A model generated the notes under the pieces. That model saw nothing but the letters and a program-made list of their open reading frames with translations. It was not told the DNA's origin and did not search any database. A stretch of 64,000 bases of DNA, taken from assembly GCA_963833125.1 (NCBI GenBank), contig CAWHWX010000001.1:224001-288000 (forward strand). Direction: 5' to 3'. The translations under genes and the position numbers were made by a program. Source of the DNA: Candidatus Bathyarchaeota archaeon (GTDB lineage: Archaea > Thermoproteota > Bathyarchaeia > 40CM-2-53-6). This document shows, piece after piece, positions 1 through 64,000 of the stretch (the first letter of the stretch is position 1; each line of letters begins with the position of its first letter).

Positions 1-121
1 GGAATTCTTCTTGGTATGGGAAGGGTTTGAAGTTTAGGAAGTTTCGTGCGAAGGTTATCGGGTCTCTGATGGAGTCGGCTACGTATTGGGCATATTTCTT
101 GAAGAGTTCATTTCGGTCTAT
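1..121 (-). CDS. Terminase large subunit, N-terminal fragment (runs off left edge)
   Basis: Manual translation of the minus strand from ATA at 121 gives (M)DRNELFKKYAQYVADSIRDPITFARNFLNFKPFPYQEEF. This matches the DP.xF...F.PxPYQ (Q-motif) opening typical of terminase large subunits. It overlaps the end of a TerS-like gene and is absent from the ORF track. Confidence 0.7.
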   Translation of the reverse strand, partial: MDRNELFKKYAQYVADSIRDPITFARNFLNFKPFPYQEEF

Positions 122-518
122 TTTTGAGCGCCTCTAAGATAAGCCTCGCCAACTCCTCTTCTCCCTCCTTGCCTGCTTGGGTTGTGATTCGGTCTTTGCG
201 TGTGACGGCGAGTCCTTTGAGGGCGGTTTCGATGATTTTTCTAAGCTTGGCTTGTGAGTCTGTGACGCGGCTGTAGGTTTCGTCGTTCGCTTTTTCAGAG
301 TCGAGGAGTTTTTCCACGTTTCTCATGTATATTGTGGCTCTGGCGATGGCGTCGATTTCTAGGTCGTCTACTTCTGGGTCGTAGCTTCCCAGTTTCTTCA
401 ACTCCCTGATTAGGGCGGCCTTGACGGTTTCGTACTCTTTCGCGTCCTTCTCGGTGAGGAGGGGCACTTTGTGGACTGGGGGTTTGCCGTTTCGTTGGGC
501 AGGGGTGGTGCTCTTCAT
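108..518 (-). CDS. Putative terminase small subunit (P27-like)
   Basis: Helical protein with YDPEVDDLEIDAIAR and LKGLAVTRKDR, resembling the LGLT.xR tail of P27-type TerS. It lies directly upstream of the TerL-like ORF, and its ATG at 518 overlaps the upstream stop (ATGA). Confidence 0.6.
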   Translation of the reverse strand: MKSTTPAQRNGKPPVHKVPLLTEKDAKEYETVKAALIRELKKLGSYDPEVDDLEIDAIARATIYMRNVEKLLDSEKANDETYSRVTDSQAKLRKIIETALKGLAVTRKDRITTQAGKEGEEELARLILEALKNRPK

Positions 519-931
519 TCCGACGCCCCAGGCGTCTTCAGCCACGCTCTGTTCCGTATGTATTGGAGGAGTAGGGTGTGGAGCAGTGTTTGCTGCGTCA
601 CGCCGTCCAAGCGTGCTCTCGTCAGAATTTTCTGTTTAAACTCTCTAGAGATGTGGATCGTAACGCTCTTGGTGTGCTTCTGCACGCCGACACCCTGGTT
701 ATCTTCGAGGCCTGTGTGGATTGCCTGAAAGATGAGAAGGGCCATGTTCGGGAACCCGCTCTCCTCAACCACCCTCCTCAGCTGATCATGTTCGTCGGCG
801 GATAATCGAATCCTCAACTTCGCCTTACCCCTCCCCCTCGCCGTGGCCTCGTCCCTCGTTTCTTCAGCCGATTCCCCCACACACCCAGCCCGCAGGCCTC
901 GTAAAGGAGAGTTGAGGTTTGCCGCTACCAT
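515..931 (-). CDS. Tandem ribbon-helix-helix DNA-binding protein
   Basis: Two RHH-like units (KLRIRLSADEHDQLRRVVEESG and SVTIHISREFKQKILTRARLDGVTQQTLLHTLL). Translationally coupled to the terS-like gene; true start uncertain. Confidence 0.6.
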   Translation of the reverse strand: MVAANLNSPLRGLRAGCVGESAEETRDEATARGRGKAKLRIRLSADEHDQLRRVVEESGFPNMALLIFQAIHTGLEDNQGVGVQKHTKSVTIHISREFKQKILTRARLDGVTQQTLLHTLLLQYIRNRAWLKTPGASE

Positions 932-989
932 CGTGGGTAGGGAGGTAGCTGAAACACTCGATTCTAGCCCAACTCAAACCCGAACCAAT

Positions 990-1175
990 TACCCACCCCT
1001 CCTAGCTCCGCACACCCTCAGCCGCGACCATTCCCTCCCACACACCACCAGCGAATGCCTCACACAAACCCCAAAACCAACCCCCCCACCCCAAAAAATG
1101 CACCACCCCCCACCACCCCACCCAAACACACACACGTGAATATCCACCCAACCACCAAACACAACTCCACACAGG
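990..1175. repeat. Low-complexity C/A-rich tract with multiple C-runs (G-quadruplex motif on minus strand)
   Basis: C7 at 1081-1087, C4 at 1089-1092, C6 at 1106-1111, C4 at 1116-1119 and C3 at 1121-1123; the + strand is nearly free of G. Confidence 0.75.
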
Positions 1176-1306
1176 TACTCGAAAATGACCCTGAAACGCG
1201 TACGCGGTACCATTGTACCGACAATGAAACCCCCGGCCATTCGATTGAGGTGCCGGATAAGGCTTAACTTAATCTAAGCTAGCAAATCCGTTCGAGTCAA
1301 ACCCCA

Positions 1307-1861
1307 TTGATGGATAAGAAGCGGATGCAGGAACTAACTGGTTCATTGCTTGAGGCGATCGGTGAGAACCCCAAACGCGAGGGTCTCAGAGACACACCCA
1401 GGCGGGTTGCGGACATGTTCGCTGAACTCACCGAAGGTTACGCTATGGACCCAAAGGAGATTCTGTCCAGAGAATGGAACGAAGTTAGCGGCATGGTGGT
1501 AGCAAAAGAGATCGGCTTCTTCAGTTTGTGTGAACATCACATTCTCCCCTTCTATGGGAAGGTGCATATCGGCTACATTCCATCGAAGGCGGTTGTGGGT
1601 CTTTCGAAGCTCGTCAGGATAGTAGATTGTTACAGCAAGCGACTCCAACTCCAAGAGCGAATGACTAAGCAGATTGCAGACGCTTTAAACGAAAACCTGC
1701 ACCCGCTTGGGGTTGTTGTAGTGGTTCAGGCTCGTCATTTGTGTATGGAGATGAGGGGTGTGAAGAGCGGCGCAGACATCCTAACCTCAGAAATCCGCGG
1801 CCAGTTTGAGAAGTTCGAGACACGGAATGAGTTCTTCAACATGCTCCGCAAAGAGGTCTAA
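1307..1861 (+). CDS. folE: GTP cyclohydrolase IA
   Basis: Motifs REGLRDTPRRVA, SLCEHHILPF, GLSKLVR, LQLQERMT and HLCMEMRG. Confidence 0.97.
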   Translation: MMDKKRMQELTGSLLEAIGENPKREGLRDTPRRVADMFAELTEGYAMDPKEILSREWNEVSGMVVAKEIGFFSLCEHHILPFYGKVHIGYIPSKAVVGLSKLVRIVDCYSKRLQLQERMTKQIADALNENLHPLGVVVVVQARHLCMEMRGVKSGADILTSEIRGQFEKFETRNEFFNMLRKEV

Positions 1862-1865
1862 ACCA

Positions 1866-2204
1866 ATGTCATCCTCCACAGAACCCGACATAGTACGTCT
1901 CTACCGCCGTGAATTTGCAGCGGCCCACATAATTGCTGGACACCCAAAGTGCGGCCGCCAACACGGACACAACTATACTCTCCTTGCGAAAGTGTACGGC
2001 AGTAGCCAAGCTTGGTTGGACTTTGAGGACATCAAACGGACGGTGGATGGGTTCATTGATGAGCGGTATGATCATCGGGATATGGGGAACATGACTTGCG
2101 AAGCCCTGGCTAGGCACCTACAAGAACAGCTCAGTATTCTGTTCAAGACTAGGGTGAAAATTGAGCTATGGGAGACTGGAAAATTCGGCGTCGAGACTGC
2201 GTAA
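1866..2204 (+). CDS. queD: 6-carboxy-5,6,7,8-tetrahydropterin synthase
   Basis: Motifs AAH, CGRQHGHNY, DH, TCE and WET; follows folE, with ATG at 1866. Confidence 0.9.
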   Translation: MSSSTEPDIVRLYRREFAAAHIIAGHPKCGRQHGHNYTLLAKVYGSSQAWLDFEDIKRTVDGFIDERYDHRDMGNMTCEALARHLQEQLSILFKTRVKIELWETGKFGVETA

Positions 2205-2239
2205 ATTCGCCTACAAACATGCAATTTCAGTGTTCTAAC

Positions 2240-2659
2240 TTAGTACTTTTCCACTTCTCCGCGTACTTGACCTGCCTTCAGGAGGGCGAAGTGATGAACG
2301 TCTGTGGGGACACGGAGTTTGCCGGTGTTGTGGATTCGATCTATCTTCTGGAAAGCCTCTCGATCAACATCCTTGTCGAACGTCAGCTCTCCACTGTTCT
2401 CAAGGTGGAAGTTACCAAGCTCCTTGTGAAGGCCCATGATGTCGGATTTGGAGAGGAGGACGGAGCCGGCGATGACTAACCTCTTTGTGTCAAATACATC
2501 TGGGCTTTCGGATGGAGTTTGATTCATATATTGAGTTAGGGCTTCGTTTACGAGGTCGGCGACGTTCTTCCCCTGCTGCTTTGCCTTGGCTACCACGTTG
2601 TTGTAGGTATCCCGATCTAACCCGCGAATCAGGACCGCATTGTTTGCCATGATAGCCAT
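2240..2659 (-). CDS. Ribbon-helix-helix domain protein with unknown C-terminal domain
   Basis: N-terminal VLIRGLDRDTYNNVVAKAKQQGKNVADLVNEALTQY is RHH-like. Confidence 0.7.
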   Translation of the reverse strand: MAIMANNAVLIRGLDRDTYNNVVAKAKQQGKNVADLVNEALTQYMNQTPSESPDVFDTKRLVIAGSVLLSKSDIMGLHKELGNFHLENSGELTFDKDVDREAFQKIDRIHNTGKLRVPTDVHHFALLKAGQVRGEVEKY

Positions 2660-2683
2660 CTCACAAAGTTACCGTGCTTAATC

Positions 2684-2723
2684 TGATATCTTGATTACAT
2701 TGATAACATCGCTTTCTTATAAA
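2684..2723 (-). promoter_or_regulatory. Three TGAT-initiated direct repeats plus minus-strand TATA box (probable autoregulatory operator of the RHH gene)
   Basis: TGATATCT, TGATTACAT and TGATAACAT at 2684, 2692 and 2701; TTTATAAG on the minus strand at 2716-2723. Confidence 0.45.
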
Positions 2724-2821
2724 TCTTGTTAATTCTAATAACACCCGTTAACGTGTACTATGTGATTGCCTCGCTTGCACGAGCAAACGTGGCATGTGCC
2801 AGAAAAAGGAGGAAAATCAAT

Positions 2822-2992
2822 TTGGTTGAAGACCTGGAAAGATTACTGTTCGAAGAAATCCCTGAGATGGAGACCCCGGGTATCAAGCGGTGCGAGTGGT
2901 GCAAACAGCCTCTCCCTAACGACCGATACCACCTCAAGATCTGCCCCCAGTGCCGCAAGGAATCCATCGACCTCTTCATGAAAGCCCACTAG
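2822..2992 (+). CDS. Small zinc-finger protein (CxxC...CxxC, 56 aa)
   Basis: AGGAGG SD upstream of TTG at 2822; motifs CEWC and CPQC. Confidence 0.65.
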   Translation: MVEDLERLLFEEIPEMETPGIKRCEWCKQPLPNDRYHLKICPQCRKESIDLFMKAH

Positions 2993-3260
2993 ACCCCCGT
3001 GTCGAGGGGGCCTCCCTCTCCGAACAGGCGTCTCGAACGCAAACCACTCAATTTTGAGTATTATTCTCCGTCCCTCTGTATTGATATTCTGGTCTACGTG
3101 GAACCGGGAACGCAAGATCCGCAGGTCAAGTCCCCCCGGCGAACATGTCCCGGTAGACTCCTGGGAAGGCTACTCAAGGGTTGGATGCATCGAATAGCGT
3201 TTTTGCAACCTCTAGTTTGGCTTAGCCCGAAACCAAAAATGTGCAACCCCTCAGCTTTGG

Positions 3261-3929
3261 TTGGGGATATCTGTGGTTAGGGCACTTGTGCTTCTGTCGG
3301 GTGGAATCGATTCTGCGGCCGCACTTTACTTGACGAAGCAGGAGACTGATGATATCTACTCAATGAACATGATCTATTCCCAATCTTACGATGCCGAAGC
3401 TGAGGCGGCAAAGAAGATCGCCGAGGCGGCCCATGTGAGAGAACATTTGACCATCTTCCTTCCGTTCTTCAAAGACATCGAGAAACGATACAAGCCAACT
3501 CCATCCTCAAAGACCTCTTCCGCGTACGTTCCAGCTCGAAACATAGTCTTCTACGGCGTCGCGGCTGCTTACGCTGAAACCCTCAAGGTGAACAAAATAA
3601 TTTTTGGTTCAAATGCTGATGATGCGAAAGAACTTCCTGACGCCCGTCCGGCGTTCATTCAACGCATGAATGAGTTGATACGATATGGGACACGAGCAGG
3701 GAGTGAAGGGTTCCTGATCGAAACTGTCAACCCTCTAATCAACTACAGCAAGAGCGAAGTGCTCAAACTCGCTATAGCGTTGAAGGTGCCATTGCAGTTG
3801 ACCTGGAGCTGCTTCGAGGACGCTAAGGTCCCTTGCGGAAAATGTCGCGGCTGCAATAACAGGAGAAAAGCATTCGACCGGCTTGGCGTGCCGGACCCAT
3901 TGCTTTCAGGCAGAAATCCTAAGAAGTAA
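3261..3929 (+). CDS. queC: 7-cyano-7-deazaguanine synthase
   Basis: SGGIDS PP-loop, YVPARN, and the WSC...CGKCRGC zinc motif. Confidence 0.95.
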   Translation: MGISVVRALVLLSGGIDSAAALYLTKQETDDIYSMNMIYSQSYDAEAEAAKKIAEAAHVREHLTIFLPFFKDIEKRYKPTPSSKTSSAYVPARNIVFYGVAAAYAETLKVNKIIFGSNADDAKELPDARPAFIQRMNELIRYGTRAGSEGFLIETVNPLINYSKSEVLKLAIALKVPLQLTWSCFEDAKVPCGKCRGCNNRRKAFDRLGVPDPLLSGRNPKK

Positions 3930-3989
3930 TTTCAGAGTTACATCGCGTCGGCTAAGTAACCAATAAAAGCCTTGTCCACTCAAGTTCAT

Positions 3990-4021
3990 GGCTGGGGAAT
4001 TGGTAAGCCAATTTTCCAGTC
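3990..4021 (+). other. 14-bp RNA hairpin between queC and nrdJ (possible terminator or stability element)
   Basis: GGCTGGGGAATTGG-taag-CCAATTTTCCAGTC pairs completely with three G-U wobbles. Confidence 0.5.
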
Positions 4022-4163
4022 GAAGTACCCCAAAGGTTGTTGAATGCGGCGATGCATTTTTCACTCTGTAGGGTACAATATTTTATACAATTCTGTCGAA
4101 AACTATTAAAGTGCGATAGGGGGCTTACACGGTTCCTTACCTTTTGAGGAGGCAGAAATCAAA

Positions 4164-6750
4164 TTGGTAGCCCACGTTCAGTCATCGAAAAGGAAACCTT
4201 CACCCACCCTCAAGATCGCTCAGATTAGAAAGCGCGATGGACGCATAGTCGCATTTGATAAAGAAAAGATCACTAGCGCCGTTTACAAGGCCATCATCGC
4301 CACTGGCGGAAGAGAAGACCGAACCCTAGCAGAGTCGCTCTCAACGTGCGTGATCGAGATACTCAACGAAAAATACGGCACAGGAACTATCCCCGCAGTA
4401 GAAGACGCACAAGATGTGGTTGAGCGTGCGCTGGTTGAAAATGGGCAGGCGAAGGTAGCTAAGGCATACATTATTTACAGGCAAAAACGCGCCGAGATCC
4501 GTCGGGAGAAACAGCGAGTTCTCGAGAAGGAGGTTATTGACGAGGTTGACAAGGTATTCGACCTAAACGCCTTACGTGTTCTCAAGGCTAGGTATCTGAA
4601 GAAGGATGAGACTGGCAAACTGGTAGAAACACCAAAACAACTTTTCACAAGAATAGCCGTTCACGCGGCCTTACCCGACCTTTTGTACGATACCGAGGTT
4701 TTCGACATCACTAAGAAACAACATCCACACGGACATGAGGCTTTCAATCCGGAAGAATTCCATGAGAAGGTCTCCATTGGGAAGTATCCGCTCAATCGGT
4801 ATCACCTTGAAGCATTGAAGAGAATGTACGACCGATTCGATCTGGGAGGCGAGGCTAAGGTTTCGTGGCAAGCGTTCTTTGATATGCTCAAGAGTGGACG
4901 GTTTAACAAGTTTGAGAAGTCGATTAACTCGTTTTACGAGTTAATGGTAACTCGGAAATTCATGCCTAACACGCCGGCCATCGCAAACTTCGGAAACGTC
5001 CTCGGCATGGGGTCCGCCTGCTTCGTTCTCGGCGTGGAGGATTCTATCGAGAGCATTATGGAGACACTGAAACAAACTGCTGTGGTATTCAAGGCTGGGG
5101 GCGGAATGGGTTATAATTTCTCGAAACTTAGACCGGAAGGAGACTACGTTAGTTCGACCTCAGGCGTGGCCTCCGGCCCGATCAGCTTCATGATGTTATT
5201 CGACACCATGACCGACGTTATCAAACAGGGCGGGATCCGACGCGGCGCCAACATGGGCATCCTCGACAGCAACCACCCGGACGTGGAGAAGTTCATCACG
5301 GCAAAGAAGGGCAACAAGGCGCTTAGGAACTTCAACATATCCGTTCTGATAATGCCTGAGTTCTGGGAAAGTTTCAAGTCCAATAAATCCTACCCTCTCG
5401 TAAACCCCAGAACGGGACAGGTTGTACGCGAAGTAAATGCCCGCCTGCTATTCGACATGATCGTTTACCAAGCCTGGGAAAGCGCGGAGCCGGGAGTAAT
5501 TTTCTTCGACCATGTGAACGAGCACAATCCATTCCTCAAACACCTAGGACCGATAGTGACCACTAACCCCTGTGGCGAAGTTCTACTCTACCCTAACGAA
5601 TCATGCAATCTTGGCAGCATCAACGTCTGGGCATTCATTAAGCATGATGCGAATGGGAAGACAACCTACGATTGGGATGGATTACGCGAAGCCGTGTACA
5701 CTGGTTCCAGATTTCTCGACAACGTCATTGACGTGAACAACTTCCCACTCAAAGCCATCGAAGACATGACGCTCGCAACAAGGAAAATCGGTTTAGGAGT
5801 TATGGGTCTCGCCGACCTCCTCTTTGAACTCCGAGCTACCTACAGTAGCGATCAAGGAAGAAAACTCATGGAAGAACTCATGGAGTTCATCAACTATCAT
5901 TCGAAGATCGTGTCCATCGAGCTCGCAAAGGAACGCGGCCCCCTACCCTACTACAACAAGAGCTTCTACCCCGAAGGAAGGCTTCCCTTCTCAGCATTCA
6001 ACGATAGAAAGTCGTGGCACTTTGAATGGGATAAGATCGCTGAGATGATTAAGCGGCACGGTGTCCGGAACGGTTACACGACCGTCATCGCTCCAACCGG
6101 GAGCATCTCAATGATTGCTGGTTGCAGCAGCGGAATTGAACCCATCTACTCCCTAGTCTTCGAGAAACACGTGAAAGTTGGAAGTTTCTACTACATTGAC
6201 CCTGTCTTCGAACGGGTGATGACGGAAGAAGGGTTGTTCGGAGAAGATTTGCTGAGCGACGTCACAGAACACGGCGGCTCTATCCAAAGGATCACCTACA
6301 TACCCGAAGATTTGAAACGGGTATACATTACAGCGATGGATATTCGCCCCGAAGACCACATACGAGCATTAGCAGCCTTTCCAAAGATGGACTGACTCAT
6401 CAATATCTAAAACGAACAACTTCCCCGCAAACGCCACCGTCGAAAACATGCGCGAATCGTATCTGCTAGCCTACAGGCTAGGTTGCAAAGACGTGACCGT
6501 CTTCCGAGATACATCAATCAAGGGCCAAGTTCTCGTAGCCCCCCGCAAGAAACACGAGTCTTCCCAAAGTCAAGAGAAACCCGAAGAAGAACAGGTACCA
6601 AGCGCACCGAAACTCCTAGCCGTCCCGTTAGTGGGCGGTTCTCAAGGCGTTGGGGAGCAACTCAAGATCTGCCCGCAATGCACAAGCCAAGTCGTATACC
6701 AAGAAGGGTGCTACATCTGCCCCGAATGCGGATGTGGCGCATGCTCCTAA
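4164..6750 (+). CDS. nrdJ: Class II adenosylcobalamin-dependent ribonucleotide reductase with N-terminal ATP-cone and C-terminal Zn ribbon (one frameshift near 6379)
   Basis: ATP-cone IRKRDGRIVAFD; motifs SACFV, RRGANMG, TNPCGE, CNLGS and IAPTGSIS. Removing one T near 6379 restores AFQRWTDSSISKT and joins ORF 6448..6750 (GCKDVTVFRD, CPQC..CPECG). Confidence 0.93.
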
Positions 6751-6881
6751 ACACATAATCTTCGAGCCATTCCCGATCGCACGACCAATCACTGCTCAAA
6801 CCCATCTGTACGTCCCATCAAAATCCACGTCCCCACAGTTCACATTTAATTCCCAACACGGAGACTATAACACAGGTTTCC

Positions 6882-7572
6882 TTGGACAAGAATCTGCTTA
6901 GGGTAGTCAACAGGATTCGGGATAGGGATCTTCGAAAGAAAGTGTCTGGGTTACTTCAGAAACCGTCGATCAAGATCGGTGGCCGTACTTATTCTGGGAT
7001 ATCAATCGAGAAGTCTCCTGCCAGCGTATGGCATCACCACAATTATCCAGGAGGCTTCGTGGAACACACGTTGGCCCTTTACGAACTCTGCATTGGTTTA
7101 ACTAGAATTGTTGAAGAGGGTTTACGGGTGCCGAGTCGATAAGGATCTTGTAATCTGCGGGGTTCTCTTGCACGACATTTTCAAACCCGCCACCTACAAC
7201 GAGAGAAGTGAGGGGAGATATCGTCGTTCGGATTTAGCCGAACGACTTGATCACCTAACTCTCGCGACTGCGGAATTAATCCGAAGAGGCTTCCCCTTGG
7301 AGGCAGTCCATGTCGTAGCGGCAAGCCATGGAAGACAATACGGGCCCATTGGCCCCATGACAATTGAAGCATTAATCCTCCATCTGGGTGATGATGCTGA
7401 AGCCCAGCTTAATGGCGAGGTACTCAGTGCTGCACGCTTCATGATTCGCGAAATTACAGGAAACGAGCCTCAAAGTTTGAGCGGAAAGGAAGCCTTTGCG
7501 GTTGTCAGAACCAAAACGGATCGGGGCTGGGATGGCCTCAGAGATTATCTCACCAAGAAAGGAATTACCTAG
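6882..7572 (+). CDS. mptB: HD-domain phosphodiesterase, MptB (MJ0837)-like dihydroneopterin 2',3'-cyclic phosphate phosphodiesterase (frameshift near 7119)
   Basis: Motifs SPASVWHHHNYPGGFVEHT, LLHDIFKP, LDHLTLATAEL..RGFP and ASHG. The two ORF halves join by removing one G in GAGGG. Confidence 0.7.
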
Positions 7573-7647
7573 GGAGCCATTTATGCGTATTATTCTATAT
7601 GGAGAAGTTACTTATTCGCCTTAAGTGTCGTTGGGGTCGATTTCGTA

Positions 7648-9084
7648 TTGTCAAAAATCTCTCTGCGAAGAACCGATCTTTTCACACCAAGGTTTCTGGT
7701 TTGGTGGTGCATAATTTGGGCGCTGCTAATCGGTATTCTGGCGCCCGTTGTGAACGCGTTCACTCCGTTACTGTATAACAGTCCGGTGGCTCACTTGTGG
7801 ACGCCCGACATATTCTGGAGGCTTGTCCTCTACTATCATGGGGCTTTCATTCCGTGGATGATCTCCCTTGCGGCGTTGGCAGTCGCGGCGCTGGGGTTGG
7901 ATTCTATGAAGGATAGGATCGGAGTGCATTTGAAACACTTGGTACTCATCGGAGGGTTCTTCGCTGTACCGCTGGCCGCCCTAGGTGCCATTTTCGACGT
8001 CTACCCCACTTTCGGCTTTGGCATTCCAGTATGGACGCAAGTGGTTTCCATCGGCATAGGTGGCGAGGCAGTGTTCTTCCTGATCCTATCCTTACTAATC
8101 TACCCCAGGCAATCCTCCAAGGGTTTTGGAAGTGTAGGGCTTCCTTACTACATTGTACTGCTCAGCGCCATCGGCGTCATACTGGCCGCACTAATGGGTG
8201 ACGCGTCAGGGTGGATTATTTGGTTTGGTCCATGGCCGGCAATCGTCCCCCAATACATCAACAGCACAATGTACCCGGTACTCGGGTTCTATAATTCAAC
8301 CGCAGTCGTAACTTTTACTCAGGACATGGTTGGCAGCCATTCGCACTTAATGCTGCCATCCGTCATGGCCGCGATAGTAGCCCTCACCCCCGCAGTCTAC
8401 GGTTATGCTAAGTGGGAGAAGAATGAGAAGGCAATCTCAACGATTGGATTGGTAATAATGGGCGTGGGGCTGCTGGGAAGCATATGGGTCTACATCGTCT
8501 CCGGAGTCGGTAACTACTCGATTCCTACGCTACTACCATCGGGCCCCAACGGGCTCGCCGCGGATGATGCCATTACCGGTATTGTGGGTCTAGGAGCCGT
8601 CTTCGTGCTGATTGCATTACTGCTTCATGCAAGTAAAGGTAAGACTACGGAGGATAAGGTTCTGATTAAGGACTCCCTCTTTCTCTCACTAATTGCCTCG
8701 TGGATATTCATTTACCTGCTCATTCCGATCACCGGTATCTATATCGAATTCAACGAGTCGTTTTACAAAGCCGCCGGGATTGGCTTTGATGAGGCCTACG
8801 GTAGGTTCCACCAGGACCTTGCATTCTTCCTGCTACCAGCCTTAGTAACCACCGTTTTGATTTTCGATCTATTCGGATTGTCCGGCAAATCTAGAAGGAG
8901 GGTAGGTTTGCTGTATTTGGTCGGAGCGAGTATTGCTTTCGTCTTCGGCATGCTCTACTCGATGTTCACGTTGGACATGACCTACCTGTATATCGCAGCC
9001 TGTGGGGCTGTACTCATGGGGTTCGGAGCGTTGCTCGGCGCCGAGTATGTGAGAAAATCGGGCAAGGCAGTCCTCCACAATTAA
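7648..9084 (+). CDS. Polytopic membrane protein (about 12 TM) with intramembrane His residues
   Basis: Long hydrophobic segments with YYHG, SHSH and RFHQ motifs. Confidence 0.8.
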   Translation: MSKISLRRTDLFTPRFLVWWCIIWALLIGILAPVVNAFTPLLYNSPVAHLWTPDIFWRLVLYYHGAFIPWMISLAALAVAALGLDSMKDRIGVHLKHLVLIGGFFAVPLAALGAIFDVYPTFGFGIPVWTQVVSIGIGGEAVFFLILSLLIYPRQSSKGFGSVGLPYYIVLLSAIGVILAALMGDASGWIIWFGPWPAIVPQYINSTMYPVLGFYNSTAVVTFTQDMVGSHSHLMLPSVMAAIVALTPAVYGYAKWEKNEKAISTIGLVIMGVGLLGSIWVYIVSGVGNYSIPTLLPSGPNGLAADDAITGIVGLGAVFVLIALLLHASKGKTTEDKVLIKDSLFLSLIASWIFIYLLIPITGIYIEFNESFYKAAGIGFDEAYGRFHQDLAFFLLPALVTTVLIFDLFGLSGKSRRRVGLLYLVGASIAFVFGMLYSMFTLDMTYLYIAACGAVLMGFGALLGAEYVRKSGKAVLHN

Positions 9085-9128
9085 GACAGAATTTGCAGGA
9101 AGTAATCACCGTCCGCGTTTGCTAACTG

Positions 9129-9431
9129 GTGGGATTGATACATTCATCAAGACTTGCATTCTTCCTACTACCCGCTCTAGCCACCAGCCTCCTAGTCTTC
9201 GAAGCATTCAATGTTACAGATAAGACGAGACGGATCATCGGATCCCTGTACCTCGTATGCTCAATTGTAACTTTCATTTTCGGATACACGTATACCATGT
9301 TGACCTTAGACTTCCTCTCGCTGACGGTGGCTGCGTTCGGTGGAGTGCTCATTGGGGTTGGGTGTCATATTTGGCGCGGAATAGCTGAGAAAATCAGGCT
9401 GGGCGACGACATAATCCACAGATACGCATAG
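9129..9431 (+). CDS. Small membrane protein (3 TM)
   Basis: 100-aa hydrophobic ORF co-oriented with the upstream membrane gene. Confidence 0.6.
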   Translation: MGLIHSSRLAFFLLPALATSLLVFEAFNVTDKTRRIIGSLYLVCSIVTFIFGYTYTMLTLDFLSLTVAAFGGVLIGVGCHIWRGIAEKIRLGDDIIHRYA

Positions 9432-9460
9432 TGAATAACCTCATACAACAATCGTGTGTA

Positions 9461-10663
9461 CTAGACAGCATTCAGGTACTGGGCTATTTTCTCTAAGCCC
9501 AGTCGGATTCGTTCTTCTGTTTCGCTCACAAACGTCAATCTGATGTGTCCCATTCCGTTGTCGCCGAAGAACCGACCTGGGATGACCGCCACATTTGTGT
9601 TTCTGAACAAAGTGTCTGCAAACTCTTCTTCCGTCTGGTTACGCTTCGTCAAGTAGTCGCGCATGTCGACGAAGTAGTAGTAGGCACCGGCTGGCTTCAC
9701 GGTTTTGGCCAGTGGGAGATATTGTTGTATCATTCTCCCCATGAAGTCACGTTTCTTAGCGTAAGCGGTCACTGAGTCTTTGATGTATCCCACCTTCATG
9801 TTTTCGTTAAGGAATTTCACCAGAGGGAATTGTGCTAGGCTTTCAGGCGCAAGAGTGCTATACTGTTGCATTTTCTCGATCGCATCAATCACTTGCTTTG
9901 AAGCCAGTGTGTATCCTAGCCTGAGGCCGGGTATGCCAGCCTCCTTCGAGAAACTACACACAGTGATAGTGCGCTCTTTAGCCCCGGGAAAACTACTGAT
10001 CCACACATGCTCCCCTTCATAGACGATGTGTTTGTAGATATCATCGCTGATTATCCAAAAGTCGTAGTCCTCGGCTAGGTCTACTAGGGTCTTGATGAAG
10101 GATTCATTGAGAATTCTACCAGTGGGGTTGTCCGGGGATAGCACGATCACGGCTTTGGTTTTCTTCGAGACAACTTCCTTAAGATCCTCGCCATCCGGTT
10201 GGTAATCGTTCTCGACGTGAACTGAAATCCACTTTGGCCGCCCAAGTGCCAGCCCAATAATCTCCCGGTATCCAAGGTAAGTTGGGTCGGTGAGGATTAC
10301 TTCGTCGTCCGAATCGATGAGTGACATGAGTGAGCCGTAGATGGATTCTGTTGCGCCCGTCGTTACGATTATCTCGGAGTTGGGATCGAAGTCAACCTTT
10401 CCATACTTCTTCACATCTTCAGCCACAGCTTCTCGAAGCTGAGGAATGCCTTTCGTGCCCGTGTACCCGCAACTCCTCAACGGATTTTCCTGCAGGAGAC
10501 GGCTGAATTCGTCAAGAAATTTCTGTGGGGGTGGAAGGCTGGGTGCACCTCCGCCGAAAGAGATTATGTCGCTGCGCTCGTGCGCCTCATCTAGGAGTGC
10601 GGCGACTCTGCGTATGGGGGAAGTGTGGATCTTGTCAATTCGAGATGATAGTTTAGCCATCAA
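9461..10663 (-). CDS. PLP-dependent aminotransferase class I/II
   Basis: Motifs SPDNPTG, SDDIY and SFSKEAGIPGLRLGY. Confidence 0.93.
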   Translation of the reverse strand: MMAKLSSRIDKIHTSPIRRVAALLDEAHERSDIISFGGGAPSLPPPQKFLDEFSRLLQENPLRSCGYTGTKGIPQLREAVAEDVKKYGKVDFDPNSEIIVTTGATESIYGSLMSLIDSDDEVILTDPTYLGYREIIGLALGRPKWISVHVENDYQPDGEDLKEVVSKKTKAVIVLSPDNPTGRILNESFIKTLVDLAEDYDFWIISDDIYKHIVYEGEHVWISSFPGAKERTITVCSFSKEAGIPGLRLGYTLASKQVIDAIEKMQQYSTLAPESLAQFPLVKFLNENMKVGYIKDSVTAYAKKRDFMGRMIQQYLPLAKTVKPAGAYYYFVDMRDYLTKRNQTEEEFADTLFRNTNVAVIPGRFFGDNGMGHIRLTFVSETEERIRLGLEKIAQYLNAV

Positions 10664-10702
10664 AGGGTCGTTTCTGTCGTGCAGCGTAACCGTTTATACC
10701 GT

Positions 10703-11995
10703 TTACTGCGAAGTGACCGGCTTGATTTTTACGGCATTCCCCATATACGGTTGCAGTGCATCTGGGATAGCGATCGAACCGTCTTTCTCTTGATAGTTCT
10801 CCATTATGGCGACTAGGGTTCTCTCGGTTGCAGCTAGAGTGCTGTTAAGCGTGTGAACCCACTGGGTTGGTTCGTCAGGCTTATCCCTAAACCTGATTTT
10901 GGATCGGACTGCTTGGTAGGCTGTGCAGTTGCTGCAGGAAATGATCTCCCGGTATTTCCCCTGACCAGGCAACCAAGCCTCCAGATCATACTTCTTTGCT
11001 GCAACGGTTCCGAGCTCCCCCGTGCAAACGTTGACGATTCTGTAGGGAAGTTTCAGCGTTTGAATGAATTTCTCCGCGTTGGCGAGTAGTTTCTCGTGTT
11101 CCTCCCAAGATTGGTCGGGTTTGCAGAATACGAATTGTTCAACCTTCTCGAACTGGTGGACTCGGAAGATACCCTTTGTATCTCGCCCATGCGCACCAGC
11201 CTCCTTCCTGAAACAAGGCGTTACACCAGCGTACCTCAACGGCAGAGCCTTCCCCTCCAGTATCCCGTCCATATGTTGGGCAAGCAACGCATGCTCCGAA
11301 GTGGCTAACAAGTAAAGGTCCTCACCCTCAATTTTGTAGATCACATCCTCAAAGTCTGAGATGGCAACTGCGCCGTTGACTGCTTCTCTTCTTAGAAGGT
11401 ACGGGGGAAGCGTTAGCTCAAATCCTCTCTTCTCAATGAAATCTAAAGCGAAAAGAATTAACGCGTGATTAAGTTTGACCAAGTCTCCTCTTAGGTAGTA
11501 AAATCTAGCGCCAGCAACCTTTGCAGCACTCTCCATGTCGATGAGGCCCAAGTTGGTTGCTAGGTCGATGTGGTCTTTTGGTTGGAAGCCGAATTTTGGA
11601 GGCTCTCCCCACTTTTTCACTTCGAGATTGTCGTTCTCGTCTTTTCCGAAGGGGACGCTTTCATGCATGATGTTGGGTAAACCCATGAGAACTGCCGTAA
11701 CTTTCTTTTCAAGTTCGGCCGTTTGTTGTTCAAGTTCCTTGATTTGTGTCGGGATTTGTTCCGCTTGCTTGACTATGCTAGAGGTGTCTTGCCCCTTTCT
11801 TCGAAGTTGGGCGATTTCTTCAGTAAGTTTGTTTCTCTTTGCTCGAAGATTATTCGCTTCGCTCTGAACGCTTCTCCATTTCTTATCGTCCTCGAGTAAC
11901 CGGTCCACCCATGGAATTTTATCAACCTCGCCACGCCGTTTGAGGTTATCTTTGACCAAATCAGCGTTATCGCGAACAAATCTCATATCCAGCAT
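10703..11995 (-). CDS. serS: Serine--tRNA ligase
   Basis: N-terminal coiled coil; motifs LLATSEH, CFRKEAGAHGRDTKGIFRVHQFEKVEQF and HTLNST. Confidence 0.98.
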   Translation of the reverse strand: MLDMRFVRDNADLVKDNLKRRGEVDKIPWVDRLLEDDKKWRSVQSEANNLRAKRNKLTEEIAQLRRKGQDTSSIVKQAEQIPTQIKELEQQTAELEKKVTAVLMGLPNIMHESVPFGKDENDNLEVKKWGEPPKFGFQPKDHIDLATNLGLIDMESAAKVAGARFYYLRGDLVKLNHALILFALDFIEKRGFELTLPPYLLRREAVNGAVAISDFEDVIYKIEGEDLYLLATSEHALLAQHMDGILEGKALPLRYAGVTPCFRKEAGAHGRDTKGIFRVHQFEKVEQFVFCKPDQSWEEHEKLLANAEKFIQTLKLPYRIVNVCTGELGTVAAKKYDLEAWLPGQGKYREIISCSNCTAYQAVRSKIRFRDKPDEPTQWVHTLNSTLAATERTLVAIMENYQEKDGSIAIPDALQPYMGNAVKIKPVTSQ

Positions 11996-12183
11996 ACTTT
12001 TTCACCCACGGTTGGTTCCTATCGCCCTCAACCATGCTAACTGTGATGTAACGTCATTCTTGAAAGGTTGTCCTTGCGTTTTACTCTTGCGAACCGATTC
12101 TGTAGCCTGGAAGCTGCCATCAAAACGGTTAATTCGCTAACGCCATTTCGTTTGGCTAAGTAGAGAATACCGGATGAATTTCT

Positions 12184-12495
12184 TTGTTCAAATTGATTGT
12201 ACTGTTAAAGAAGAAAACTGGTTTCACAGATGCGCAATTTGCCATCTATTGGCTGGAGACTCACGCAATCTTAGCCAAGAAAATGCCGGGCTTGAGAAAG
12301 TATGTGGTGAACGTAGTTAAGCCGCCTCCCAACAGGGAAGCCGACTACAGCGGTGTTGTTGAACTATGGTTCGATAACGTAGACGATATGAAGAAAGCGT
12401 TCCGTTCAGCCGAGGGCCAAGCAACTGAGAAAGATACAGAAGCATTCACCGCAAGCCGAACGATCATGTACGTCGACGAGCATTCAATCATGTAA
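12184..12495 (+). CDS. EthD family protein
   Basis: YWLETHAILAKKMPGLRKYVVN and GVVELWFD match the EthD pattern. Confidence 0.85.
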   Translation: MFKLIVLLKKKTGFTDAQFAIYWLETHAILAKKMPGLRKYVVNVVKPPPNREADYSGVVELWFDNVDDMKKAFRSAEGQATEKDTEAFTASRTIMYVDEHSIM

Positions 12496-12505
12496 GACGC
12501 AAGAA

Positions 12506-13690
12506 TCAGTTTGATTGAATCGCGTTTTGGTCTTTGAGTCCATGTCCAGTTATTACACACACAATGCGCTCACGGGATTTAATCAGCCCTAACCTGAATG
12601 CCTTTGCCAACCCCTCGACTGATGCTGCGCTGGCTGGTTCCGCGAAGATGCCTTCGTGATTGGCTAAGAGCCGTTGGGCTCGAATTATTTCGCTATCCGA
12701 AACGGTTAGCATTGCTCCTCCAGACTCCTGCACAGCTCTGAGCGCCTTCTTCCAGCTCGCCGGAGCGCCGATTCGGATTGCACTTGCTGAAGTCTCGGGA
12801 TGTTTCCATGGAATTACGGTGCTATCTCCTCTTGCGTATGCGGTTGCTATGGGGGCTGCGCCTGAGGCTTGGATTCCAAGCATTCTTGGCGTTCGGTTGG
12901 TTAGTCTAAGCTTGCGTAGTTCCGAGAATCCTTTCCAGATGGCGCTAATGTTGCCTGCATTTCCTACAGGGACAATGACCGCGTCCGGGACCTGATAGTG
13001 GAGTTGTTCCCAGATTTCGAATGCTAGTGTCTTCTGGCCTTCAATACGGTATGGATTCAGAGAATTCACGAGGTAGAGTTTGCCTCTCTGAGCCATCTCT
13101 CTAGCATTTTCGAGAGCTCGATCGAAATTCCCGCTTACCTGATCAATTCTCGCCCCATGAATCATGGCTTGAAGAAGCTTCCCCTTAGCGATCTTCCCCT
13201 TTGGAATCAACACGATGGCCCTCAGCCCCGCTCGCGCCGCGTAGGCCGCCATCGAAGCGGAGGTGTTCCCTGTCGACGCACAAACGACAGTTCTCGCTCC
13301 TAGCTCAACCGCTCTCGTAATTGCTACGGTCATACCCCTGTCTTTGAAAGAGCCTGTTGGGTTTTGTCCTTCGTTCTTGAAGTAGACGTCATCAAGGCCG
13401 AAATCTTCTGCTAGACGAACTGAGCGAGGTAGACCTGTTCCACCCTCCCCAAGGCTCACTGCGTTACGGCTTGAGACCGGAAGAATGTTCTTGTAACGCC
13501 AGACCGAAAGCGGCCCAGCCTTCCTAACTGAAGGTGTGAACCTACGCCTCAATGATTGGTAATCGTAACCGACCTGCAGTAGGTCGCCACATTTTGGACA
13601 AGTGTAGATTTGAGTTGGTTTGAATCGACTTGAACAGTTGATGCATTCGAGGTAATGGTAGGGACCTTGTTGCATTGTTTTCATCGACAT
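12506..13690 (-). CDS. thrC: Threonine synthase
   Basis: N-terminal Zn ribbon; motifs NPTGSFKDRG, ASTGNTSAS, PVGNAGN and TGHGLKD. Confidence 0.96.
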   Translation of the reverse strand: MSMKTMQQGPYHYLECINCSSRFKPTQIYTCPKCGDLLQVGYDYQSLRRRFTPSVRKAGPLSVWRYKNILPVSSRNAVSLGEGGTGLPRSVRLAEDFGLDDVYFKNEGQNPTGSFKDRGMTVAITRAVELGARTVVCASTGNTSASMAAYAARAGLRAIVLIPKGKIAKGKLLQAMIHGARIDQVSGNFDRALENAREMAQRGKLYLVNSLNPYRIEGQKTLAFEIWEQLHYQVPDAVIVPVGNAGNISAIWKGFSELRKLRLTNRTPRMLGIQASGAAPIATAYARGDSTVIPWKHPETSASAIRIGAPASWKKALRAVQESGGAMLTVSDSEIIRAQRLLANHEGIFAEPASAASVEGLAKAFRLGLIKSRERIVCVITGHGLKDQNAIQSN

Positions 13691-13699
13691 GCGAGGGTT

Positions 13700-14704
13700 C
13701 TAGATAACTGTGGCACCTTTGGCGGAGGGTCTCGTGAGAAATACTTGCCGAACTTCATATCCGAGGGATTTTAGGTTGTCCGATACTAAGTCGATGGCAG
13801 GCTGAATAATTCCAACGTTATTTTTCCGCCGATGCTTATGCTCTTCAGAGGTGCTATACCATAGCGCACGAGATGGGCCTGCTCCGCTTATGGTTTCCGC
13901 GACGTGGAATTTGTCGAATAACGTCTTCTTTTCGTCTAGCAAGAACCGCGAATTTACTCCTTCGCCATAGGTGCCACCGTCCGCCCGCGTTGGTTCAACG
14001 ATCGCGTCCCACGGAACAGTTTCTATGATAGCCTTCACATCACCCAACGCGAACGCCGCTGAGACCCTCGCCACATAACCCATCGATTGAATGTGTGCCG
14101 AGGTTCGGATAGTGGAAGGTAGTAGTTGGCGAGTGGCCTCTGTCGACCTCTTCTCTATATTCGGTATCAAGAGCGCCATCCCCAGATCTCGGGGCGGTCG
14201 GATCGTTGTAATCTTCTGCTCTACGCTTAGAGGAGTTTTGACAACGATATTAAATCCGCCCAGCGCTGAAGCGGAGACATTATCCATGTGATGTGATGGT
14301 TCCGCATTTCCAGCCATCTGAACGAGAGACTCTCCTCTCAGACCCAGTTTGAACATTCGGTCCGCGCAGAGAACCGCGCCGACGGCTTCAGCCCCAGACA
14401 ATCCTAACCCTTTCCTCGGTGGGATATTGGCCGTCATTCGCAGAACATATCCGTCTGGTTTGCCAAACTTTTTTGAGACTGCGGAGAGGGCTTTGCCTGC
14501 CGCATTCAGGTTGGGATCCGTGCTTACCTCCGCGGCGTAAGCTCCTTCAACCCGTATATTCCTTATTCCCGATTCGGCCTCTCGGAGTTCTATTTCGATC
14601 CGTGGCAACTCTAAAGCAATTGAAAGCACGTCAAACCCTGCGCCGAGGTTCGCGCTAGACGCTGGGACTCGCGCCCTGACGGCCGGTTTTCTAGTTCCTG
14701 GCAA
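13700..14704 (-). CDS. thrB: Homoserine kinase
   Basis: VPASSANLGAGFD, GHMP motif PPRKGLGLSGA, HMDNV and SGAGPS; adjacent to thrC. Confidence 0.92.
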   Translation of the reverse strand: MPGTRKPAVRARVPASSANLGAGFDVLSIALELPRIEIELREAESGIRNIRVEGAYAAEVSTDPNLNAAGKALSAVSKKFGKPDGYVLRMTANIPPRKGLGLSGAEAVGAVLCADRMFKLGLRGESLVQMAGNAEPSHHMDNVSASALGGFNIVVKTPLSVEQKITTIRPPRDLGMALLIPNIEKRSTEATRQLLPSTIRTSAHIQSMGYVARVSAAFALGDVKAIIETVPWDAIVEPTRADGGTYGEGVNSRFLLDEKKTLFDKFHVAETISGAGPSRALWYSTSEEHKHRRKNNVGIIQPAIDLVSDNLKSLGYEVRQVFLTRPSAKGATVI

Positions 14705-14792
14705 GTTTTTCGAGTTCTCCAGCGAACCTATGTCCCAGAAAGAACCTATAGCCGACTAATAGAGGCCTACGGCAATTCTGGAGGCGTCTGTC

Positions 14793-15960
14793 ATACCGCG
14801 AAAGAGAACCTCTCAGAGAGTAGCGTTAATTTCACCTGAACCATTCACGCTGGCGCTCAGGCTGCCGAAGGGTGCAATTCGGCTCAGCGTTGGCGAACCA
14901 GACTTCCAAACTCCTGATTTCGTGAGAGAGGCAGGGAAGCGAGCAATCGACGAAGGGTTCACTCATTATAGTCCCGCAACAGGGTTTGACGAACTGCGGG
15001 AGGCAGTTGCAGAAAAACTTCGGCGCGATAATGGAATCTCATGCGACTATGAAAATGAGATTTTGATTACCCCCGGTTCGTCTTCAGGGATTTTCTTGGC
15101 AATGTTGGCTCTACTTGACCCTGGAGATGAAGTGTTAGTCCCTGACCCCGCCTGGTTCCACTACATGCGGCTCGTTGAACTTTGCGGAGCGAAACCGATC
15201 GGAGTTCCCCTAAGTCTAGACAAGAGACTATCACTGGATGCACATGAAACGGAGAAACGCGTTACCAAGAAAACTAAGCTTCTCATCCTGAACAGTCCGA
15301 ATAATCCCACTGGGATGGTTCTCTCGAGGGACAACCTCCAAGCTCTCGGGGAAGTCGCCGAAAAACATGACTTGATGGTGATTTCGGATGAGGTCTACGA
15401 GAAAATAATCTACTCGGGCCACGAACACGTGAGTCCAGCTTCCTTGGCTGCGTTCAAAGGACGCACGATTACGAGCAACGGGTTTTCAAAAGCTTACGCG
15501 ATGACGGGTTGGCGGGTAGGATACTTGGCTGGTCCATCTGAAATTGTGGAGAAGGTAGTCGCATTGAACGGATACATTTCGGTCTGCGCAAGCTCCGTCT
15601 CGCAAAGAGCCGCCTACACCGCACTAACCGATCACAGAATGGATCGAGCGATCGAGCAAATGCTCGAAAGTTTCAGTGCGAGAAGGAATCTGGTCTTAGA
15701 ATCGCTTTCTGAGGATCCCCTCACTTCGGGTCTTGCCGCCCGAGGGAACGTTCTACACTTGGATCGATGTAACCCGGAAAGGCTTGTCAAGTGAGGAATT
15801 TGTGCACCAATTAATGGAACGTGAGCACGTCGGAGTGCTACCAGGACCACTGTTTGGTAACCGTGGGGAAGGATTCGTAAGAATCTCCTTCGCGACAGAT
15901 GATGAACATTTGAAGCAGGGGATGGAACGGTTGAGAAGGTTCGCACAGGCGAAAGAATGA
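14793..15960 (+). CDS. PLP-dependent aminotransferase class I/II (frameshift near 15713; probable ATA start)
   Basis: The frame is open upstream of 14922 and contains the conserved LSVGEPDF. Also NSPNNPTG, SDEVY and GFSKAYAMTGWRVGY. The C-terminus (PEGTFY...RISFA) is in ORF 15733..15960. Confidence 0.9.
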
Positions 15961-16010
15961 TGAAAGAATCGAAGCGGTGTCCTTGGATGGAAAAACTGCC
16001 AAGCCTGTAG

Positions 16011-17381
16011 TTAGATGGATGTTAGGTAGTTTTGGACTTCCCATGGCGTAACTTGTTCGCGGTAGTCGCGCCACTCTGATTCTCTTACCTTAATGTGTTC
16101 TCGGAACGCTACCTCGCCAAGGGTTTCTTTGATGAATGGGTCTTTCTTGGCTTCGGCTATCGCCTCACCTACCGTTCTTGGCAACCATGAAATTCCCCGT
16201 CGCTCAAGTTCTTGGTCACTAAGCCGTGCTGGGTCTTCCTTCAGCGGTTCGCCGGGATCAATTTTGCTCTTCATCCCATCGAGACCTGCAGCTAGGAAGG
16301 TTCCCACCGCTAAGTATGGGTTGCAGGAAGGGTCCGGCACACGGTATTCGACCCGTTGGCCTGAACCGTCGGAGTGTGGAGAGGTTGATGGAATTCTGAT
16401 GGCCGCACCTCTATGGTCGTAGCCATAACAGACGTGAGCGGGTGCCCAGCTTCCGGGCAAAAGACGCTTGTACGAGTTTGATAAGGGCGCTCCGAAAATG
16501 CTCATGCCATTCATATGCTTCAACGCTCCCCCGATGAATGCATAACCCAGTTGACTCATCTTGCAACCTCTCTTGTCATTTGCGTCATGGAAGACGTTGC
16601 GTTTCGTTTTCGAGTCGAACAGACTCAAGTGAATGTGGCAACCGCTGCCCGGAAGCCCCGCGAAAGGCTTTGGCATGAAAGACACGAACAATCCACGCTT
16701 TGCAGCGACAGCCTTCGTAACGTCTTTAACTGCTACAAAATCATCAGCAGCCGCCAAAGCATCAGTGTACCTGAAGCTTGGCTCTATTTGCGCGTGCCCG
16801 TACTCTTTCTTCAACCTCTCGAGATGAACTCCCATCGACGAGAGGTTGGACACAACTTCCTGAATGTAGTCGTTGTAAAGGTCGTAGCCGTAACTTGTAG
16901 CGAATTTTGTATTAACGAAGGGCGTTACGTTCTCTCCTTCGCCGCGCAGGACGTAGAACTCAGTCTCACAAGAGACCATGGGAGAGTACCCCATCTCCTG
17001 AGCTTTCCCAATCATCCTCCGCAGGAAGTACCTCGCATCAGTGGCATGCGGCTTCAAATCCAAGTCCCAAAGCTCGCTCATCATTCGTGCACTTCCCGGC
17101 GCGTACGGGAGGGATGAGAAGGTGGTTGGGTCAGGCATTATCTTGAGTTCCGGGGCTTCGGAACCCCAAGAGCCCTCGTAGGCTACCTTATCGAAAACAT
17201 TGAAGCATTGAAGCGCCATGGGAATACCAATTCCATCCCTCATGTGCTCGGCCAAAAAATCCGCATGCGAAACCATTGCACGCGGAATCAGATCATTTCC
17301 AAGCCACTGGAATTTTATCAGATTAATTTTCTCTTCTTTTACCCTCTTCAGAACATTGTCTAACGCCGATTGACTAGCCAT
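16011..17381 (-). CDS. Glutamine synthetase family protein (possibly gamma-glutamyl-amine ligase type)
   Basis: Motifs ETEFY, FMPKPF, GSGCHIHLS, NSYKRL and EYRVPDPSCNPYL. Confidence 0.9.
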   Translation of the reverse strand: MASQSALDNVLKRVKEEKINLIKFQWLGNDLIPRAMVSHADFLAEHMRDGIGIPMALQCFNVFDKVAYEGSWGSEAPELKIMPDPTTFSSLPYAPGSARMMSELWDLDLKPHATDARYFLRRMIGKAQEMGYSPMVSCETEFYVLRGEGENVTPFVNTKFATSYGYDLYNDYIQEVVSNLSSMGVHLERLKKEYGHAQIEPSFRYTDALAAADDFVAVKDVTKAVAAKRGLFVSFMPKPFAGLPGSGCHIHLSLFDSKTKRNVFHDANDKRGCKMSQLGYAFIGGALKHMNGMSIFGAPLSNSYKRLLPGSWAPAHVCYGYDHRGAAIRIPSTSPHSDGSGQRVEYRVPDPSCNPYLAVGTFLAAGLDGMKSKIDPGEPLKEDPARLSDQELERRGISWLPRTVGEAIAEAKKDPFIKETLGEVAFREHIKVRESEWRDYREQVTPWEVQNYLTSI

Positions 17382-17592
17382 ATCCTAAGCAGGTGGGGTC
17401 TGTTTTGTTAAGCCTTTCCCCGAGCCTCGTCCAACATACGTGTCAACTCTTGCCTCGATCAATCAAAATAGTTACCGACAAGTGCATCGAGTAAGTTCGT
17501 CCTTGGTAAAAGCGATGTGATTCGGCGTTCGGGAAACTATTTGAGTCTTCAGGCTCAAGTAATTGACTATACCTGGAATTACTTGAGGGTGG

Positions 17593-18225
17593 TTGTCGTT
17601 GCCCAAGACTAGACGTGATGATAAAAAGATTCGAGTACGAGAGCGACCTAAATCGATCCGTGAACAAAAACACCTAGGCAATCATAGGCCTTTGGTTGCC
17701 GTACTCTTACTAATTGTCGTTGCAGTTCCTGTAGTTGTCGCTTGGTATGGATGGACTTACGCTGCGGTAGTAGATTTTACGTTCGGGGGAACCTCTGACA
17801 TTCGTGGTTCTTATCAACTCTTTGCGATGTCTCCGGACCACCCGTCAACGATTGACATCACTCACATATTCGTAAGGAATACCGGCAACACGGACATCAC
17901 AGTTATCGTCACTCTTCAAGCCCTAAATGCAGTCGTCGCTCCAGCTCCGGGCTACTATTATGGGCCCTACACTGACACCGCCAATGTGCAAATTCACCTG
18001 CCGGTCTCAAGCCGGTATGAGATTGCCACATTCTATCTTACGTTACCCGTTCAAGTCCCCACATTCACAATTCGTGCCAGCGTGGCTAGAGTAATAGACT
18101 CCTCCAGCTTCACTTCCTTAGTCACTTCAAGCTTTGCAACTATTGAGCCAACCTTGCCCACCACGCTAGTCTACACGAATACAATCACGAATCCACAGAA
18201 CTATGAGCTCAGCGAACAATATTGA
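17593..18225 (+). CDS. Membrane-anchored hypothetical protein (basic N-tail, single TM, beta-rich ectodomain)
   Basis: Basic N-terminus followed by LVAVLLLIVVAVPVVVAW and a Thr/Val-rich beta-like domain. Confidence 0.75.
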   Translation: MSLPKTRRDDKKIRVRERPKSIREQKHLGNHRPLVAVLLLIVVAVPVVVAWYGWTYAAVVDFTFGGTSDIRGSYQLFAMSPDHPSTIDITHIFVRNTGNTDITVIVTLQALNAVVAPAPGYYYGPYTDTANVQIHLPVSSRYEIATFYLTLPVQVPTFTIRASVARVIDSSSFTSLVTSSFATIEPTLPTTLVYTNTITNPQNYELSEQY

Positions 18226-18339
18226 AATGCGCTCAAAATTCTTGATGAAGCATGTTGCCAAATGATTAGGCGGTCGCGGACGAGCCACACTGGAAATGGC
18301 TGAAGAGTCAGACGGATGCGGTCTGCCGTTCGGATGAGG

Positions 18340-18852
18340 CTAACAGTAGCAGACTATCACGCCGAAAGACGTTGAATGAGTCTGTCCAAACTGATCGACT
18401 CCGGTTACTGTGATTTGTGCAACTTGATTATTGCTGACTGAGACTGTTGAGAACGTGTAGATGATGAGATTACTTGCACCCTGGTAGAGCGGAGGCATAA
18501 GAACTTGCGGCCTGTCGAGTGAACAGAAAGCCCCCGCGGGGCAGCCTGAAATGTACAACGTTACGACCTGAAGAACAGTCGAGTCACATCTGATGGTTGC
18601 TGTCGAGTTAGGACAGTAGGGATCCACCCATACAACTAATCCGCCCGTTTGACCCTGCTGAATCTTGACGAGTGTTGTGCTCGCCGTTATGGTGAAATCG
18701 AAATTATTTACAGGGAATGTCGGAGGAAATGGGTATGGTGGCGATTGTGTTGCGTTGACGAATACGCCACTGACTACTAACGTTAAAGTCAAGGCAAGAA
18801 GGGTTACAGCCACAGCCTTTCCGAAATCGCGACGCAACTGCATACCAATCAT
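18340..18852 (-). CDS. Secreted Cys-containing Ig-like hypothetical protein
   Basis: Signal-peptide-like N-terminus, DFTITAS..., six Cys, ending in CYC. Confidence 0.75.
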   Translation of the reverse strand: MIGMQLRRDFGKAVAVTLLALTLTLVVSGVFVNATQSPPYPFPPTFPVNNFDFTITASTTLVKIQQGQTGGLVVWVDPYCPNSTATIRCDSTVLQVVTLYISGCPAGAFCSLDRPQVLMPPLYQGASNLIIYTFSTVSVSNNQVAQITVTGVDQFGQTHSTSFGVIVCYC

Positions 18853-19125
18853 TAAGTTAATCTCACGAAGTGAAGTAAAAACATTAGTGATGTTGATGAC
18901 AAGAATCGTATGGTTCTGCGCGAGATAAGTCCATGAAATACCAGGCTTTAGGCCCTTGGGGGCGAAACTGGATTTTGATCTCCTTATGGTCCCACTTTCC
19001 GAACGAAAGCAACGCCAATCACCAATACCATATGGCCGTGAACCAGCACGCCCGCAAAATTGACGAAAACGAAGTGGGAAACGTAAATAGACCGTGCATC
19101 AACTGGCTCTTTGTGTAGACGAACA

Positions 19126-19692
19126 ATGCAAGCGTCTCACCGCGCATTTCTGATACCTATCATATTGTTCTTCGCGGTACTCGCACCCGGCTTTGCACAA
19201 TCAACTCCACAACTATCTATGACTTTGATCGGCCAAGAAGCTGGACATTACGTCGCTCCCGCAGGACAGGCGACAGAGTTGAAGATGGAAATTCTCAACG
19301 TCGAACCATCTGACGTCTACCTATCTGAGGGGAATGTCTACTTGGACCCTGGTTTGAACGGCAGTTGGGAGCTAATCCATTCTGAAGGCATGGGTAATTT
19401 CCACCTCGGTTACCTACAATCAGCTATATGGACATTCGACCTAGCGATGCCGGCAACGATTCAGGCCGCAAACGTGACAAACGGCACACCGCAAGTTTCC
19501 CTCCTGATCAAAGTCGACTATACGACCGCAACCGGCCTCCAACAGGAGGAACAGAACGAATTCCCACTAGGCGTTCCAGGCGCGTCTGTACAGCAACAAA
19601 ACAATTTGATTCGGTTCGCGGTTGTGGGGGTCGTTGCCTTGGCCTGTATAGGCGCCGTTGCCTACATGTCGAAGAGACGTAGGCCACGCTAA
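19126..19692 (+). CDS. Exported protein with C-terminal TM anchor
   Basis: Signal peptide (...PGFAQ), beta-rich core, and C-terminal TM followed by KRRRPR. Confidence 0.78.
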   Translation: MQASHRAFLIPIILFFAVLAPGFAQSTPQLSMTLIGQEAGHYVAPAGQATELKMEILNVEPSDVYLSEGNVYLDPGLNGSWELIHSEGMGNFHLGYLQSAIWTFDLAMPATIQAANVTNGTPQVSLLIKVDYTTATGLQQEEQNEFPLGVPGASVQQQNNLIRFAVVGVVALACIGAVAYMSKRRRPR

Positions 19693-19745
19693 TTGCGCGG
19701 CCATCTTTATAGCCCAAGATTCACAATTAGTCTCAGGGAGAGAGC

Positions 19746-20087
19746 ATGAAGAGAATTAGCTGGTCACTGTTCACGTTTGGAGTCCTCGCTCTATTTGTCG
19801 TGTCACAAGGAGTTCCGTTCGCGAATGCCCAATCTAGGATTCTTTACGGAACCGTGTACAGCGCAAGCACTGGCAAACCACTCGGCGCGACAGTAACGTT
19901 GAGCCGATGCTTTAACTCGCAGGCGACTTCGACTGGGTCGGATGGAACTTGGGAACTTTCATTCCCCGCTGGGGCTCTCGGCACAATCACTTTTTCCGCT
20001 CCTGGGTATGTGAGCCAAAGTTTCCAGATCAACATGAACTTTCAATGGTATGACGCCGGGGGCATCATTTCTCTACAACCAGCCTAA
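19746..20087 (+). CDS. Secreted carboxypeptidase-regulatory-like (prealbumin-fold) domain protein
   Basis: Signal peptide; motifs LYGTVYSASTGKPLGATVTL, TGSDGTW and SAPGY. Confidence 0.8.
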   Translation: MKRISWSLFTFGVLALFVVSQGVPFANAQSRILYGTVYSASTGKPLGATVTLSRCFNSQATSTGSDGTWELSFPAGALGTITFSAPGYVSQSFQINMNFQWYDAGGIISLQPA

Positions 20088-20123
20088 CAATAAGCCCTCC
20101 ACGTTTAGGATACACTTCGGTCG

Positions 20124-20504
20124 TTGGTGTCCAAGATGAGGATGAGTTTCAACGTGTTTGCTCTAGTACTACTCGTGAGCTCTACTCTTGCGTCAACCGT
20201 TATTGCGCAAGGGGTAACGATTGGGTACACGATTCATGTTGACTTCTTTGCATACTCCTGTAGCCTAGAAATAACGAAAGTTTCGCTTTTCGACCCCTTA
20301 GGCGATCTCCTTGGCGTGGCGACGAGCCCATATGGTGGAGAAGTTACGATTTCAATTAGAACGCAGACACCCATTTCTACCCTCACGGCAACAGCATACG
20401 GCCAAGCTACGTGGGGCTCTTACTATAGTTGGCTGGTGAGCGGGAGTGGCACCGTGAACCTAGGATCCACTGGAGATTATTGGGTCACTATCAGAATGAA
20501 CTGA
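20124..20504 (+). CDS. Secreted hypothetical beta-rich protein
   Basis: Signal peptide (...VIAQ) followed by a Thr/Ser/Gly-rich beta domain. Confidence 0.72.
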   Translation: MVSKMRMSFNVFALVLLVSSTLASTVIAQGVTIGYTIHVDFFAYSCSLEITKVSLFDPLGDLLGVATSPYGGEVTISIRTQTPISTLTATAYGQATWGSYYSWLVSGSGTVNLGSTGDYWVTIRMN

Positions 20505-20508
20505 TCGG

Positions 20509-21440
20509 CTATTTGATCTGTCGTTCTGCTCGTTTCTGAACCAGGTCAGCTAGGGCTGCGACGAAGGTTGGGTTTGAATTCAGAGAAGCAGTTCGCTTCA
20601 AGTTAAGGCCATTACTTCGAGCAAAGTCCTGAGCTTCCACATCAATATCATAAAGTATCTCAAGATGGTCCGCTACGAAACCGATGGGCACCACAAGAAC
20701 ATCAGTAAGGCTTCTGCGATCTTTGAGTTCACGCAAGAAGTCTATGAGATCTGGGCCCAACCATTTTTCATTGGTCTGTCCTGCGCTTTGGTATGCGAAT
20801 AACCATTGCTCGCGCCCTAGAAGTTTAACAACTGACTCGCAGGAGCTTTGAAGTTGAGTTGGATACGGATCCTTTGTCTGAAGGATCCGTTCGGGTAAAC
20901 TGTGAGCGGTGAAGAGCAATTCGACCTTTGAAGGCGCTGAAAATTGATTTAGAGCGGCCTGAATTTTCTCTTGGATTGCCTTGTGGAATAGCGGGTGACC
21001 GTACCAGCTCTCAATAAAATCCACATCCAAATGGCCAGAGTTAGCGACTGCCTGTTCTAACGCCTGCTTGTATCCTCCGATGCTCATTTGCGAATAATGA
21101 GGAGCCAGGACGAGTGCGATTATTCTCTCGAAACCGTCGTTAATAATTTGAGGGACGACTTCCCGAATGTACGGATGCCAATGCTTCATCCCCGTGTAAA
21201 CCTGAGTCTCCAAACCCTCCGAGTTCAGTTTCTGTTTGAGAGCCGATGCCTGCGCATTGGTTATGTCGAGTAACGGCGATCGTCCGCCTATCAGCGGTAT
21301 CGGTTCTTCAAATCTTCAACAGCGTCAGGTGTAGGTTTGTGGCCTCTTCTAATGTCGGTGAGGTAAGGCTCGATATCTTCCATTGAACTTGGTGTACCGT
21401 ACGCCATCAGAAGGACTGCTAACCCACCCGTAATGCTCAC
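20509..21440 (-). CDS. hemH: Ferrochelatase (coproporphyrin ferrochelatase CpfC type; frameshift near 21295)
   Basis: GTG at 21440 gives LLMAYGTP...YLTDIRRG. After a 1-nt shift the frame reads IGGRSPL..IT, then FTAHSLP, YQSAG, WLGPD and GFVADHLEILYDID. Confidence 0.9.
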
Positions 21441-22502
21441 TTACCTTGCGTCAATTGAGGATTGTTGAGTTGACTTGTGAACGAATTTTACGAGTTCAGC
21501 AACTTTCTGCACTGAGGCTTCAGGCAGCATGCCGTGTCCCAGATTGAATATGTGTCCGCTCCTACCGTCTACTTTTCTCAGAATCTCCTTCGACAACAGT
21601 TTGACTAGCTCCATGTCTGCGAGCAACGCAGCGGGGTCAAGGTTTCCTTGAATACCAACGTCATAACCCAACCGTTCCCAAGCAACATCGATTGGTATCC
21701 TCCAGTCGACCCCGAAGACATCACCCCCCGCGATCCTCATCTCTTCCAGAAGTGTCGATGTGCCAGTTCCAAAGTGAATTCTTGGCACTCCAGTTTCGCC
21801 CAGTTTCTGGAAGATGCGCTGTGAATATGGAAGCACGTAGTTGTGATAATCTTGCGGGCTAAGGCATCCAACCCAACTGTCGAAAAGCTGAACCGCATCA
21901 ACCCCGGATCGTATTTGTGCTAAGAGATAGGTGGCCATCGACTCTGAAAGTTTCTCCATCAGTGCATGCCATGTCTTTGGATCGCGATACATCAACGTCT
22001 TCACCTTGATGAAATCCCGAGTCGGGCGTCCCTCTATAAGATAACTTGCGATCGTGAAGGGTGCCCCGCAGAATCCAATCAAAGGCACTTTTCCATCCAA
22101 CATTTTCTTCGATACACCAATGGCTTCTAGGACAAAGGGCACATCGCTTGCCGGGTCCAGCGCCTCCAAAGATGTCACGGAATGCGCGTCAGTGATTGGT
22201 TGTTTGATGAGTGGGCCGACACCTTCCTCAATTTTGAACTCCACTCTCATCCCTTCTAGAGGTAACATGATGTCGGCGAACATAATTGCGGCGTCTACGC
22301 CTAAAGTGTCCACAGGCATTGTAGTGACCTTGGCGCACAGTTCGGGGTTCTTGCAGATTGAAATGATATCGTGTTTCTCTCTGATCTTCCTGTATTCGGG
22401 TAGAAAACGGCCTGCCTGGCGCATGAACCAGACTGGTGTCACATCAACTGACTGACGCCTGCAAGCCCTAATGAATCGATGATCCATCTTTCGAAACGGC
22501 AC
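21441..22502 (-). CDS. hemE: Uroporphyrinogen decarboxylase
   Basis: Motifs PVWFMRQAGRFLPEY, GFCGAPFTIASY, QGNLDP and FNLGHG. Confidence 0.97.
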   Translation of the reverse strand: MPFRKMDHRFIRACRRQSVDVTPVWFMRQAGRFLPEYRKIREKHDIISICKNPELCAKVTTMPVDTLGVDAAIMFADIMLPLEGMRVEFKIEEGVGPLIKQPITDAHSVTSLEALDPASDVPFVLEAIGVSKKMLDGKVPLIGFCGAPFTIASYLIEGRPTRDFIKVKTLMYRDPKTWHALMEKLSESMATYLLAQIRSGVDAVQLFDSWVGCLSPQDYHNYVLPYSQRIFQKLGETGVPRIHFGTGTSTLLEEMRIAGGDVFGVDWRIPIDVAWERLGYDVGIQGNLDPAALLADMELVKLLSKEILRKVDGRSGHIFNLGHGMLPEASVQKVAELVKFVHKSTQQSSIDAR

Positions 22503-23793
22503 TCCTAGGTCTCAATTGCTGAAACGCTCGCTTTGCAGCGTCAATCGTTTTCCTGACATCTCGTTCGGAATGGGCTGCTGAAACAAAAATTGTCTCGAAC
22601 GGAGAGGGAGGGAGGTAAACGCCGTGTTCCAGCATGGAATTGAAAACTAGCTTGTAGGCAGAGATATCACTGGACTTTGCGGAACTGTAATCCTTGACCT
22701 CAATGTATGTGAAAAACAATCCTAGCATTGACCCAATCCTATTCAACCATACGTCGCAGTCGTTTTCTCTCGCGGCTTCCAGTAGCCCTCGTTCCAACTT
22801 GGCTGAAGTCTTTTCTAGTTTCTCGTAGAAGCCTCGCCTCTTGATCTCGGTCAACGTAGCGATCCCCGCGGTCATTGCGAGCGGGTTTCCGGAAAGGGTT
22901 CCTGCTTGGTAGACGGGGCCGGTCGGTGCTACAAGATCCATGATCTTCCGCGAGCCACCGTATGCGCCGACGGGCAGGCCGCCGCCGATGATTTTGCCTA
23001 AGCATGTGAGGTCTGGTTGGATGCCGTAGAGCTTCTGAGCTCCACCTAGGGAGGCTCGGAATCCTGTAATTACTTCATCAAAGATGAGAAGGGATCCATA
23101 TTTCCGGGTGATTTCTCTGAGGTTTCGCAGATAATCTGATTTCGGGGGAACAAGTCCCATGTTTGCGGCAATTGGTTCAACAATAACCGCTGCGATTTCG
23201 TCGGGATGCTCTTCGAAGATCGATTTTACGGGTTCTGTGTCATTGTAAGGCGCAACAATCGTGTCTGATGTTGCTCCTGGGGTAACACCTGCTGAGTCAG
23301 GGATACCGAACGTTGCCATACCCGAACCTCCCTTCACCAGCATCGCATCGGAATGACCGTGGTAACAACCTTCGAACTTCAAAATCCTGTTGCGCTTCGT
23401 GTATGCGCGGGCAACCCTAAGCGTCGACATCACGGCTTCGGTTCCGGAATTAACAAAACGCAACTTTTCGATTAAGGGAAAGGAGTCCATAACTAGGTCT
23501 GCAAGATCGGTTTCAAGTCGAGTCGGAGCCCCATAGCTGGTTCCTCGGGGTAACGCAGTACGAAGAGCCCTTACGACCCTTGGGTTCGCGGATCCAAGGA
23601 TTAGCGCTCCCCAAGAACAAACGTAGTCGATGTAGCTGTTGCCGTCTTCGTCTTGTATCTTTGAGCCTCGTGCTCTCTTAATGAAGAGCGGGGTGCCGCC
23701 CACCGCCCGGAAGGCTCGGACAGGACTGTTCACGCCGCCAACGAGAACCTTACTGGCTTGCTCGTAAAGGGCTCTGGATGCGTCAACCTTCAA
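22468..23793 (-). CDS. hemL: Glutamate-1-semialdehyde 2,1-aminomutase
   Basis: Motifs GGVNSPVRAF, SGTEAVM, GCYHGHSD, GKIIGGGLPVG and QAGTLSGNP. Confidence 0.97.
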   Translation of the reverse strand: MKVDASRALYEQASKVLVGGVNSPVRAFRAVGGTPLFIKRARGSKIQDEDGNSYIDYVCSWGALILGSANPRVVRALRTALPRGTSYGAPTRLETDLADLVMDSFPLIEKLRFVNSGTEAVMSTLRVARAYTKRNRILKFEGCYHGHSDAMLVKGGSGMATFGIPDSAGVTPGATSDTIVAPYNDTEPVKSIFEEHPDEIAAVIVEPIAANMGLVPPKSDYLRNLREITRKYGSLLIFDEVITGFRASLGGAQKLYGIQPDLTCLGKIIGGGLPVGAYGGSRKIMDLVAPTGPVYQAGTLSGNPLAMTAGIATLTEIKRRGFYEKLEKTSAKLERGLLEAARENDCDVWLNRIGSMLGLFFTYIEVKDYSSAKSSDISAYKLVFNSMLEHGVYLPPSPFETIFVSAAHSERDVRKTIDAAKRAFQQLRPRSAVSKDGSSIH

Positions 23794-23819
23794 CGGAGTT
23801 CACGAGGGATTGAGCTGGC

Positions 23820-24542
23820 TTATCCAAGCAGCGGTAGAATTTCGTCAATTGGCATAGCTATGCATGTGAAGATGGGAGTTTCTAGCTCAGTGTAGCGACT
23901 TGCTTCGCTGCTCCTCAACTCCATGACCAAGTCTGAGAAGTCAGAAGGCTGATCTGTTTCAAAGGCGAGAACGAATTCTTGATCGTCCACGCCGAAGGAA
24001 TATCCTGTGTGAATTTGTACTGAAGGGTACTTGTGTCCAATCTTGAAGTGTTGTGCCATCATCTTGGTTCTATCTTCGTGTGGCAGGAAGTACCATTCAC
24101 GTTTCTTGATGAATGGGTAAACGAACATGTACTTCGAGTTGCTCGACAGGCTGGTTAGAGAGGTGCCCTCCTGTCCTTCATGGTGGTGGCCACCTAGGTA
24201 TTCGGATTTCTTGGTCATGGCTAGATATGAGTATGGTATCTCTAGATACTTTCCAAGATTAGACGATAGAAGTGCTGAGGTGAAGTCTTGGAACCGTTCA
24301 AGCTGTCCTGCAACCGTCCATAGCATGAAGTCGCAGTCGCCACGGATACCCACTAGAGAATAGCTCTTGAGAGGGTTATCTTTCACAAAGCCTGTTACTA
24401 TTGATGCGAACTCGTTTCTCGATGATGATTTTTCCTCAGTGTCGAGTCGTCTCCATTGCGGATCGACCTTGAAGAACGTGTACTTGAGGAATTGCCGCTC
24501 TGTGACTTGAACCGGTTCAACATTCGTAGAGGTTTGTGTCAC
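23820..24542 (-). CDS. hemQ: Coproheme decarboxylase (chlorite dismutase family ChdC/HemQ)
   Basis: YPFIKKREWY...MMAQH and YSFGVDDQEFVLAFE; GTG at 24542 after GGAGG; embedded in the hem operon. Confidence 0.88.
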   Translation of the reverse strand: MTQTSTNVEPVQVTERQFLKYTFFKVDPQWRRLDTEEKSSSRNEFASIVTGFVKDNPLKSYSLVGIRGDCDFMLWTVAGQLERFQDFTSALLSSNLGKYLEIPYSYLAMTKKSEYLGGHHHEGQEGTSLTSLSSNSKYMFVYPFIKKREWYFLPHEDRTKMMAQHFKIGHKYPSVQIHTGYSFGVDDQEFVLAFETDQPSDFSDLVMELRSSEASRYTELETPIFTCIAMPIDEILPLLG

Positions 24543-24543
24543 C

Positions 24544-25554
24544 TTAGTTAGCCTCCCGTAACCATTTGGCCGCGTCTTTGGCAAAGTATGTGATCATGAT
24601 GTTTGCCCCAGCTCGTTTTATGGCTGTCAGTGTCTCTAGCGCCACCCGTTTGTCGTCGAGCCAGCCTTTCTGTCCGGCTGCTTTGATCATTGCATATTCT
24701 CCGCTGACGTTATAGGCGGCTAGTGGGTGACGGAATCGGTTTCGTGCGTCCCTAATTACGTCTAGGTAGCTGAGCGCAGGTTTTACCATTATAATGTCCG
24801 CTCCTTCTCTGATGTCCATTTCGATCTCCCGTAGTGCCTCTCTGCGATTTGGTGGATCCATTTGGTAGGTGCGTCTATCTCCCCATAATGGCGTTGATTC
24901 GGCCGCTTCACGGAATGGCCCATAGAAGGCGGAAGCAAACTTGGCTGAATATGACATGATTGCGGTCTCCTGAAAACCTCGAGTGTCTAGTGCTAGTCGT
25001 ATTGCTTGAACTTGACCGTCCATCATGGCGCTTGGTCCGACAATGTCTGCGCCAGCTTCGGCATGTGAAACTGCGATTCGTGACAATAATTCTAACGTTT
25101 CATCGTTCTCTACTTTACCTTCGTGAATTACGCCACAATGCCCATGATCAGTATACTGACACAAACAAACATCTGTGACGACGACAAGCTGCGGGGCTAG
25201 CTTCTTGATGGTCCGTGCAGCTTGTTGGACTATCCCGTCGGTTGCGTAGGCCTCACTCCCGGAGCTGTCTTTGTGTTTGGGAAGACCGAAGAGCAAAACG
25301 GCAGGTATCTTCAAGCTTGTGACCTCGGCAATTTCATTCTTCAGTTCAGAGATTGAAAAGCGGTAGATACCTGGCATTGAGGGTATTTCTTCGCGGGCTG
25401 ACAGACGTTGATCTACAAAGACAGGATAGATGAAATCGGAACTTGAGAGCCGAGTTTCTCTCATCAGAGTTCGCAGAGACTCATGTTCCCTTAGTCTCCG
25501 GAGCCGATTAATGGGGCGTGTCTTCTCTGAAACTTCATACAGTTCTGATTTCAT
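24544..25554 (-). CDS. hemB: Porphobilinogen synthase
   Basis: Motifs DVCLCQYTDHGHCG, PSAMMDG, MVKPA and AYNVSGEY. Confidence 0.97.
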   Translation of the reverse strand: MKSELYEVSEKTRPINRLRRLREHESLRTLMRETRLSSSDFIYPVFVDQRLSAREEIPSMPGIYRFSISELKNEIAEVTSLKIPAVLLFGLPKHKDSSGSEAYATDGIVQQAARTIKKLAPQLVVVTDVCLCQYTDHGHCGVIHEGKVENDETLELLSRIAVSHAEAGADIVGPSAMMDGQVQAIRLALDTRGFQETAIMSYSAKFASAFYGPFREAAESTPLWGDRRTYQMDPPNRREALREIEMDIREGADIIMVKPALSYLDVIRDARNRFRHPLAAYNVSGEYAMIKAAGQKGWLDDKRVALETLTAIKRAGANIMITYFAKDAAKWLREAN

Positions 25555-26323
25555 TCTTTATCGCCTCTACGAGATCATCAATCGTGTGAGTCCTCGCTAC
25601 AATGTCGACATGAATTCCTAATTCTTTCGTCGCCTCAGCCGTGACGGGGCCGATACATGCGACCTTAACTCCCTTCAACAAAACTGACAGCTCATTTGCG
25701 CCCAGGATTTGAGCGAGATTTCGGACCGTCGACGGGCTAGTGAAAGTTACAACGTCTACACCTTGATTCAAGATCGACCTAAACCGGTCAGCTGACAAAC
25801 TCTCTGGGATAATCGTTCTATATGCTACAACCTCTTCCACTTTGGCTCCACGTTGCCTCAAAAGGTCAGGCAACTTCTTGGAAGCTATGTCGGCTCGTGG
25901 CAATAGGATTCGTTTGCCTTCCACGTCACCTAAACCAACCGCTATCTTCTCGGATAGATATTGTGTTGGCACATAATCAGCTTCCCTACCCAGGTCTTCT
26001 AAGGCAGCAGCCGTCGCAGGCCCTATCGCCGCGACCCTAACTTGTTTCAATTTAGCGAAGGACTCTCCGAGCGCTTTGAGGCGTTGACTAAAGAATTGCA
26101 CTCCGTGAACACTCGTGAATATCAGCCAATCATACTTCAAAATGCCTAGAATCGACTTGTCTAAAGGGTCCGTGTTGTTGGGAGGAACGATTGTGATGGT
26201 TGGGAGCTCTATTGTTGTAGCTCCTAGGTATCGGAGTTTCGCTGAAATATGGATACTCTGTTTTTCAGAGCGCGTGATGAGGATTTTTATGCCTTCGAGG
26301 GTTTTCATAGATGAAGTTTGCAT
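25535..26323 (-). CDS. hemD: Uroporphyrinogen-III synthase
   Basis: Motifs ILITR, FTSVHGV, AIGPAT, FTSPSTV and CIGPVT. Confidence 0.93.
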   Translation of the reverse strand: MQTSSMKTLEGIKILITRSEKQSIHISAKLRYLGATTIELPTITIVPPNNTDPLDKSILGILKYDWLIFTSVHGVQFFSQRLKALGESFAKLKQVRVAAIGPATAAALEDLGREADYVPTQYLSEKIAVGLGDVEGKRILLPRADIASKKLPDLLRQRGAKVEEVVAYRTIIPESLSADRFRSILNQGVDVVTFTSPSTVRNLAQILGANELSVLLKGVKVACIGPVTAEATKELGIHVDIVARTHTIDDLVEAIKNEIRTV

Positions 26324-27240
26324 TAGGCTGCCTCCAATACTAGTTGCGCGCCCTTGCTGAGGAGGGACTCTGCTAATTCTTCTCCAACCTTTTTTGGATC
26401 TGATTTGTCTGAAATGAGCTTCGTACGCAAAAGCAATCTTCCATCCGATGAAGCGACCATGCCGTCTATCGTCAATTTCACCTCGTGCACGGTGGCGAAT
26501 GCTGCAATAGGTGTTTGACAGTTGGCTCCGAGTTTTCTCGCGAATGCTCTTTCAGCCTCAACGGCTCTGTGTGTGGGTTCATGGTTTATTCGGGAAAGGA
26601 GTTCAACCATTTCTTCATCGTCCTCTCTAATCTCAACTGCAAGCGCTCCTTGACCGATGGCAGGAAGCATGATCCGAGTCGATAGTAACTCAGTAGCGCG
26701 CCTTTCCATACCCAGTCGCGAGAGACCTGCGGCCGCCACGATTATTGCATCATATTCTCCTGCATCGAGTTTCCGTAGGCGCGTGTCGACATTTCCATGC
26801 ATTTCTAGAATACGCAAGTCGTTGCGTGCGGCTAAGAGTTGTGTCCTCCGACGAGGACTGCTCGTGCCTACCCGGGCTCCACCCGAAAGCTGCTCAAATT
26901 TTTGCTTGTCGCGCGAAATTAGTGCGTCTCTATGGTCGGCGCGTTGCGGGACAGCCGCTATCTTCAAGCCTGTGGGTAGCTCGGCTGTTAGATCCTTCAT
27001 GCTGTGAACCGCAATACGAATTTTCTTATCGAGCAGTGATTCCTCAATCTCTCTTGTGAATAATCGCTTACTGTTGAGAGCGCCAGCTGCAGAGTCCCGC
27101 CTATTGTCTCCTTGCGTTTTGATTGCGGCCACTTCGAAGCGAAAGTTTAACTCGAGTTTCTTTAGGGCCTCGATTATTTGCTTTGTCTGGGCAAGAGCGA
27201 GCGCACTTCCTCTGGTGCCCACGATAATGGGGTTTTTCAC
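26323..27240 (-). CDS. hemC: Hydroxymethylbilane synthase
   Basis: Motifs GTRGSALALAQ, VHSMKD, GTSSPRR, GNVDTRL and GANCQTPI. Confidence 0.97.
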   Translation of the reverse strand: MKNPIIVGTRGSALALAQTKQIIEALKKLELNFRFEVAAIKTQGDNRRDSAAGALNSKRLFTREIEESLLDKKIRIAVHSMKDLTAELPTGLKIAAVPQRADHRDALISRDKQKFEQLSGGARVGTSSPRRRTQLLAARNDLRILEMHGNVDTRLRKLDAGEYDAIIVAAAGLSRLGMERRATELLSTRIMLPAIGQGALAVEIREDDEEMVELLSRINHEPTHRAVEAERAFARKLGANCQTPIAAFATVHEVKLTIDGMVASSDGRLLLRTKLISDKSDPKKVGEELAESLLSKGAQLVLEAA

Positions 27241-28541
27241 TCTTCGCTTTGCCGTCCTATACCGAAGAGTTCTCGGATCATGGCTTGGAATTTTTCGCCA
27301 TCGCCGTTGGACGTATGTTCCTTTAGCCTAACAGTCGGTTCGTAGAGGAGCTTGTTTACTATCCGACGTGTCAGTAGGTCAACAATGGCTTTTTCGCGAC
27401 TTGGTAAATCACCAAGTTTTCTTAGCGCTCTTGATAGCTCCTTTTCACGGATATTCTCGGCGACCTTCCTGAGGTCCTTTAGGGTATCGTTGGCTTCGTA
27501 GGCTCGCATATGAGTATCGAAATTGTCTACTTGTTTGCGCGTGAGCTCCTCAGCTTTTGCAATCTTCGCTTGGTACACTTTCTTTTGATCTTCCATGAAG
27601 GCTGTTAAGTCGTCGATATTGTACAGCTGCAGCCCAGGGATAAGAGCCGAGTCGGGGTTTACGTTGCGCGGCACACCAACATCGATAACAGTTAGTTCTT
27701 TGCCGTTGCGTTTGACCATAGCGTTCTGAAGATCCTCGGGACCTATCACATAACCTGCGGAGGATATGCAGGTGAGAACAACATCGGCCTTCTGAAGCAC
27801 ACTGGGAATCTCTTCTAGTCCTACGGCTTTTCCTGAAATCTGAGATGCCAGGTCTTGAGCCCGCTGCACGGTCCTGTTCGCAACAAACACCTCGACCCCT
27901 GGAAACGCGGACAAATCCTCGGCTGCGAGGGAGATCATCTTCCCTGCACCCACTAGCAGGATTGTTTCAATGCGTTGCTTCCCCGACAACTCCTTCAACA
28001 TCAGAGTAACGGCGGAGCTCACTGATACCCGTTCTGAATCTAGGCCGCTCAGATTTCTGATGGTGTTCGCGGCTTTGTAGGCGTGGCGGAAGAGTTCCGA
28101 CAGAAAAGGTCCGCTCGTTTGTGTCTGATTCGCGATTCTGAAAGCTTGCTTTACCTGTCCCTGGATCTGCTGTTCTCCTACAGCCAAAGAATCGAGGCCT
28201 GAGGCTACAGAGATCAAATGCAGTACTGCGTCCTCGCCAGTTACAGCATACGTGTACTGTTCGATATCTGCGGGTTGGATGCCGCTCCACTCGCTCATGA
28301 TTCTCCTTATGTCTCTTGCAATATCGCTCTCTAGAGGAGAGACGGCGTAGACTTCTGTCCTATTACAGGTTGACAAAATCACCGCTTCCTCGATATTGGT
28401 TTGGTTAACGGTTGACCTGAGCCGGTCTGGCAACTTCCCTTGAGGACACCAGAGCCGTTCTCGCACATCTATGGGCGCGTGTTTGTGGTTCGTGCCCACC
28501 ATTGTAAGTTTCCGATTTGAAGCGTTCGACATTGTTCTCAC
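27237..28541 (-). CDS. hemA: Glutamyl-tRNA reductase
   Basis: Motifs LSTCNRTEVY, ASGLDS..GEQQI, GAGKM and DVGVPRN. Confidence 0.97.
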   Translation of the reverse strand: MRTMSNASNRKLTMVGTNHKHAPIDVRERLWCPQGKLPDRLRSTVNQTNIEEAVILSTCNRTEVYAVSPLESDIARDIRRIMSEWSGIQPADIEQYTYAVTGEDAVLHLISVASGLDSLAVGEQQIQGQVKQAFRIANQTQTSGPFLSELFRHAYKAANTIRNLSGLDSERVSVSSAVTLMLKELSGKQRIETILLVGAGKMISLAAEDLSAFPGVEVFVANRTVQRAQDLASQISGKAVGLEEIPSVLQKADVVLTCISSAGYVIGPEDLQNAMVKRNGKELTVIDVGVPRNVNPDSALIPGLQLYNIDDLTAFMEDQKKVYQAKIAKAEELTRKQVDNFDTHMRAYEANDTLKDLRKVAENIREKELSRALRKLGDLPSREKAIVDLLTRRIVNKLLYEPTVRLKEHTSNGDGEKFQAMIRELFGIGRQSEE

Positions 28542-28554
28542 CCGTATTGAACAA

Positions 28555-29142
28555 TCATGTTGGCTTCATGGCTAGGAGAAAGAATTCGGAAAGGTACGCC
28601 GCGGCTTCTGTCGGTTTGTAGTTGCGTCTGAAATGTATCTGTTGAAAAACAAAACGATTCATCATACCTAGAAGACATTCAGCGGCCATTCTCGGATCGG
28701 TTTCACGAAACTCGCCTGACTCGATTCCTTTCTCAACGATAGCATTGAGGACGGATTGAATTCTGGCTAGGTCGGCAGCCAAGGTTTTTCGTCCAACTGA
28801 ATCAAGTTCCTCTGTCGAGTGCCGAACGTACAGACCAACGTTCAAGTGATCCTTAGGAAAGTGGGCAAGGTAGCTGCGTGCGAAAGCTCGTATCTGGGCA
28901 CTTGGTCCCGCCGCTTTCTCGCATTCTTCGTTTAGTTTCGTTATGAAGCCTGTCAGACTTACGCTTTCGCGCACAACCGCGTCAAACAGGGCTTCTTTGT
29001 TTTTGAAGTAGTAGTAGACTGTGGGTGGGGTGACATCGGCGGCTCTGCATATGTCACGCATAGCTACGTTTGAGAACCCACGCTGAGTGAAGAGTTCTTT
29101 CGCGACTTCGAGTATGCGTTGTTCTTGGGTAACCGTAGTCAT
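28555..29142 (-). CDS. TetR/AcrR family transcriptional regulator
   Basis: HTH RILEVAKELF..RGF...MRDICRAADVTPPTVYYYFKNKEAL; ATG at 29142. Confidence 0.93.
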   Translation of the reverse strand: MTTVTQEQRILEVAKELFTQRGFSNVAMRDICRAADVTPPTVYYYFKNKEALFDAVVRESVSLTGFITKLNEECEKAAGPSAQIRAFARSYLAHFPKDHLNVGLYVRHSTEELDSVGRKTLAADLARIQSVLNAIVEKGIESGEFRETDPRMAAECLLGMMNRFVFQQIHFRRNYKPTEAAAYLSEFFLLAMKPT

Positions 29143-29147
29143 CGAAT

Positions 29148-30311
29148 TCAGCTCAGAACAGGTGTATGCATTGATGTCAGCTCTTCCGCATGTGGAATGT
29201 AAGGGCAAGCGGGGTCTTCTTCCAACGGGTCGCCAAACTCAGCGAAAGCCCTAGAGCGTGAACCTCCACAGATCTCCTTGTATTCGCAAACGCCACACCG
29301 TCCTTTCAGCTTCGAAGAATCCCTCAAGGCGATGAATAATGGGTTTGATCGATATATCGAGCTGAGGCTCTGGCTCGGAACCCTGCCAGTGCTTATGGGT
29401 AGAAAACCGCTTGGATAAACCTCTCCGTCGTAGGTTACGAAGAGAATCCCCCTTCCATCTCTTGTAGGAGTAGACTTCAGAGAGGGGGAACTCGTGGGCT
29501 TTCCTTCAAGCGTTCGCAATCTGTCTGTCAGATTTCGATAAAGCTCCCCGTTCGGAGGTGCGTGACCGTTTCCTCGCTCAGCACGTATTCTTCTGAAGTG
29601 GGGACCCTCCGCGGTTCGCACAGGCACCCCATAATGCGATGCCTCGAAGAGAAAATGCATGATTTCTTCACATTCCGTTGCCTCGAGACTCTCAAGCGAT
29701 GCTCCTCGGCCTGTTCGAATTAGGAAAAATACTTCCCAAGCGACCGCTCCACTCTGCTTTACAATGTGAAATATTTCAGCTAACTCGTTGACGTTGCTCC
29801 TCATCACTGTTGTATTGATTTGTGCCCTCAATCCCGTGCTCTTCGCAGATTGCATCGCCTGGATCGTCTTTTGCCATGTGCCTCTGATTCCACGAAGCCT
29901 GTCATGGGTTTCGGGTGACGCTCCGTCAAGGCTGACGGATATGATATCAACGCCTTTCTCTTTCATTCTAGAAACCGTGGTCTCGTTCAGTTTTGGCGTC
30001 ACGCTAGCCGCCACGGCCACATAGATGGATTTGCCTTTGGCGTAATCGATTAAGTCGAAGATGTCGTCCCGCATTAGCGGGTCGCCGCCGGTAAGTAGAA
30101 GCGCTGGGTAAGGTTGTCCAAAATTCACAAGTTGATCGATGAGTTCCAACCCTTGTAGATAATCTAGTTCACCCGGCATCCGGTTCCTGATCGCTCTCGC
30201 CCGACAATGCCTGCAAGATAGGAGACAGGCCTTCGTTGTTTCCCAACAAACGAAGACAGGTGCCTCGGAGAGATCGCTTCTCATCGTCCACGGAGGTCGT
30301 GTGGAACTCAA
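29148..30311 (-). CDS. Radical SAM/SPASM protein, NirJ/AhbD-related (TIGR04053-like)
   Basis: Motifs WETTKACLLSCRHCRA, TGGDP, GEVYPSGFLP and CGVCEYKEICGGSRSRA...DPAC; first gene of the hem operon. Confidence 0.88.
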   Translation of the reverse strand: MSSTRPPWTMRSDLSEAPVFVCWETTKACLLSCRHCRARAIRNRMPGELDYLQGLELIDQLVNFGQPYPALLLTGGDPLMRDDIFDLIDYAKGKSIYVAVAASVTPKLNETTVSRMKEKGVDIISVSLDGASPETHDRLRGIRGTWQKTIQAMQSAKSTGLRAQINTTVMRSNVNELAEIFHIVKQSGAVAWEVFFLIRTGRGASLESLEATECEEIMHFLFEASHYGVPVRTAEGPHFRRIRAERGNGHAPPNGELYRNLTDRLRTLEGKPTSSPSLKSTPTRDGRGILFVTYDGEVYPSGFLPISTGRVPSQSLSSIYRSNPLFIALRDSSKLKGRCGVCEYKEICGGSRSRAFAEFGDPLEEDPACPYIPHAEELTSMHTPVLS

Positions 30312-30367
30312 GTCCTACATTCACACCCGCGTTTTAGAGCTAGTAACTTTTTTCTTGTTTTGGCGCT

Positions 30368-30389
30368 CTATTTAACGTTCGTTATATAG
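30368..30389. promoter_or_regulatory. 22-bp inverted repeat overlapping the hem operon TATA box (candidate TetR operator)
   Basis: CTATTTAACG-TT-CGTTATATAG with 9/10 symmetric arms; the minus strand reads TATATAA within it. Confidence 0.6.
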
Positions 30390-30514
30390 CTACTATAGAT
30401 TATTTCAGATGGACCTTCATTCCCAGATCAAGTCGGTTCGGATTGCGAACCGATAGTTGAGGGCATTCGTGAAGCTTAAGTTTAGACGTAATACGTCATG
30501 ATTAGGGATGCGTT

Positions 30515-31288
30515 TTGAGTTACCAGAATGTATTGGTTACAAAGGAGGGCGCCATCGGCATAGTTCAATTGAATCGTCCGAAAGTTTTGAACGCCCTCAA
30601 TTTCGAGCTTATGACGGAACTGGTAATCGCGCTTGAGGAATTAGATAGAGAAGAAGCCGTCAAGGTGATGATTCTTACGGGCGGCGAAAGAGCCTTCGCG
30701 GCCGGAGCTGACTTGGCCGAAATGTCGCAGGATACACTGGTTGACCTAGTGCTTGATCGAAGGTTTGAGCTGTGGGATCGCATCAGGAAGATCTCGAAGC
30801 CCATCATAGCAGCCGTTAGCGGTTACTGCCTGGGAGGCGGAAATGAGCTGGCTATGAATTGTGACTTCATTATCGCATCCGAGACAGCGACGTTCGGTCA
30901 ACCAGAGGTAAACGTTGGGATCATTCCTGGCGCTGGTGGGACGCAACGTCTACCGCGCGTTGTTGGAAAATACAAAGCGATGGAAATGATTCTGACGGGC
31001 AAGAGTATTTCGGCGGACGAAGCGTATAGGATTGGTTTAGTTAATCATGTAGTTCCTCCTGAAAGCTTGATGGAGGAAGCTAAGAAGATCGCCACCGATA
31101 TCGCGTCAAAACCTCCAATCTCAATCAGATTCGCCAAAGAAGCGATCTTGAGAGCACAGGACACGACACTTGAAGTTGGTCTAGAGTTTGAACGCAAAGC
31201 GTTCTATATGCTGTTCGCCACTGAGGATGGAAAGGAAGGCATGAAGGCCTTCCTAGAGAAGAGGAAACCAACATTCAAAGGGAAGTAG
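30515..31288 (+). CDS. Enoyl-CoA hydratase (PaaF-like)
   Basis: Motifs LNRPKVLNAL, AFAAGADL, LGGGNEL and GQPEVNVGIIPGAGGTQRL; both catalytic Glu present. Confidence 0.92.
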   Translation: MSYQNVLVTKEGAIGIVQLNRPKVLNALNFELMTELVIALEELDREEAVKVMILTGGERAFAAGADLAEMSQDTLVDLVLDRRFELWDRIRKISKPIIAAVSGYCLGGGNELAMNCDFIIASETATFGQPEVNVGIIPGAGGTQRLPRVVGKYKAMEMILTGKSISADEAYRIGLVNHVVPPESLMEEAKKIATDIASKPPISIRFAKEAILRAQDTTLEVGLEFERKAFYMLFATEDGKEGMKAFLEKRKPTFKGK

Positions 31289-31289
31289 A

Positions 31290-31544
31290 ATGAAACGCCG
31301 GCTTTTTGAAATCGGCTTTATTGGCTCAGCGATTGCCTTAGTTGGTTTGGTTGGCCTACTGAATTGCCTTCAAGGTACCCCATTTCTGGGGGGTCTGAAA
31401 TGCAACTATGCGCTCACGTCAAGTGATTTGGTGATAAAGCTGGGCGCTACCGCGGTTTTTCTTCTCTTTCTTGCATTGCTGCTCGGCCCAGTACTTGCCA
31501 CGCTTATTCAACCAGGTTTCAACAAGCAAAAGAATCCTACCTGA
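31290..31544 (+). CDS. Small membrane protein (2 TM)
   Basis: 84-aa hydrophobic ORF starting 1 nt after the upstream stop. Confidence 0.6.
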   Translation: MKRRLFEIGFIGSAIALVGLVGLLNCLQGTPFLGGLKCNYALTSSDLVIKLGATAVFLLFLALLLGPVLATLIQPGFNKQKNPT

Positions 31545-31560
31545 CTTTGAGGGATCGTAA

Positions 31561-32361
31561 ACGAGCCAACCTTACCAGACGATCATTTACGAAAAATCTG
31601 AGAACGTCGCTACAATAACGCTCAACAGGCCGGAAGTACTCAACGCTGTAAACGAGAGAATGGGACGAGAACTCATGGACGCCCTGAAGGGAATCTCGCA
31701 AGACGATGAGGTACGTTCAGTTATCATGACAGGTAAAGGCAGAGCGTTCTCCGCAGGAGAGGATATTCAAGACCTGCGAGGGCAGTATGAGAGAGGCGAG
31801 AATCCTAGACTTGGTGAGAGGCTTCATTACAAATACAACCCTATCATCAGACGCATCCGGCAAATGTCGAAGCCAGTCATCGCCGCCGTCAATGGTGTGG
31901 CCGCGGGAGCCGGGGCAGGAATCGCATATTCTTGCGACTTTCGGATTGTTGCCGAAAACGCAAAGTTCATTCAAGCATTCATTCGCGTTGGCCTTGCACC
32001 GGACTCTGGAACTAGCTTCTTCCTTCCAAGACTGGTGGGTTTTGCAAAAGCACTAGAGCTGTCATTAACCGGTGACGAACTCACGGCCAAAGACGCCGAA
32101 AACCTAGGATTGACGTCCAAAGTTGTTCCATTAGATCAATTGATGCCAATCACCAGAGAACTCGCCGTTAAATTGTCTCTGGGCCCTACCAAGGCGATCG
32201 GCCTCACAAAGCGGGCGCTGAACAAATCAATCTCTTCTGACTTGGAAACCGTTCTAGAGTATGAGAGCTATTTGCAAGAGATCGCCGGTGCGACGTCCGA
32301 TCATCTTGAAGCTGTCCGTGCTTTCTTCGACAAGAGAAAGCCGGTTTTCAAAGGAAACTAA
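31561..32361 (+). CDS. Crotonase-family isomerase, PaaG-like (probable ACG start)
   Basis: The frame is open from ACG at 31561 (…YQTIIYEKSENVATITLNRPEVLNA). Motifs FSAGED, NGVAAGAG and AFIRVGLAPDSG, where Asp replaces the hydratase Glu pair as in PaaG. Confidence 0.85.
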   Translation, partial: TSQPYQTIIYEKSENVATITLNRPEVLNAVNERMGRELMDALKGISQDDEVRSVIMTGKGRAFSAGEDIQDLRGQYERGENPRLGERLHYKYNPIIRRIRQMSKPVIAAVNGVAAGAGAGIAYSCDFRIVAENAKFIQAFIRVGLAPDSGTSFFLPRLVGFAKALELSLTGDELTAKDAENLGLTSKVVPLDQLMPITRELAVKLSLGPTKAIGLTKRALNKSISSDLETVLEYESYLQEIAGATSDHLEAVRAFFDKRKPVFKGN

Positions 32362-32367
32362 TTACGC

Positions 32368-33363
32368 CTAGAATGGAGTGGCCACGGGTTCGTCTGCGCG
32401 TACATCAATCTCGGCTCCTTCCAAATCGATTTCAGGAATGGCGGGAAGCAGTATTCCTAATTTCTCGATTTGTTCCCTCCGCCTCTGAATGGCCTGAAGC
32501 CAGCCCTTCGATTTTTCTTCAATCGAAGGAACTCCAAGACCTGAGTCTCTTGCAACCCCCTCCATTTCCGCGTCGATCTCGTCGAAGTCCTTAGGCAAAT
32601 GCCAGAAGATTGGCATTGGGTGGTAGAGAAGGGGAGAGAGGAAGATGAAACCGTGCTTCATCTGTCGTGTTATCATCAACTTCTGATCCGATGGGAAATC
32701 CTTGGCGAGGTTATCCAATAGGGATAATGTTCCAGCTAGGTGGCGTGATTCGTCCACCGTCACGTTTTGGAATGCCTCCTTGTAGAGTTTGATGCTTGAG
32801 AGTTCGCTAACGGTCTTGAAGATGAGTTGGGCCCCTATCTCCGCGAAGAAGAAACTTGAGAATATCAGCTCCAACGGATATTTCTCCCAGGCTTTCATGA
32901 AGCCATCCCAGTACCTTCTTCCATTATCATAAAGAGCAGTGATGTTCTTCAAAGCCCTCTTTTCGAAGTCGGTTGTGGCGTGATATTTGTATGGGAAGTT
33001 CGGACAGAGCTTATTGCAAGCACGCCTGCAAACCTCGTCGTGCCTACACTCATCGAACGTCACCGCCGCCAGAAACTTCTTGGTTGGATCCTCCATATCG
33101 TACATCGCCGCCTTCAACATGGCTGTACCGAACGCTCCAATTCCTGATTTCTCGAATAACGCGAGTTTAGCCATCCAATATGCCTGTGCAACGCGTTCCT
33201 TCCCGTCTAGGCCAGTCGGGTCTAATGAGTCCCAAGCTAGCGTAACTGGGTTCCAATCTTGAACGAAGGACTGCTCATACGTGCGAAGCAACTGTTGTGT
33301 CTTAACAGTCCAGTTGCCCGGGAAGATGTTGGGTTCAGAAGGAGTTTGTGACATGGAGCCCAT
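32368..33363 (-). CDS. Ferritin-like diiron-carboxylate protein of unknown function
   Basis: Two E...ExxH repeats: FEKSG...DECRH and AEIGA...DESRH. Confidence 0.85.
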   Translation of the reverse strand: MGSMSQTPSEPNIFPGNWTVKTQQLLRTYEQSFVQDWNPVTLAWDSLDPTGLDGKERVAQAYWMAKLALFEKSGIGAFGTAMLKAAMYDMEDPTKKFLAAVTFDECRHDEVCRRACNKLCPNFPYKYHATTDFEKRALKNITALYDNGRRYWDGFMKAWEKYPLELIFSSFFFAEIGAQLIFKTVSELSSIKLYKEAFQNVTVDESRHLAGTLSLLDNLAKDFPSDQKLMITRQMKHGFIFLSPLLYHPMPIFWHLPKDFDEIDAEMEGVARDSGLGVPSIEEKSKGWLQAIQRRREQIEKLGILLPAIPEIDLEGAEIDVRADEPVATPF

Positions 33364-33455
33364 TCTATCGTGAAAGAAATAGTCCTTTAAGGATTCCGAA
33401 GTCACACGGGCCCTATCTCATCGAGATACATTGTCGGTGAACAGGCATAGAGGTG

Positions 33456-34226
33456 CTAGTGAAGTAGGCTGCCGCCGTCTAAGACGAGCGTTTGTCCGTT
33501 AATGAATGTTGAATCGTCTGAACAAAGGAACACGAGAATCTTGGCGATCTCTTCAGGTTTAGCGAATCGCTTGATGAGGTTCTCGCCCTTCTCCCTTTCC
33601 AACTCTTCCTCTGTCAGCTCGGTTACCCATTCGGTTTCAACGTTCCCGAGTGCTACCGTATTTACCCGGACGTAAGGTGCGAGTTCAACAGCGAGCGCCT
33701 TCGTGAGGCCAATAACGCCTGCCTTAGCTACCGTAAATGCGAATCCCCTATCGTGCCCACCCAAAGCAGGCGTTGAGCTAACGTTCACGATCACTCCCCT
33801 CTTTTGTTTCAGAAATTGCGGTGCAACGGCTCGTGCACAAAGGAAGGATCCGAACAGGTCTACGTCTATGGGCTTGAAGAAGTCGTCAGGGGACAGCTCC
33901 AGGAAACGCTTATTCCATTCACCCTTTGCAGGGTAACCGGCTAAGTTTAACAGAAAATCAACCTTCCCGAACTTGCTAACCGCGGCTTCAACCATATCCT
34001 GAACCTGGCTGGGTGACTCCTTCACGTCTGTGAAATTGACTTGTGCCAGAAGGGTTTCGTGGCCGAGAAGGGATATTTCACGTGCAACTTTCTCCGCTGC
34101 ACCTCTATTGGCATGATATTGTAGCACAATGTTTGCACCCTCCCTCGCGAACTCAAGGGCCGTAGCCCGACCGATGCCGCCGCTGGCTCCCGTGACTACG
34201 GCAAGTTTACCCGACATGCTCAACAT
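33456..34226 (-). CDS. Short-chain dehydrogenase/reductase (catalytic Tyr replaced by Phe)
   Basis: Motifs TGASGGIG, NLAG, VSS and NGQTLVLDGG; FTVAK occupies the YxxxK position. Confidence 0.9.
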   Translation of the reverse strand: MLSMSGKLAVVTGASGGIGRATALEFAREGANIVLQYHANRGAAEKVAREISLLGHETLLAQVNFTDVKESPSQVQDMVEAAVSKFGKVDFLLNLAGYPAKGEWNKRFLELSPDDFFKPIDVDLFGSFLCARAVAPQFLKQKRGVIVNVSSTPALGGHDRGFAFTVAKAGVIGLTKALAVELAPYVRVNTVALGNVETEWVTELTEEELEREKGENLIKRFAKPEEIAKILVFLCSDDSTFINGQTLVLDGGSLLH

Positions 34227-34379
34227 TTAGGCAAACCACCCATCCATGGGACTCAAGAACCAAGTCACAAACCGCGGGCTCCTATATTGAGTAGACTTTA
34301 TTTCATCCAGAACCTGAATAATGATTAGAGAGGAAATCAGTCGCCCACTTTTGAGCAACTGACACGATTCAACAAACGT

Positions 34380-34691
34380 ATGCCCGTCTTGGTCTATGAG
34401 AAAATCAAGACCGGACAGTTTCTTCTCATAAAACGCTACAAAGAAAAATTAGTTTTTGTCGGCAAATTGAATGTCTTGGGTATCCTCCTGCTGGGCCTTA
34501 CTGGGTACTGGTACCTTGCTGGCACCAAATATCACAGTTACGTGTTGGAAGGCCTTTTGGGAATCATGACCACCGCGAAGTTGGATGACAGGCTCTACAA
34601 AGTAACGGATTGGGGCCACAAGAAGGGTCGACTGCTCGTCTATGTAGAAAAGGAAACGCCGAAAGCACGAATGAAAGCGCAAGAAGTCTAG
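34380..34691 (+). CDS. Hypothetical membrane-associated protein
   Basis: 103-aa ORF with a central hydrophobic segment. Confidence 0.55.
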   Translation: MPVLVYEKIKTGQFLLIKRYKEKLVFVGKLNVLGILLLGLTGYWYLAGTKYHSYVLEGLLGIMTTAKLDDRLYKVTDWGHKKGRLLVYVEKETPKARMKAQEV

Positions 34692-34989
34692 AAAGTCTCG
34701 AAATCCATCCGCAACAATAATGGATTCAGCATCATCCCATATAGAATTAGAGATAGGAACCCTATCGTCTGACAGACAGGGCCCAAATGCTTTAATGTGA
34801 TTCAAGGCTACGCTAGAGAGGGCTTCGTGGTAGAAGAAATACCGGCGGCAAACGACGAAGAGCTTGACGATGAATATTTGCCTGCTTGTTGCCGCAACGG
34901 TAAACAGCATCAACATCCAGTTTAACTGAGATGTTCTGGGATACTCGTTCGTGGTCAGGGTGGAGTATCGATTATCTAAGAGGCGCCTC

Positions 34990-35418
34990 TCATTCAACGC
35001 CTAGACTTGTGAGAAGGTAAGAAAAGTTTCCATTCTCCAGCTTCGACGGCCTAAGCTTCAGTTTGATGCCTGCCTTCAGATTCTCCTCCGGAATCCTTCG
35101 ATCGATCCATGCGAAGACCTTTGGTCCTTCACAGAATTGCGCTAAACCTAGGAAATAGGGGACTTGCTCTTTGAATGATGCTGGAGCAGCCTCTACCTTT
35201 GTGAAAGTTATCAATGTACAATCGCCGGATAGCAACGTCCATTCGAAGCTACTCGACAGGCACTTCAGGCAATAGGCCCGCGGCGGAAATTGTATGAGGC
35301 CGCACTCTAGACATTTCGTACCATAAATTTTTCCAGCCTCCAAGTACTCGACGAATTTTGAGACTCTTGTTTGGCTTGCGAATGAAACCCAGCCGAATTT
35401 TTCGAAACCCAAGCTCAA
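34990..35418 (-). CDS. DUF35 Zn-ribbon/OB-fold protein (thiolase partner)
   Basis: GTKCLECG..FPPRAYCLKC and PYFLGL; TTG start just after the thiolase stop. Confidence 0.9.
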   Translation of the reverse strand: MSLGFEKFGWVSFASQTRVSKFVEYLEAGKIYGTKCLECGLIQFPPRAYCLKCLSSSFEWTLLSGDCTLITFTKVEAAPASFKEQVPYFLGLAQFCEGPKVFAWIDRRIPEENLKAGIKLKLRPSKLENGNFSYLLTSLGVE

Positions 35419-35437
35419 CCACCCATATGGCGTTAAT

Positions 35438-36589
35438 TCAACCGGCACGAAGGACCGTGCAAACGGCGTACATTCCAATTCCACCGATGTTGTGGGCCAG
35501 GCCAAGTTTTGCGTCGGGTACCTGGCTGCCATCGGCTTCGTTGCGAAGTTGTTTTGTGATGGAGATAATGTGAGCGGCTCCTGTGGCGCCCACAGGATGC
35601 CCCTTTGCAAGTAAACCTCCGTCGACGTTTACTGGCGTTTTTCCCCCAACATAGGACTGTCCGTCTTCTACGAATCTCCCGCCTTCACCCCGTTTGCAGA
35701 ATCCTAGGTCCTCGTAATTCATTATCTCTGCCGATGAGAAGCTATCGTGAACTTCTGCCACGTCAATTTGACGTGCCGTCACTTTAGCCATCTTGTAAGC
35801 CTGTTTAGCTGCGAGGACACTGCATTCGAAGCTCGCGAACTCACCGCGACTCGTAAGTGACATTGGGCTGGATGCCAGCCCAAGGCCGGCCAACCAAACT
35901 GGAGTATCCGTGAACTTCCGGGCTAACTTTTCAGCAGCTAGAATTATGCAAGTAGCGCCATCCGCGTTGGCGCAGCAGTCATACAGTTTGAGCGGGCTTG
36001 CAACGATTCGTGATCTTAGAACATCATCGATTGTGATTTCCTTTTGGAACATTGCGTAAGGATTCTTAGCACCGTACATGTGGTTCTTAACCGACACAAG
36101 CGCCAACTGCTCCTCAGTCGTTCCATACCGGTCCATATGTGCTCGAGCATGCATCGCATAATATGCCGGCATAGTCGGTCCGAAGGGTGACTCCCACATC
36201 ACATCCCCCGACCTGCTCATTACATCCTGCACCTCTCCAGCATCAAGCTCCGTCATCTTCTGAAAACCAACAACCGCAACAACATCATGCAACCCAGCCT
36301 GAATCATGGACCATCCCACTCTAACCCCAACGCCTGAAGAGGCACACGCAGCCTCTACGTGAAGCGTGGGAATTGGATTAAGCCCTAGGTATTCAGCCAT
36401 AATCCCGGCAGGAGACCGTTGCTTATCGTAGTGAGTTCCCGAACATACGATTAGTGTTGAAATATCCTTCCTAGCTAGTCCCGCGTCGGATAGTGCCGCC
36501 TTAAAGGCTTCAGCGACGAGCTCCCGGCTTGAGGTATCAGGAATCTTCCCGAACTTTGTTTGCCCTATCCCTACTATGCCAACCCGCAA
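35438..36589 (-). CDS. Thiolase (archaeal SCP2-type acetyl-CoA acyltransferase)
   Basis: Motifs VEAACASS, AEVHDSF, GGLLAKGHPVGATG and HNIGG. Confidence 0.93.
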   Translation of the reverse strand: MRVGIVGIGQTKFGKIPDTSSRELVAEAFKAALSDAGLARKDISTLIVCSGTHYDKQRSPAGIMAEYLGLNPIPTLHVEAACASSGVGVRVGWSMIQAGLHDVVAVVGFQKMTELDAGEVQDVMSRSGDVMWESPFGPTMPAYYAMHARAHMDRYGTTEEQLALVSVKNHMYGAKNPYAMFQKEITIDDVLRSRIVASPLKLYDCCANADGATCIILAAEKLARKFTDTPVWLAGLGLASSPMSLTSRGEFASFECSVLAAKQAYKMAKVTARQIDVAEVHDSFSSAEIMNYEDLGFCKRGEGGRFVEDGQSYVGGKTPVNVDGGLLAKGHPVGATGAAHIISITKQLRNEADGSQVPDAKLGLAHNIGGIGMYAVCTVLRAG

Positions 36590-36710
36590 GAATTCACCCT
36601 CATTTCAATTACTAATGGATTGAGGCGTTATCGGCTAATTTATTTGGTTATCTAGGAACTAGGAATGTGCTAGTACTGTGGCTTGAGGTACGATTCGGAA
36701 TCGGACAACC

Positions 36711-37070
36711 TTGATAGTCAGTGATGAGCCGTCAAAGCAACGCATCCTTGCAGCCATGGCCGACGAATATTCCAGAAAGATATTGACCGCTACAATCCAA
36801 GAACCGATTAGTGCACTCGAATTGAGCAAGAAGTATGAGATACCAATAACCACCGTTTATAGGCGCATTGAGGAACTGGTGGAAGCTGGTCTGCTCGCCG
36901 CAGTTAAGTCAGGCAGGACGACGGACGGTAAATGGTATGACCTGTACAGAAGTCTTCTGCGGCGAATCGATGTGGGATTCGAAAACGGCGATGTTAGAAT
37001 CGAGATCATCGTAAATGAACATGTTTCAGACCGCTTTACACGAATGTGGACTTCAATCCCAACAATCTGA
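36711..37070 (+). CDS. ArsR-like winged HTH regulator
   Basis: LAAMADEYSRKIL...IPITTVYRRIEELVEAGLL. Confidence 0.88.
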   Translation: MIVSDEPSKQRILAAMADEYSRKILTATIQEPISALELSKKYEIPITTVYRRIEELVEAGLLAAVKSGRTTDGKWYDLYRSLLRRIDVGFENGDVRIEIIVNEHVSDRFTRMWTSIPTI

Positions 37071-37085
37071 GGGAAGCGTATAGTT

Positions 37086-37373
37086 GTGGTTGAACTTTCT
37101 CCGATCTTTTGGTTAACCAGCATTACGAAGATCGTCGCGCTCATTCTCGGCGCATTCATTGTCTATCTTGCATACAAGGGATACAAGCGAAACTCCAGCA
37201 AGCCACTACTTTACGTAGCGCTTGGATTTGCACTAATAACCGCGGGCACGGTTACTGAAGGAATACTTTACGTGGTGCTCGGGTCGGAATTGCTGAGTGC
37301 GATTGCTGCCGGAACAACTTTTATGGTCCTCGGATTCGTCGTGATAGTATATTCGATTTACGCGGTCAAGTGA
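37086..37373 (+). CDS. Small 3-TM membrane protein paired with the HTH regulator
   Basis: LAYKGYKR...LYVALGFALITAG...EG and GFVVIVYSIY pattern. Confidence 0.8.
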   Translation: MVELSPIFWLTSITKIVALILGAFIVYLAYKGYKRNSSKPLLYVALGFALITAGTVTEGILYVVLGSELLSAIAAGTTFMVLGFVVIVYSIYAVK

Positions 37374-37386
37374 AGACGCAAGTATC

Positions 37387-37923
37387 CTATTCTTCGCTTG
37401 CGACTTGAGTCCTTACGCAGATACACTCGTCTTGATACCGTCCGCAACTTGGACAACGCGGTCTACCCGTCAAGGCTTCTATCTTCTGATTCTTTACTAG
37501 GGTACGAATCTCGTCGGGAAGCTTCGGTTCGTAAAATACTCGAAGTACCCACCTTGTCAGATCCTTCTCCGTTACTATGCCAACCAACTTTCCATTTTCG
37601 ATTAAAGGAAGGCGCCTAACACCTAATCTCAGCATTGTCTCGAAGCTTTGCCATATCTCCATGTCTGGAGTACCGGTTTGTAGGGGTCGAGACATTAGAC
37701 TTCGAACCGGTAACCTAAGTAGGCTATCTCCTCTCAGGGCGGCTCGAGTTACATCGCGTTCAGTAATAATGCCAACAGGTTTCTGTTTGTCGGTTACCAC
37801 TACACTTCCGATGTCGAACTTGACCATAAGCCGAACTGCCTCCTCCACCCGTTCAGTAATATCTATCGTGACAATGTTAGTTGTCATGATCTCTGAAAGA
37901 AGCGCGCGTTCGGCACTTTTCAT
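37387..37923 (-). CDS. CBS-domain pair protein with C-terminal Cys cluster
   Basis: GIITERD and GIVTEKD repeats; C-terminal CPSCGRYQDECIC. Confidence 0.88.
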   Translation of the reverse strand: MKSAERALLSEIMTTNIVTIDITERVEEAVRLMVKFDIGSVVVTDKQKPVGIITERDVTRAALRGDSLLRLPVRSLMSRPLQTGTPDMEIWQSFETMLRLGVRRLPLIENGKLVGIVTEKDLTRWVLRVFYEPKLPDEIRTLVKNQKIEALTGRPRCPSCGRYQDECICVRTQVASEE

Positions 37924-38134
37924 GAAGGTCGACCATTTACTGGCCTCCGCCGTATAATAGACGGCTTAACAATTACCAACAATGAGAACAAAAGTAGGTG
38001 ACTGGGAGCTCTCCGTCATTCGATTGTCCTTGTTCTTTCGCCTGATTAGTGCGATATCTTCCCTGGATGGTAACAGTTATTTTTTAGATAACGTAGCGTG
38101 CTGGCATTGGTCCCGTAAGCATAAGTGGTCATGC

Positions 38135-39181
38135 ATGGGTTTTAGCCTGTACAAGTCTCTGGCTAGACCCTTACTTTTTCTTAGATCTCCCGAAGACGCG
38201 CATGCAATGGCTGCATGGTTCTTCAGACACCCTTGGATTGGGACCTTGTTCAGGTGGCGCTTCCGAGTTGATGATGAAAAGCTGCATGTCAGGGTTCGTA
38301 ATCTCGACCTGGCGAATCCAATCGGTCTTGCTGGAGGGTTTGACAAGAACTGCGAGATGTCAAGAGGGCTCTTCAACATTGGTTTCGGATACCTAACCTT
38401 AGGCACTGTCACGTTAAACCCTAGAGAAGGCAATACCAAACCCAGGATCTGGAGGTACCCGCCTGAGTCGTTGGTCAACTCGATGGGCTTTCCTAACGAG
38501 GGGGCACGACGGGTTGCTGAGGGTTTCCGAACAAGCGAGACTAGAGCGGGGGGTAAAATAATCGTTAGTATCTCAGGGCTTAGTTTGCCCGAAATCATTG
38601 AATGTTACCGTATAATGGAACCACTGGCCGATGGTCTTGAACTAAACATCTCTACACCAAACACTGCGGGCGTTAGAGTCTTTCAAGATCGCAGTGTCCT
38701 CACGGAACTTCTTGATGCGATTGCGACGGTGAGAATAGAGGGGAAACCCTTCTGGGTTAAGATTCCGCCATACTCTAATGAGATGGACCGAGAGAACGTT
38801 CTCGGTTTGGTAGAAGTATGCGTAGATAAATCTGTAGATGCGCTCACGGCAACGAACGCAAAACGTATCCCAGAGGTTAGGTCAAGCACAGGCACTGGTG
38901 GGCTGAGCGGCTCACTGGTCTATGAAGATACGCTAAGAATCATTGCGGACATCTACAAATACACTCAAGGAAAAATACCGATCAACGCCTGCGGCGGGAT
39001 ATCCTCAGGTTCGAAGGCGTGGCGAGCCTTTGAGGTGGGGGCTTCTACGGTTCAACTTTTCACGGCTCTGGTTTACGAAGGCCCCGGCGTTGTTTCAGAG
39101 ATAAACAAAAGCCTCAGTCAAAGGCTCGCAAACTCAGGTTTTAGTTCGTTGGCTGAGGTTACAGGAACCGGTCTACGCTGA
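38135..39181 (+). CDS. pyrD: Dihydroorotate dehydrogenase, class 2-like (quinone type)
   Basis: N-terminal RPLLF..PEDAH helix; motifs NPIGLAGGFDKN, NSMGFPNEG, NISTPNT, GGLSG and VQLFTALVYEGP. Confidence 0.9.
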   Translation: MGFSLYKSLARPLLFLRSPEDAHAMAAWFFRHPWIGTLFRWRFRVDDEKLHVRVRNLDLANPIGLAGGFDKNCEMSRGLFNIGFGYLTLGTVTLNPREGNTKPRIWRYPPESLVNSMGFPNEGARRVAEGFRTSETRAGGKIIVSISGLSLPEIIECYRIMEPLADGLELNISTPNTAGVRVFQDRSVLTELLDAIATVRIEGKPFWVKIPPYSNEMDRENVLGLVEVCVDKSVDALTATNAKRIPEVRSSTGTGGLSGSLVYEDTLRIIADIYKYTQGKIPINACGGISSGSKAWRAFEVGASTVQLFTALVYEGPGVVSEINKSLSQRLANSGFSSLAEVTGTGLR

Positions 39182-39194
39182 AACAAGGGTACAG

Positions 39195-39770
39195 TTAGGA
39201 TTTGAGGCGTTTTCCTGGCATCGTGATATCGTTCGCTTCAATGAGAGCAATCAACTGGATTCCGTTGCGTTCCAAGAGTTCTCGCGCACCCTTCTGAAGG
39301 TCTACAAGAGTTATCGCGGTAGTTACTTCGGCATTCGCGGAGCGAAGTGCCTTGGCAGCAGAGAGTACCGTGTGCCCACCGAACGTCGCATCTGCGATAA
39401 TTACCACTCTCTTTCCTGATCTCAAGAGGTTCTCTAGTTTTTCGTACGCGTAAATGGGCTGACCGTGGTGGATGAAAAGCGAACCCAGCTTGGCATGTAT
39501 TCCGACAACTGCGACGATGGGATCCGCCTCGACCGAGGGGCTCGCTATCTTGTCAACATGTAGTTTTGTGAGCTCGTTCAGTGTAAGGTTGATCACAAGC
39601 TCAAGCCCTGTTGGTTCAGTGAATATCATTGCCATGTCGATATAGTAGTCAGTTCGACCCCCCGAAGGACTTCTGAATTCTCCTTGGAAGATAGCCTTCT
39701 CCTCGATGAGTCTCGCGAGAGCGCTACGTAGGTTCTGGGCATTCGGTTTTTCTTGAGACATCGATAACAA
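39195..39770 (-). CDS. PyrE-like phosphoribosyltransferase paralog with degenerate PRPP loop
   Basis: GEFRSPSGGRTDYYID is present, but VVIIADATFGGHT replaces the VDD..TTG motif. Confidence 0.8.
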   Translation of the reverse strand: MLSMSQEKPNAQNLRSALARLIEEKAIFQGEFRSPSGGRTDYYIDMAMIFTEPTGLELVINLTLNELTKLHVDKIASPSVEADPIVAVVGIHAKLGSLFIHHGQPIYAYEKLENLLRSGKRVVIIADATFGGHTVLSAAKALRSANAEVTTAITLVDLQKGARELLERNGIQLIALIEANDITMPGKRLKS

Positions 39771-39777
39771 CTACTGG

Positions 39778-40437
39778 CTACGCCGGGAGCTTCGCGGAAG
39801 CTTTCACGTACTCCATTACTTCTTCATAAGTATTCGTAGGAATTGCCCCAAGTTCACGAAGGTATGCAAAGACATCAGTAATCTTAACGAGTGGGTGGAG
39901 TTCAAGTCCCTCTCGTTCAAGGTTTGCAGGCCCACCTTGTTCTCGATCAACGAGAACCACTGTATGTTTCACATTTCCCTTTCCGCGTAGGATCGCGGCT
40001 TCTTCGATTGTGCTGTGACCAGTCGTAACAAGATCATCGACAAGAAGGACGTTATCGTTAACGTTTACCACACCTTCTATGTTCTTACCGAGCCCGTGCT
40101 CCCTTAGTTCTTTCCTGACGTAAATCAGCGGAATCCGCATCTTTTGACTTACAACGGTTGCAACTGGTAGGCCGGCTGTTGGAACGCCTGCTATGCGGTC
40201 TATCTTCCAACCCGGTTGAATTTCGTTCTTTACGATTTCGACATACAAGTCGCCGATCCTATCAAGCAGGTCTGGGAAAGAGGGTGCCAACCTCAGATCT
40301 ATGTAGTATGGGCTTCTCGCGCCTGATGAAAGTTTGAAGTCGCCGAACTTGACCGCTCCCATTCGCATGAGAAGAATAGAAGCCTCCTTGCCGAGGATTG
40401 GTTTCTTCTGTTTCCAGATGATCTCTTCGGGGCCTAT
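39778..40437 (-). CDS. pyrE: Orotate phosphoribosyltransferase
   Basis: Motifs GDFKLSSGARSPYYIDLR, YVRKE..EHG, LVDDLVTTGHS and VDREQGG. The frame is open upstream to ATA 40437; the first ATG is at 40368. Confidence 0.93.
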   Translation of the reverse strand: MGPEEIIWKQKKPILGKEASILLMRMGAVKFGDFKLSSGARSPYYIDLRLAPSFPDLLDRIGDLYVEIVKNEIQPGWKIDRIAGVPTAGLPVATVVSQKMRIPLIYVRKELREHGLGKNIEGVVNVNDNVLLVDDLVTTGHSTIEEAAILRGKGNVKHTVVLVDREQGGPANLEREGLELHPLVKITDVFAYLRELGAIPTNTYEEVMEYVKASAKLPA

Positions 40438-40576
40438 TGGGAGAACCCTTACGCAGCTGACTTTGACGAATTATATAAGAATAGATCTTTGCTCGACAAC
40501 CATCAATCGATCAAAGTCTAGTTTACTTTTCCCAGGATCGTGACGTGGCAAGGGACCATGGCTGGAGGTTTTCAAG

Positions 40577-41506
40577 TCAACTTGACACGATCTGCTTCAA
40601 TAGTGCAGCCCTGACGTACAATCCATTCCTCGCTTGTTCGAAATATCTTGCGATCGGCAGTCCGTCAAGGTCTGCGTTGAGTTCGTCTACTCTCGGGAGA
40701 GGGTGCATGATGAACGGCAAGCGGTCATACTTACTCAAAGACGCCTTGTTGAGTTGATATGAGCCTTTGAGTCGCTCGTATTCTCCGCCCTCGGTGAATC
40801 TTTCCTTTTGAAGGCGAGTGACGTAGAGAAAATCGAGGTTTTGGATTACGTTCTCGTAGGTCTCAACTTTTTTCACTTGAATGTACTTCAGGGAAGCAAC
40901 TACCTCAGGTCTGATTTGGAGTTCTGAAGGCGCGATATAGAAGACCGTTACATTCCTGAACTTGTCTAAACCGTATGAGAGGCTGCTTGTCGTCCTGCTG
41001 TGAGCCAAGTCACCCATGAGGCCTACCGTGACTCCATCGATTTTTCCTCGGAGCTTTTGCATCGTGTAAAGGTCGAGCATCGCTTGGGTCGGATGTTCGT
41101 GGGAGCCGTCGCCGGCGTTGATTACTGGCGCGGAACAGATATCGGCTGCGATCTTGGCTGAACCCTCAACTTTCGACCTTACAACGATCACATCTGGCGA
41201 ATAGCCGTCAATCATTCGCATACTGTCTTCGAAGGTTTCGCCCTTTGCGGTAGACGTTGCCTCAACGGGTCCGAAGTCTATGACTTCCCCTCCTATCTTG
41301 GTCATTGCAAACTGAAAACTGAGCCTGGTTCGAGTCGAAGGTTCCATAAAGACAGTGGCCAAAATGCGTCCCGCGCGCATGGGGAGGACACTTTTCTTGT
41401 CCAATTTCTTTCTTAGCGCATCAGTCTCGCGGAATAGATTCTCGTAGAAGGTTCGTGGAAGAGATAGAGTAGACAGGACGTCTCTGTTCGTGGAATTGCT
41501 GCGCAT
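40577..41506 (-). CDS. pyrB: Aspartate carbamoyltransferase catalytic subunit
   Basis: Motifs EPSTRTRLSF, KGET, NAGDG.HEHPTQ, TRLQKERF and HPLPRVDE. Confidence 0.96.
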   Translation of the reverse strand: MRSNSTNRDVLSTLSLPRTFYENLFRETDALRKKLDKKSVLPMRAGRILATVFMEPSTRTRLSFQFAMTKIGGEVIDFGPVEATSTAKGETFEDSMRMIDGYSPDVIVVRSKVEGSAKIAADICSAPVINAGDGSHEHPTQAMLDLYTMQKLRGKIDGVTVGLMGDLAHSRTTSSLSYGLDKFRNVTVFYIAPSELQIRPEVVASLKYIQVKKVETYENVIQNLDFLYVTRLQKERFTEGGEYERLKGSYQLNKASLSKYDRLPFIMHPLPRVDELNADLDGLPIARYFEQARNGLYVRAALLKQIVSS

Positions 41507-41691
41507 TGCACGTCACACAGAAAACTCTCGCAAGCGGATTTATATGATGTGCCTCGTTCCCTTCGATGGCGTGATAAGGTCCTTTCTCAAAATTCATCCT
41601 CAGCCGAAACGCAATTACGTGCCGCCCACAAAGGCCGAACGGACAAGTTTACCGACTATGAGAAATACGTGACTGTCTCAAGGGTGATGAC

Positions 41692-43042
41692 ATGAAAGGC
41701 TCCAACCTAACGGTGAAGGACGGCACAATTGTTACTCCTGATGTTGTCTTCAAGGGAGACATAAGAATCGTAGATGGGAAGATCGTGGAGATCGGAAAAC
41801 GCCTTGCGTCACAAGGCGAGAAAGTAGTTGATGCGTCAGGTCTTTTCGTTCTCCCGGGCGCTATAGACTCGCATGTCCACATGAGAGAGCCTGGTCTGAC
41901 TGAGTTCGAGGACTTTCAGACTGGGACGGCGGCTGCAGCTGCTGGAGGCGTCACCACAATTCTCGAAATGCCCAATACAATACCCCCAGTGGACACGGCA
42001 TCAAAACTCAGAGAGAAGAGAGATCAGGTTTCGAGAAAAGCTGCTGTGGATTTCGGATTGTACGGCGTGCTCCATGACAGCAACTTGGGAGCAGTCGAAG
42101 AATTGATCGAGTCGGGCGCTGTTGGGTTGAAGGCGTTCTTGGGACCGACTACGGGCAATATCCCGCCGCCGTCTGATGCAACTATCTACGAGGCGCTGCT
42201 CCTCTCCAAGAAGATGGGTTTTCCAATAGCGTTCCATGCTGAGAATGCGGCAATGATCACATATTACACGGAACTGATCAAGAAAACAGGTCGAACAGAT
42301 CCTAGGGTACATTGTGATTCGAGGCCAGTTATCTGTGAAACCGAACCAATTAACAGACTTGCTTTCTTAACTCTCAAAAGCGGCGGACACGGACATATAG
42401 TCCACATGAGCACTGGCGAAGGAGCCAAGATTGTATCTAGCTACAAGAAGCTCGGGGCGCCAATAACCTGCGAAACAGACCCGCAATATCTCTCGATGAC
42501 AGAAGAGGACCAGGAGAAGTATGGATCTTTAGCCAAGATCAACCCCCCTCTTAGAACTCCAAAGGACCAAGCTACTTTGTGGGATGCGATAGCTTCGGGC
42601 ATAATTGATACGTTGGGCTCCGATCACGCTCCACACTCTGCTGAACTCAAGAAAAGCCCAAACATTTGGAACGCACCTTCCGGGTTCATTGGCGTTGAAA
42701 CACTCGTTCCAGTGATGTTGGACTTTGTCGCGAATGGGAAAACTACGCTAGAGAAGATTGCGCTTCTGTTGAGCCAGAACCCAGCGATGCTCTACAAACT
42801 GTGGCCCCGTAAAGGCAGAATCGGTTTGAATGCCGATGGGGATTTGACGATAGTCGAGGTTGGGGAAGGAACATGTGATCAAAGCTGAGAATATGCATAG
42901 CAAACAGCGAGTCACGCCTTTCGACGGGCGCGTCATCAAAGCAGCAGTAAAGTACACCGTTGTAAGAGGAAATTTAGTTTACGACGGCGAAGTTGGCCCT
43001 CCCGCTGGAGATTGGATAAACCCAATGTCAATACAGCAGTGA
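41692..43042 (+). CDS. pyrC: Dihydroorotase (frameshift near 42863)
   Basis: HVHMREPG, MPNT, KINPPLR and SDHAPH retain the DHOase substrate-binding Arg, Asn and His. The C-terminus (HSK..TPFDG...TVVRG) is in ORF 42860..43042. Divergent from pyrB. Confidence 0.8.
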
Positions 43043-43124
43043 CCATGGGGAAGCACATTCAAGTATATGACTAAGGACACGACAATAATTCATCTAGAGC
43101 CCGGGCAATAAGGAGCAGCAACTT

Positions 43125-45494
43125 TTGCACACTATCGGCAAGGTAACGCGGAGGAAGGATGGGATAGCAAAGGTTACTGGTCGAGAATTGTTTGCGTCGG
43201 ATATTTGGCTGCCTGAAATGCTATGCGCAGCCGTACTAAAGAGCCCGTACCCTCACGCCAAGATCACGAACATAGATGTCAGTAAAGCGGAGAAGCTCGG
43301 GGCTGTGTGTCTCACCTACAAGGACACTCCTACCGTGAGATATTGTCCTCGTCTAGTGAGCACGCCTGAAGCCACCTACAAAGACTGGACACTGCTGACT
43401 GACACTCCGCGGTTCGTAGGCGAACCAATAGCAGTGGTCGCCGCAGAAACCGACCACGACGCGTTAGAAGCCCTCAGGGCAATACGAGTCGAGTATGAGC
43501 CACTCGAAACGTCTTTCGACGCCGAAGAATCCATGAAACCCGGTAAATCTCTAATCCATGAGACGGTGGTACTACACGATAAGGTTCTGCAGGTTCAACA
43601 AAACGTCGGTTGCACCCTCAATGTTTCTGAAGGAGATGTTGAGCGTGGCTTCCGTGAAGCGGACCAGATCATAGAACGAGAGTACCGAAGCAACAGGCGT
43701 TATCATTTTCAACTGGAAACAAAGGCCGCTATCTGCAGGCCCGAACCGGACGGTGGAGTGACGGTCTGGACGACTACCCAAACAATCCACAATACTCGCA
43801 TATTGATCAGTGAAGTGTTCAAGATTCCGCTCAGTAAGGTCAATGTGAAGAAGACGGCCCTTGGGGGAAGTTTTGGCTCTAGTATTCAAACGAACCCTGC
43901 TACCATGATTGCCGTAGCCTTAGCACTAAAGGCGAGGCGTCCGGTTCGTGTAATTTACACCAGAGAAGAGGATCTGCACGACCATTGTTCCTACCAAATG
44001 ATTTTCAGATTGAAACTTGGAGCGACGAAGGAAGGAAAACTTACAGCGGGCACACTTGAAGCGATACTTGACATTGGCGCACATCAGGTTCAGGCTTTCC
44101 CACTGTTAGGGTGTGTGGTGGGTTGGTGGGTTTCCCTCTACAAGCTTCCAAACTTGAAGTATGAGGGCAAGGCAGTTTACACGAATAAGGTTCCGTCATG
44201 TGCCCTGCGTGGCTACGGAAACCCGCAGACATGTTGGGCCGTGGAGTCGATTATGGACGAGTTCGCCGAGCAACTAGGAATCGACCCGCTCCAATTCAAA
44301 CTGAAAAACTACGTGGGTAAGGGTGACGTCTTCTGGGGACAGGGACCAACTGTCAAATCAATAATCCAAAGCTGCGGCGTCGAAGAAATTCTCACTCGTG
44401 GAGCGCCACTAATCAAATGGGACACACGGCCTAAACCCGGCGAGCAAACGGGAAGACTTCGAAGAGGAATTGGGCTTGGGCGAGGATTCCACACTTCGAG
44501 CGCAGGCGCCCCTGTGCCCAGCCATGTCGTAGATTACGGCGGCGCGATCGTGAAGATAAACGAAGACGGAACCGTAGATTACATCACCGCCATGATGGAC
44601 CATGGCGGAGGATCGCTTGAAGCCCAGGCGAAGATAGTGGCAGAGGAGTTAGGAGTTCCACTTGATAATGTCAACATAGTGCTGGGGGATACTCAGACGA
44701 CGGTTTACGATGTGTGTACCCACGCTTCAAGAGGAGTCTACGCGGGCGGAGGTGCAGCATGGAAGGTTGCAAAAGAGGCTAAGGAAAAACTATTCGAGTT
44801 CGCCTCACGAATCATTGGCGTGTATCCCTCAGGTCTGAAAATAAGACCGGATGAAAAGCTCGGTCAAGGAATAATCTATGCTGAAGGAATGCCTGACAAA
44901 AATATAACCATCAAAGAGGTCGTCGCGACTGCTCGCAATAAGAATTGGGGAACCGTATATGCGGAAGCCAGCCTGCGAATGACAGCCTGTCCACCGCACT
45001 TCACAGGATACTTCGTTGAGGTGGAAGTTGATACTGAAACCGGAATCGTGAAACCGATCAAGGTTGTCGCAGGCGCCGACATTGGAACAGTCATTAACCC
45101 TGACCTCGCGGAAGGTCAAATCCATGGTGGCTTCGCGATGGGTTGGATGATGGTGCAAGAAGACCTTCCTTACGACCCAAAGAACGGCGATATGCTCAAC
45201 AAAGGTTTCATAACGGACTACAAGATCGCATCAGCAGACGACCTACCACCGCCCGATGATATGCATATCTTCTTTGTCGACACATACGAACCCACTGGGC
45301 CATTCGGTGCCAAAGGAATTGGAGAAGGCGCCCTAAACCCCGTAGCAGGCGCCATAGCTAACGCAATCTACAACGCTATTGGCATCAGGTTCTACCAACT
45401 TCCGATAACAGCAGATAAGATACTTGCAGCACTAAGGAGAAAGGAGAATGTACACCAACCAGATCAATACGAGAATCCTATACCCGTCGTTTGA
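43125..45494 (+). CDS. Xanthine dehydrogenase family molybdopterin-binding large subunit (enzyme 1)
   Basis: Motifs KVTG, SPYPHAKI, GGSFG, RGYGNPQ, THASRG, EGQIHGG and GPFGAKGIGE. Confidence 0.94.
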   Translation: MHTIGKVTRRKDGIAKVTGRELFASDIWLPEMLCAAVLKSPYPHAKITNIDVSKAEKLGAVCLTYKDTPTVRYCPRLVSTPEATYKDWTLLTDTPRFVGEPIAVVAAETDHDALEALRAIRVEYEPLETSFDAEESMKPGKSLIHETVVLHDKVLQVQQNVGCTLNVSEGDVERGFREADQIIEREYRSNRRYHFQLETKAAICRPEPDGGVTVWTTTQTIHNTRILISEVFKIPLSKVNVKKTALGGSFGSSIQTNPATMIAVALALKARRPVRVIYTREEDLHDHCSYQMIFRLKLGATKEGKLTAGTLEAILDIGAHQVQAFPLLGCVVGWWVSLYKLPNLKYEGKAVYTNKVPSCALRGYGNPQTCWAVESIMDEFAEQLGIDPLQFKLKNYVGKGDVFWGQGPTVKSIIQSCGVEEILTRGAPLIKWDTRPKPGEQTGRLRRGIGLGRGFHTSSAGAPVPSHVVDYGGAIVKINEDGTVDYITAMMDHGGGSLEAQAKIVAEELGVPLDNVNIVLGDTQTTVYDVCTHASRGVYAGGGAAWKVAKEAKEKLFEFASRIIGVYPSGLKIRPDEKLGQGIIYAEGMPDKNITIKEVVATARNKNWGTVYAEASLRMTACPPHFTGYFVEVEVDTETGIVKPIKVVAGADIGTVINPDLAEGQIHGGFAMGWMMVQEDLPYDPKNGDMLNKGFITDYKIASADDLPPPDDMHIFFVDTYEPTGPFGAKGIGEGALNPVAGAIANAIYNAIGIRFYQLPITADKILAALRRKENVHQPDQYENPIPVV

Positions 45495-46335
45495 ATACTT
45501 CGTACCGAGCACACCAGAAGAAACTGCCGCCCTCCTTGCTAAGTACAAGGATGCGACTATTCTTGCTGGCGGCACAGATCTATTCATCAAAATGAAACAA
45601 GGACTCATCGAGCCCAAGGTTATCATCAGAGTTAAGCAGCCAAGTTTCATCGAGGAAAGGCCGGATGGCTTTCATATCGGCGCCGCAACCAAACTAAGAA
45701 CCATAGAAAAATCTCAGGTCATGACCGAAAGATTCCGCGCTCTATTCGAAGCCATTAGACTAGTCGGCTCTGTTCAGATAAGGTACATGGCAACACTGGG
45801 CGGAAACCTCTGCAACGCCAGTCCCGCAGCAGATACTGCCCCTCCGCTCTTAGTAATGGGAGCTGAGGTGAAGATGCTCAGTGCGAATGGGGCAAGAACA
45901 GTTGCTTTGAAGGAATTCTTCCTCGGTCCAGGAAAGACCATGCTATCTAAGTCCGAGATGCTCACTGAGATTCATATACCGAGCCCACGAGCTCACACCG
46001 GAACATCATTTATCCGGCTTTCAAGAGCGAGCATGGACATTGCAAAGATCAGCATCGCCGTAATGCTTCAACTCGATACTAACAAGCGAATCTCTGATGC
46101 CAAAATCGCACTCGGATCAGTTGCTCCAACCCCGATCATGGCAAATGAGTCAGCCGATCTCCTGACGGGCAACCGGCTAACGCGGGAGACATTGAATCGA
46201 GTGTCTCATAGCGTAGCTGATGAAATTCGACCGATAACAGACATCCGTGGAACGGCTGAATATAGGAAGGATGTCTCTCATGTGATCACGCGTGATGCTA
46301 TAGAGGTGGCATACAGGAGGGCAGAGGTTAGTTGA
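45448..46335 (+). CDS. Xanthine dehydrogenase family FAD-binding subunit (enzyme 1)
   Basis: Motifs LAGGTDL, ATLGGNLCNASPAAD, GSVAPTP and DIRGTAEYR. Confidence 0.94.
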   Translation: MYTNQINTRILYPSFEYFVPSTPEETAALLAKYKDATILAGGTDLFIKMKQGLIEPKVIIRVKQPSFIEERPDGFHIGAATKLRTIEKSQVMTERFRALFEAIRLVGSVQIRYMATLGGNLCNASPAADTAPPLLVMGAEVKMLSANGARTVALKEFFLGPGKTMLSKSEMLTEIHIPSPRAHTGTSFIRLSRASMDIAKISIAVMLQLDTNKRISDAKIALGSVAPTPIMANESADLLTGNRLTRETLNRVSHSVADEIRPITDIRGTAEYRKDVSHVITRDAIEVAYRRAEVS

Positions 46336-46814
46336 CGTCTAAAAAGAGCATAAAATTTGTGATAAACGGGACGCCGAGGAAACTCGATGTCGAACCGAAC
46401 GAGTTGCTCATGAATTGTATTAGAGACAACCTACACCTGACTGGAACCAAATACGTCTGCGGGATTGGAGAATGTGGGGCCTGCACTGTCTTGTTGGATG
46501 GCGAACCAGTACTATCGTGCTTAACGTTGGCCTTGGACGTAGACGGCAAGGATGTACTTACGATTGAAGGTATTTCCAAGAACGGTGAGCTTGATAGCGT
46601 CCAGCAGGCTTTCGTCGATGAAGGAGCCGTTCAATGTGGTTACTGCATTCCTGGTCTAATAATGACGACAGAAAGTTTACTCAAGGAAAATCCAGCGCCG
46701 ACAGAGAACGACGTTAGGGAATATCTTAGAGGAAATCTATGCAGGTGTACCGGCTACATGAACATTATCAAAGCCATAAGCAAAGCAGCAAGCGAACAGA
46801 AAAGAACCGCATGA
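46332..46814 (+). CDS. Xanthine dehydrogenase family [2Fe-2S] subunit (enzyme 1)
   Basis: Motifs CGIGECGAC, QCGYC and NLCRCTGY. Confidence 0.95.
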   Translation: MTSKKSIKFVINGTPRKLDVEPNELLMNCIRDNLHLTGTKYVCGIGECGACTVLLDGEPVLSCLTLALDVDGKDVLTIEGISKNGELDSVQQAFVDEGAVQCGYCIPGLIMTTESLLKENPAPTENDVREYLRGNLCRCTGYMNIIKAISKAASEQKRTA

Positions 46815-46824
46815 TCTGCGTGAA

Positions 46825-47298
46825 TTATTTTCTAGTTTTGGCAGCAGCAGATTTGATTGCGTCGATCTGATGCAGGTAGCCGGTGCAGCGGCAGAGATTT
46901 CCTGAGATGTAATTTCTAATTTCTTCGTTGGTCGGGTCCGGGTTTTCTTCAATAAGTGATTTGGCGGACATGATTAGGCCTGGGATGCAGTATCCGCATT
47001 GAACCGCATCCATATCTATGAAAGTCTGTTGCACCGGATGAAGTTTTTCTGCTGTTCCTATTCCTTCGATCGTTGTGATTTCTTTTCTGGCTATCTGTGG
47101 TGCGAGAACCAAGCAGGCGTTGACCGCGCGCCCGTTCAACTGAATCGTGCAGGCTCCGCAGTCTCCGCGGTCGCAGCCTCTCTTCGTTCCAGTTAGCTTA
47201 AGTTCATTATGTAGCAGGTCGAGTAGCGTCGCGTTCGGTTTCACCAGCGCCCTAGTAGGCTTCCCGTTCAAAACGAATTCAATGTCTACAAGTTTCAT
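46825..47298 (-). CDS. Xanthine dehydrogenase family [2Fe-2S] subunit (enzyme 2)
   Basis: Motifs GCDRGDCGAC, QCGYC and NLCRCTGY. Confidence 0.95.
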   Translation of the reverse strand: MKLVDIEFVLNGKPTRALVKPNATLLDLLHNELKLTGTKRGCDRGDCGACTIQLNGRAVNACLVLAPQIARKEITTIEGIGTAEKLHPVQQTFIDMDAVQCGYCIPGLIMSAKSLIEENPDPTNEEIRNYISGNLCRCTGYLHQIDAIKSAAAKTRK

Positions 47299-47308
47299 AC
47301 TTTCAACC

Positions 47309-48172
47309 TCATGACTTGGCTCGCTTCAAAGCTTCCTGGATAGCTTTACGGACGTATACTCTGCTGGTATCCTTTCGGTATTCAGCGGAGGCTCTAATGT
47401 CTGAGATTGGTTTTATTTCGTCAAAGGCTTTCTGAGCCGCTGTGCGAATATTCTCCTCGGTAGGCTCTGCACCTTCTAGAACTTTTTCAGCGCTCTTGAT
47501 TCGAATCGGTGTGGGAGCCACCGAGCCCATCGCGATTCGAGCAACTGAGCAAACTTTCCCGTTCAACGTGAGAAATGCTGCGGCGCTTACGATGGATATT
47601 ATATTGCCTCCGCGTTTTGCCAGCCTAAAGAACGCTCCGCCGCTCTTCGGCGGTGGAATTGGAATTGTCACTTCCGTCACTAATTCGTCTGCCGCGAGCA
47701 CGGTCTTCTTGACGTGCAAGAAGAACTCATTGAGTTTGATGGTTCGTTCGGCTTCTCCCTTTCTAATTTTGAGGCTCGCATCTAACACTAGGAGTGGAGG
47801 GGCACTGTCCGCAGCTGGAGAAGCATTGGCCAAGTTTCCTCCTATTGTGGCTATGTTTCGTACTCCGATCTCACCGACTAGTTGAGAGGCCTCCGCGAGC
47901 ATTGGGATCTTTGTCCGAACGAGTTTGGATAACTCCATATCCCTCATTTTGGTAGCGGCACCAATTCTCAGATGACCGTCTTCTTCGCGGATGTAGCTTA
48001 GTTCTGGGACATTGCTGATGTCAATGATGTGAGTGGGTTTCATAATGCCTTGTTGAAGTAGGAGAACAAGGTCGGTACCACCCGCAAGAACTTTCGATTT
48101 TCCACCGTAACTCGATAAGTAACTTAGCGTCTCCCCCAGGTTCGTCGGACGTAGATACTCGAATTCGTTCAT
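47309..48172 (-). CDS. Xanthine dehydrogenase family FAD-binding subunit (enzyme 2)
   Basis: Motifs LAGGTDL, ATIGGNLANASPAAD, GSVAPTP and DIRASAEYR. Confidence 0.94.
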   Translation of the reverse strand: MNEFEYLRPTNLGETLSYLSSYGGKSKVLAGGTDLVLLLQQGIMKPTHIIDISNVPELSYIREEDGHLRIGAATKMRDMELSKLVRTKIPMLAEASQLVGEIGVRNIATIGGNLANASPAADSAPPLLVLDASLKIRKGEAERTIKLNEFFLHVKKTVLAADELVTEVTIPIPPPKSGGAFFRLAKRGGNIISIVSAAAFLTLNGKVCSVARIAMGSVAPTPIRIKSAEKVLEGAEPTEENIRTAAQKAFDEIKPISDIRASAEYRKDTSRVYVRKAIQEALKRAKS

Positions 48173-48465
48173 TACCCGCCCACCACCGGAGGAAAAATCT
48201 GCAAAATGTCACCATCATGAAGTTCCTTTCTTAGGCCATCTTCTGGTCTTAGCACATCCTTATTCAGGAATATCCGGTAGAATCTCAAATCAATCTGGTT
48301 GTGTGTGTCGAAGAGACTTTCCCTGAACTCTTGGCCGTATTTCTGCGCGAGCGTGTCGAGCGCTTGCCTAACATTAGCTGCCTCAACTTTGGTTTCATTC
48401 TCTCCAGCGATCGCTCTCAGGGCTGAGTGAATTCTCACAACAATTTGCGCCATGTTTGATATCAT
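48172..48465 (-). CDS. MoaD/ThiS/SAMP ubiquitin-like sulfur carrier
   Basis: Beta-grasp pattern ending DGDILQIFPPVVGG with C-terminal GG; overlaps both neighbouring genes. Confidence 0.9.
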   Translation of the reverse strand: MISNMAQIVVRIHSALRAIAGENETKVEAANVRQALDTLAQKYGQEFRESLFDTHNQIDLRFYRIFLNKDVLRPEDGLRKELHDGDILQIFPPVVGG

Positions 48466-50795
48466 GCCCTCGGCCCGCCGGCTTTCTTGATTGCCATAAG
48501 AACCCGTTCGGGATTGATTGGTAGATCCCTGATGCGTATCCCTATGGCGTCTGCAACCGCGTTCGCGATCGAGGCTGGCATTGCAATTAGGGGTGGTTCA
48601 CCAATTCCCTTGGCTCCGAACGGTCCCCACTTGTATGCCTTCTCTATCAGGATTGGTTTCTCGATTTCTGGCATGTCCATTGAGGTTGGCATCAAGTAGT
48701 CCATGAAGTTCGGGTTCCGAACTATCCCGTCTTGGATGATTAAGTCCTCCATTATAGCAAACCCCAGACCCTGAGCGATTCCACCGTGGATTTGGCTCTC
48801 GATTAGTGCAGGGTTGATTGCGAAACCGACATCGTAGGCGGGTGTGATTCTCAGAACCTTGATTTCACCGGTCTCAGTATCAACCTCAACTTCAGTAACG
48901 TGGGCCGCGAAACTGTAGTTAGCGTACGCCTCTCCCAACCCTTTCTCCTGATCGAAGACATTCTTAGGGGCTCGGAAGTAGCCTGTATGTGAAATATTCG
49001 CCCCACGCTCATAGCATTGACGAGCTAGGTCTTTGAACTCGATCTTCTTTTCCGGATTCTTCGCGGAGTAAGCCCATCCATTTCTTATCTCAACATCATT
49101 GGGAGTGCAGTTTAGCAAGTCGGCTGCGATAGCGTTCAGGCTTTGGCGTGCCTTGTACGCGGCAACCATTGCCGCGGCCCCGCCACGTGTCAACCCGCGT
49201 GACGCATGAGTCGGTCCACTGTCGGGCACGGCGCCTGTGTCCGGGTTTTCGCGGTGAATAGCCTCGAACGGGACGCCTAGTATCTCCGCTACAATTTGCA
49301 TATGCCCCGTAAGAGTTCCCTGTCCCACATCTGTGATACCGGTCCTGTACCGAACGCTACCATCCTTGTTGACCATCACGTAGGCCGCGGAATAGTCCGG
49401 CGCGCCACGGCTGGTGCTGTTTCCATGGTACATCAACGCAACGCCGATTCCTCGTCTCTTCGTTCCGCGGATCTTCCTGTAGGATTCTTTCTTTTCTTTC
49501 CATCTAGAGATTCTTGCGCTCTCTACCAGGCACTCCTCCACTCCAACTGAATGGTCGAGCAACTGGTTCGTTGCGGTGTATGATCCGTCACGAAGAACAT
49601 TCTTGAGTCGGAAGTCAACAGGATCCATCCCGAGTTTCTCAGCCAGCTCATCGATCTGAGATTCAGCGGCGAATTCGCCTTGAACGTTCCCGAAACCCCG
49701 GTATGACCCGGAATAGAGATTGTTCGTGTAGACTGAAACAGCGTCAACCTTTACATTTGGTACAACGTACGGTCCCGCCGCATGTACGGCAGACCTCCAT
49801 AGCACATATGGGCCGTGCGAGGCATAGGCGCCTGTATCCGAGGTTAACTCAATCTGTGCCGCTTGCAGTTTTCCATCTTTCGACGCTCCAAGCTTATGTT
49901 TGATCCTGTAGGGGTATCGTTTGTTGTGACAGCAGATCGATTCCTCTCTTGTATGAATTAGCATTGCGGGACGACCGGTTTTCGTCGCGACCAAAGCGAC
50001 GCGTGATGATAATTCAGGTGGGACATCGTCTTTACCTCCAAATCCTCCGCCCGTTGCTGCTTGGATAATGCGGACTTGGTCAAGTGGCACGCCGAGGATT
50101 TTAGCCACATTCATCTGGACGAGGAAGGGTGATTGGGTACCTACGATCACAGTAACGGATCCGTCGGGCTCAGGAAGGCCCAACGCTGCTTCGGGCTCCA
50201 AGTATCCGTGTTCCTGTCTCGGGGTCGAATATTCGTTCTCGACGATGGCGTCGGATTTCTCGAACCCCTTGACAACGTCCCCTTTGCGGACACGGCATTC
50301 GTACATCACATTGCCGTTCTCGTGTATCTTGGGGGCCCCTGATTTCAAAGCCTCTTTGGGGTCAAAGACCGCGGGTAGCGGTGAATAATCCACTTTGACA
50401 AGCTTCAAAGCCTCTATTGCTTGTTCTGGGGTTTCCGCAGCAACGATCGCCACGCCGTCCCCTACGAATCTTACTTTGTCTTTGACAAGCAATGGTTGAT
50501 CCGGGAACGTGAAACCCCAATCATTGATACCCGGAATATCTTTCGCGGTCAACACTGTGACTACGCCAGGCGCAGCGAGAGCATCTTTCGTCTCGATACT
50601 ATTGATTAATGCGTGCGGGTGTGGGCTTCTGAGAATCTTCAAGTAAATCATACGGTCGTAGAAATAATCGCCAGTATACTTGGCTCTCCCAAGCACCTGA
50701 TCGAGAGCACCCGATCGTATTACATTCTTGCCGACAATATCGAAGTTCCTTTTCTTTGAGAAGCTCTCGACGATCTCCAAGTAATCCTGCTGCAA
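48462..50795 (-). CDS. Xanthine dehydrogenase family molybdopterin-binding large subunit (enzyme 2)
   Basis: Motifs RSPHPHA, HGYLEPE, GGGFGGK, RGFGNVQ, THASRG and GPFGAKGIGEP. Probable TTG start at 50795; the ORF extends to 50861. Confidence 0.94.
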   Translation of the reverse strand: MQQDYLEIVESFSKKRNFDIVGKNVIRSGALDQVLGRAKYTGDYFYDRMIYLKILRSPHPHALINSIETKDALAAPGVVTVLTAKDIPGINDWGFTFPDQPLLVKDKVRFVGDGVAIVAAETPEQAIEALKLVKVDYSPLPAVFDPKEALKSGAPKIHENGNVMYECRVRKGDVVKGFEKSDAIVENEYSTPRQEHGYLEPEAALGLPEPDGSVTVIVGTQSPFLVQMNVAKILGVPLDQVRIIQAATGGGFGGKDDVPPELSSRVALVATKTGRPAMLIHTREESICCHNKRYPYRIKHKLGASKDGKLQAAQIELTSDTGAYASHGPYVLWRSAVHAAGPYVVPNVKVDAVSVYTNNLYSGSYRGFGNVQGEFAAESQIDELAEKLGMDPVDFRLKNVLRDGSYTATNQLLDHSVGVEECLVESARISRWKEKKESYRKIRGTKRRGIGVALMYHGNSTSRGAPDYSAAYVMVNKDGSVRYRTGITDVGQGTLTGHMQIVAEILGVPFEAIHRENPDTGAVPDSGPTHASRGLTRGGAAAMVAAYKARQSLNAIAADLLNCTPNDVEIRNGWAYSAKNPEKKIEFKDLARQCYERGANISHTGYFRAPKNVFDQEKGLGEAYANYSFAAHVTEVEVDTETGEIKVLRITPAYDVGFAINPALIESQIHGGIAQGLGFAIMEDLIIQDGIVRNPNFMDYLMPTSMDMPEIEKPILIEKAYKWGPFGAKGIGEPPLIAMPASIANAVADAIGIRIRDLPINPERVLMAIKKAGGPRA

Positions 50796-50992
50796 TAAAT
50801 GACCTTCATTAACGCTCGGAAGAGCCCTCTTAAAAAAGGTTGATTGGATTTTCCCGCGCATGAAATCACGAAGTATGCCGGAGCATCAGAAATAATCCCG
50901 TTTTATTGGTGCCTTTACGGAAATGTAGATTCTCTTCGTGCTCAGGCGGTCAGCCGCATGCATCTCATTGAAGTAACGACTTTCCCTCTCCA

Positions 50993-52153
50993 TCAAAGAG
51001 TTCTCTGAGCAATCCGCTGATAGTAGCCGTAGAATTTTTCAAGTTCACTGATCAACGTGAACTCATCTGATCTATGGGCCAAGTCGAGGAAACCTGGGCC
51101 AAAGTGAACCCCAATAACGTCACGTCCCTTTGTCTTGAGATAGTTGTAGATTTTGTTCAGGTCACTAGCGCCGTTGGAGACCGAAAGCTCTAGGTTCTGG
51201 TCTTTTGCCCAGTTTGCAATAAAACGGTAACCATCCGACTTCGGATCTAACATGAAAGGGTCGGCATGCCAAAGAACCTTAACTCCAATATGTGCATCGA
51301 CAGCGCGGCCAATTCGGCTTGAATATTCCTTCAATTGTTCATGGAAACTCATCCATCTCTCTGATGGAAACAATCGCTTCTCGAATTCCACTTCGCATCG
51401 GTTTGGAGTCCAGGTTGGTTGAGTCCCTCCCTCAATCTTTGCAACATTAATCGGTCCCTTTCCCGTTCGCAAGCCTTTTGGGTTGTATGAGCGCTTGAAC
51501 TCCTCTGTGGATACGGTAAGGCTTGGGTCGTTGATCAAGCCCTCAATATAACGGGTCGCTACCAGGATAGCGTTGTTTGCTTTATGCAGATAGGCTGCAT
51601 GGTAAGAGGATTCATCCGTAGTGATCTCGGTTGACCAATCTAACCCTCCCTCAGCACCGACTAGCACGAATGGTTTTCCCGTTGTTGATTCGCCACTGGG
51701 TTCTGCTTCAACAATGAACTTGGCCTTGTCGAACACGCCTCTTTCACAAAGTATGTCAACCCCCGATTTTTCGTATTCACTTTCTTCGGTCACCTGAAAG
51801 ACTACTCCCAGTTCGTTGTACTGCTTGTACAGCCCTTTCATGATCTCCATAGCGACTCCGACCCCTCCCTTCATATCGGCAGTACCCCTACCCACAATCT
51901 TGTCGCCCCTAATCTTCGGCTGGTAATCTGCGTCTCCAGCCGGGGGTACAACATCCAGGTGTCCGTTCATGACAACTGAGGCTCCGGGGTTGACGACTAC
52001 ATTTCCTAATTCGTCAACCTCAGCTTTCATCCCGCAGTTCTCAAACCAGCCACCCACATACTCTCCAAGCTTTCGCTGACCCTCCGCGTCGTTCCAACAA
52101 CTTGGTCTACTAACTAATTCTGAAACTAGTTTCACCAATTCTTCCGTAACCAC
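50993..52153 (-). CDS. M20 family metallohydrolase (ArgE/DapE-like)
   Basis: Motifs NGHLDVVP, GRGTADMKGG, TEES, AEPS and GPG...AH..DE. Confidence 0.92.
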   Translation of the reverse strand: MVTEELVKLVSELVSRPSCWNDAEGQRKLGEYVGGWFENCGMKAEVDELGNVVVNPGASVVMNGHLDVVPPAGDADYQPKIRGDKIVGRGTADMKGGVGVAMEIMKGLYKQYNELGVVFQVTEESEYEKSGVDILCERGVFDKAKFIVEAEPSGESTTGKPFVLVGAEGGLDWSTEITTDESSYHAAYLHKANNAILVATRYIEGLINDPSLTVSTEEFKRSYNPKGLRTGKGPINVAKIEGGTQPTWTPNRCEVEFEKRLFPSERWMSFHEQLKEYSSRIGRAVDAHIGVKVLWHADPFMLDPKSDGYRFIANWAKDQNLELSVSNGASDLNKIYNYLKTKGRDVIGVHFGPGFLDLAHRSDEFTLISELEKFYGYYQRIAQRTL

Positions 52154-52346
52154 TTTCTTTGACCGACCTTTTCTCAGTTACCGGATCCGTGTGCACCGCA
52201 AGAATATATGTCGTGAGCACCGCTCTCACCAACGAATTAGCAAGAAAAGTTACCGTTCAAATTTCTAAAAAGAAACTCCCTGAACGTACCGAATCCGACA
52301 AAATCACCATCCCCGATCGGTTGGCCTCGGACTGAACAAGCAAAGC

Positions 52347-52386
52347 ATGTTCGCAAATAGGAACATCTTTGTTAAGTGTTATATAC
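52347..52386 (+). promoter_or_regulatory. ATGTTC-N8-GAACAT palindrome followed by BRE/TATA (AAGTGTTATATAC) upstream of an APC permease
   Basis: Perfect 6-8-6 inverted repeat at 52347-52366. The TATA element is nearly identical to 63536-63548 before the paralogous permease. Confidence 0.55.
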
Positions 52387-52420
52387 ATAGGAAAACGCAA
52401 CCTCTCCCTTAGGGTTCTGC

Positions 52421-54049
52421 TTGACTACAGCACGGGTTTTTGTTCGCGAAGCCACTGGTTTAGTGAGAGAGATCTCGCCCTACCAACTTATTTTCTTCAA
52501 TTTCCTGACCGCCCCGATCGTTCCTACGTTAATGTTCTCGATAAATTGGAACCCGAACCTTTTTCCTGGATTTGACTTCAATACAGGGCTTCTAATCATT
52601 ACCCTCCTTGCTATTCCAATGTATTTGACATACGCCATCGTATACGCTGCATTCCCGAAAGCCGGCACAGACTATGTGTTCCAAAGCCGAGTACTAAGCC
52701 CAGGCATCGGTTTCGCGTCAACTTTCGCTTCATGGGTATTTTTCCAATTCTGGTTCATTGCGCTTGAGGGTGCATCGGTTGTTGAAATGTTTCTAGTCCC
52801 GTGGTTGTTCAGCCTCTCGCAGTTTACGGGCAACCCTGGCTATGCGGGGATTGCCACTACGCTTAGTCAACCCAACTCGTTGGCGATAGTCAGCTTTACA
52901 GCAGTGATAGCGGCGGGGCTGATAGTTATGGGGGGGCTTCGGTATTATCTGAAGATTCAGACGGTGCTGTTCTGTGCCGCTGCCGTTGGAGTCGTTGTAA
53001 TGGTGATCATGTTAGCGTCCACTTCGAATAGTGCCTTCATCAGTAATTTTAACTCTCAAGTCTCTAGCATGATCGGATCCTCCGACTCATACAATAAGGT
53101 GATAACCACCGCTCAGAGCGAGAACTACGTCCTCTCACCCGCTTTCACTCTATACGCGTCCATTGGAGGAATGATTACTCCTTGGACCTTCGCACTTGCG
53201 TGGACCATGTTCGGAAACCTTGGCCTTGGGGGAGAAGTGAAGTCTGCAGGTTCCGTTAAGACTCAGATGATAACAATCCTTGGATCGTTCTTCCTAATAG
53301 TCATAGGTTTGTTCGTGCTTTGGAACCTATTCATCGGCATGATGGGCCAGACGTTCTGGAATGCAATGGCGACCCTAGCGTGGAATGCAGACCCGCTACT
53401 AAACAAGCTGCCAAGTTTCTTCTACACGCAGCCCGCATCCTACGTCTTTCTATACGGCACAAATAACATCGTTCTCGGTACGATCTGGGCGATAGCAGGA
53501 GCACTAACCTTTATCGCGACCATCTTCACAATCTACACCCTTGTCGCAAGAATGGTGTTTGCTCACACCTTTGACCGGCTGTTCCCCGAGAAATTGGCGT
53601 ACATAACCGAGAGGACGAGGACGCCGGTTTACATCATGATAGTCATGATCATACTTGCCTGCGCATGGACTTACGGCGTCTTATACTACGCCTCAATTCT
53701 TTACGCTTACCTAGCGTCGGTTGAATTCATGATCTCCGCCACGATCATCTTGACCATGATCGGCGCAATATTCTTCCAGTTCCGAATGAAACGTTACTTC
53801 GAGCAGTCTCCCGCAAGACGCTACCGCGTCGCCATCATTCCTCTCGCCATAATCGGAGTCTTCGTGAATCTGCTTGTAATCTACTATCTGTGGACCGTCC
53901 CAGCTCTCCTAGCGACAACCCCACAGTCAGAATCACTCATCGTTGGAGTCTTCGTCATTGGCCTAGTATACTACTTCATAATGAAAGCATACAGGAAGAG
54001 CACGGGCCTTAACCTAGGCGACGCTTTCAAGGAAATTCCACCAGACTAA
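52421..54049 (+). CDS. APC family amino acid/amine permease
   Basis: Motifs VFVREATGLVRE, P..GTDYV, GGEVK, R..FAHTFDRLFP and FKEIPPD; many TM helices. Confidence 0.92.
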   Translation: MTTARVFVREATGLVREISPYQLIFFNFLTAPIVPTLMFSINWNPNLFPGFDFNTGLLIITLLAIPMYLTYAIVYAAFPKAGTDYVFQSRVLSPGIGFASTFASWVFFQFWFIALEGASVVEMFLVPWLFSLSQFTGNPGYAGIATTLSQPNSLAIVSFTAVIAAGLIVMGGLRYYLKIQTVLFCAAAVGVVVMVIMLASTSNSAFISNFNSQVSSMIGSSDSYNKVITTAQSENYVLSPAFTLYASIGGMITPWTFALAWTMFGNLGLGGEVKSAGSVKTQMITILGSFFLIVIGLFVLWNLFIGMMGQTFWNAMATLAWNADPLLNKLPSFFYTQPASYVFLYGTNNIVLGTIWAIAGALTFIATIFTIYTLVARMVFAHTFDRLFPEKLAYITERTRTPVYIMIVMIILACAWTYGVLYYASILYAYLASVEFMISATIILTMIGAIFFQFRMKRYFEQSPARRYRVAIIPLAIIGVFVNLLVIYYLWTVPALLATTPQSESLIVGVFVIGLVYYFIMKAYRKSTGLNLGDAFKEIPPD

Positions 54050-54157
54050 ACACAAGAAACGAGAATGGCTGAATCTGAATCACCTTCGAGAATAGATTCT
54101 CACTTTTTCGAGACTCTCACCCTCATCTATGAGCAACAGTTAGAGCGGTGACAGCAC

Positions 54158-55338
54158 TTAGAATTTTCTTATGCCTTCCCACGCAAAGTTGTCTTCGGAC
54201 CAAATAGCGTCAACAAGGTCCCAGATGAGGTTACAAGACTCGCCACGCCAAAAGCTCACGTTCTCGTCGTAACCGACAAGACCATTGCGCAAATCGGACT
54301 CTCAAACCGGTTGTCGGCTCCGCTGAAGGATAAGGGGCATGAGGTCGAAGTCTACAGTGAGATTACTGGTGAGCCTGCTCTCGCGACCGCGGAATCAGTC
54401 GCTCAATATGTTAGGGATCGGAAGTTCGATGTTGTCGTTGGATTGGGAGGAGGTAGTTGCATGGACATGGCAAAGATGGGAGCGGTAGCCGCAACTAACC
54501 CTAAACCCATCAAGGAATACATCGCATTCCTGGAAGACCGAATCGAGAACAAGACACTTCCCAAAATTCTGATACCTACAACCGCCGGCACGGGGAGCGA
54601 GGGTACCTCATACGCTGGTAGTTGTTGAGGGCGCATTCAAGAATTTCATGACAAGCCCCTCCGTAGTCGCGGACGTTTCAGTCATCGATCCCGCACTCAT
54701 GGCCTCCTGCCCACCCAAACAAACAGCTGGTAGCGGCCTTGACGCTCTCTCAATGCATAGAACCCTACCTATCCAAGGCCAGCGACATATTCTCCGACAC
54801 CTTCGCGATCAGGGGCATACAGCTGATCTCCAAAAACCTGAAGCAAGCCTACAAACAAGGCGACAACCTAGACGCACGTACGGGAATGGCACTGGGCGCA
54901 TTCTACGGCGGAATAGCAATCAGCACTGCAGCCGGCGTGATCCTGGGACACTGCATATCAGAGACGATCGGTCCCCGCTACAAGATTCCGCACGGACTTG
55001 CTTGTGGCATAGCCCTACCCTACACCGTGAAATTCAACATACCAGCCGCCCCCGAACGAATCGCCTCCCTCCTGCCACTACTGTCCAACGAGAAAGTCAG
55101 AGGCATGAAGGCGAGGGCTAACAAAGTCGTACAAGTTATCAGTAGACTTGTCAAAGAGCTCGGAGTATCTTTGGCGTTGAAGGACTACGGAATCTCCAAG
55201 GAACAGGCCCTAGATGTGGCCAAGTTCATCGCAAACGAACAACAGAAAAACTACGCCCTACCAGATCTAAACCCTAGACCGATCAATGAAACAGGGATGA
55301 ATTCACTCTTCGAGGATATGTGGAAAGGAAAAATCTAG
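54158..55338 (+). CDS. Iron-containing alcohol dehydrogenase family protein (frameshifts near 54616 and 54748; start uncertain)
   Basis: Motifs FPRKVVFG, GGGSCMD.AK, PTTAGTGSE, IDP, reconstructed DALSQCIE, GHC and IPHG, spread over three ORF-track fragments. Confidence 0.85.
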
Positions 55339-55459
55339 AGAGGTTCATGCCTGTATAACCGCGGCGACCTAACGTAGGGCATGTCGCAGTCCCATCTACT
55401 TCAATGGAAATGGGACTTGTATCTTAATAGTTGCAGTGCGTCGATGAGGGCGATGTTAT

Positions 55460-56796
55460 ATGCCTACTCCTGAAGTAGAGCAATACGTAACCCACACCCC
55501 AACTTCAAAGAAGAATTACGATGCCCTATCTTCCATAATTCCTGGTGGCGTCAACACCGCCATCCAATATTTCCCTCCTTATCCGCTATACATGGCTAAG
55601 GGCTTGGGGGTAGGTTGTGGGATGTCGACGGTAAGGAGTATGTCGACCACTGCCTGGCCTACGGCGCAATGACAGCAGGCCACGCAAATCCGGTCATCCT
55701 CGAAGCGATTAGGAATCAGCTGGGTCGAGGAACGTTACATGGCTTTCAGGGCGAAGGTTCTGAGGAACTCGCACGTGAAATTATTAGACGTTACCCGGCC
55801 GTGGAAATGTTGCGCTTCGCAAACACTGGCCTTGAAGCCACATTCTACGCAACCAGGCTAGCAAGGGCTGCTACCGGACGAAAACTGGTGGTCAAGATGG
55901 AGGGCGCTTACCACGGAGCGCACGATATGCTCTTAGTCAGCGACAAACCCCGACGACGACTTCTAGGATCTCGATACAACCCAGCCTCCACCGCAGACTC
56001 ACTGGGTACCCCCGACGAAGTAGTCAAACAAACGCTCGTAGTGCACTTCAACGACGCAGAAGGGCTGGAGAGGATGATGAAGAAGCATGAAAATGAAATT
56101 GCAGCGATCATAACCGAACCTGTCCAGTCTAATAGTGGAATAATTCCCCCGGAGAAGGGCTACTTTGATGCTGTAAGAAAACTCTGCGACGACTACGGTG
56201 TGATCCTAATCATCGACGAAGTCAAAACCGGATGCAACCTGGCCGAGGGCGGCGGGACGCAACTGTTCGGAGTGAAACCGGATTTGATGACGTTCGCGAA
56301 AGCGATTGGGGGCGGTACGCCGTTGGCGGCTTTCGGTGGCAAGAGAGAGCTCATGGAGCTCATCACTCCACTTGGGGGCGCGGTGCACTATGGTACGTAT
56401 AATGGTAACCCGTTATCGGTAGCCGCTGGAACTGCCTGCCTCAAGAACGTTATGACGCCGACAACGTATGCGAAGATCATGAAGTTTGGAGAGGAACTCT
56501 ACAAGGGCATTGGAGACGCGATCGCAGATACGAAAACAAAGGCCTCCCTAGGTCATTGTACTATGATGGGGACTATATTCTTCGGTCTAGATGAGGCCCC
56601 GAAGAATTACCGCGAAGCTGCAGAATGCGATTCGAAAACGTGGTATAGGTATTGGATTAACATGCTTAACCGCGGCGTGATTCCCTCAGGTTCAGCATGG
56701 TTCGAGGAATGGATGGTGTCTTCAATGCATGAACCGAACGACATCAAGAAATCCATACAAGCCACATATGAAACGCTCAAAGCGATCAAACCGTAG
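55460..56796 (+). CDS. Class III PLP aminotransferase, GSA-aminomutase-like (frameshift in G5 near 55608)
   Basis: PGGVNT N-terminus; motifs WDVDGKEYVD, GAYHGAHD, DEVKTG, AKAIGGG and GTYNGNP. Confidence 0.9.
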
Positions 56797-56841
56797 TTCT
56801 TCCGGAAGTTGGCAGTTTAAGTTCGTAGGGGTAGGGTATCC

Positions 56842-58194
56842 CTAAGCCAATATTTCTTCCACAGAATCTTGAAACACTTTGGTGTGTTGATCTACATCCC
56901 TTTGGGTACTGTAGGGTGACAGGAGCGCCATGTTGTGAAAGGGGGTTAGAAGAATTCCCCGGTTCAGCGAATACAGATGCATATACTTACTCAGAAGCCA
57001 ATCAGCGGCAGCTTCCGCATCAGAGCCATTCCTCGATGGAGTGCGGCGAAATTGGTATTCGACGCGCGCCCCCAAACGGACTGAATGCCAAGGAACACCA
57101 GTGTTGCGAATTGTTGACTGAACGCCTTCGTTGAAGGATTTTGCTAAAGCGATCATGTGATGGAAGGCTCTTTGAGTGGCCACTTTCTCCAAGGTTGCTC
57201 GTATAGCGGCTAGGGCGAGAGCGTTCCCGTTCATAGTGCCCCCAACACCATTGACATCTGTCTTCGCCGCGAGCATGTTAGGACTAGTCTTACGGAAAAT
57301 TTCCTTGCTCATTCCGAATGCGGCTGCAGGAATACCGCCGCCTAAGGGTTTTCCTAGGGTGATCATGTCCGGCTTTAACCGATAGGCCCCAGAGTAACCG
57401 CCGGGACCAGTGCACCAGGTATGCGTTTCGTCGACAATCCACACGGTGCCAGTTTTTCGTGTGATCTCCCTCACGCCATCGAGGTAACCTTTCTCGGGCA
57501 ATACGATTCCACAATTCGTCATAGCCGGTTCCATTAGAACCGCGGCCACGTCTCGCGGATCAAGGGCGTGTTGCATAGCGTCGAGGTCGTTGTACTCAAC
57601 AATTTTTGTCGTAAGCATTGGATGAACAGATGGTGGCATTACACCCGCTCTAGTTTCCACGTTGCCATTTACAATCCGAACAAGTGTCTCGTCTACGGTT
57701 CCATGGTAACAACCGTTGAAAACTAGAATCTTCCGCCTACCCGTTGCCTCCCGCGCAATACGAAGAGCGAAACGATTTACGTCAGTACCCGTCATCGCGA
57801 TCTGCCAGTAAGGGAGACGAAAGCGGCTGGCGAGCTCCTTACCCACCCAAATCGAGTTCTCGGTGGGCAGCATCATTGTAATCCCCTTCCGCAGCTGCAA
57901 CGTAGCGGCGTTTACCGTAGCCGGGGGCGAATGACCGAACATTGCACCCGAATCTCCGAGGCAAAAGTCGACGTAAGTGTGTCCATCCACGTCGAAGACT
58001 TTGGAGCCGTTGCCTTCTTTTGCGAAAAGAGGGAATGAGCCGGGCCACTGAATCATCCAGTGCATCGGAACGCCCCCAATCAAGGCCTTTTTTGCTCGCT
58101 CGAACAGCTTCTTCGATTTCGGGTGGAGTTCCGAGAAAGTATTCTTCTCCCGCGCCATGATTCTTTTTACTTTGGTGTACTCAATGATTGTCAT
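56842..58194 (-). CDS. Class III PLP aminotransferase, GSA-aminomutase-like
   Basis: Motifs GGVPMHWM, DVDGHTYVDFCLGD, GCYHG, DETHT, GKPLGGG and GGTMNGN. Confidence 0.9.
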   Translation of the reverse strand: MTIIEYTKVKRIMAREKNTFSELHPKSKKLFERAKKALIGGVPMHWMIQWPGSFPLFAKEGNGSKVFDVDGHTYVDFCLGDSGAMFGHSPPATVNAATLQLRKGITMMLPTENSIWVGKELASRFRLPYWQIAMTGTDVNRFALRIAREATGRRKILVFNGCYHGTVDETLVRIVNGNVETRAGVMPPSVHPMLTTKIVEYNDLDAMQHALDPRDVAAVLMEPAMTNCGIVLPEKGYLDGVREITRKTGTVWIVDETHTWCTGPGGYSGAYRLKPDMITLGKPLGGGIPAAAFGMSKEIFRKTSPNMLAAKTDVNGVGGTMNGNALALAAIRATLEKVATQRAFHHMIALAKSFNEGVQSTIRNTGVPWHSVRLGARVEYQFRRTPSRNGSDAEAAADWLLSKYMHLYSLNRGILLTPFHNMALLSPYSTQRDVDQHTKVFQDSVEEILA

Positions 58195-58388
58195 GAAAGG
58201 CACATTCCAGTGTCGAGATTTACCAACTAGCGATCTGATGCGGGGCATCCCATAATTATTTCGGAAGTTTGGCCGAAGGAACATCTTTCTTTTCGTTACT
58301 ATGTGGTGACCTGCGGTTTTCAGTTAGACGAAACGGAAGTGATACTGGATAAGTCTTAAGTAGCGAGACGATTCGATAACCGTATCAT

Positions 58389-60008
58389 ATGACCGCCTCG
58401 AACCCCGACCGACCGAAAGTTTTCGTTCGAGAAGCAACTGGCCTAGTAAGGGAAGTTTCCGGGAACGCATCACTGGTAGCCCAATGGATGATCACCACCG
58501 GCGGCTACCCCATCTTCATCCTCACCTACCTCGCCGTTTTTCCGGGAGCGAACTTCTTCCTCGCATTCATCCTCGGGTTTCTACCAATGTTCGCACTCCT
58601 AGGCGTATACACGCTCTTCGGTATCTCAATGCCGCGTGCAGGTGGAGACTACATCTACGTAACCCGGGGGCTGAATTCTTTCATTGGCTTCGTCAGTTCA
58701 TTCGCATTAGCCGCAGCGTACATGGTGTCGAATGGAATCTTCACCGTCCTTGGGAGTGGCTACGTTGGATACCAACTGTCCACGATAGGCATCGTTGATA
58801 ACAACCCAACGTTGCTGACAATCGGAAGCGCCATCATAACTCCTACGTACTCCTTCACACTAGCTTGCATCATCTTAGCGATTTCTGCAATCATAGCGAT
58901 TCTTAGGCCACGAATTGCCTGGCAGACAATATTCTGGGCCGGACTGTTCGCGATAGTCTGTACGATCGTTATGTTCATCGCCCTTGCAGGAATCAATCAA
59001 GCTTCCTTCCAAGCCGTTTATGACCAGTTCATCGCAACCAATAATTCAACTCTAGCCGCGAATGGCTTCAGTAACGTGACATCGTACCAGCAGACCATAA
59101 CTGCAGGTGGCTGGACACCTTCAACAAGTATCCTCACCGCCACACTCGCAGCGTACCCAATCGCGATCTATACTTTCGCCTGGAGCCAGCTACCAACAAA
59201 TTGGGCTGGCGAAATCAAGCAGGTTAAGAAAAGTCTTCCATTTATTCTCTTAGGCGGAATAATCTGGATATTAGTATACTTCGAACTCTTCGTCCAGTTG
59301 AGCGTAAATGCTTTCGGCCAAGCATTCATGACAACCTGGTCAGTTCTCTCAACGAATCCTTCATATCCATTGCAGGTGGCACTGAGCGATTACATTCCGT
59401 TCTTCTCCTACCTAGTCTACAGAAACCCCATTATCCTGTGGGCAATGTTTCTCGCCCTGTTTATCCCCGTTGTTTTTGAAGTCCCCCCGATCCTAATTGC
59501 TTCGGTTAGGTACCTGTTTGCCTGGAGCTTTGACAGGGTCTTACCTGAAGTGTTTTCACGAGTCAACGAACGGACCCATACCCCAGTCTTCGCGACTATA
59601 ATCGCGTTAATTCCGAATATTCTCGGCGCGGCCATTCAAGCATTCAATCCTGCGGCGACACCGAGTGTTTTAGTACCAGTATTCATTTTTGGATACATGT
59701 TCCCTGCTCTAGCCGCAATCGTCTTCCCATACAGAAGGAAGGACATGTACGAAACTTCCTTCTTGGTTAGGAGAAGAATAGCAAACGTCCCAGTCTTAAC
59801 CTGGCTTGGGATTGTCTCCTTCATCGGCCTGCTCGTAGGCATGTACGGTATCTTAACAAGTGGCCTGTATCCGCTCTTGTTGCCAGATTATCTATTCTAC
59901 GTCCTGGCCTATGGGTTGGGCATACTAATCTTCCTAGTCGCATACGCAGCTAGAAGAAAGAGCGGCCTCCCGTTGGAACTTAGCTTCAGAGAGATCCCTC
60001 CAGAATAG
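58389..60008 (+). CDS. APC family amino acid/amine permease
   Basis: Motifs VFVREATGLVRE, MPRAGGDYIY, AGEIK, FAWSFDRVLP and FREIPPE. Confidence 0.92.
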   Translation: MTASNPDRPKVFVREATGLVREVSGNASLVAQWMITTGGYPIFILTYLAVFPGANFFLAFILGFLPMFALLGVYTLFGISMPRAGGDYIYVTRGLNSFIGFVSSFALAAAYMVSNGIFTVLGSGYVGYQLSTIGIVDNNPTLLTIGSAIITPTYSFTLACIILAISAIIAILRPRIAWQTIFWAGLFAIVCTIVMFIALAGINQASFQAVYDQFIATNNSTLAANGFSNVTSYQQTITAGGWTPSTSILTATLAAYPIAIYTFAWSQLPTNWAGEIKQVKKSLPFILLGGIIWILVYFELFVQLSVNAFGQAFMTTWSVLSTNPSYPLQVALSDYIPFFSYLVYRNPIILWAMFLALFIPVVFEVPPILIASVRYLFAWSFDRVLPEVFSRVNERTHTPVFATIIALIPNILGAAIQAFNPAATPSVLVPVFIFGYMFPALAAIVFPYRRKDMYETSFLVRRRIANVPVLTWLGIVSFIGLLVGMYGILTSGLYPLLLPDYLFYVLAYGLGILIFLVAYAARRKSGLPLELSFREIPPE

Positions 60009-60017
60009 AAAAACCCC

Positions 60018-60044
60018 TAAAATAAAATCGTTAAAATAAAATCG
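60018..60044 (+). repeat. Tandem 13-bp direct repeat TAAAATAAAATCG x2
   Basis: Exact copies at 60018-60030 and 60032-60044. Confidence 0.7.
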
Positions 60045-60129
60045 GGTCTATCGAACATGTTACGACGATGGGATGCCTTAGATACTTGCGTGACCTGACA
60101 GTCCACTAAACCTTCGGGACGGAACTAGC

Positions 60130-61539
60130 TTGGTTTCTGCAGACTTAATTGTCAAGAATGCGAAGATTTGGACACCTAGCGGAATCTTTGAGGGCGGACT
60201 CGCCGTAAGGGAAGGCAAAATCGTATCGATTTCTCACGATTACGCCCTTCCCGTTGCTGATCATGGGATTAACGCTGAAGGTAACCTCGTTATTCCGGGC
60301 TTAGTTGATGAGCATGTGCATCTAGGCGATCCGTACGAAGGGCCTGGAAGTGAGGTAGCGGTTCAGAGGGAGGACTTCTTGTATGGAACTATGGCGGCGG
60401 CGAACGGTGGAGTTACGACAATAATCGAAATGCCTGATACCGTCCCATTAGTCACTTCCTTGGACGTAGCCAAAGCGAAACTGCAAATTTGTAAGCCTAA
60501 GGCGTATGTTGACTTTGGCATGCACGGGGGTTTCATCGGTCAGTCGGATTATGCACGGGAAATAAGGCGAATGTACGATTTTGGACTGACCGGGCTGAAG
60601 ACGTTTACATGTTATTCGATTCCCGAATGGCCTCCTTGCTATGACGGCGACCTATACGAGGCTTTGAAATTAATCCGGGAAGTCGGTGCCGTCACGCTGC
60701 TGCATGCCGAAAACGACTTCATCCTTGCTAAGAACCGAAAACGGCTCGAAAGTGAACACAGGACTGACATTCGAGCGCATCTCGAATGGAGACCTCCAAT
60801 AGCTGAGATTGAGGCAGATCATAGAATGGTCTTCTTCCTGGAAGAAACCGGAGCCAAAGGCTTGATTGTTCACACAAGTGTACCGGAGGGAGTCTTGGAT
60901 GTGAAGGCCGCAAAGGAACGCGGTCACGAAATATATGTTGAGACTTGCCCACACTTTCTCTTCCTTACCGAGGACGATGTAATCCGAATGGGCCCATGGG
61001 CCAAGTACGCTCCTCCCCCTCGCGATAAAGCGAGAGTCAGTAAGATGTGGGAACTCTTGAACTTAGGCTACGTTGACACCTTAGGATCAGACCACGGGCC
61101 CTACACGAAGCAGGAGAAATTAGCCGGAATCAAAAACATATGGGACGCAGGAAATGGCGCATCATCCATCGAGGGCACTCTACCTCTAATGCTCGATGCT
61201 GTGAACAACGGGAAGACAACGTTAGATACTTTCATCCGAGTTGCTTGCCAAAACCCAGCCAAACTATTTGGACTATACCCACGGAAAGGCACGTTACAGG
61301 TAGGATCTGACGCAGACTTCGTTGTAGTGGACATGAAATCGAACTTCAAGATCTCAAACGACAAAAGCAAGTCAAAATGCGGATGGGTACTCTATGATGG
61401 TATGGTAACGAGGGGGAAACCGAGGATGACGGTTCTTCGCGGCTCAATAATAATGCAGGACGGCGAGATCGTAGGAAAGCCAGGATACGGTAATTTCCTA
61501 ACTAGACAGGAGCTGGCCCAAACCTCCCCACTTGCATAG
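60130..61539 (+). CDS. Cyclic amidohydrolase (allantoinase/dihydropyrimidinase-like)
   Basis: Motifs PGLVDEHVH, GGVTT..MP, LHAEN, ETCPH, GSDHGP and NPAK. It lacks the DHOase Arg/Asn/His substrate residues. Confidence 0.88.
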   Translation: MVSADLIVKNAKIWTPSGIFEGGLAVREGKIVSISHDYALPVADHGINAEGNLVIPGLVDEHVHLGDPYEGPGSEVAVQREDFLYGTMAAANGGVTTIIEMPDTVPLVTSLDVAKAKLQICKPKAYVDFGMHGGFIGQSDYAREIRRMYDFGLTGLKTFTCYSIPEWPPCYDGDLYEALKLIREVGAVTLLHAENDFILAKNRKRLESEHRTDIRAHLEWRPPIAEIEADHRMVFFLEETGAKGLIVHTSVPEGVLDVKAAKERGHEIYVETCPHFLFLTEDDVIRMGPWAKYAPPPRDKARVSKMWELLNLGYVDTLGSDHGPYTKQEKLAGIKNIWDAGNGASSIEGTLPLMLDAVNNGKTTLDTFIRVACQNPAKLFGLYPRKGTLQVGSDADFVVVDMKSNFKISNDKSKSKCGWVLYDGMVTRGKPRMTVLRGSIIMQDGEIVGKPGYGNFLTRQELAQTSPLA

Positions 61540-61584
61540 TTGGATCATCGAACTTACTCCCGAATGTAGAGCGATTGTAATCGG

Positions 61585-62441
61585 TTAGGCCTTTTTGACA
61601 AGAGTGCCATAGGCCTCTGGGCGTCTGTCCTTCAGCAAGTTCCCATACAGACGCCGTGCTTCCTCGAATCTCTTTCGTAATTCAATGGTTCTAACCAAGA
61701 CAAAGGATTCCGCTTGTTCGTGTGACGCTACGTACGGCGCTTCTGCCTCTATTCTGCCGTCCGGGGCGATGATTCGGCTGTGGCCGAAGAAATGTACCGG
61801 TTTGCCCACCATCGTGTCTCCCACCGCATTACATTGAACCACCCAAACAGTATTCTGAAGGGCGGCGCTGGGATAGAACTTATTCCACCAGTCTTCGTAC
61901 GGTGATTCGTAAGCGTTTATCTGGATAACTATTTCGGCACCCATGAGTGCGTTGGCTCTCCAGCACTCCGGGAAGTCGCCGTCATAGCAAGTGAGAAGTC
62001 CAACTCGTCCCATTCGAGTATCAATAACGGTGAAGTCATTTCCTGCTTTCCAAATCTGGTCTTCCCCCACAGAGGGGTAGAGATGTATTTTCCTGTGTTT
62101 CCCGATAACTCTGCCTTTATCATCGATCAGGACTGAACTATTGTAAATGTTGTAAATGTCATTGCCATCCCCGCTCTCTGGCATCCCAGCAATGATGTGG
62201 ATTCTGTGGCGCACCGCGTTTTCCGATAGGAAGTCTGTGTACAGACCAGGTATGGGTGCACTTAGTTCTCGGTAGTTAATTTCACCGTATCCAGTAGGCC
62301 ACATCTCAGGTAGAACTACTACTTCAGCGCCTTCCTCATTTGCTGATGAAATCAACTCTGCCGTTTCATTCAAGTTTTGGTCAACCTGTCCGGGTGCGTT
62401 CTGAATTGAATGACTCCGACAGTGAGCGAATCAGACAGCAT
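61585..62441 (-). CDS. Carbon-nitrogen hydrolase (nitrilase family; frameshift near 62392)
   Basis: ATG at 62441 gives LTVGVIQF; the LPEMW, HRKIH and CYDGDFPE triad motifs follow in ORF 61585..62373. Confidence 0.9.
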
Positions 62442-62533
62442 CCAAGTCACTACCGAATTCGATCTTAATCGATGTTGAATAGATCGAGCGAATTGCTTTA
62501 AAGCAATACGTTCTGACTTTGCTTTGACTGGCG

Positions 62534-63400
62534 ATGATGCCTCAATCACTCACCATCGGTGTAATTCAATTCAATCCAAGATGGGGAAATGTGGACTACA
62601 ACCTAACTGCCACATCTGAGTTGCTTACCTCCGCTTCTAAGCAACAATGTGACATCGTGGTCCTACCCGAGATGTGGCCAACGGGGATGTATGGGGACCT
62701 TGACTTTCATAAGTTCAAACAACCTATACCAGGCCCTTTTACCGAGTTTCTATCAAGGCGCGCCAGGGAGCATTCTATGTTTATCGTAGCAGGCATGCCC
62801 GAACTCGGTAGCAACAATCAGCTCCATAACACATCGATAATGATCAGCAGTGACGGAACAATCCTTGCAAAACACCGGAAGGTTCAGGTCTACACCTTCT
62901 TGGGGGAGGAAAGAGTCTGGACGCCAGGGAATAACTACACCGTTGTGGACACTAAGTTTGGAAGAGTAGGATTACTTGTGTGTTATGACGGAGATTTTCC
63001 AGAATCTTGGCGAATTAATGCGTTGATGGGTGCGGATATTGTCTTCCACGTATCTGCCTACGAATCGCCATGCGAGAATTGGTGGGACAAATTCTACCCG
63101 GCTGCGGCTCTTCAGAACATTGTGTGGGCTGTACTGTGCAATACAGTGGGTGACACGGTCTTGGAGGGAAAGCCGTTGCATCTGTTTGGTCGCAGTCGAA
63201 TAATAGCTCCGGATGGCGACATCGAAGCAGAGGCACCATACGTTCCACCTGGAGGAAAATGTGAGTCATTTCTCTTGGTGAAGAAAGTTGACGCCAAACG
63301 CCGGTTGGAAAATGCTCGTAGCAAGTTCGGCAATTTCATTCGAGATCGAAGACCGGAGATGTACGGTCGACTCGTGGAGCGCATCATTAGTTACGACTGA
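62534..63400 (+). CDS. Carbon-nitrogen hydrolase (nitrilase family)
   Basis: Motifs LPEMW, HRKVQ, CYDGDFPE, GRSRIIAPDG and RDRRPEMY. Confidence 0.93.
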   Translation: MMPQSLTIGVIQFNPRWGNVDYNLTATSELLTSASKQQCDIVVLPEMWPTGMYGDLDFHKFKQPIPGPFTEFLSRRAREHSMFIVAGMPELGSNNQLHNTSIMISSDGTILAKHRKVQVYTFLGEERVWTPGNNYTVVDTKFGRVGLLVCYDGDFPESWRINALMGADIVFHVSAYESPCENWWDKFYPAAALQNIVWAVLCNTVGDTVLEGKPLHLFGRSRIIAPDGDIEAEAPYVPPGGKCESFLLVKKVDAKRRLENARSKFGNFIRDRRPEMYGRLVERIISYD

Positions 63401-63586
63401 CCTACTACACCGCGAAAAGTTGCGACAAGGAAGCCCGCGGATCGGACCGTCCATATAAGATCGTTATGGGTGACGTGCGAGTATTGCCCCCGTTAGTTGC
63501 AACGATGGCTAATGGTTCTTGCCCATTGCTACGAGAAGTGATATATACCAAAGTTAAGCTAGGACTAGCTCTAGAGGACTTTCGAC

Positions 63587-64000
63587 TTGAGTGGAACCCG
63601 TGCCCACGTCTTCGTCCGAGAAGCGACGGGCCTAGTCAGAGAGATCTCCCCCTATCAGCTAATGTTCTTCAACTTCCTAACTGCGCCAATCGTTACGACG
63701 ATCATGTGGTCCCTGAATTGGGATCCAAACATGTTTCCGGGATTTGACTGGAACACTGGACTCTTGATAATTGCGCTTCTTGCTATTCCAATGTACCTAA
63801 CCTACTCGATCGTGTACACGGCATTTCCGAAGACCGGTACGGATTACGTCTTCCAGAGCCGGGTTCTTAATCCTGGATTAGGGTTTGCTGCAACGTTTGC
63901 TGCATGGGTCTTCTTCCAATTCTGGTATATTTCTCTTAACGGCATAGCAATCGTCGAAATGTTTCTCATGCCATGGTTGTTCGAGGTAGCCCAGGTTACT
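63587..64000 (+). CDS. APC family permease, 5' part (close paralog of 52421..54049; runs off right edge)
   Basis: Manual translation from TTG 63587 gives SGTRAHVFVREATGLVREISPYQLMFFNFLTAPIV...FPKTGTDYVFQSRVL. Confidence 0.9.
   Translation, partial: MSGTRAHVFVREATGLVREISPYQLMFFNFLTAPIVTTIMWSLNWDPNMFPGFDWNTGLLIIALLAIPMYLTYSIVYTAFPKTGTDYVFQSRVLNPGLGFAATFAAWVFFQFWYISLNGIAIVEMFLMPWLFEVAQVT

What the first reader, a model, noticed from the sequence alone, without database searches (positions are those of the whole stretch)
1..931. Hidden RHH-TerS-TerL packaging operon sitting directly beside cellular genes
Seen: three overlapping minus-strand genes (tandem RHH, P27-like TerS, and a TerL N-terminus DPITFARNFLNFKPFPYQEEF that the ORF track misses because it appears to start at ATA). 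Upstream there is only about 370 bp of non-coding DNA, then folE, with no integrase, tRNA/att site or replication gene on this side. Known: terS-terL normally lie inside Caudoviricetes genomes. Inference: this may be a domesticated packaging module (gene-transfer-agent-like or orphan terminase system) with its own RHH regulator, or the eroded edge of a provirus.
Basis: partly seen in the sequence, partly recalled or inferred. Interest (0 to 1): 0.78.

Follow-up and report, generated by a model that had tools for sequence, protein, structure and literature searches.

The report
Capsid-less terminase cassette in Bathyarchaeia
A complete virus-type DNA-packaging enzyme set (DNA-binding protein, small and large terminase) sits alone among ordinary archaeal genes, and the same three-gene unit recurs, intact and without any capsid genes, in many related archaea, so it looks like a maintained stand-alone element rather than viral debris.

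Summary
Window 1-931 (minus strand) holds a tandem-RHH gene, a small-terminase-like gene and the 5' end of a complete large terminase (TerL, 442 codons, running 1.2 kb left of the window). TerL has no ATG/GTG/TTG before its Walker A motif. An ATA sits exactly where relatives have ATG, TTG or CTG.

No integrase, tRNA, portal or capsid gene is nearby, and none of the portal or capsid models tried matched this assembly. It is an orphan terminase system, but not GTA-like and probably not an eroded provirus edge.

- The same 2.17-kb unit recurs in 80 metagenome loci and six related-genome loci, with unrelated cellular flanks.
- TerL is intact in 52 of 54 complete distinct copies. TerL dN/dS is about 0.1.
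- 52 of 55 cassette TerLs form one clade (SH-aLRT 99), apart from virus-linked relatives.
- No close relative was found in IMG/VR.
- It is not syntenic beside folE (0 of 22 genus genomes), and TerL similarity does not track host relatedness.

Best guess, inferred rather than shown: a weakly translated, active terminase that uses procapsids of infecting head-tailed viruses.

The parts
515..931 (-). Tandem ribbon-helix-helix (RHH) protein, 138 aa
   Evidence: ORF. The AlphaFold model has beta-alpha-alpha twice (E36-43 H45-58 H63-76; E88-95 H96-109 H113-126), mean pLDDT 69.7. Best fold matches are F-plasmid relaxosome chains E/F/G (E about 1e-3, about 101 aligned columns), DndE, permuted single-chain Arc and AvtR. 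Pfam and PHROG hits are weak only: NikA-like 17.8 bits against a cut-off of 27, and Arc-like phrog_582 at E 0.0048. Fused in frame to TerS in L099 and L112. dN/dS 0.2-0.28.
108..518 (-). Small-terminase-like protein (TerS), 136 aa from the ATG that overlaps the RHH stop as ATGA. An alternative GTG start lies at 545.
   Evidence: Sits directly upstream of terL in all loci that reach that far. A blastp relative is present in 63 of 80 metagenome loci. The model is three helices with a long C-terminal helix, pLDDT 83. HK97 small terminase 8pop_A matched at Z 7.2, rmsd 2.7, 79 residues aligned, 20% identity, rank 29, which is within helical noise. An Atlas neighbour cluster carries PF05119 in 56% of members, score 0.92. 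No Pfam family reached threshold in 35 members. dN/dS 0.14-0.28.
1..121 (-). 5' end of the large terminase gene (TerL). The whole gene is G000:C1:222796-224121 plus a stop at 222793-222795, 442 codons from the ATA. The rest lies left of the window.
   Evidence: open frame and motifs; Terminase_6N + Terminase_6C, phrog_2; PDB terminase nuclease and ATPase domains. Walker A, Walker B and nuclease acidic residues are invariant in 19 aligned relatives. dN/dS 0.08-0.12.
119..121 (-). ATA codon at the position of the TerL start codon
   Evidence: Aligns with ATG in G014b and G018 and with TTG in G013. In 61 distinct N-termini that column reads ATG 23, ATA 8, CTG 8, TTG 1 and other codons 20. All 7 distinct members of the G000 subgroup have ATA. 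In 6 of those 7 the frame opens only one codon before it.
131..134 (-). Shine-Dalgarno-like GAGG, 9 nt before the ATA
   Evidence: Present at -13 in 7 of 7 ATA-subgroup members and at -12 to -16 in many ATG and CTG members. It also lies in the TerS coding sequence, so its conservation is not independent of that.
932..959 (-). Conserved left end of the cassette (5' leader or promoter region)
   Evidence: DNA homology to the G014 and L048 copies stops at window 959. The motif GAGTGTTTCAGCTACCTCCCTACC is shared by G000, L047, L050, L052 and L054.
1077..1112 (-). G-rich/T6/G4 motif (GGGGGG..GG.G.A.TTTTTTGGGG on the cassette strand), 167 nt upstream of the RHH start, inside a 250-nt C/A-rich spacer
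   Evidence: The regular expression matched 93-167 nt upstream of the RHH gene in 6 of 25 distinct loci from different subclades, against a background of 0.017 per 400 nt. Function unknown: terminator/insulator, promoter element or packaging site.

Best explanation
What it is (well supported): a self-contained, capsid-less terminase cassette of about 2.17 kb. It encodes a tandem-RHH DNA-binding protein, an HK97/P27-like small terminase and a complete T4-type large terminase. It belongs to one Bathyarchaeia-specific lineage of such cassettes. These are kept intact by selection and sit at unrelated chromosomal sites, without integrase, tRNA/att site, portal or capsid genes.

How it most likely works (inferred):
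1. The RHH protein and TerS together mark a DNA site in or near the cassette.
2. TerL, made in small amounts from a near-cognate ATA start behind a GAGG box, supplies the ATPase and nuclease.
3. Because the host encodes no head, the enzyme can only package into procapsids supplied by an infecting or resident head-tailed virus.
4. That would move the cassette and its downstream neighbours to new cells by headful, lateral-transduction-like packaging. As a side effect it would sap the virus.

Shown: anatomy, conservation, intactness, a single clade, absence of head genes, and the non-AUG start position. Inferred: expression, site recognition, capsid piracy and transfer.
For: TerL is complete.
- Terminase_6N and Terminase_6C score over their Pfam cut-offs, and phrog_2 matches at E 6.5e-39.
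- Walker A (G57..K62, T64), D152/E153, D281, D337 and D418/D419 are invariant in 19 relatives.

The unit recurs with the same boundaries.
- RHH-TerS-TerL is found in six other loci of related genomes with unrelated flanks.
- DNA homology to the nearest copy runs only from the TerL stop to 28 nt upstream of the RHH start.
- In 80 metagenome loci only TerL (80 of 80) and the TerS/RHH family (72 of 80) recur. The next most common gene family is in 9 loci.

There are no head genes.
- Portal, capsid and scaffold queries hit 0 of 80 loci.
- Wider portal, capsid and ABC-GNAT queries hit 0 of the 87 cassette-type loci.
- 34 of 69 distinct copies have at least 2 kb of sequence downstream, and 21 have at least 2 kb on both sides.
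- The 10 largest ORFs near and co-directional downstream of TerL (picked from the table) scanned in Pfam were cellular enzymes or transporters, one integrase, two weak or unrelated hits and one with no family.

Selection is acting.
- 52 of 54 complete distinct TerLs are single open frames.
- dN/dS is 0.08-0.12 for TerL, 0.14-0.28 for TerS and 0.2-0.28 for RHH, at dS 0.5-2.2.

One lineage.
- 52 of 55 cassette TerLs lie on one side of a branch (SH-aLRT 99). The relatives linked to portal, tail or ABC-GNAT genes lie on the other side.

Not a known virus.
- No close TerL or TerS relative in IMG/VR with the patterns used; best identity 22-28%.
- Best INPHARED hit 32% identity.

No head genes in G000, G014, G018 or G016.
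- The same Pfam searches did detect the G013 provirus.
- tblastn with that provirus's portal, capsid and scaffold found nothing in G000.

Not vertically inherited.
- The cassette lies beside folE in 0 of 22 genus genomes.
- The closest hosts by flank identity, G019 and G016 at 82-88%, have the most distant TerLs (64% and 63%). G014, at 72-78% flank identity, has TerL at 83%.

Weak start.
- The start column reads ATA, CTG or TTG in several subclades. GAGG lies at -13. The peptide between the ATA and the next GTG is conserved. That GTG is absent in G000 and L106.

RHH works with TerS.
- In-frame fusions occur in L099 and L112.
- The RHH fold resembles relaxosome accessory DNA binders.

The downstream side is a landing pad.
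- Direct repeats of the TerL 3' end bracket small toxin-antitoxin cassettes in several loci.

Lower synonymous divergence.
- pS is 0.30-0.41 across terS and the terL 5' end, against 0.55-0.67 in mid-terL. This is compatible with a nucleotide-level site there (5 sequences only).
Against: - No expression data exist: no RNA run holds the stretch. No packaging site, helper virus or capsid-borne copy of the cassette has been seen.
- The mode of relocation is unknown. There are no convincing terminal inverted repeats or target duplications, and integrases are adjacent in only one distinct locus.
- Low pairwise dN/dS could partly reflect history inside viruses before deposition. The lack of any virus-borne member argues against that, but IMG/VR was scanned with only a few peptide patterns.
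- The cassette label in the tree follows how the loci were sampled. The root is at the midpoint and the tree is a quick LG+G4 search.
- The G000 copy lacks any canonical start. If ATA does not initiate in this organism, this copy makes no full-length TerL.
- TerS membership in a known small-terminase family was not established by HMM.
- A neighbouring PIN gene is frameshifted in G000, so some decay or assembly error exists in this region.
Confidence: 0.45

Rival explanations
1. Host-domesticated nuclease/ATPase that never meets a capsid. The RHH/TerS pair targets TerL to foreign or damaged DNA, acting as a defence or DNA-processing system housed in variable, toxin-antitoxin-rich regions.
For: - Purifying selection and intactness.
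- Neighbourhoods rich in toxin-antitoxin genes such as PIN/AbrB, RelE-like and HEPN/MNT-like.
- A paralogous TerL in G016 sits next to a CHAT protease.
- Weak translation would suit a dangerous nuclease.
Against: - No PADLOC model matches any of the six proteins tested.
- Retention of the full terminase architecture, including TerS, is what packaging needs and is more than a nuclease needs.
- Patchy presence (11 of 22 genus genomes) and several copies per genome look more selfish than host-beneficial.
Confidence: 0.2
2. An ordinary decaying remnant of an integrated head-tailed virus, the eroded edge of a provirus. It would resemble the TerS-TerL relic described in Nitrosopumilus koreensis element NitKor-E1.
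For: - The literature precedent is read as a likely relic (PMC6563490, passages seen).
- A second cassette type in the same genome (contig C16) has close relatives inside full head modules in G013, G021 and G039.
- A third copy, on contig C5, is degraded.
- A nearby PIN gene is frameshifted.
- TerL has no canonical start.
Against: - 52 of 54 complete copies are intact.
- The three-gene boundaries are identical in unrelated contexts.
- No portal fragment in any of 80 loci.
- One deep clade made up only of cassettes.
- The ATA start is conserved across 7 independent assemblies, with the peptide downstream of it conserved too.
Confidence: 0.12
3. A new kind of transposon-like element in which the RNase H-fold nuclease of TerL acts as the transposase and RHH/TerS act as end-binding factors.
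For: - A discrete unit in many unrelated sites without an integrase.
- Sharp right boundary at the TerL stop and a conserved left-end motif.
- Several copies per genome.
Against: - No convincing terminal inverted repeats or target-site duplications. The best inverted pairs are 74-75% complementary in skewed sequence.
- The sharp right boundary is also explained by other elements inserting at the TerL 3' end.
- No precedent is known to me for a terminase acting as a transposase (recalled, not searched).
Confidence: 0.08
4. Part of a gene-transfer-agent-like system whose head and tail genes lie elsewhere in the chromosome.
For: Terminase genes are kept under selection in a cellular genome. G000 is only 87.8% complete, so genes could be missing from the assembly.
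Against: - PF05065, PF04860 and PF05133 found nothing in G000, G014 (100% complete), G018 (98%) or G016 (96%). They did detect the G013 provirus.
- tblastn with that provirus's portal, capsid and scaffold found nothing in G000.
- Only three Pfam models and one provirus were used, so very divergent head genes could have been missed.
Confidence: 0.05

Closest known systems
TerS-TerL pair in the cryptic integrated element NitKor-E1 of Ca. Nitrosopumilus koreensis AR1 (Krupovic et al. 2019, PMC6563490; passages read)
   Same: Terminase small and large subunit genes are the only Caudoviricetes-like genes present. They lie in an archaeal chromosome next to toxin-antitoxin genes. The authors called the function enigmatic and stated that the terminase complex had not been identified in non-viral elements.
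   Different: NitKor-E1 is a single case inside an integrase-bearing element and was read as a likely relic. Here the unit is three genes, has no integrase (only one distinct locus out of about 60 has one nearby), recurs in 80 metagenome loci, is under purifying selection and forms its own clade. Sequence relatedness to NitKor-E1 was not tested.
Large terminases of Thermus/Meiothermus phages (MMP17, P74-26, P23-45) and of the haloarchaeal virus HGTV-1; T4 gp17
   Same: Same two-domain architecture, an ATPase plus an RNase H-like nuclease. Best matches: 32% identity to MMP17, 27% to P74-26 and 28% to HGTV-1. PDB profile hits to entries deposited as 'Phage terminase large subunit' (nuclease 5tge and 5m1f, ATPase 4zni) and to T4 gp17 (3ezk, 3cpe).
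   Different: Those genes lie in full viral genomes next to portal and capsid genes. This one has neither nearby. It uses a non-AUG start and is 60-87% identical across many cellular contigs.
HK97 small terminase, P27 family (Pfam PF05119)
   Same: Gene position directly upstream of terL, small size and a three-helix topology with a long oligomerisation-type helix. Weak fold similarity to 8pop_A and 6z6e_A. An Atlas neighbour cluster carries PF05119.
   Different: No PF05119 match among the 35 family members scanned, and the fold scores are within the noise for helical proteins. The DNA-binding role may be supplied by the separate, sometimes fused, tandem-RHH protein.
Phage-inducible chromosomal islands and lateral transduction in bacteria (recalled from general knowledge; no paper read here)
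   Same: A chromosomal element that supplies its own packaging specificity and uses a helper virus's capsids. DNA downstream of the packaging site is transferred at high frequency.
   Different: Those islands carry integrase, replication and regulatory genes, and usually only a TerS rather than a TerL. They are bacterial. Nothing here shows excision, replication or a helper.
F-plasmid relaxosome accessory protein (entries 9f0y, 9f0z, 9f0x; identification of the matched chains as TraY is recalled), DndE, single-chain Arc, AvtR
   Same: Two RHH units in one chain. Best fold matches for the RHH protein have E about 1e-3 and target TM 0.65-0.72. In the relaxosome, an accessory binder of this kind marks the DNA site for a nuclease.
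   Different: Only 12-18% sequence identity. Here the partner is a terminase, not a relaxase.

Membership tests
Large terminase subunit (Pfam Terminase_6N / Terminase_6C, T4 type) | Profile match over the curated cut-off for both the ATPase and the nuclease domain | tested here: met
   Terminase_6N 40.6 bits (cut-off 22). Terminase_6C 27.6 bits (cut-off 22.6). TerL_ATPase 22.5 bits, below its cut-off of 23.7. phrog_2 at E 6.5e-39.
Large terminase subunit (Pfam Terminase_6N / Terminase_6C, T4 type) | Walker A, Walker B with catalytic Glu, and acidic residues of the RNase H-like nuclease | tested here: met
   GRQVGKTT, ILDEA, IGIDFG, LDKTG and THDD are present. G57, R58, Q59, G61, K62, T64, D152, E153, D281, D337, D418 and D419 are invariant in 19 sequences. 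The assignment of these motifs to catalytic roles is recalled.
Large terminase subunit (Pfam Terminase_6N / Terminase_6C, T4 type) | Encoded in a viral genome next to portal and capsid genes | tested here: not met
   No portal, capsid or scaffold relative in 80 metagenome loci, 6 genome loci or G000.
Large terminase subunit (Pfam Terminase_6N / Terminase_6C, T4 type) | ATP-driven DNA packaging and cutting activity | not testable with these tools
   Needs biochemistry.
Small terminase, P27/HK97 type (PF05119) | Profile match to the family | tested here: not met
   No PF05119 match in any of 35 members at E up to 0.1. One member matched Terminase_7 at E 0.016. PHROGs and Pfam gave nothing for the G000 protein.
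Small terminase, P27/HK97 type (PF05119) | Fold like HK97 small terminase | tested here: inconclusive
   8pop_A at Z 7.2, rmsd 2.7, 79 residues aligned, rank 29 among helical noise. Foldseek E 1.2-2. Atlas cluster with PF05119, score 0.92.
Small terminase, P27/HK97 type (PF05119) | Gene immediately upstream of terL, translationally linked | tested here: met
   Seen in all loci that extend upstream. The TerS stop lies 9 nt inside the TerL reading frame.
Ribbon-helix-helix (MetJ/Arc/CopG) superfamily, tandem form | Beta-alpha-alpha unit, twice in one chain | tested here: met
   Model topology. Fold matches to relaxosome chains, DndE, single-chain Arc and AvtR. Sequence profiles were below threshold.
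Gene transfer agent | Head and tail structural genes in the same genome | tested here: not met
   PF05065, PF04860 and PF05133 found nothing in G000, G014, G018 or G016. tblastn also found nothing in G000. Divergent genes could have been missed.
Integrated provirus | Integrase, att/tRNA site and structural gene modules | tested here: not met
   No tRNA in 18 kb. No integrase on contig C1. Both flanks are cellular or toxin-antitoxin genes.
Phage satellite (PICI-like) | Integrase, replication module and helper-dependent induction | tested here: not met
   An integrase is next to the cassette in only one distinct locus. No replication gene was recognised. Induction is not testable with these tools.

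The most novel reading that the evidence does not exclude
Bathyarchaeia carry a lineage of minimal 'pirate terminase' elements. These are three genes with no capsid, integrase or replication function of their own. They persist by loading chromosomal DNA, starting at their own site, into the procapsids of passing head-tailed viruses. That would make them an archaeal engine of lateral transduction. It would also explain why small toxin-antitoxin cassettes pile up at the TerL 3' end, which would be the first DNA to be packaged. Translation from ATA, CTG or TTG would keep the nuclease at a tolerable level until a virus arrives.
Probability: 0.3. Interest if true: 0.85.

Novelty: new variant of a known kind. 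Interest (0 to 1): 0.68.

Why it matters
Terminases are treated as hallmark genes of tailed viruses and are used to call proviruses. The one paper I found that discusses a capsid-less TerS-TerL pair in archaea called it enigmatic and probably a relic (PMC6563490).

A conserved, single-clade, capsid-less terminase cassette spread through an abundant sediment and peat archaeal class would matter in three ways.
- Terminase hits alone would not mark proviruses in these genomes.
- It would point to a new way for chromosomal DNA, or a minimal selfish element, to exploit viral capsids in archaea.
- The repeated replacement of ATG by ATA, CTG or TTG at one start site offers a natural test case for near-cognate initiation in archaea.

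Tried and rejected
- Programmed frameshift or assembly indel at the TerS/TerL junction. The ATG of the ATGA overlap is in the third frame and gives a 10-codon ORF. No shared slippery sequence exists between G000 and G014. The ATA is present in 7 independent assemblies, so this is not a sequencing error.
- Synteny beside folE. Rejected: 0 of 22 genus genomes. In the closest relative, G019, a DNA glycosylase gene lies upstream of folE, and the AbrB/PIN pair sits next to a peptidase gene on another contig.
- Terminal repeats. Only weak inverted pairs were found in compositionally skewed DNA.
- Defence-system models. No PADLOC match for six proteins.
- RNA families. None in L032 6500-10500 at E up to 0.1.
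- Expression and coverage. No RNA holder is listed, and the best DNA run holds 0.12 of the sampled words. Read laying was not used, so read coverage could not be compared.
- RHH-TerS binding. Complex prediction gave no verdict, score 0.00.
- Fold searches for TerS. No match at E <= 0.001 in PDB or BFVD. The wide VIA search placed HK97 TerS within the noise.
- IMG/VR. TerL as a single protein, the TerL alignment (two loci at 22-28% identity) and TerS as a single protein gave no close relative. These scans use a few peptide patterns only.
- GTDB genome-contig scan. It returned only 7 loci, in genomes already seen.
- Literature. Searches for 'Bathyarchaeia'+'terminase', 'terminase'+'ribbon-helix-helix'+'archaeal genomes'+'capsid', 'terminase'+'without capsid'+'archaea' (no papers), 'orphan terminase' (no papers) and 'NitKor-E1' (one paper) found no description of this cassette. 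For PMC11697101, bioRxiv 10.1101/2023.08.24.554615, PMC6393860, PMC6563490 and PMC11529989 I read only the passages around the search terms. Their supplements were not seen and may list such loci.
- The ABC-ATPase/GNAT gene next to TerL in other Bathyarchaeia families looked at first like a defence partner. However, L148 has tail genes upstream and the gene matches phage PHROGs, and it is absent from all cassette-type loci.
Full report
**Where the window lies.** The window is G000:C1:224001-288000, in a 3.07-Mb assembly of 39 contigs that is 87.8% complete. Homologues are named 'Candidatus Bathyarchaeia archaeon' by their sources. The finding touches the left edge of the window, so I read 20 kb further left (L002).

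**Checking the observation.**
- The minus strand holds an ORF at window 515..931 (138 aa) and one at 108..545.
- The second ORF most likely starts at the ATG at 518, which overlaps the first ORF's stop as ATGA (sequence).
- A third frame gives ...DPITFARNFLNFKPFPYQEEF. It stays open for 446 codons down to C1:222793.
- That protein carries GRQVGKTT, MVILDEA, IGIDFG and THDD.
- It matches Terminase_6N (40.6 bits, cut-off 22) and Terminase_6C (27.6 bits, cut-off 22.6) in Pfam. It matches terminase PHROGs, with phrog_2 at E 6.5e-39.
- A profile of it and 18 relatives hits PDB entries deposited as 'Phage terminase large subunit' (nuclease and ATPase domains) and T4 gp17.
- folE (GTP cyclohydrolase I), queD and queC follow 375 nt to the right.
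- To the left of TerL lie a DUF433-like ORF, an AbrB/PIN pair with the PIN gene split over two frames, another small pair, and UDP-glucose dehydrogenase.
- There is no tRNA in 18 kb and no PF00589 integrase on contig C1. All 12 matches in the genome are on other contigs.

**The start codon.**
- The first ATG/GTG/TTG in the TerL frame is a TTG at residue 83, after Walker A.
- The ATG in the ATGA overlap with the TerS stop is in the wrong frame and gives 10 codons.
- In a DNA alignment of five copies, the G000 ATA lines up with ATG in two copies, TTG in one and ATA in the closest one.
- Over 61 distinct N-terminal sequences, the column reads ATG 23, ATA 8, CTG 8 and TTG 1. The remaining 20 are other codons, mostly in copies whose frame stays open further upstream, where the real start may lie.
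- All 7 distinct members of the G000 subgroup have ATA. In 6 of them an in-frame stop lies two codons before it, so nothing can read in from upstream.
- Gene callers start the relatives at a GTG 13 codons further on. That GTG is missing in G000 (GTA) and in L106. The peptide between the two positions (ELFKKYAQY) is conserved with the ATG-start relatives.
- A GAGG lies 9 nt before the ATA in 7 of 7 subgroup members, although it also encodes part of TerS.
- I conclude that initiation at a near-cognate codon is the most likely reading, and that it recurs in this family. This is inference; no protein data exist.

**The other two proteins.**
- The RHH protein folds as beta-alpha-alpha twice.
- Its best fold matches are F-plasmid relaxosome accessory chains, DndE, single-chain Arc and AvtR, at E about 1e-3 and above.
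- The TerS-like protein has no Pfam or PHROG match.
- Its model is a three-helix protein with a long C-terminal helix. It resembles HK97 small terminase only within noise.
- A language-model neighbour cluster carries Terminase_4, the P27 family. 'P27-like' is thus a reasonable lead, not a demonstrated membership.
- In two loci (L099, L112) the RHH and TerS parts form one polypeptide. This suggests that the RHH protein is the DNA-recognition partner of TerS rather than a separate regulator.

**A recurrent unit, not a lone locus.**
- tblastn found two more TerL loci in G000, on contigs C16 and C5.
- In 41 related genomes including G000, 18 had a TerL match at E <= 1e-10. Of the 22 other genomes of the same genus, 11 had one, and matching genomes had up to 5 matches.
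- In six fetched loci, RHH-TerS-TerL is conserved while no flanking ORF is shared.
- DNA similarity between G000 and the nearest genome copy (81% identity) runs from two bases past the TerL stop to 28 nt upstream of the RHH start, and no further. The same boundaries hold against L048.
- The folE-queC block is conserved in 22 of 22 genus genomes, but none has the cassette beside folE. G016 has a 63%-identical copy about 8 kb from its queC block.
- The genomes closest to G000 by flank identity, G019 and G016 at 82-88%, carry the most distant TerLs (64% and 63%). G014, at 72-78% flank identity, carries one at 83%. The cassette therefore does not follow the host.

**Metagenome loci.**
- A scan returned 145 relatives, of which 80 loci were kept.
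- Clustering their 1,015 ORFs gave only two families that recur: TerL in 80 of 80 loci and TerS/RHH in 72 of 80. The next family is in 9 loci.
- blastp with the portal, capsid and scaffold proteins of a related provirus hit 0 of 80.
- phmmer with three portals, a capsid protein and three ABC-GNAT proteins hit none of the 87 cassette-type loci.
- Of 69 distinct copies, 34 have at least 2 kb downstream and 21 have at least 2 kb on both sides.
- I picked the 10 largest ORFs lying near and co-directional downstream of TerL from the table and scanned them in Pfam. They were an ABC permease, an aldo-keto reductase, a radical SAM enzyme, an E1 dehydrogenase, an aminotransferase, an acyltransferase, one integrase, two weak or unrelated hits and one with no family.
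- Tyrosine integrases lie next to the cassette in one distinct locus only. The HMM was home-made from G000 integrases and may be narrow.

**Selection and ancestry.**
- Of 54 distinct copies not cut by a contig end, 52 are single open frames.
- Nei-Gojobori dN/dS between G000 and five relatives is 0.08-0.12 for TerL, 0.14-0.28 for TerS and 0.2-0.28 for RHH, where dS could be computed.
- Across the class, 108 of 301 sampled genomes match the TerL profile at E <= 1e-40.
- Among 20 of those loci, chosen from the best-scoring rows that lay on long contigs, 2 have a portal gene next to TerL and 9 have an ABC-ATPase/GNAT gene next to it. One of the nine also has tail genes upstream. One further locus has a CHAT protease, and the rest have neither.
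- In a tree of 75 distinct TerLs, 52 of 55 cassette-type sequences lie on one side of a branch with SH-aLRT 99. All the portal-linked, ABC-GNAT-linked and other class loci lie on the other side, together with three cassette-labelled sequences that lack the RHH/TerS genes.
- Caveats: quick LG+G4 search, midpoint root, and labels that follow how the loci were sampled.
- No close relative of TerL or TerS turned up in IMG/VR with the patterns used. The best match among 50,697 phage records is 32% identical.

**Head genes elsewhere.**
- Pfam capsid and portal models found nothing in G000, G014, G018 or G016. They did find a provirus in G013.
- That provirus's portal, capsid and scaffold proteins have no tblastn match in G000.
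- A GTA-like arrangement is therefore not supported. Only three models and one provirus were used, and G000 is incomplete.

**What it most likely is and does.**
- The anatomy, the intactness, the selection, the fixed boundaries and the single clade all argue that this is a maintained, stand-alone terminase cassette and not decaying viral debris.
- A terminase without a head can only package into someone else's procapsid.
- The mechanism I favour, at about 0.3-0.45, is that the cassette uses the procapsids of infecting head-tailed viruses. That would transfer the cassette and its downstream DNA and would cost the virus.
- Three observations fit this without proving it. (a) Direct repeats of the TerL 3' end bracket small toxin-antitoxin cassettes downstream in several loci, as if that site were a favoured landing pad. 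(b) Synonymous divergence is lower across terS and the 5' end of terL. (c) The start codon is weak.
- The rivals are a capsid-independent defence or DNA-processing role, an ordinary relic, a transposon-like element and a GTA-like system. They are listed with their evidence in the rival-explanations section.

**Comparison with what is known.** The nearest description I found is the TerS-TerL pair of NitKor-E1 in a thaumarchaeon. It was called enigmatic and a likely relic, and the authors remarked that terminase had not been seen in non-viral elements (PMC6563490, passages). Four other papers on Bathyarchaeia or archaeal elements, read only around the search terms, mention only ordinary proviruses or viruses. 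Two phrase searches returned no papers. I therefore rate this a new variant of a known kind.

Noticed in passing
G000:C16:449614-451731 (L004 8614-10731): A second capsid-less terminase cassette lies in the same genome. It has an RHH plus coiled-coil protein and a TerL split into ATPase and nuclease ORFs in different frames. It is about 90% identical in DNA to copies in G014 and G004, with unrelated flanks. The same split TerL sits inside full head modules (portal, scaffold, capsid) in G013, G021 and G039, so the split is conserved and probably functional.
   Followed up: partly
G000:C5:588-1358 (L005): A third, degraded TerL copy lies at a contig start. It is broken into several frames and is preceded by an RHH-like ORF.
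   Followed up: no
L048 5117-5257 and 6531-6670; L072/L073; L082; L070; L075: The last 75-170 nt of TerL are repeated once or twice downstream as direct repeats. The repeats bracket small cassettes: RelE-like/antitoxin pairs, a zinc-finger antitoxin pair, and one possible recombinase. This pattern is expected if other elements integrate into the TerL 3' end. Extra copies were seen in 12 of 80 loci, some of which are duplicates of each other. None is present in G000.
   Followed up: partly
L134, L135, L137, L138, L139, L140, L145, L148, L152: In 9 of 20 TerL loci from other Bathyarchaeia families, a protein of about 480-520 aa with an ABC-type ATPase and a GNAT acetyltransferase domain lies directly next to TerL, where a portal gene is usually found. 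L148 also has tail genes upstream. The role of this protein is unknown.
   Followed up: partly
L149 5747-7123 (G016:C1): A CHAT-domain (caspase-like) protease gene lies downstream of a paralogous TerL in G016.
   Followed up: no
window 960-1200: A spacer of about 250 nt between the RHH gene and folE has almost no G or T on the plus strand. It holds the ccccaaaaaa motif (1089-1098), which recurs upstream of the cassette in 6 of 25 distinct loci.
   Followed up: partly
L002 16480-16894 (G000:C1:221480-221894): The PIN toxin gene of an AbrB/PIN pair is split over two frames in G000. It is intact (153 aa) in the close relative G019 (L033 7418-7879). This is either real decay or an assembly indel.
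   Followed up: no
terS and the first 45 codons of terL (window 1-518): Synonymous divergence among five subgroup members is 0.30-0.41 here, against 0.55-0.67 in the middle of terL. This hints at a nucleotide-level constraint such as a packaging site or start-site structure. The sample is small and the sequences are not independent.
   Followed up: partly
window 2240-2659 (-): A 139-aa ORF with no Pfam match lies between queD and queC on the opposite strand.
   Followed up: no

What the first reader, a model, noticed from the sequence alone, without database searches (positions are those of the whole stretch)
20509..30311. Archaeal coproporphyrin-dependent heme operon with the oxidase step missing and a radical SAM gene leading it
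Seen: one minus-strand operon, radicalSAM-tetR-hemA-hemC-hemD-hemB-hemQ-hemL-hemE-hemH. Known: most heme-making archaea use the siroheme (Ahb) route, while HemE plus CpfC-type HemH plus ChdC define the Gram-positive coproporphyrin route, which also needs a coproporphyrinogen oxidase (CgoX/HemY or alternatives). That is the only step absent here. AhbD-like activity would duplicate ChdC. Inference: the TIGR04053-like radical SAM protein is either an anaerobic coproheme decarboxylase giving an oxic/anoxic switch, or the missing coproporphyrinogen dehydrogenase.
Basis: partly seen in the sequence, partly recalled or inferred. Interest (0 to 1): 0.72.

Follow-up and report, generated by a model that had tools for sequence, protein, structure and literature searches.

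The report
Archaeal heme operon led by AhbD-type enzyme
A peat Bathyarchaeon carries a bacterial-style heme operon that lacks every known coproporphyrinogen oxidase, and its leading radical SAM gene is most likely an oxygen-independent heme synthase working beside HemQ rather than the missing oxidase.

Summary
The operon is real: ten tightly packed minus-strand genes, rSAM-tetR-hemA-hemC-hemD-hemB-hemQ-hemL-hemE-hemH. hemH carries a one-base frameshift. The genome is a Bathyarchaeon. No HemY/CgoX, CgoN, HemG, HemJ, HemN or HemF was found in it or in four to eleven operon-bearing relatives, and no AhbA or SUMT in it, so the oxidase gap is real. The radical SAM protein belongs to TIGR04053. It has the Cys motifs and the Glu/Thr/Ser/Ser signature published for single-auxiliary-cluster AhbD of non-methanogenic archaea. 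Clade relatives sit in AhbAB-AhbC-SUMT clusters, where they are the only AhbD candidate. In 15 Thermoplasmatales genomes without HemQ they are the only candidate decarboxylase. Best reading (about 0.65): an oxygen-independent coproheme decarboxylase working in parallel with ChdC. The reading "rSAM is the missing oxidase" is about 0.12. A CopD-family membrane protein is a candidate oxidase. It lies beside the rSAM in Thermoplasmatales heme clusters and unlinked in this genome, but in only 5 of 12 of these Bathyarchaeia.

The parts
29148..30311 (-). Radical SAM protein of family TIGR04053, an AhbD-type heme synthase with a single auxiliary cluster. The start is uncertain: TTG at 30311 or ATG at 30284.
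   Evidence: TIGR04053 475.4 bits (cut-off 395) and AhbD TIGR04545 276 bits (cut-off 500). Motifs: CX3CX2C at C29/C33/C36 and C339-X2-C342-X5-C348-X20-C369. E235, T283, S301 and S351 stand where full-SPASM AhbD has Cys. The database gene call of 343 aa starts at M45 and would lack the CX3CX2C motif.
28555..29208 (-). TetR-family regulator inside the operon.
   Evidence: PF00440 67.8 bits. It is conserved between the rSAM and the hem genes in Bathyarchaeial loci only.
27237..28541 (-). hemA, glutamyl-tRNA reductase.
   Evidence: TIGR01035 381.4 bits, cut-off 209.55.
26323..27240 (-). hemC, hydroxymethylbilane synthase.
   Evidence: TIGR00212 344.3 bits, cut-off 164.
25535..26323 (-). hemD, uroporphyrinogen-III synthase.
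   Evidence: PF02602 224.7 bits.
24544..25554 (-). hemB, porphobilinogen synthase.
   Evidence: NF006762 506.9 bits, cut-off 297.
23820..24584 (-). hemQ/chdC, a chlorite-dismutase-family coproheme decarboxylase.
   Evidence: PF06778 190.1 bits. NCBIfam HemQ_actino gives 138.9 bits, below its cut-off of 235.
22468..23793 (-). hemL, glutamate-1-semialdehyde aminomutase.
   Evidence: TIGR00713 611.7 bits, cut-off 527.3.
21441..22502 (-). hemE, uroporphyrinogen decarboxylase.
   Evidence: TIGR01464 413.9 bits, cut-off 302.95.
21291..21440 (-). hemH, N-terminal piece of 49 residues, ending in TGA after ...DLKNRYR.
   Evidence: It aligns to residues 1-49 of the intact HemH of L047, L008 and L013.
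20509..21315 (-). hemH, remainder in another frame (ferrochelatase). The one-base frameshift lies within 21291-21315.
   Evidence: PF00762 226 bits over profile positions 88-316. The piece continues exactly at ...IGGRSPLL of the relatives.

Best explanation
The locus is a complete heme b operon of the HemE/ferrochelatase/ChdC (coproporphyrin-dependent) type in an oxygen-respiring peat Bathyarchaeon. It is fronted by an AhbD-type radical SAM heme synthase.

Proposed flow:
1. HemA, HemL, HemB, HemC and HemD make uroporphyrinogen III.
2. HemE makes coproporphyrinogen III.
3. An oxidase outside all known families makes coproporphyrin III.
4. HemH inserts iron, giving coproheme.
5. Coproheme is decarboxylated to heme b by either of two enzymes: the H2O2-dependent ChdC (HemQ), or the O2-independent radical SAM enzyme. 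The latter would use SAM cleavage at the CX3CX2C cluster, H-abstraction from the propionate, and electron exit through its single C-terminal auxiliary cluster.

This gives the organism one terminal step for oxic and one for anoxic phases of a peat habitat.

Shown: gene identities and order; absence of all known oxidases and of the siroheme route; the AhbD-type sequence signature; clade relatives in AhbD positions.
Inferred: the enzyme's substrate, the division of labour with ChdC, and co-transcription.
Inferred with lower confidence (about 0.3): the missing oxidase is the CopD-family four-helix membrane protein at G000:C23:30837-31331. It would act in the manner of HemJ without being a member of that family.

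The hemH frameshift is most likely an assembly indel.
For: 1. Family and signature.
- TIGR04053 475 bits, and the nearest characterised family is AhbD.
- The protein has CX3CX2C and CX2CX5CX20C.
- Where full-SPASM AhbDs carry the AuxI cysteines, it has E235, T283, S301 and S351. These are conserved in 22/22, 21/22, 22/22 and 22/22 clade members.
- Fix et al. 2023 (PMC10452713, passages) describe this pattern for AhbDs of non-methanogenic archaea: the C-terminal four-Cys motif kept, and the four other SPASM cysteines replaced by Glu, Thr and two Ser.

2. Phylogeny.
- The protein lies in a 68-row clade with 99 SH-like support.
- That clade also holds metagenomic relatives of 47-52% identity that sit next to AhbA/B and AhbC genes. 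L161, L162, L164, L167, L173 and L185 have rSAM followed by an AhbAB fusion. L179 and L189 have SUMT, AhbC and AhbAB in the cluster.
- NCBIfam confirms this for L173, L179 and L189, and tblastn for the rest.
- In those clusters it is the only candidate for the AhbD step.

3. Thermoplasmatales sample of 61 genomes.
- 15 genomes carry the clade's rSAM and have no HemQ (0 of 15) and no HemY (0 of 15).
- In all six of the 15 whose cluster I fetched, it lies beside hemE-hemH.
- So it is their only possible decarboxylase.

4. Only 12 columns separate this subclade from its paralogous group at 90% conservation or more, and most of the changes are conservative.

5. Precedent. In Haloferax volcanii, deleting pitA (ChdC) impairs aerobic growth and deleting ahbD impairs anaerobic growth, and heme rescues both (PMC5746218, passages). 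AhbD also occurs in coproporphyrin-pathway bacteria that lack other Ahb enzymes (PMC13564367, passages).

6. No siroheme route here. No SUMT in G000, G151 or G152; no AhbA over cut-off in 0 of 12 genomes; the operon's rSAM is the only AhbD-like gene.

7. Heme-copper oxidase subunit I in 5 of 5 of these genomes, so the lineage meets oxygen.

8. CopD-like candidate.
- A homologue sits directly beside the rSAM in 14 of 15 HemQ-less Thermoplasmatales clusters.
- It is found in 29 of 61 genomes of that order, exactly the 29 with the clade's rSAM.
- It is missing from the single genome that has HemY.
- G000 has one: hmmsearch E 5.9e-26 and PF05425 44.9 bits.
Against: 1. No enzyme assay exists for any member of this subclade. 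Function rests on homology and context.

2. Under this reading the oxidase is unaccounted for in 7 of 12 operon-bearing Bathyarchaeial genomes and 3 of 5 Nitrososphaeria-labelled ones. These lack the CopD-like gene as well as HemY, CgoN, HemG and HemJ.

3. Eight peat spirochaete genomes carry this protein's orthologue and a 39%-identical paralogue in one hemE operon, with no HemY, HemQ or ferrochelatase. Two isofunctional decarboxylases in one operon is odd.

4. In the 41 genomes searched, the narrow subclade holding the window's protein always has another candidate decarboxylase (HemQ or the paralogue) wherever the assembly is adequate. So it is never shown to be needed for that step.

5. That subclade has two private cysteines, C22 (22/22) and C214 (20/22), of unknown role.

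6. The protein scores far below the AhbD equivalog cut-off: 276 against 500.

7. The CopD-like protein does not match the HemJ model and has no informative structural neighbour.
Confidence: 0.65

Rival explanations
1. The radical SAM protein is the missing oxygen-independent coproporphyrinogen III dehydrogenase. It would abstract hydrogen from the bridging methylene carbons and pass electrons out through its auxiliary cluster. The pathway would then be HemE, rSAM, HemH, ChdC.
For: - All known oxidases are absent from 12 of 12 Bathyarchaeial genomes, 5 of 5 Nitrososphaeria-labelled genomes and 8 of 8 type-a spirochaete genomes that carry this subclade.
- With this assignment, those archaeal pathways become complete.
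- In type-a spirochaetes it co-occurs in one operon with a paralogue that could be the decarboxylase.
- The subclade has private cysteines C22 and C214.
- Wherever the subclade occurs in an adequate assembly, HemQ or the paralogue is also present.
Against: - Nearest clade relatives fill the AhbD slot of AhbAB-AhbC-SUMT clusters.
- 15 Thermoplasmatales genomes with the sister group have no other decarboxylase.
- The active-site scaffold and the Glu/Thr/Ser/Ser signature are those of published archaeal AhbDs.
- Few columns discriminate it from the paralogue.
- I found no radical SAM porphyrinogen ring oxidase in the passages read.
- Type-b spirochaetes have it together with HemY.
Confidence: 0.12
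2. The radical SAM protein acts like HemN on the metal-free substrate (coproporphyrinogen III to protoporphyrinogen IX). A CopD-like membrane protein oxidises protoporphyrinogen in the way HemJ does, and HemH is a protoporphyrin ferrochelatase. This would be a protoporphyrin-type route, with ChdC as an extra.
For: The HemQ-less Thermoplasmatales clusters (rSAM, CopD-like, hemE, hemH) would then form a complete classical pathway. HemN and AhbD perform the same side-chain chemistry (PMC13564367, passages).
Against: - ChdC is present in 12 of 12 Bathyarchaeial genomes and sits inside the operon, which would be purposeless under this reading.
- The CopD-like gene is missing from 7 of 12 of them.
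- Clade relatives in Ahb clusters must take coproheme.
Confidence: 0.08
3. Nothing is biologically missing or special. A cgoX lies in the unassembled 12% of the genome, or the operon is decaying, with the hemH frameshift real.
For: The genome is 87.8% complete with 7% contamination. hemH is frameshifted.
Against: - HemY is absent from all 11 other operon-bearing Bathyarchaeial genomes, including ones with contigs of 1.4 and 2.36 Mb.
- hemH is otherwise undamaged over 312 aligned columns.
- G000 shows other split genes (COX1, DAO, GCV_T), which is the pattern of indel errors.
- Relatives have intact hemH.
Confidence: 0.05

Closest known systems
AhbD (heme b synthase) of non-methanogenic archaea, the single-auxiliary-cluster type (Fix et al. 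2023, PMC10452713)
   Same: - Radical SAM CX3CX2C motif.
- C-terminal CX2CX5CX20C motif.
- Glu, Thr and two Ser in place of the four AuxI cysteines.
- Clade relatives sit with AhbA/B, AhbC and SUMT.
   Different: - Here it is not in a siroheme-type cluster. It leads a hemE/hemH/hemQ operon in a genome without SUMT, AhbA/B or AhbC.
- It scores 276 bits on the AhbD equivalog model against a cut-off of 500.
- It has private C22 and C214.
Haloferax volcanii PitA (ChdC) plus AhbD dual terminal step (Kosugi et al. 2017, PMC5746218)
   Same: An archaeon with both a chlorite-dismutase-family coproheme decarboxylase and an AhbD. In H. volcanii they are used aerobically and anaerobically respectively.
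   Different: In Haloferax, coproheme comes from siroheme through AhbABC. Here it must come from HemE, an unknown oxidase and HemH. In this genome the two genes share one operon.
Coproporphyrin-dependent pathway of Firmicutes and Actinobacteria (HemE, CgoX, CpfC, ChdC), some with AhbD
   Same: HemE, ferrochelatase and ChdC are present. An AhbD homologue without other Ahb genes is as reported for some Gram-positive bacteria (PMC13564367).
   Different: CgoX is absent, as is the alternative CgoN (YtpQ, PF07285). The host is an archaeon. The Bacillaceae and Acidobacteria homologues belong to the paralogous group, at 39-43% identity.
Thermoplasmatales hemE plus hemH genomes with no recognisable oxidase (Storbeck et al. 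2010, PMC3004389)
   Same: The same gap. [quoted passage not shown] Genomes of that order carry the sister group of this rSAM.
   Different: In that order the rSAM always comes with the CopD-like gene (29 of 29), and half of the genomes lack HemQ. In the Bathyarchaeia, HemQ is constant and the CopD-like gene is patchy.
HemJ, the membrane protoporphyrinogen oxidase (PF03653)
   Same: The CopD-like candidate is also a small multi-helix membrane protein, with an invariant histidine in helix 1. That HemJ binds heme b is recalled from memory, not taken from a call.
   Different: There is no match to PF03653 in the genomes or in the protein itself, even at E up to 10. This is a resemblance in kind only.

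Membership tests
TIGR04053 radical SAM/SPASM family (NCBIfam equivalog, no function assigned) | Whole-protein score at or above the curated cut-off of 395 bits. | tested here: met
   475.4 bits; 475.3 bits in the genome search.
AhbD heme b synthase (TIGR04545 equivalog) | Score at or above the curated cut-off of 500 bits. | tested here: not met
   276.1 bits. AhbDs inside ahbABCD clusters of other Bathyarchaeia also fall short, at 411-441 bits, so the model is narrow.
AhbD heme b synthase | Radical SAM CX3CX2C motif plus the C-terminal CX2CX5CX20-38C auxiliary-cluster motif (Fix et al. 2023). | tested here: met
   C29, C33 and C36, and C339, C342, C348 and C369, are conserved in all groups aligned.
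AhbD heme b synthase, full-SPASM subgroup (methanogens, sulfate reducers) | Four further cysteines for a second auxiliary cluster (AuxI). | tested here: not met
   E235, T283, L290/S301 and S351 stand at those columns. This matches the other published subgroup, the non-methanogenic archaea.
AhbD heme b synthase | Genomic association with AhbA/B, AhbC and the siroheme genes. | tested here: not met
   None in this genome. The feature is met by clade relatives L161, L162, L164, L167, L173, L179, L185 and L189.
AhbD heme b synthase | Converts coproheme to heme b with SAM. | not testable with these tools
   Needs an anaerobic enzyme assay.
Coproporphyrin-dependent heme pathway | HemE (UroD) present. 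| tested here: met
   TIGR01464 413.9 bits, cut-off 302.95.
Coproporphyrin-dependent heme pathway | Coproporphyrinogen oxidase CgoX (HemY family) or CgoN present. | tested here: not met
   TIGR00562 gives only N-terminal FAD-motif matches of 21.6 bits or less in G000. None over cut-off in 11 of 11 further operon-bearing Bathyarchaeial genomes. PF07285 in 0 of 5.
Coproporphyrin-dependent heme pathway | Ferrochelatase present and intact. | tested here: inconclusive
   PF00762 226 bits, but the gene is split by a one-base frameshift. Public contigs did not cover the site. Substrate preference was not tested.
Coproporphyrin-dependent heme pathway | ChdC (HemQ) present. | tested here: met
   PF06778 190 bits. 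It is below the NCBIfam HemQ_actino cut-off, 139 against 235, so it is a member at the Pfam family level only.
HemJ (PF03653), for the CopD-like candidate oxidase | Match to the family model. | tested here: not met
   No PF03653 match in 5 of 5 genomes, nor among the Pfam hits of the four CopD-like proteins at E up to 10. They match PF05425 CopD at 35-45 bits.

The most novel reading that the evidence does not exclude
The narrow subclade that holds the window's protein (Bathyarchaeia, Nitrososphaeria-labelled MAGs and peat spirochaetes, marked by private C22 and C214) has changed function. From coproheme decarboxylase it would have become a radical SAM coproporphyrinogen III dehydrogenase. That would be the long-missing oxygen-independent oxidase of archaeal HemE/HemH pathways. 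It would make the type-a spirochaete operon (this enzyme, its paralogue and hemE) a fully anaerobic coproporphyrin route.
Probability: 0.12. Interest if true: 0.85.

Novelty: new variant of a known kind. Interest (0 to 1): 0.55.

Why it matters
Heme-making archaea are taken to use the siroheme route. A HemE/HemH/ChdC operon with an AhbD-type enzyme in oxygen-respiring peat Bathyarchaeia widens that picture. It also shows the ChdC/AhbD pair outside haloarchaea.

More usefully, the work sharpens a gap that has been open since 2010: archaea with hemE and hemH but no porphyrinogen oxidase. It gives two concrete, cloneable candidates. One is the rSAM itself, which is unlikely. The other is a CopD-family membrane protein that, in the 61 Thermoplasmatales-order genomes sampled, occurred in exactly the 29 that carry the rSAM. 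Either result would add an enzyme to the heme pathway map. I found no paper that links CopD-family proteins with HemJ or names TIGR04053 (searches returned none), and none of the ten papers from the Bathyarchaeota heme search, seen as a listing with passages read in two, described this operon.

Tried and rejected
- Reads for the frameshift. The look-up of sequencing runs found 8 runs holding parts of 20400-22600, with a best share of 0.24. Read laying on X1, X7, X8 and X2 gave no contig over 20844-21583, so the frameshift site is untested.

- Structure of the CopD-like protein. The AlphaFold2 model was built on a 4-row alignment and has pLDDT 80.7 and four long helices. Foldseek against the PDB gave no match at E up to 0.001; the best was E 0.34, to designed helical bundles. 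This is uninformative.

- The protein-atlas search placed it among CopD-family clusters at 0.90-0.91. That gives a name only.

- PDB sequence search with the rSAM found only PqqE, BlsE, SkfB and a tetraether synthase. No AhbD structure turned up.

- DUF4491, the small membrane proteins in the spirochaete type-a cluster, were found in 0 of 5 Bathyarchaeial genomes. HemJ was found in 0 of 5 spirochaete, acidobacterial and Bacillaceae genomes, so I had no HemJ sequence for a profile comparison.

- A second radical SAM gene next to hemB in L105 scores only 69 bits on TIGR03961 (cut-off 306). It sits with glycosyltransferase genes, so I dropped it as unrelated.

- I considered the long stem branch of the subclade (length 1.64) as a sign of changed function. 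Denser sampling broke it up, so I no longer use it.

- I considered the CopD-like protein as the universal missing oxidase. I rejected it as universal because it is present in only 8 of the 41 genomes searched.

- The search for homologous proteins listed only close relatives, with generic names.

- Papers. Dailey et al. 2017 (PMC5312243) is not held; what I say of it is recalled. Figure S1 of Fix et al. 2023 (the full AhbD alignment) and S1 Fig of Kosugi et al. 2017 may bear on which AhbDs carry the Glu/Thr/Ser/Ser signature. The control line says that one of Haloferax volcanii and Methanosarcina acetivorans passes the TIGR04053 cut-off but not which. That it is Haloferax is my inference.

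- Rows dropped from the trees:
  - the partial sequences of L044, L062 and L077, and the second copies in L033 and L081.
  - 8 'Bathy-other' rows and 5 acidobacterial rows.
  - the duplicates L094, L095 and L097.
  - every group thinned at random to at most 7 rows, and matches covering fewer than 300 query residues left out.
  - Searches are FastTree trees with SH-like support only.

- hemE and hemH in the HemQ-less Thermoplasmatales group were checked only in the loci fetched, which cover 6 of the 15 genomes.

Full report
**What is in the window.** One search lists ten consecutive minus-strand ORFs from 30311 down to 20509. Pfam and NCBIfam identify them as a TIGR04053 radical SAM protein, a TetR regulator, HemA, HemC, HemD, HemB, a chlorite-dismutase-family HemQ/ChdC, HemL, HemE and ferrochelatase. 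Neighbouring genes overlap or abut, apart from a 26-base gap between hemQ and hemL. The flanks are unrelated: two enoyl-CoA hydratases upstream and small secreted proteins downstream.

hemH is in two frames, a 49-residue N-terminal piece ending in TGA (21291-21440) and the remainder (20509-21315). Aligned with the intact HemH of three relatives, the pieces meet exactly at ...RYR / IGGRSPLL with no other damage.

The same assembly has other split genes: COX1 on contig C12, and a DAO oxidoreductase and a GCV_T protein on C23. I therefore read the frameshift as a probable indel error. Public contigs did not cover the site, so this is not settled.

**Whose genome.** The window is part of a 3.07-Mb, 39-contig genome that is 87.8% complete with 7% contamination. 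The closest loci to the radical SAM gene, at 66-91% identity, are mostly titled Candidatus Bathyarchaeia or Bathyarchaeota MAGs. Further relatives are MAGs labelled Nitrososphaerales, Nitrosopumilales or Thaumarchaeota, a Thermoplasmataceae MAG, and, at 59-63%, many peat Spirochaetota. Heme-copper oxidase subunit I is present in 5 of 5 operon-bearing Bathyarchaeial genomes searched. This lineage therefore meets oxygen and needs heme.

**Is the oxidase really missing?** Yes, for every family I could search.
- HemY/CgoX (TIGR00562) gives only short N-terminal FAD-motif matches in the own genome. Nothing passes the cut-off in 11 further Bathyarchaeial genomes that carry the operon, among them assemblies with contigs of 1.4 and 2.36 Mb.
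- CgoN/YtpQ (PF07285), HemN (TIGR00538), HemJ (PF03653) and HemF (PF01218) are each absent from 5 of 5 genomes.
- HemG-type flavodoxin (PF12724) is absent from 4 of 5, with one 27.5-bit match in G154.
- The siroheme route is also out. There is no SUMT in G000, G151 or G152. No AhbA passes the cut-off in 0 of 12 genomes. The operon's own gene is the only AhbD-like radical SAM gene.

So coproheme must arise from HemE, an unknown oxidation and HemH.

**What the radical SAM protein is.** It passes the TIGR04053 cut-off (475 against 395) and scores 276 on the AhbD model, whose cut-off is 500. In alignments it has the CX3CX2C motif (C29, C33, C36) and a C-terminal C339-X2-C342-X5-C348-X20-C369 motif. 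AhbDs that sit in ahbA-ahbB-ahbC-ahbD clusters of other Bathyarchaeia (verified) carry further cysteines. At those positions the window's protein and its whole clade have E235, T283, S301 and S351.

Fix et al. 2023 (PMC10452713; passages read) report just these two kinds of AhbD. Methanogens and sulfate reducers have the full SPASM motif. Non-methanogenic archaea keep only the C-terminal four-cysteine motif and replace the others with conserved glutamate, serine and, in their Aeropyrum model, threonine. By sequence, the window's protein is therefore the published single-auxiliary-cluster kind of AhbD.

**Phylogeny and context.** The first tree (IQ-TREE quick, 82 rows) separated four groups:
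- AhbC.
- The cluster-borne AhbDs.
- A paralogous group ("R2": Bacillaceae, Acidobacteria and a second spirochaete copy).
- The window's group ("R1").

R1 sat on a long stem. Two things changed the picture. The first was a search of 61 genomes of the Thermoplasmataceae MAG's order. The second was a metagenome scan with an R1 alignment.

The larger tree (FastTree, 92 rows) shows a 68-row clade with 99 support. It holds a Thermoplasmatales group, metagenomic sequences of 47-52% identity, and the narrow R1 subclade (22 rows, 99 support). Eight of the metagenomic loci place the enzyme beside AhbA/B and AhbC genes:
- L161, L162, L164, L167, L173 and L185 have rSAM followed by an AhbAB fusion.
- L179 and L189 also have SUMT in the cluster.

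NCBIfam confirms L173, L179 and L189 and tblastn the rest. In such clusters the only step left for this enzyme is coproheme to heme.

**The Thermoplasmatales test.** In the order sample, 15 genomes carry the clade's rSAM at 43-49% identity. In each of the six whose cluster I fetched it leads the operon rSAM-[166-aa gene]-hemL-hemC-hemD-hemA-hemB, read divergently from hemE-hemH. Those 15 have no HemQ (0 of 15) and no HemY (0 of 15). Most have no second AhbD-like gene. If these organisms make heme, this enzyme must be the decarboxylase.

A further 14 genomes have the rSAM plus HemQ. This is the same order for which Storbeck et al. 2010 (PMC3004389; passages) noted hemE and hemH without any oxidase and called the route unclear.

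**What argues the other way.**
- Eight spirochaete genomes of 3.5-5.0 Mb carry R1-hemA-hemC-hemD-hemB-R2-hemE in one cluster. All 8 lack HemY, HemQ, ferrochelatase and AhbA. Seven of the 8 show both radical SAM copies. Two decarboxylases and no oxidase is an awkward reading there. One oxidase plus one decarboxylase would be neater.
- In the narrow R1 subclade another candidate decarboxylase is always present where the assembly is adequate.
- The subclade has two private cysteines, C22 and C214.

I weigh this less than the evidence above for two reasons. Decarboxylation cannot happen without an enzyme. Porphyrinogen oxidation, by contrast, can be slow and spontaneous in air (recalled from memory, from no call). 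It has also repeatedly turned out to depend on unrelated proteins found late; CgoN, for example, dates from 2024 (PMC10965808, passages).

**A candidate for the gap.** The 166-aa gene directly after the rSAM in the Thermoplasmatales clusters is a CopD-family (PF05425) membrane protein.
- In the 61-genome sample it occurs in 29 genomes. These are exactly the 15 plus 14 that have the clade's rSAM.
- It lies within 100 bases of the rSAM in 14 of the 15 HemQ-less genomes.
- It is missing from the only genome that has HemY.
- An HMM built from three such proteins finds a homologue in the window's own genome at G000:C23:30837-31331 (E 5.9e-26; PF05425 44.9 bits). That copy sits in an unrelated neighbourhood. 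A broken second copy lies on C18.
- Another adjacency appears in L186.
- The family has an invariant histidine in its first helix and models as four long helices.
- It does not match HemJ.
- It is present in only 5 of 12 operon-bearing Bathyarchaeial genomes, 2 of 5 Nitrososphaeria-labelled ones and 0 of 18 spirochaetes.

It could therefore fill the gap in this genome. It cannot be the general answer for the lineage.

**Comparison with what is known.** The ChdC/AhbD pair has a tested precedent in Haloferax volcanii. There, loss of pitA hurts aerobic growth, loss of ahbD hurts anaerobic growth, and heme rescues both (PMC5746218, passages). AhbD without other Ahb genes is reported for some Gram-positive bacteria with the coproporphyrin route (PMC13564367, passages).

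What differs here is the host (Bathyarchaeia), the single operon uniting early genes, hemE, hemH, hemQ and ahbD under a TetR gene, and the consistent lack of any known oxidase. A survey of archaeal pathways reports the coproporphyrin route as complete only in some Halobacteria and one Hydrothermarchaeota genome (PMC11459464, passages). The Bathyarchaeota porphyrin paper does not mention these genes (PMC7110647). Searches for TIGR04053 and for HemJ together with CopD returned no papers.

**Verdict.** The oxidase gap is real and long-standing, and it now has a testable candidate. Novelty is a new variant of a known kind. Interest is 0.55.

Noticed in passing
G000:C23:30837-31331 (L109:8838-9332), with a broken second copy at G000:C18:157375-157807: A CopD-family four-helix membrane protein. 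Its homologue sits directly after the rSAM in Thermoplasmatales heme clusters. In a 61-genome sample it occurs in exactly the 29 genomes that have the clade's rSAM, and not in the one genome with HemY. It is a candidate for the missing porphyrinogen oxidase.
   Followed up: partly
L037, L038, L041, L068, L035 (for example L038:10007-20246): Peat spirochaete clusters of the form R1-hemA-hemC-hemD-hemB-R2-hemE, followed in L037 and L041 by two small membrane proteins and then hemL (one search placed DUF4491 only in L038). The 8 genomes have no ferrochelatase, HemQ, HemY or AhbA. This looks like an undescribed route from coproporphyrinogen to heme, with an unknown chelatase.
   Followed up: partly
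L182:8465-11815: A metagenome cluster hemA-hemC-hemD-hemB-hemL-hemE-[160-aa unknown]-rSAM-[173-aa CbiX-like chelatase]. A small class II chelatase may stand in for HemH here.
   Followed up: no
window 29148-30311, residues C22 and C214: Two cysteines are private to the Bathyarchaeia/Nitrososphaeria-labelled/spirochaete subclade (22 of 22 and 20 of 22). Nearest relatives have Phe and Tyr/Asn/Trp at those positions. Their role is unknown.
   Followed up: partly
window 30180-30311: The database gene call for this protein is 343 aa and starts at M45, downstream of the CX3CX2C motif. Relatives are 378-395 aa, so the real start is upstream (TTG 30311 or ATG 30284). Several relatives in the protein database share the short call.
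   Followed up: partly
G000:C12:135510-136687; L109:9368-10567 and L109:10573-13371: Heme-copper oxidase subunit I, a DAO-family oxidoreductase and a GCV_T-domain protein are each split into two frames, like hemH. The assembly seems to carry scattered indel errors.
   Followed up: no
Trees; L025 against L026-L045: The spirochaete R1 sequences form one clade nested among archaeal ones, sister to a Nitrososphaerales-labelled MAG. This suggests transfer between domains in peat. Some Bathyarchaeia-like loci are titled Acidiferrales or Acidoferrum (L011, L018, L061), which may be mis-binning.
   Followed up: no
G181:C6:3-1512: A second TIGR04053-like copy (375 bits) in a Thaumarchaeota-labelled MAG is immediately followed by a CopD-like gene. 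This is the same pairing as in the Thermoplasmatales.
   Followed up: no
L132:9992-16481 and L141:9977-19240: Two Bathyarchaeia-like metagenome operons lack hemQ between hemB and hemE/hemL. Whether hemQ lies elsewhere in those genomes could not be checked.
   Followed up: partly
window 30515-32361: Two enoyl-CoA hydratase genes with an 84-aa ORF between them lie divergently upstream of the operon. ORFs of matching sizes lie in the same place in L008, L010 and L047, though I did not annotate those.
   Followed up: no
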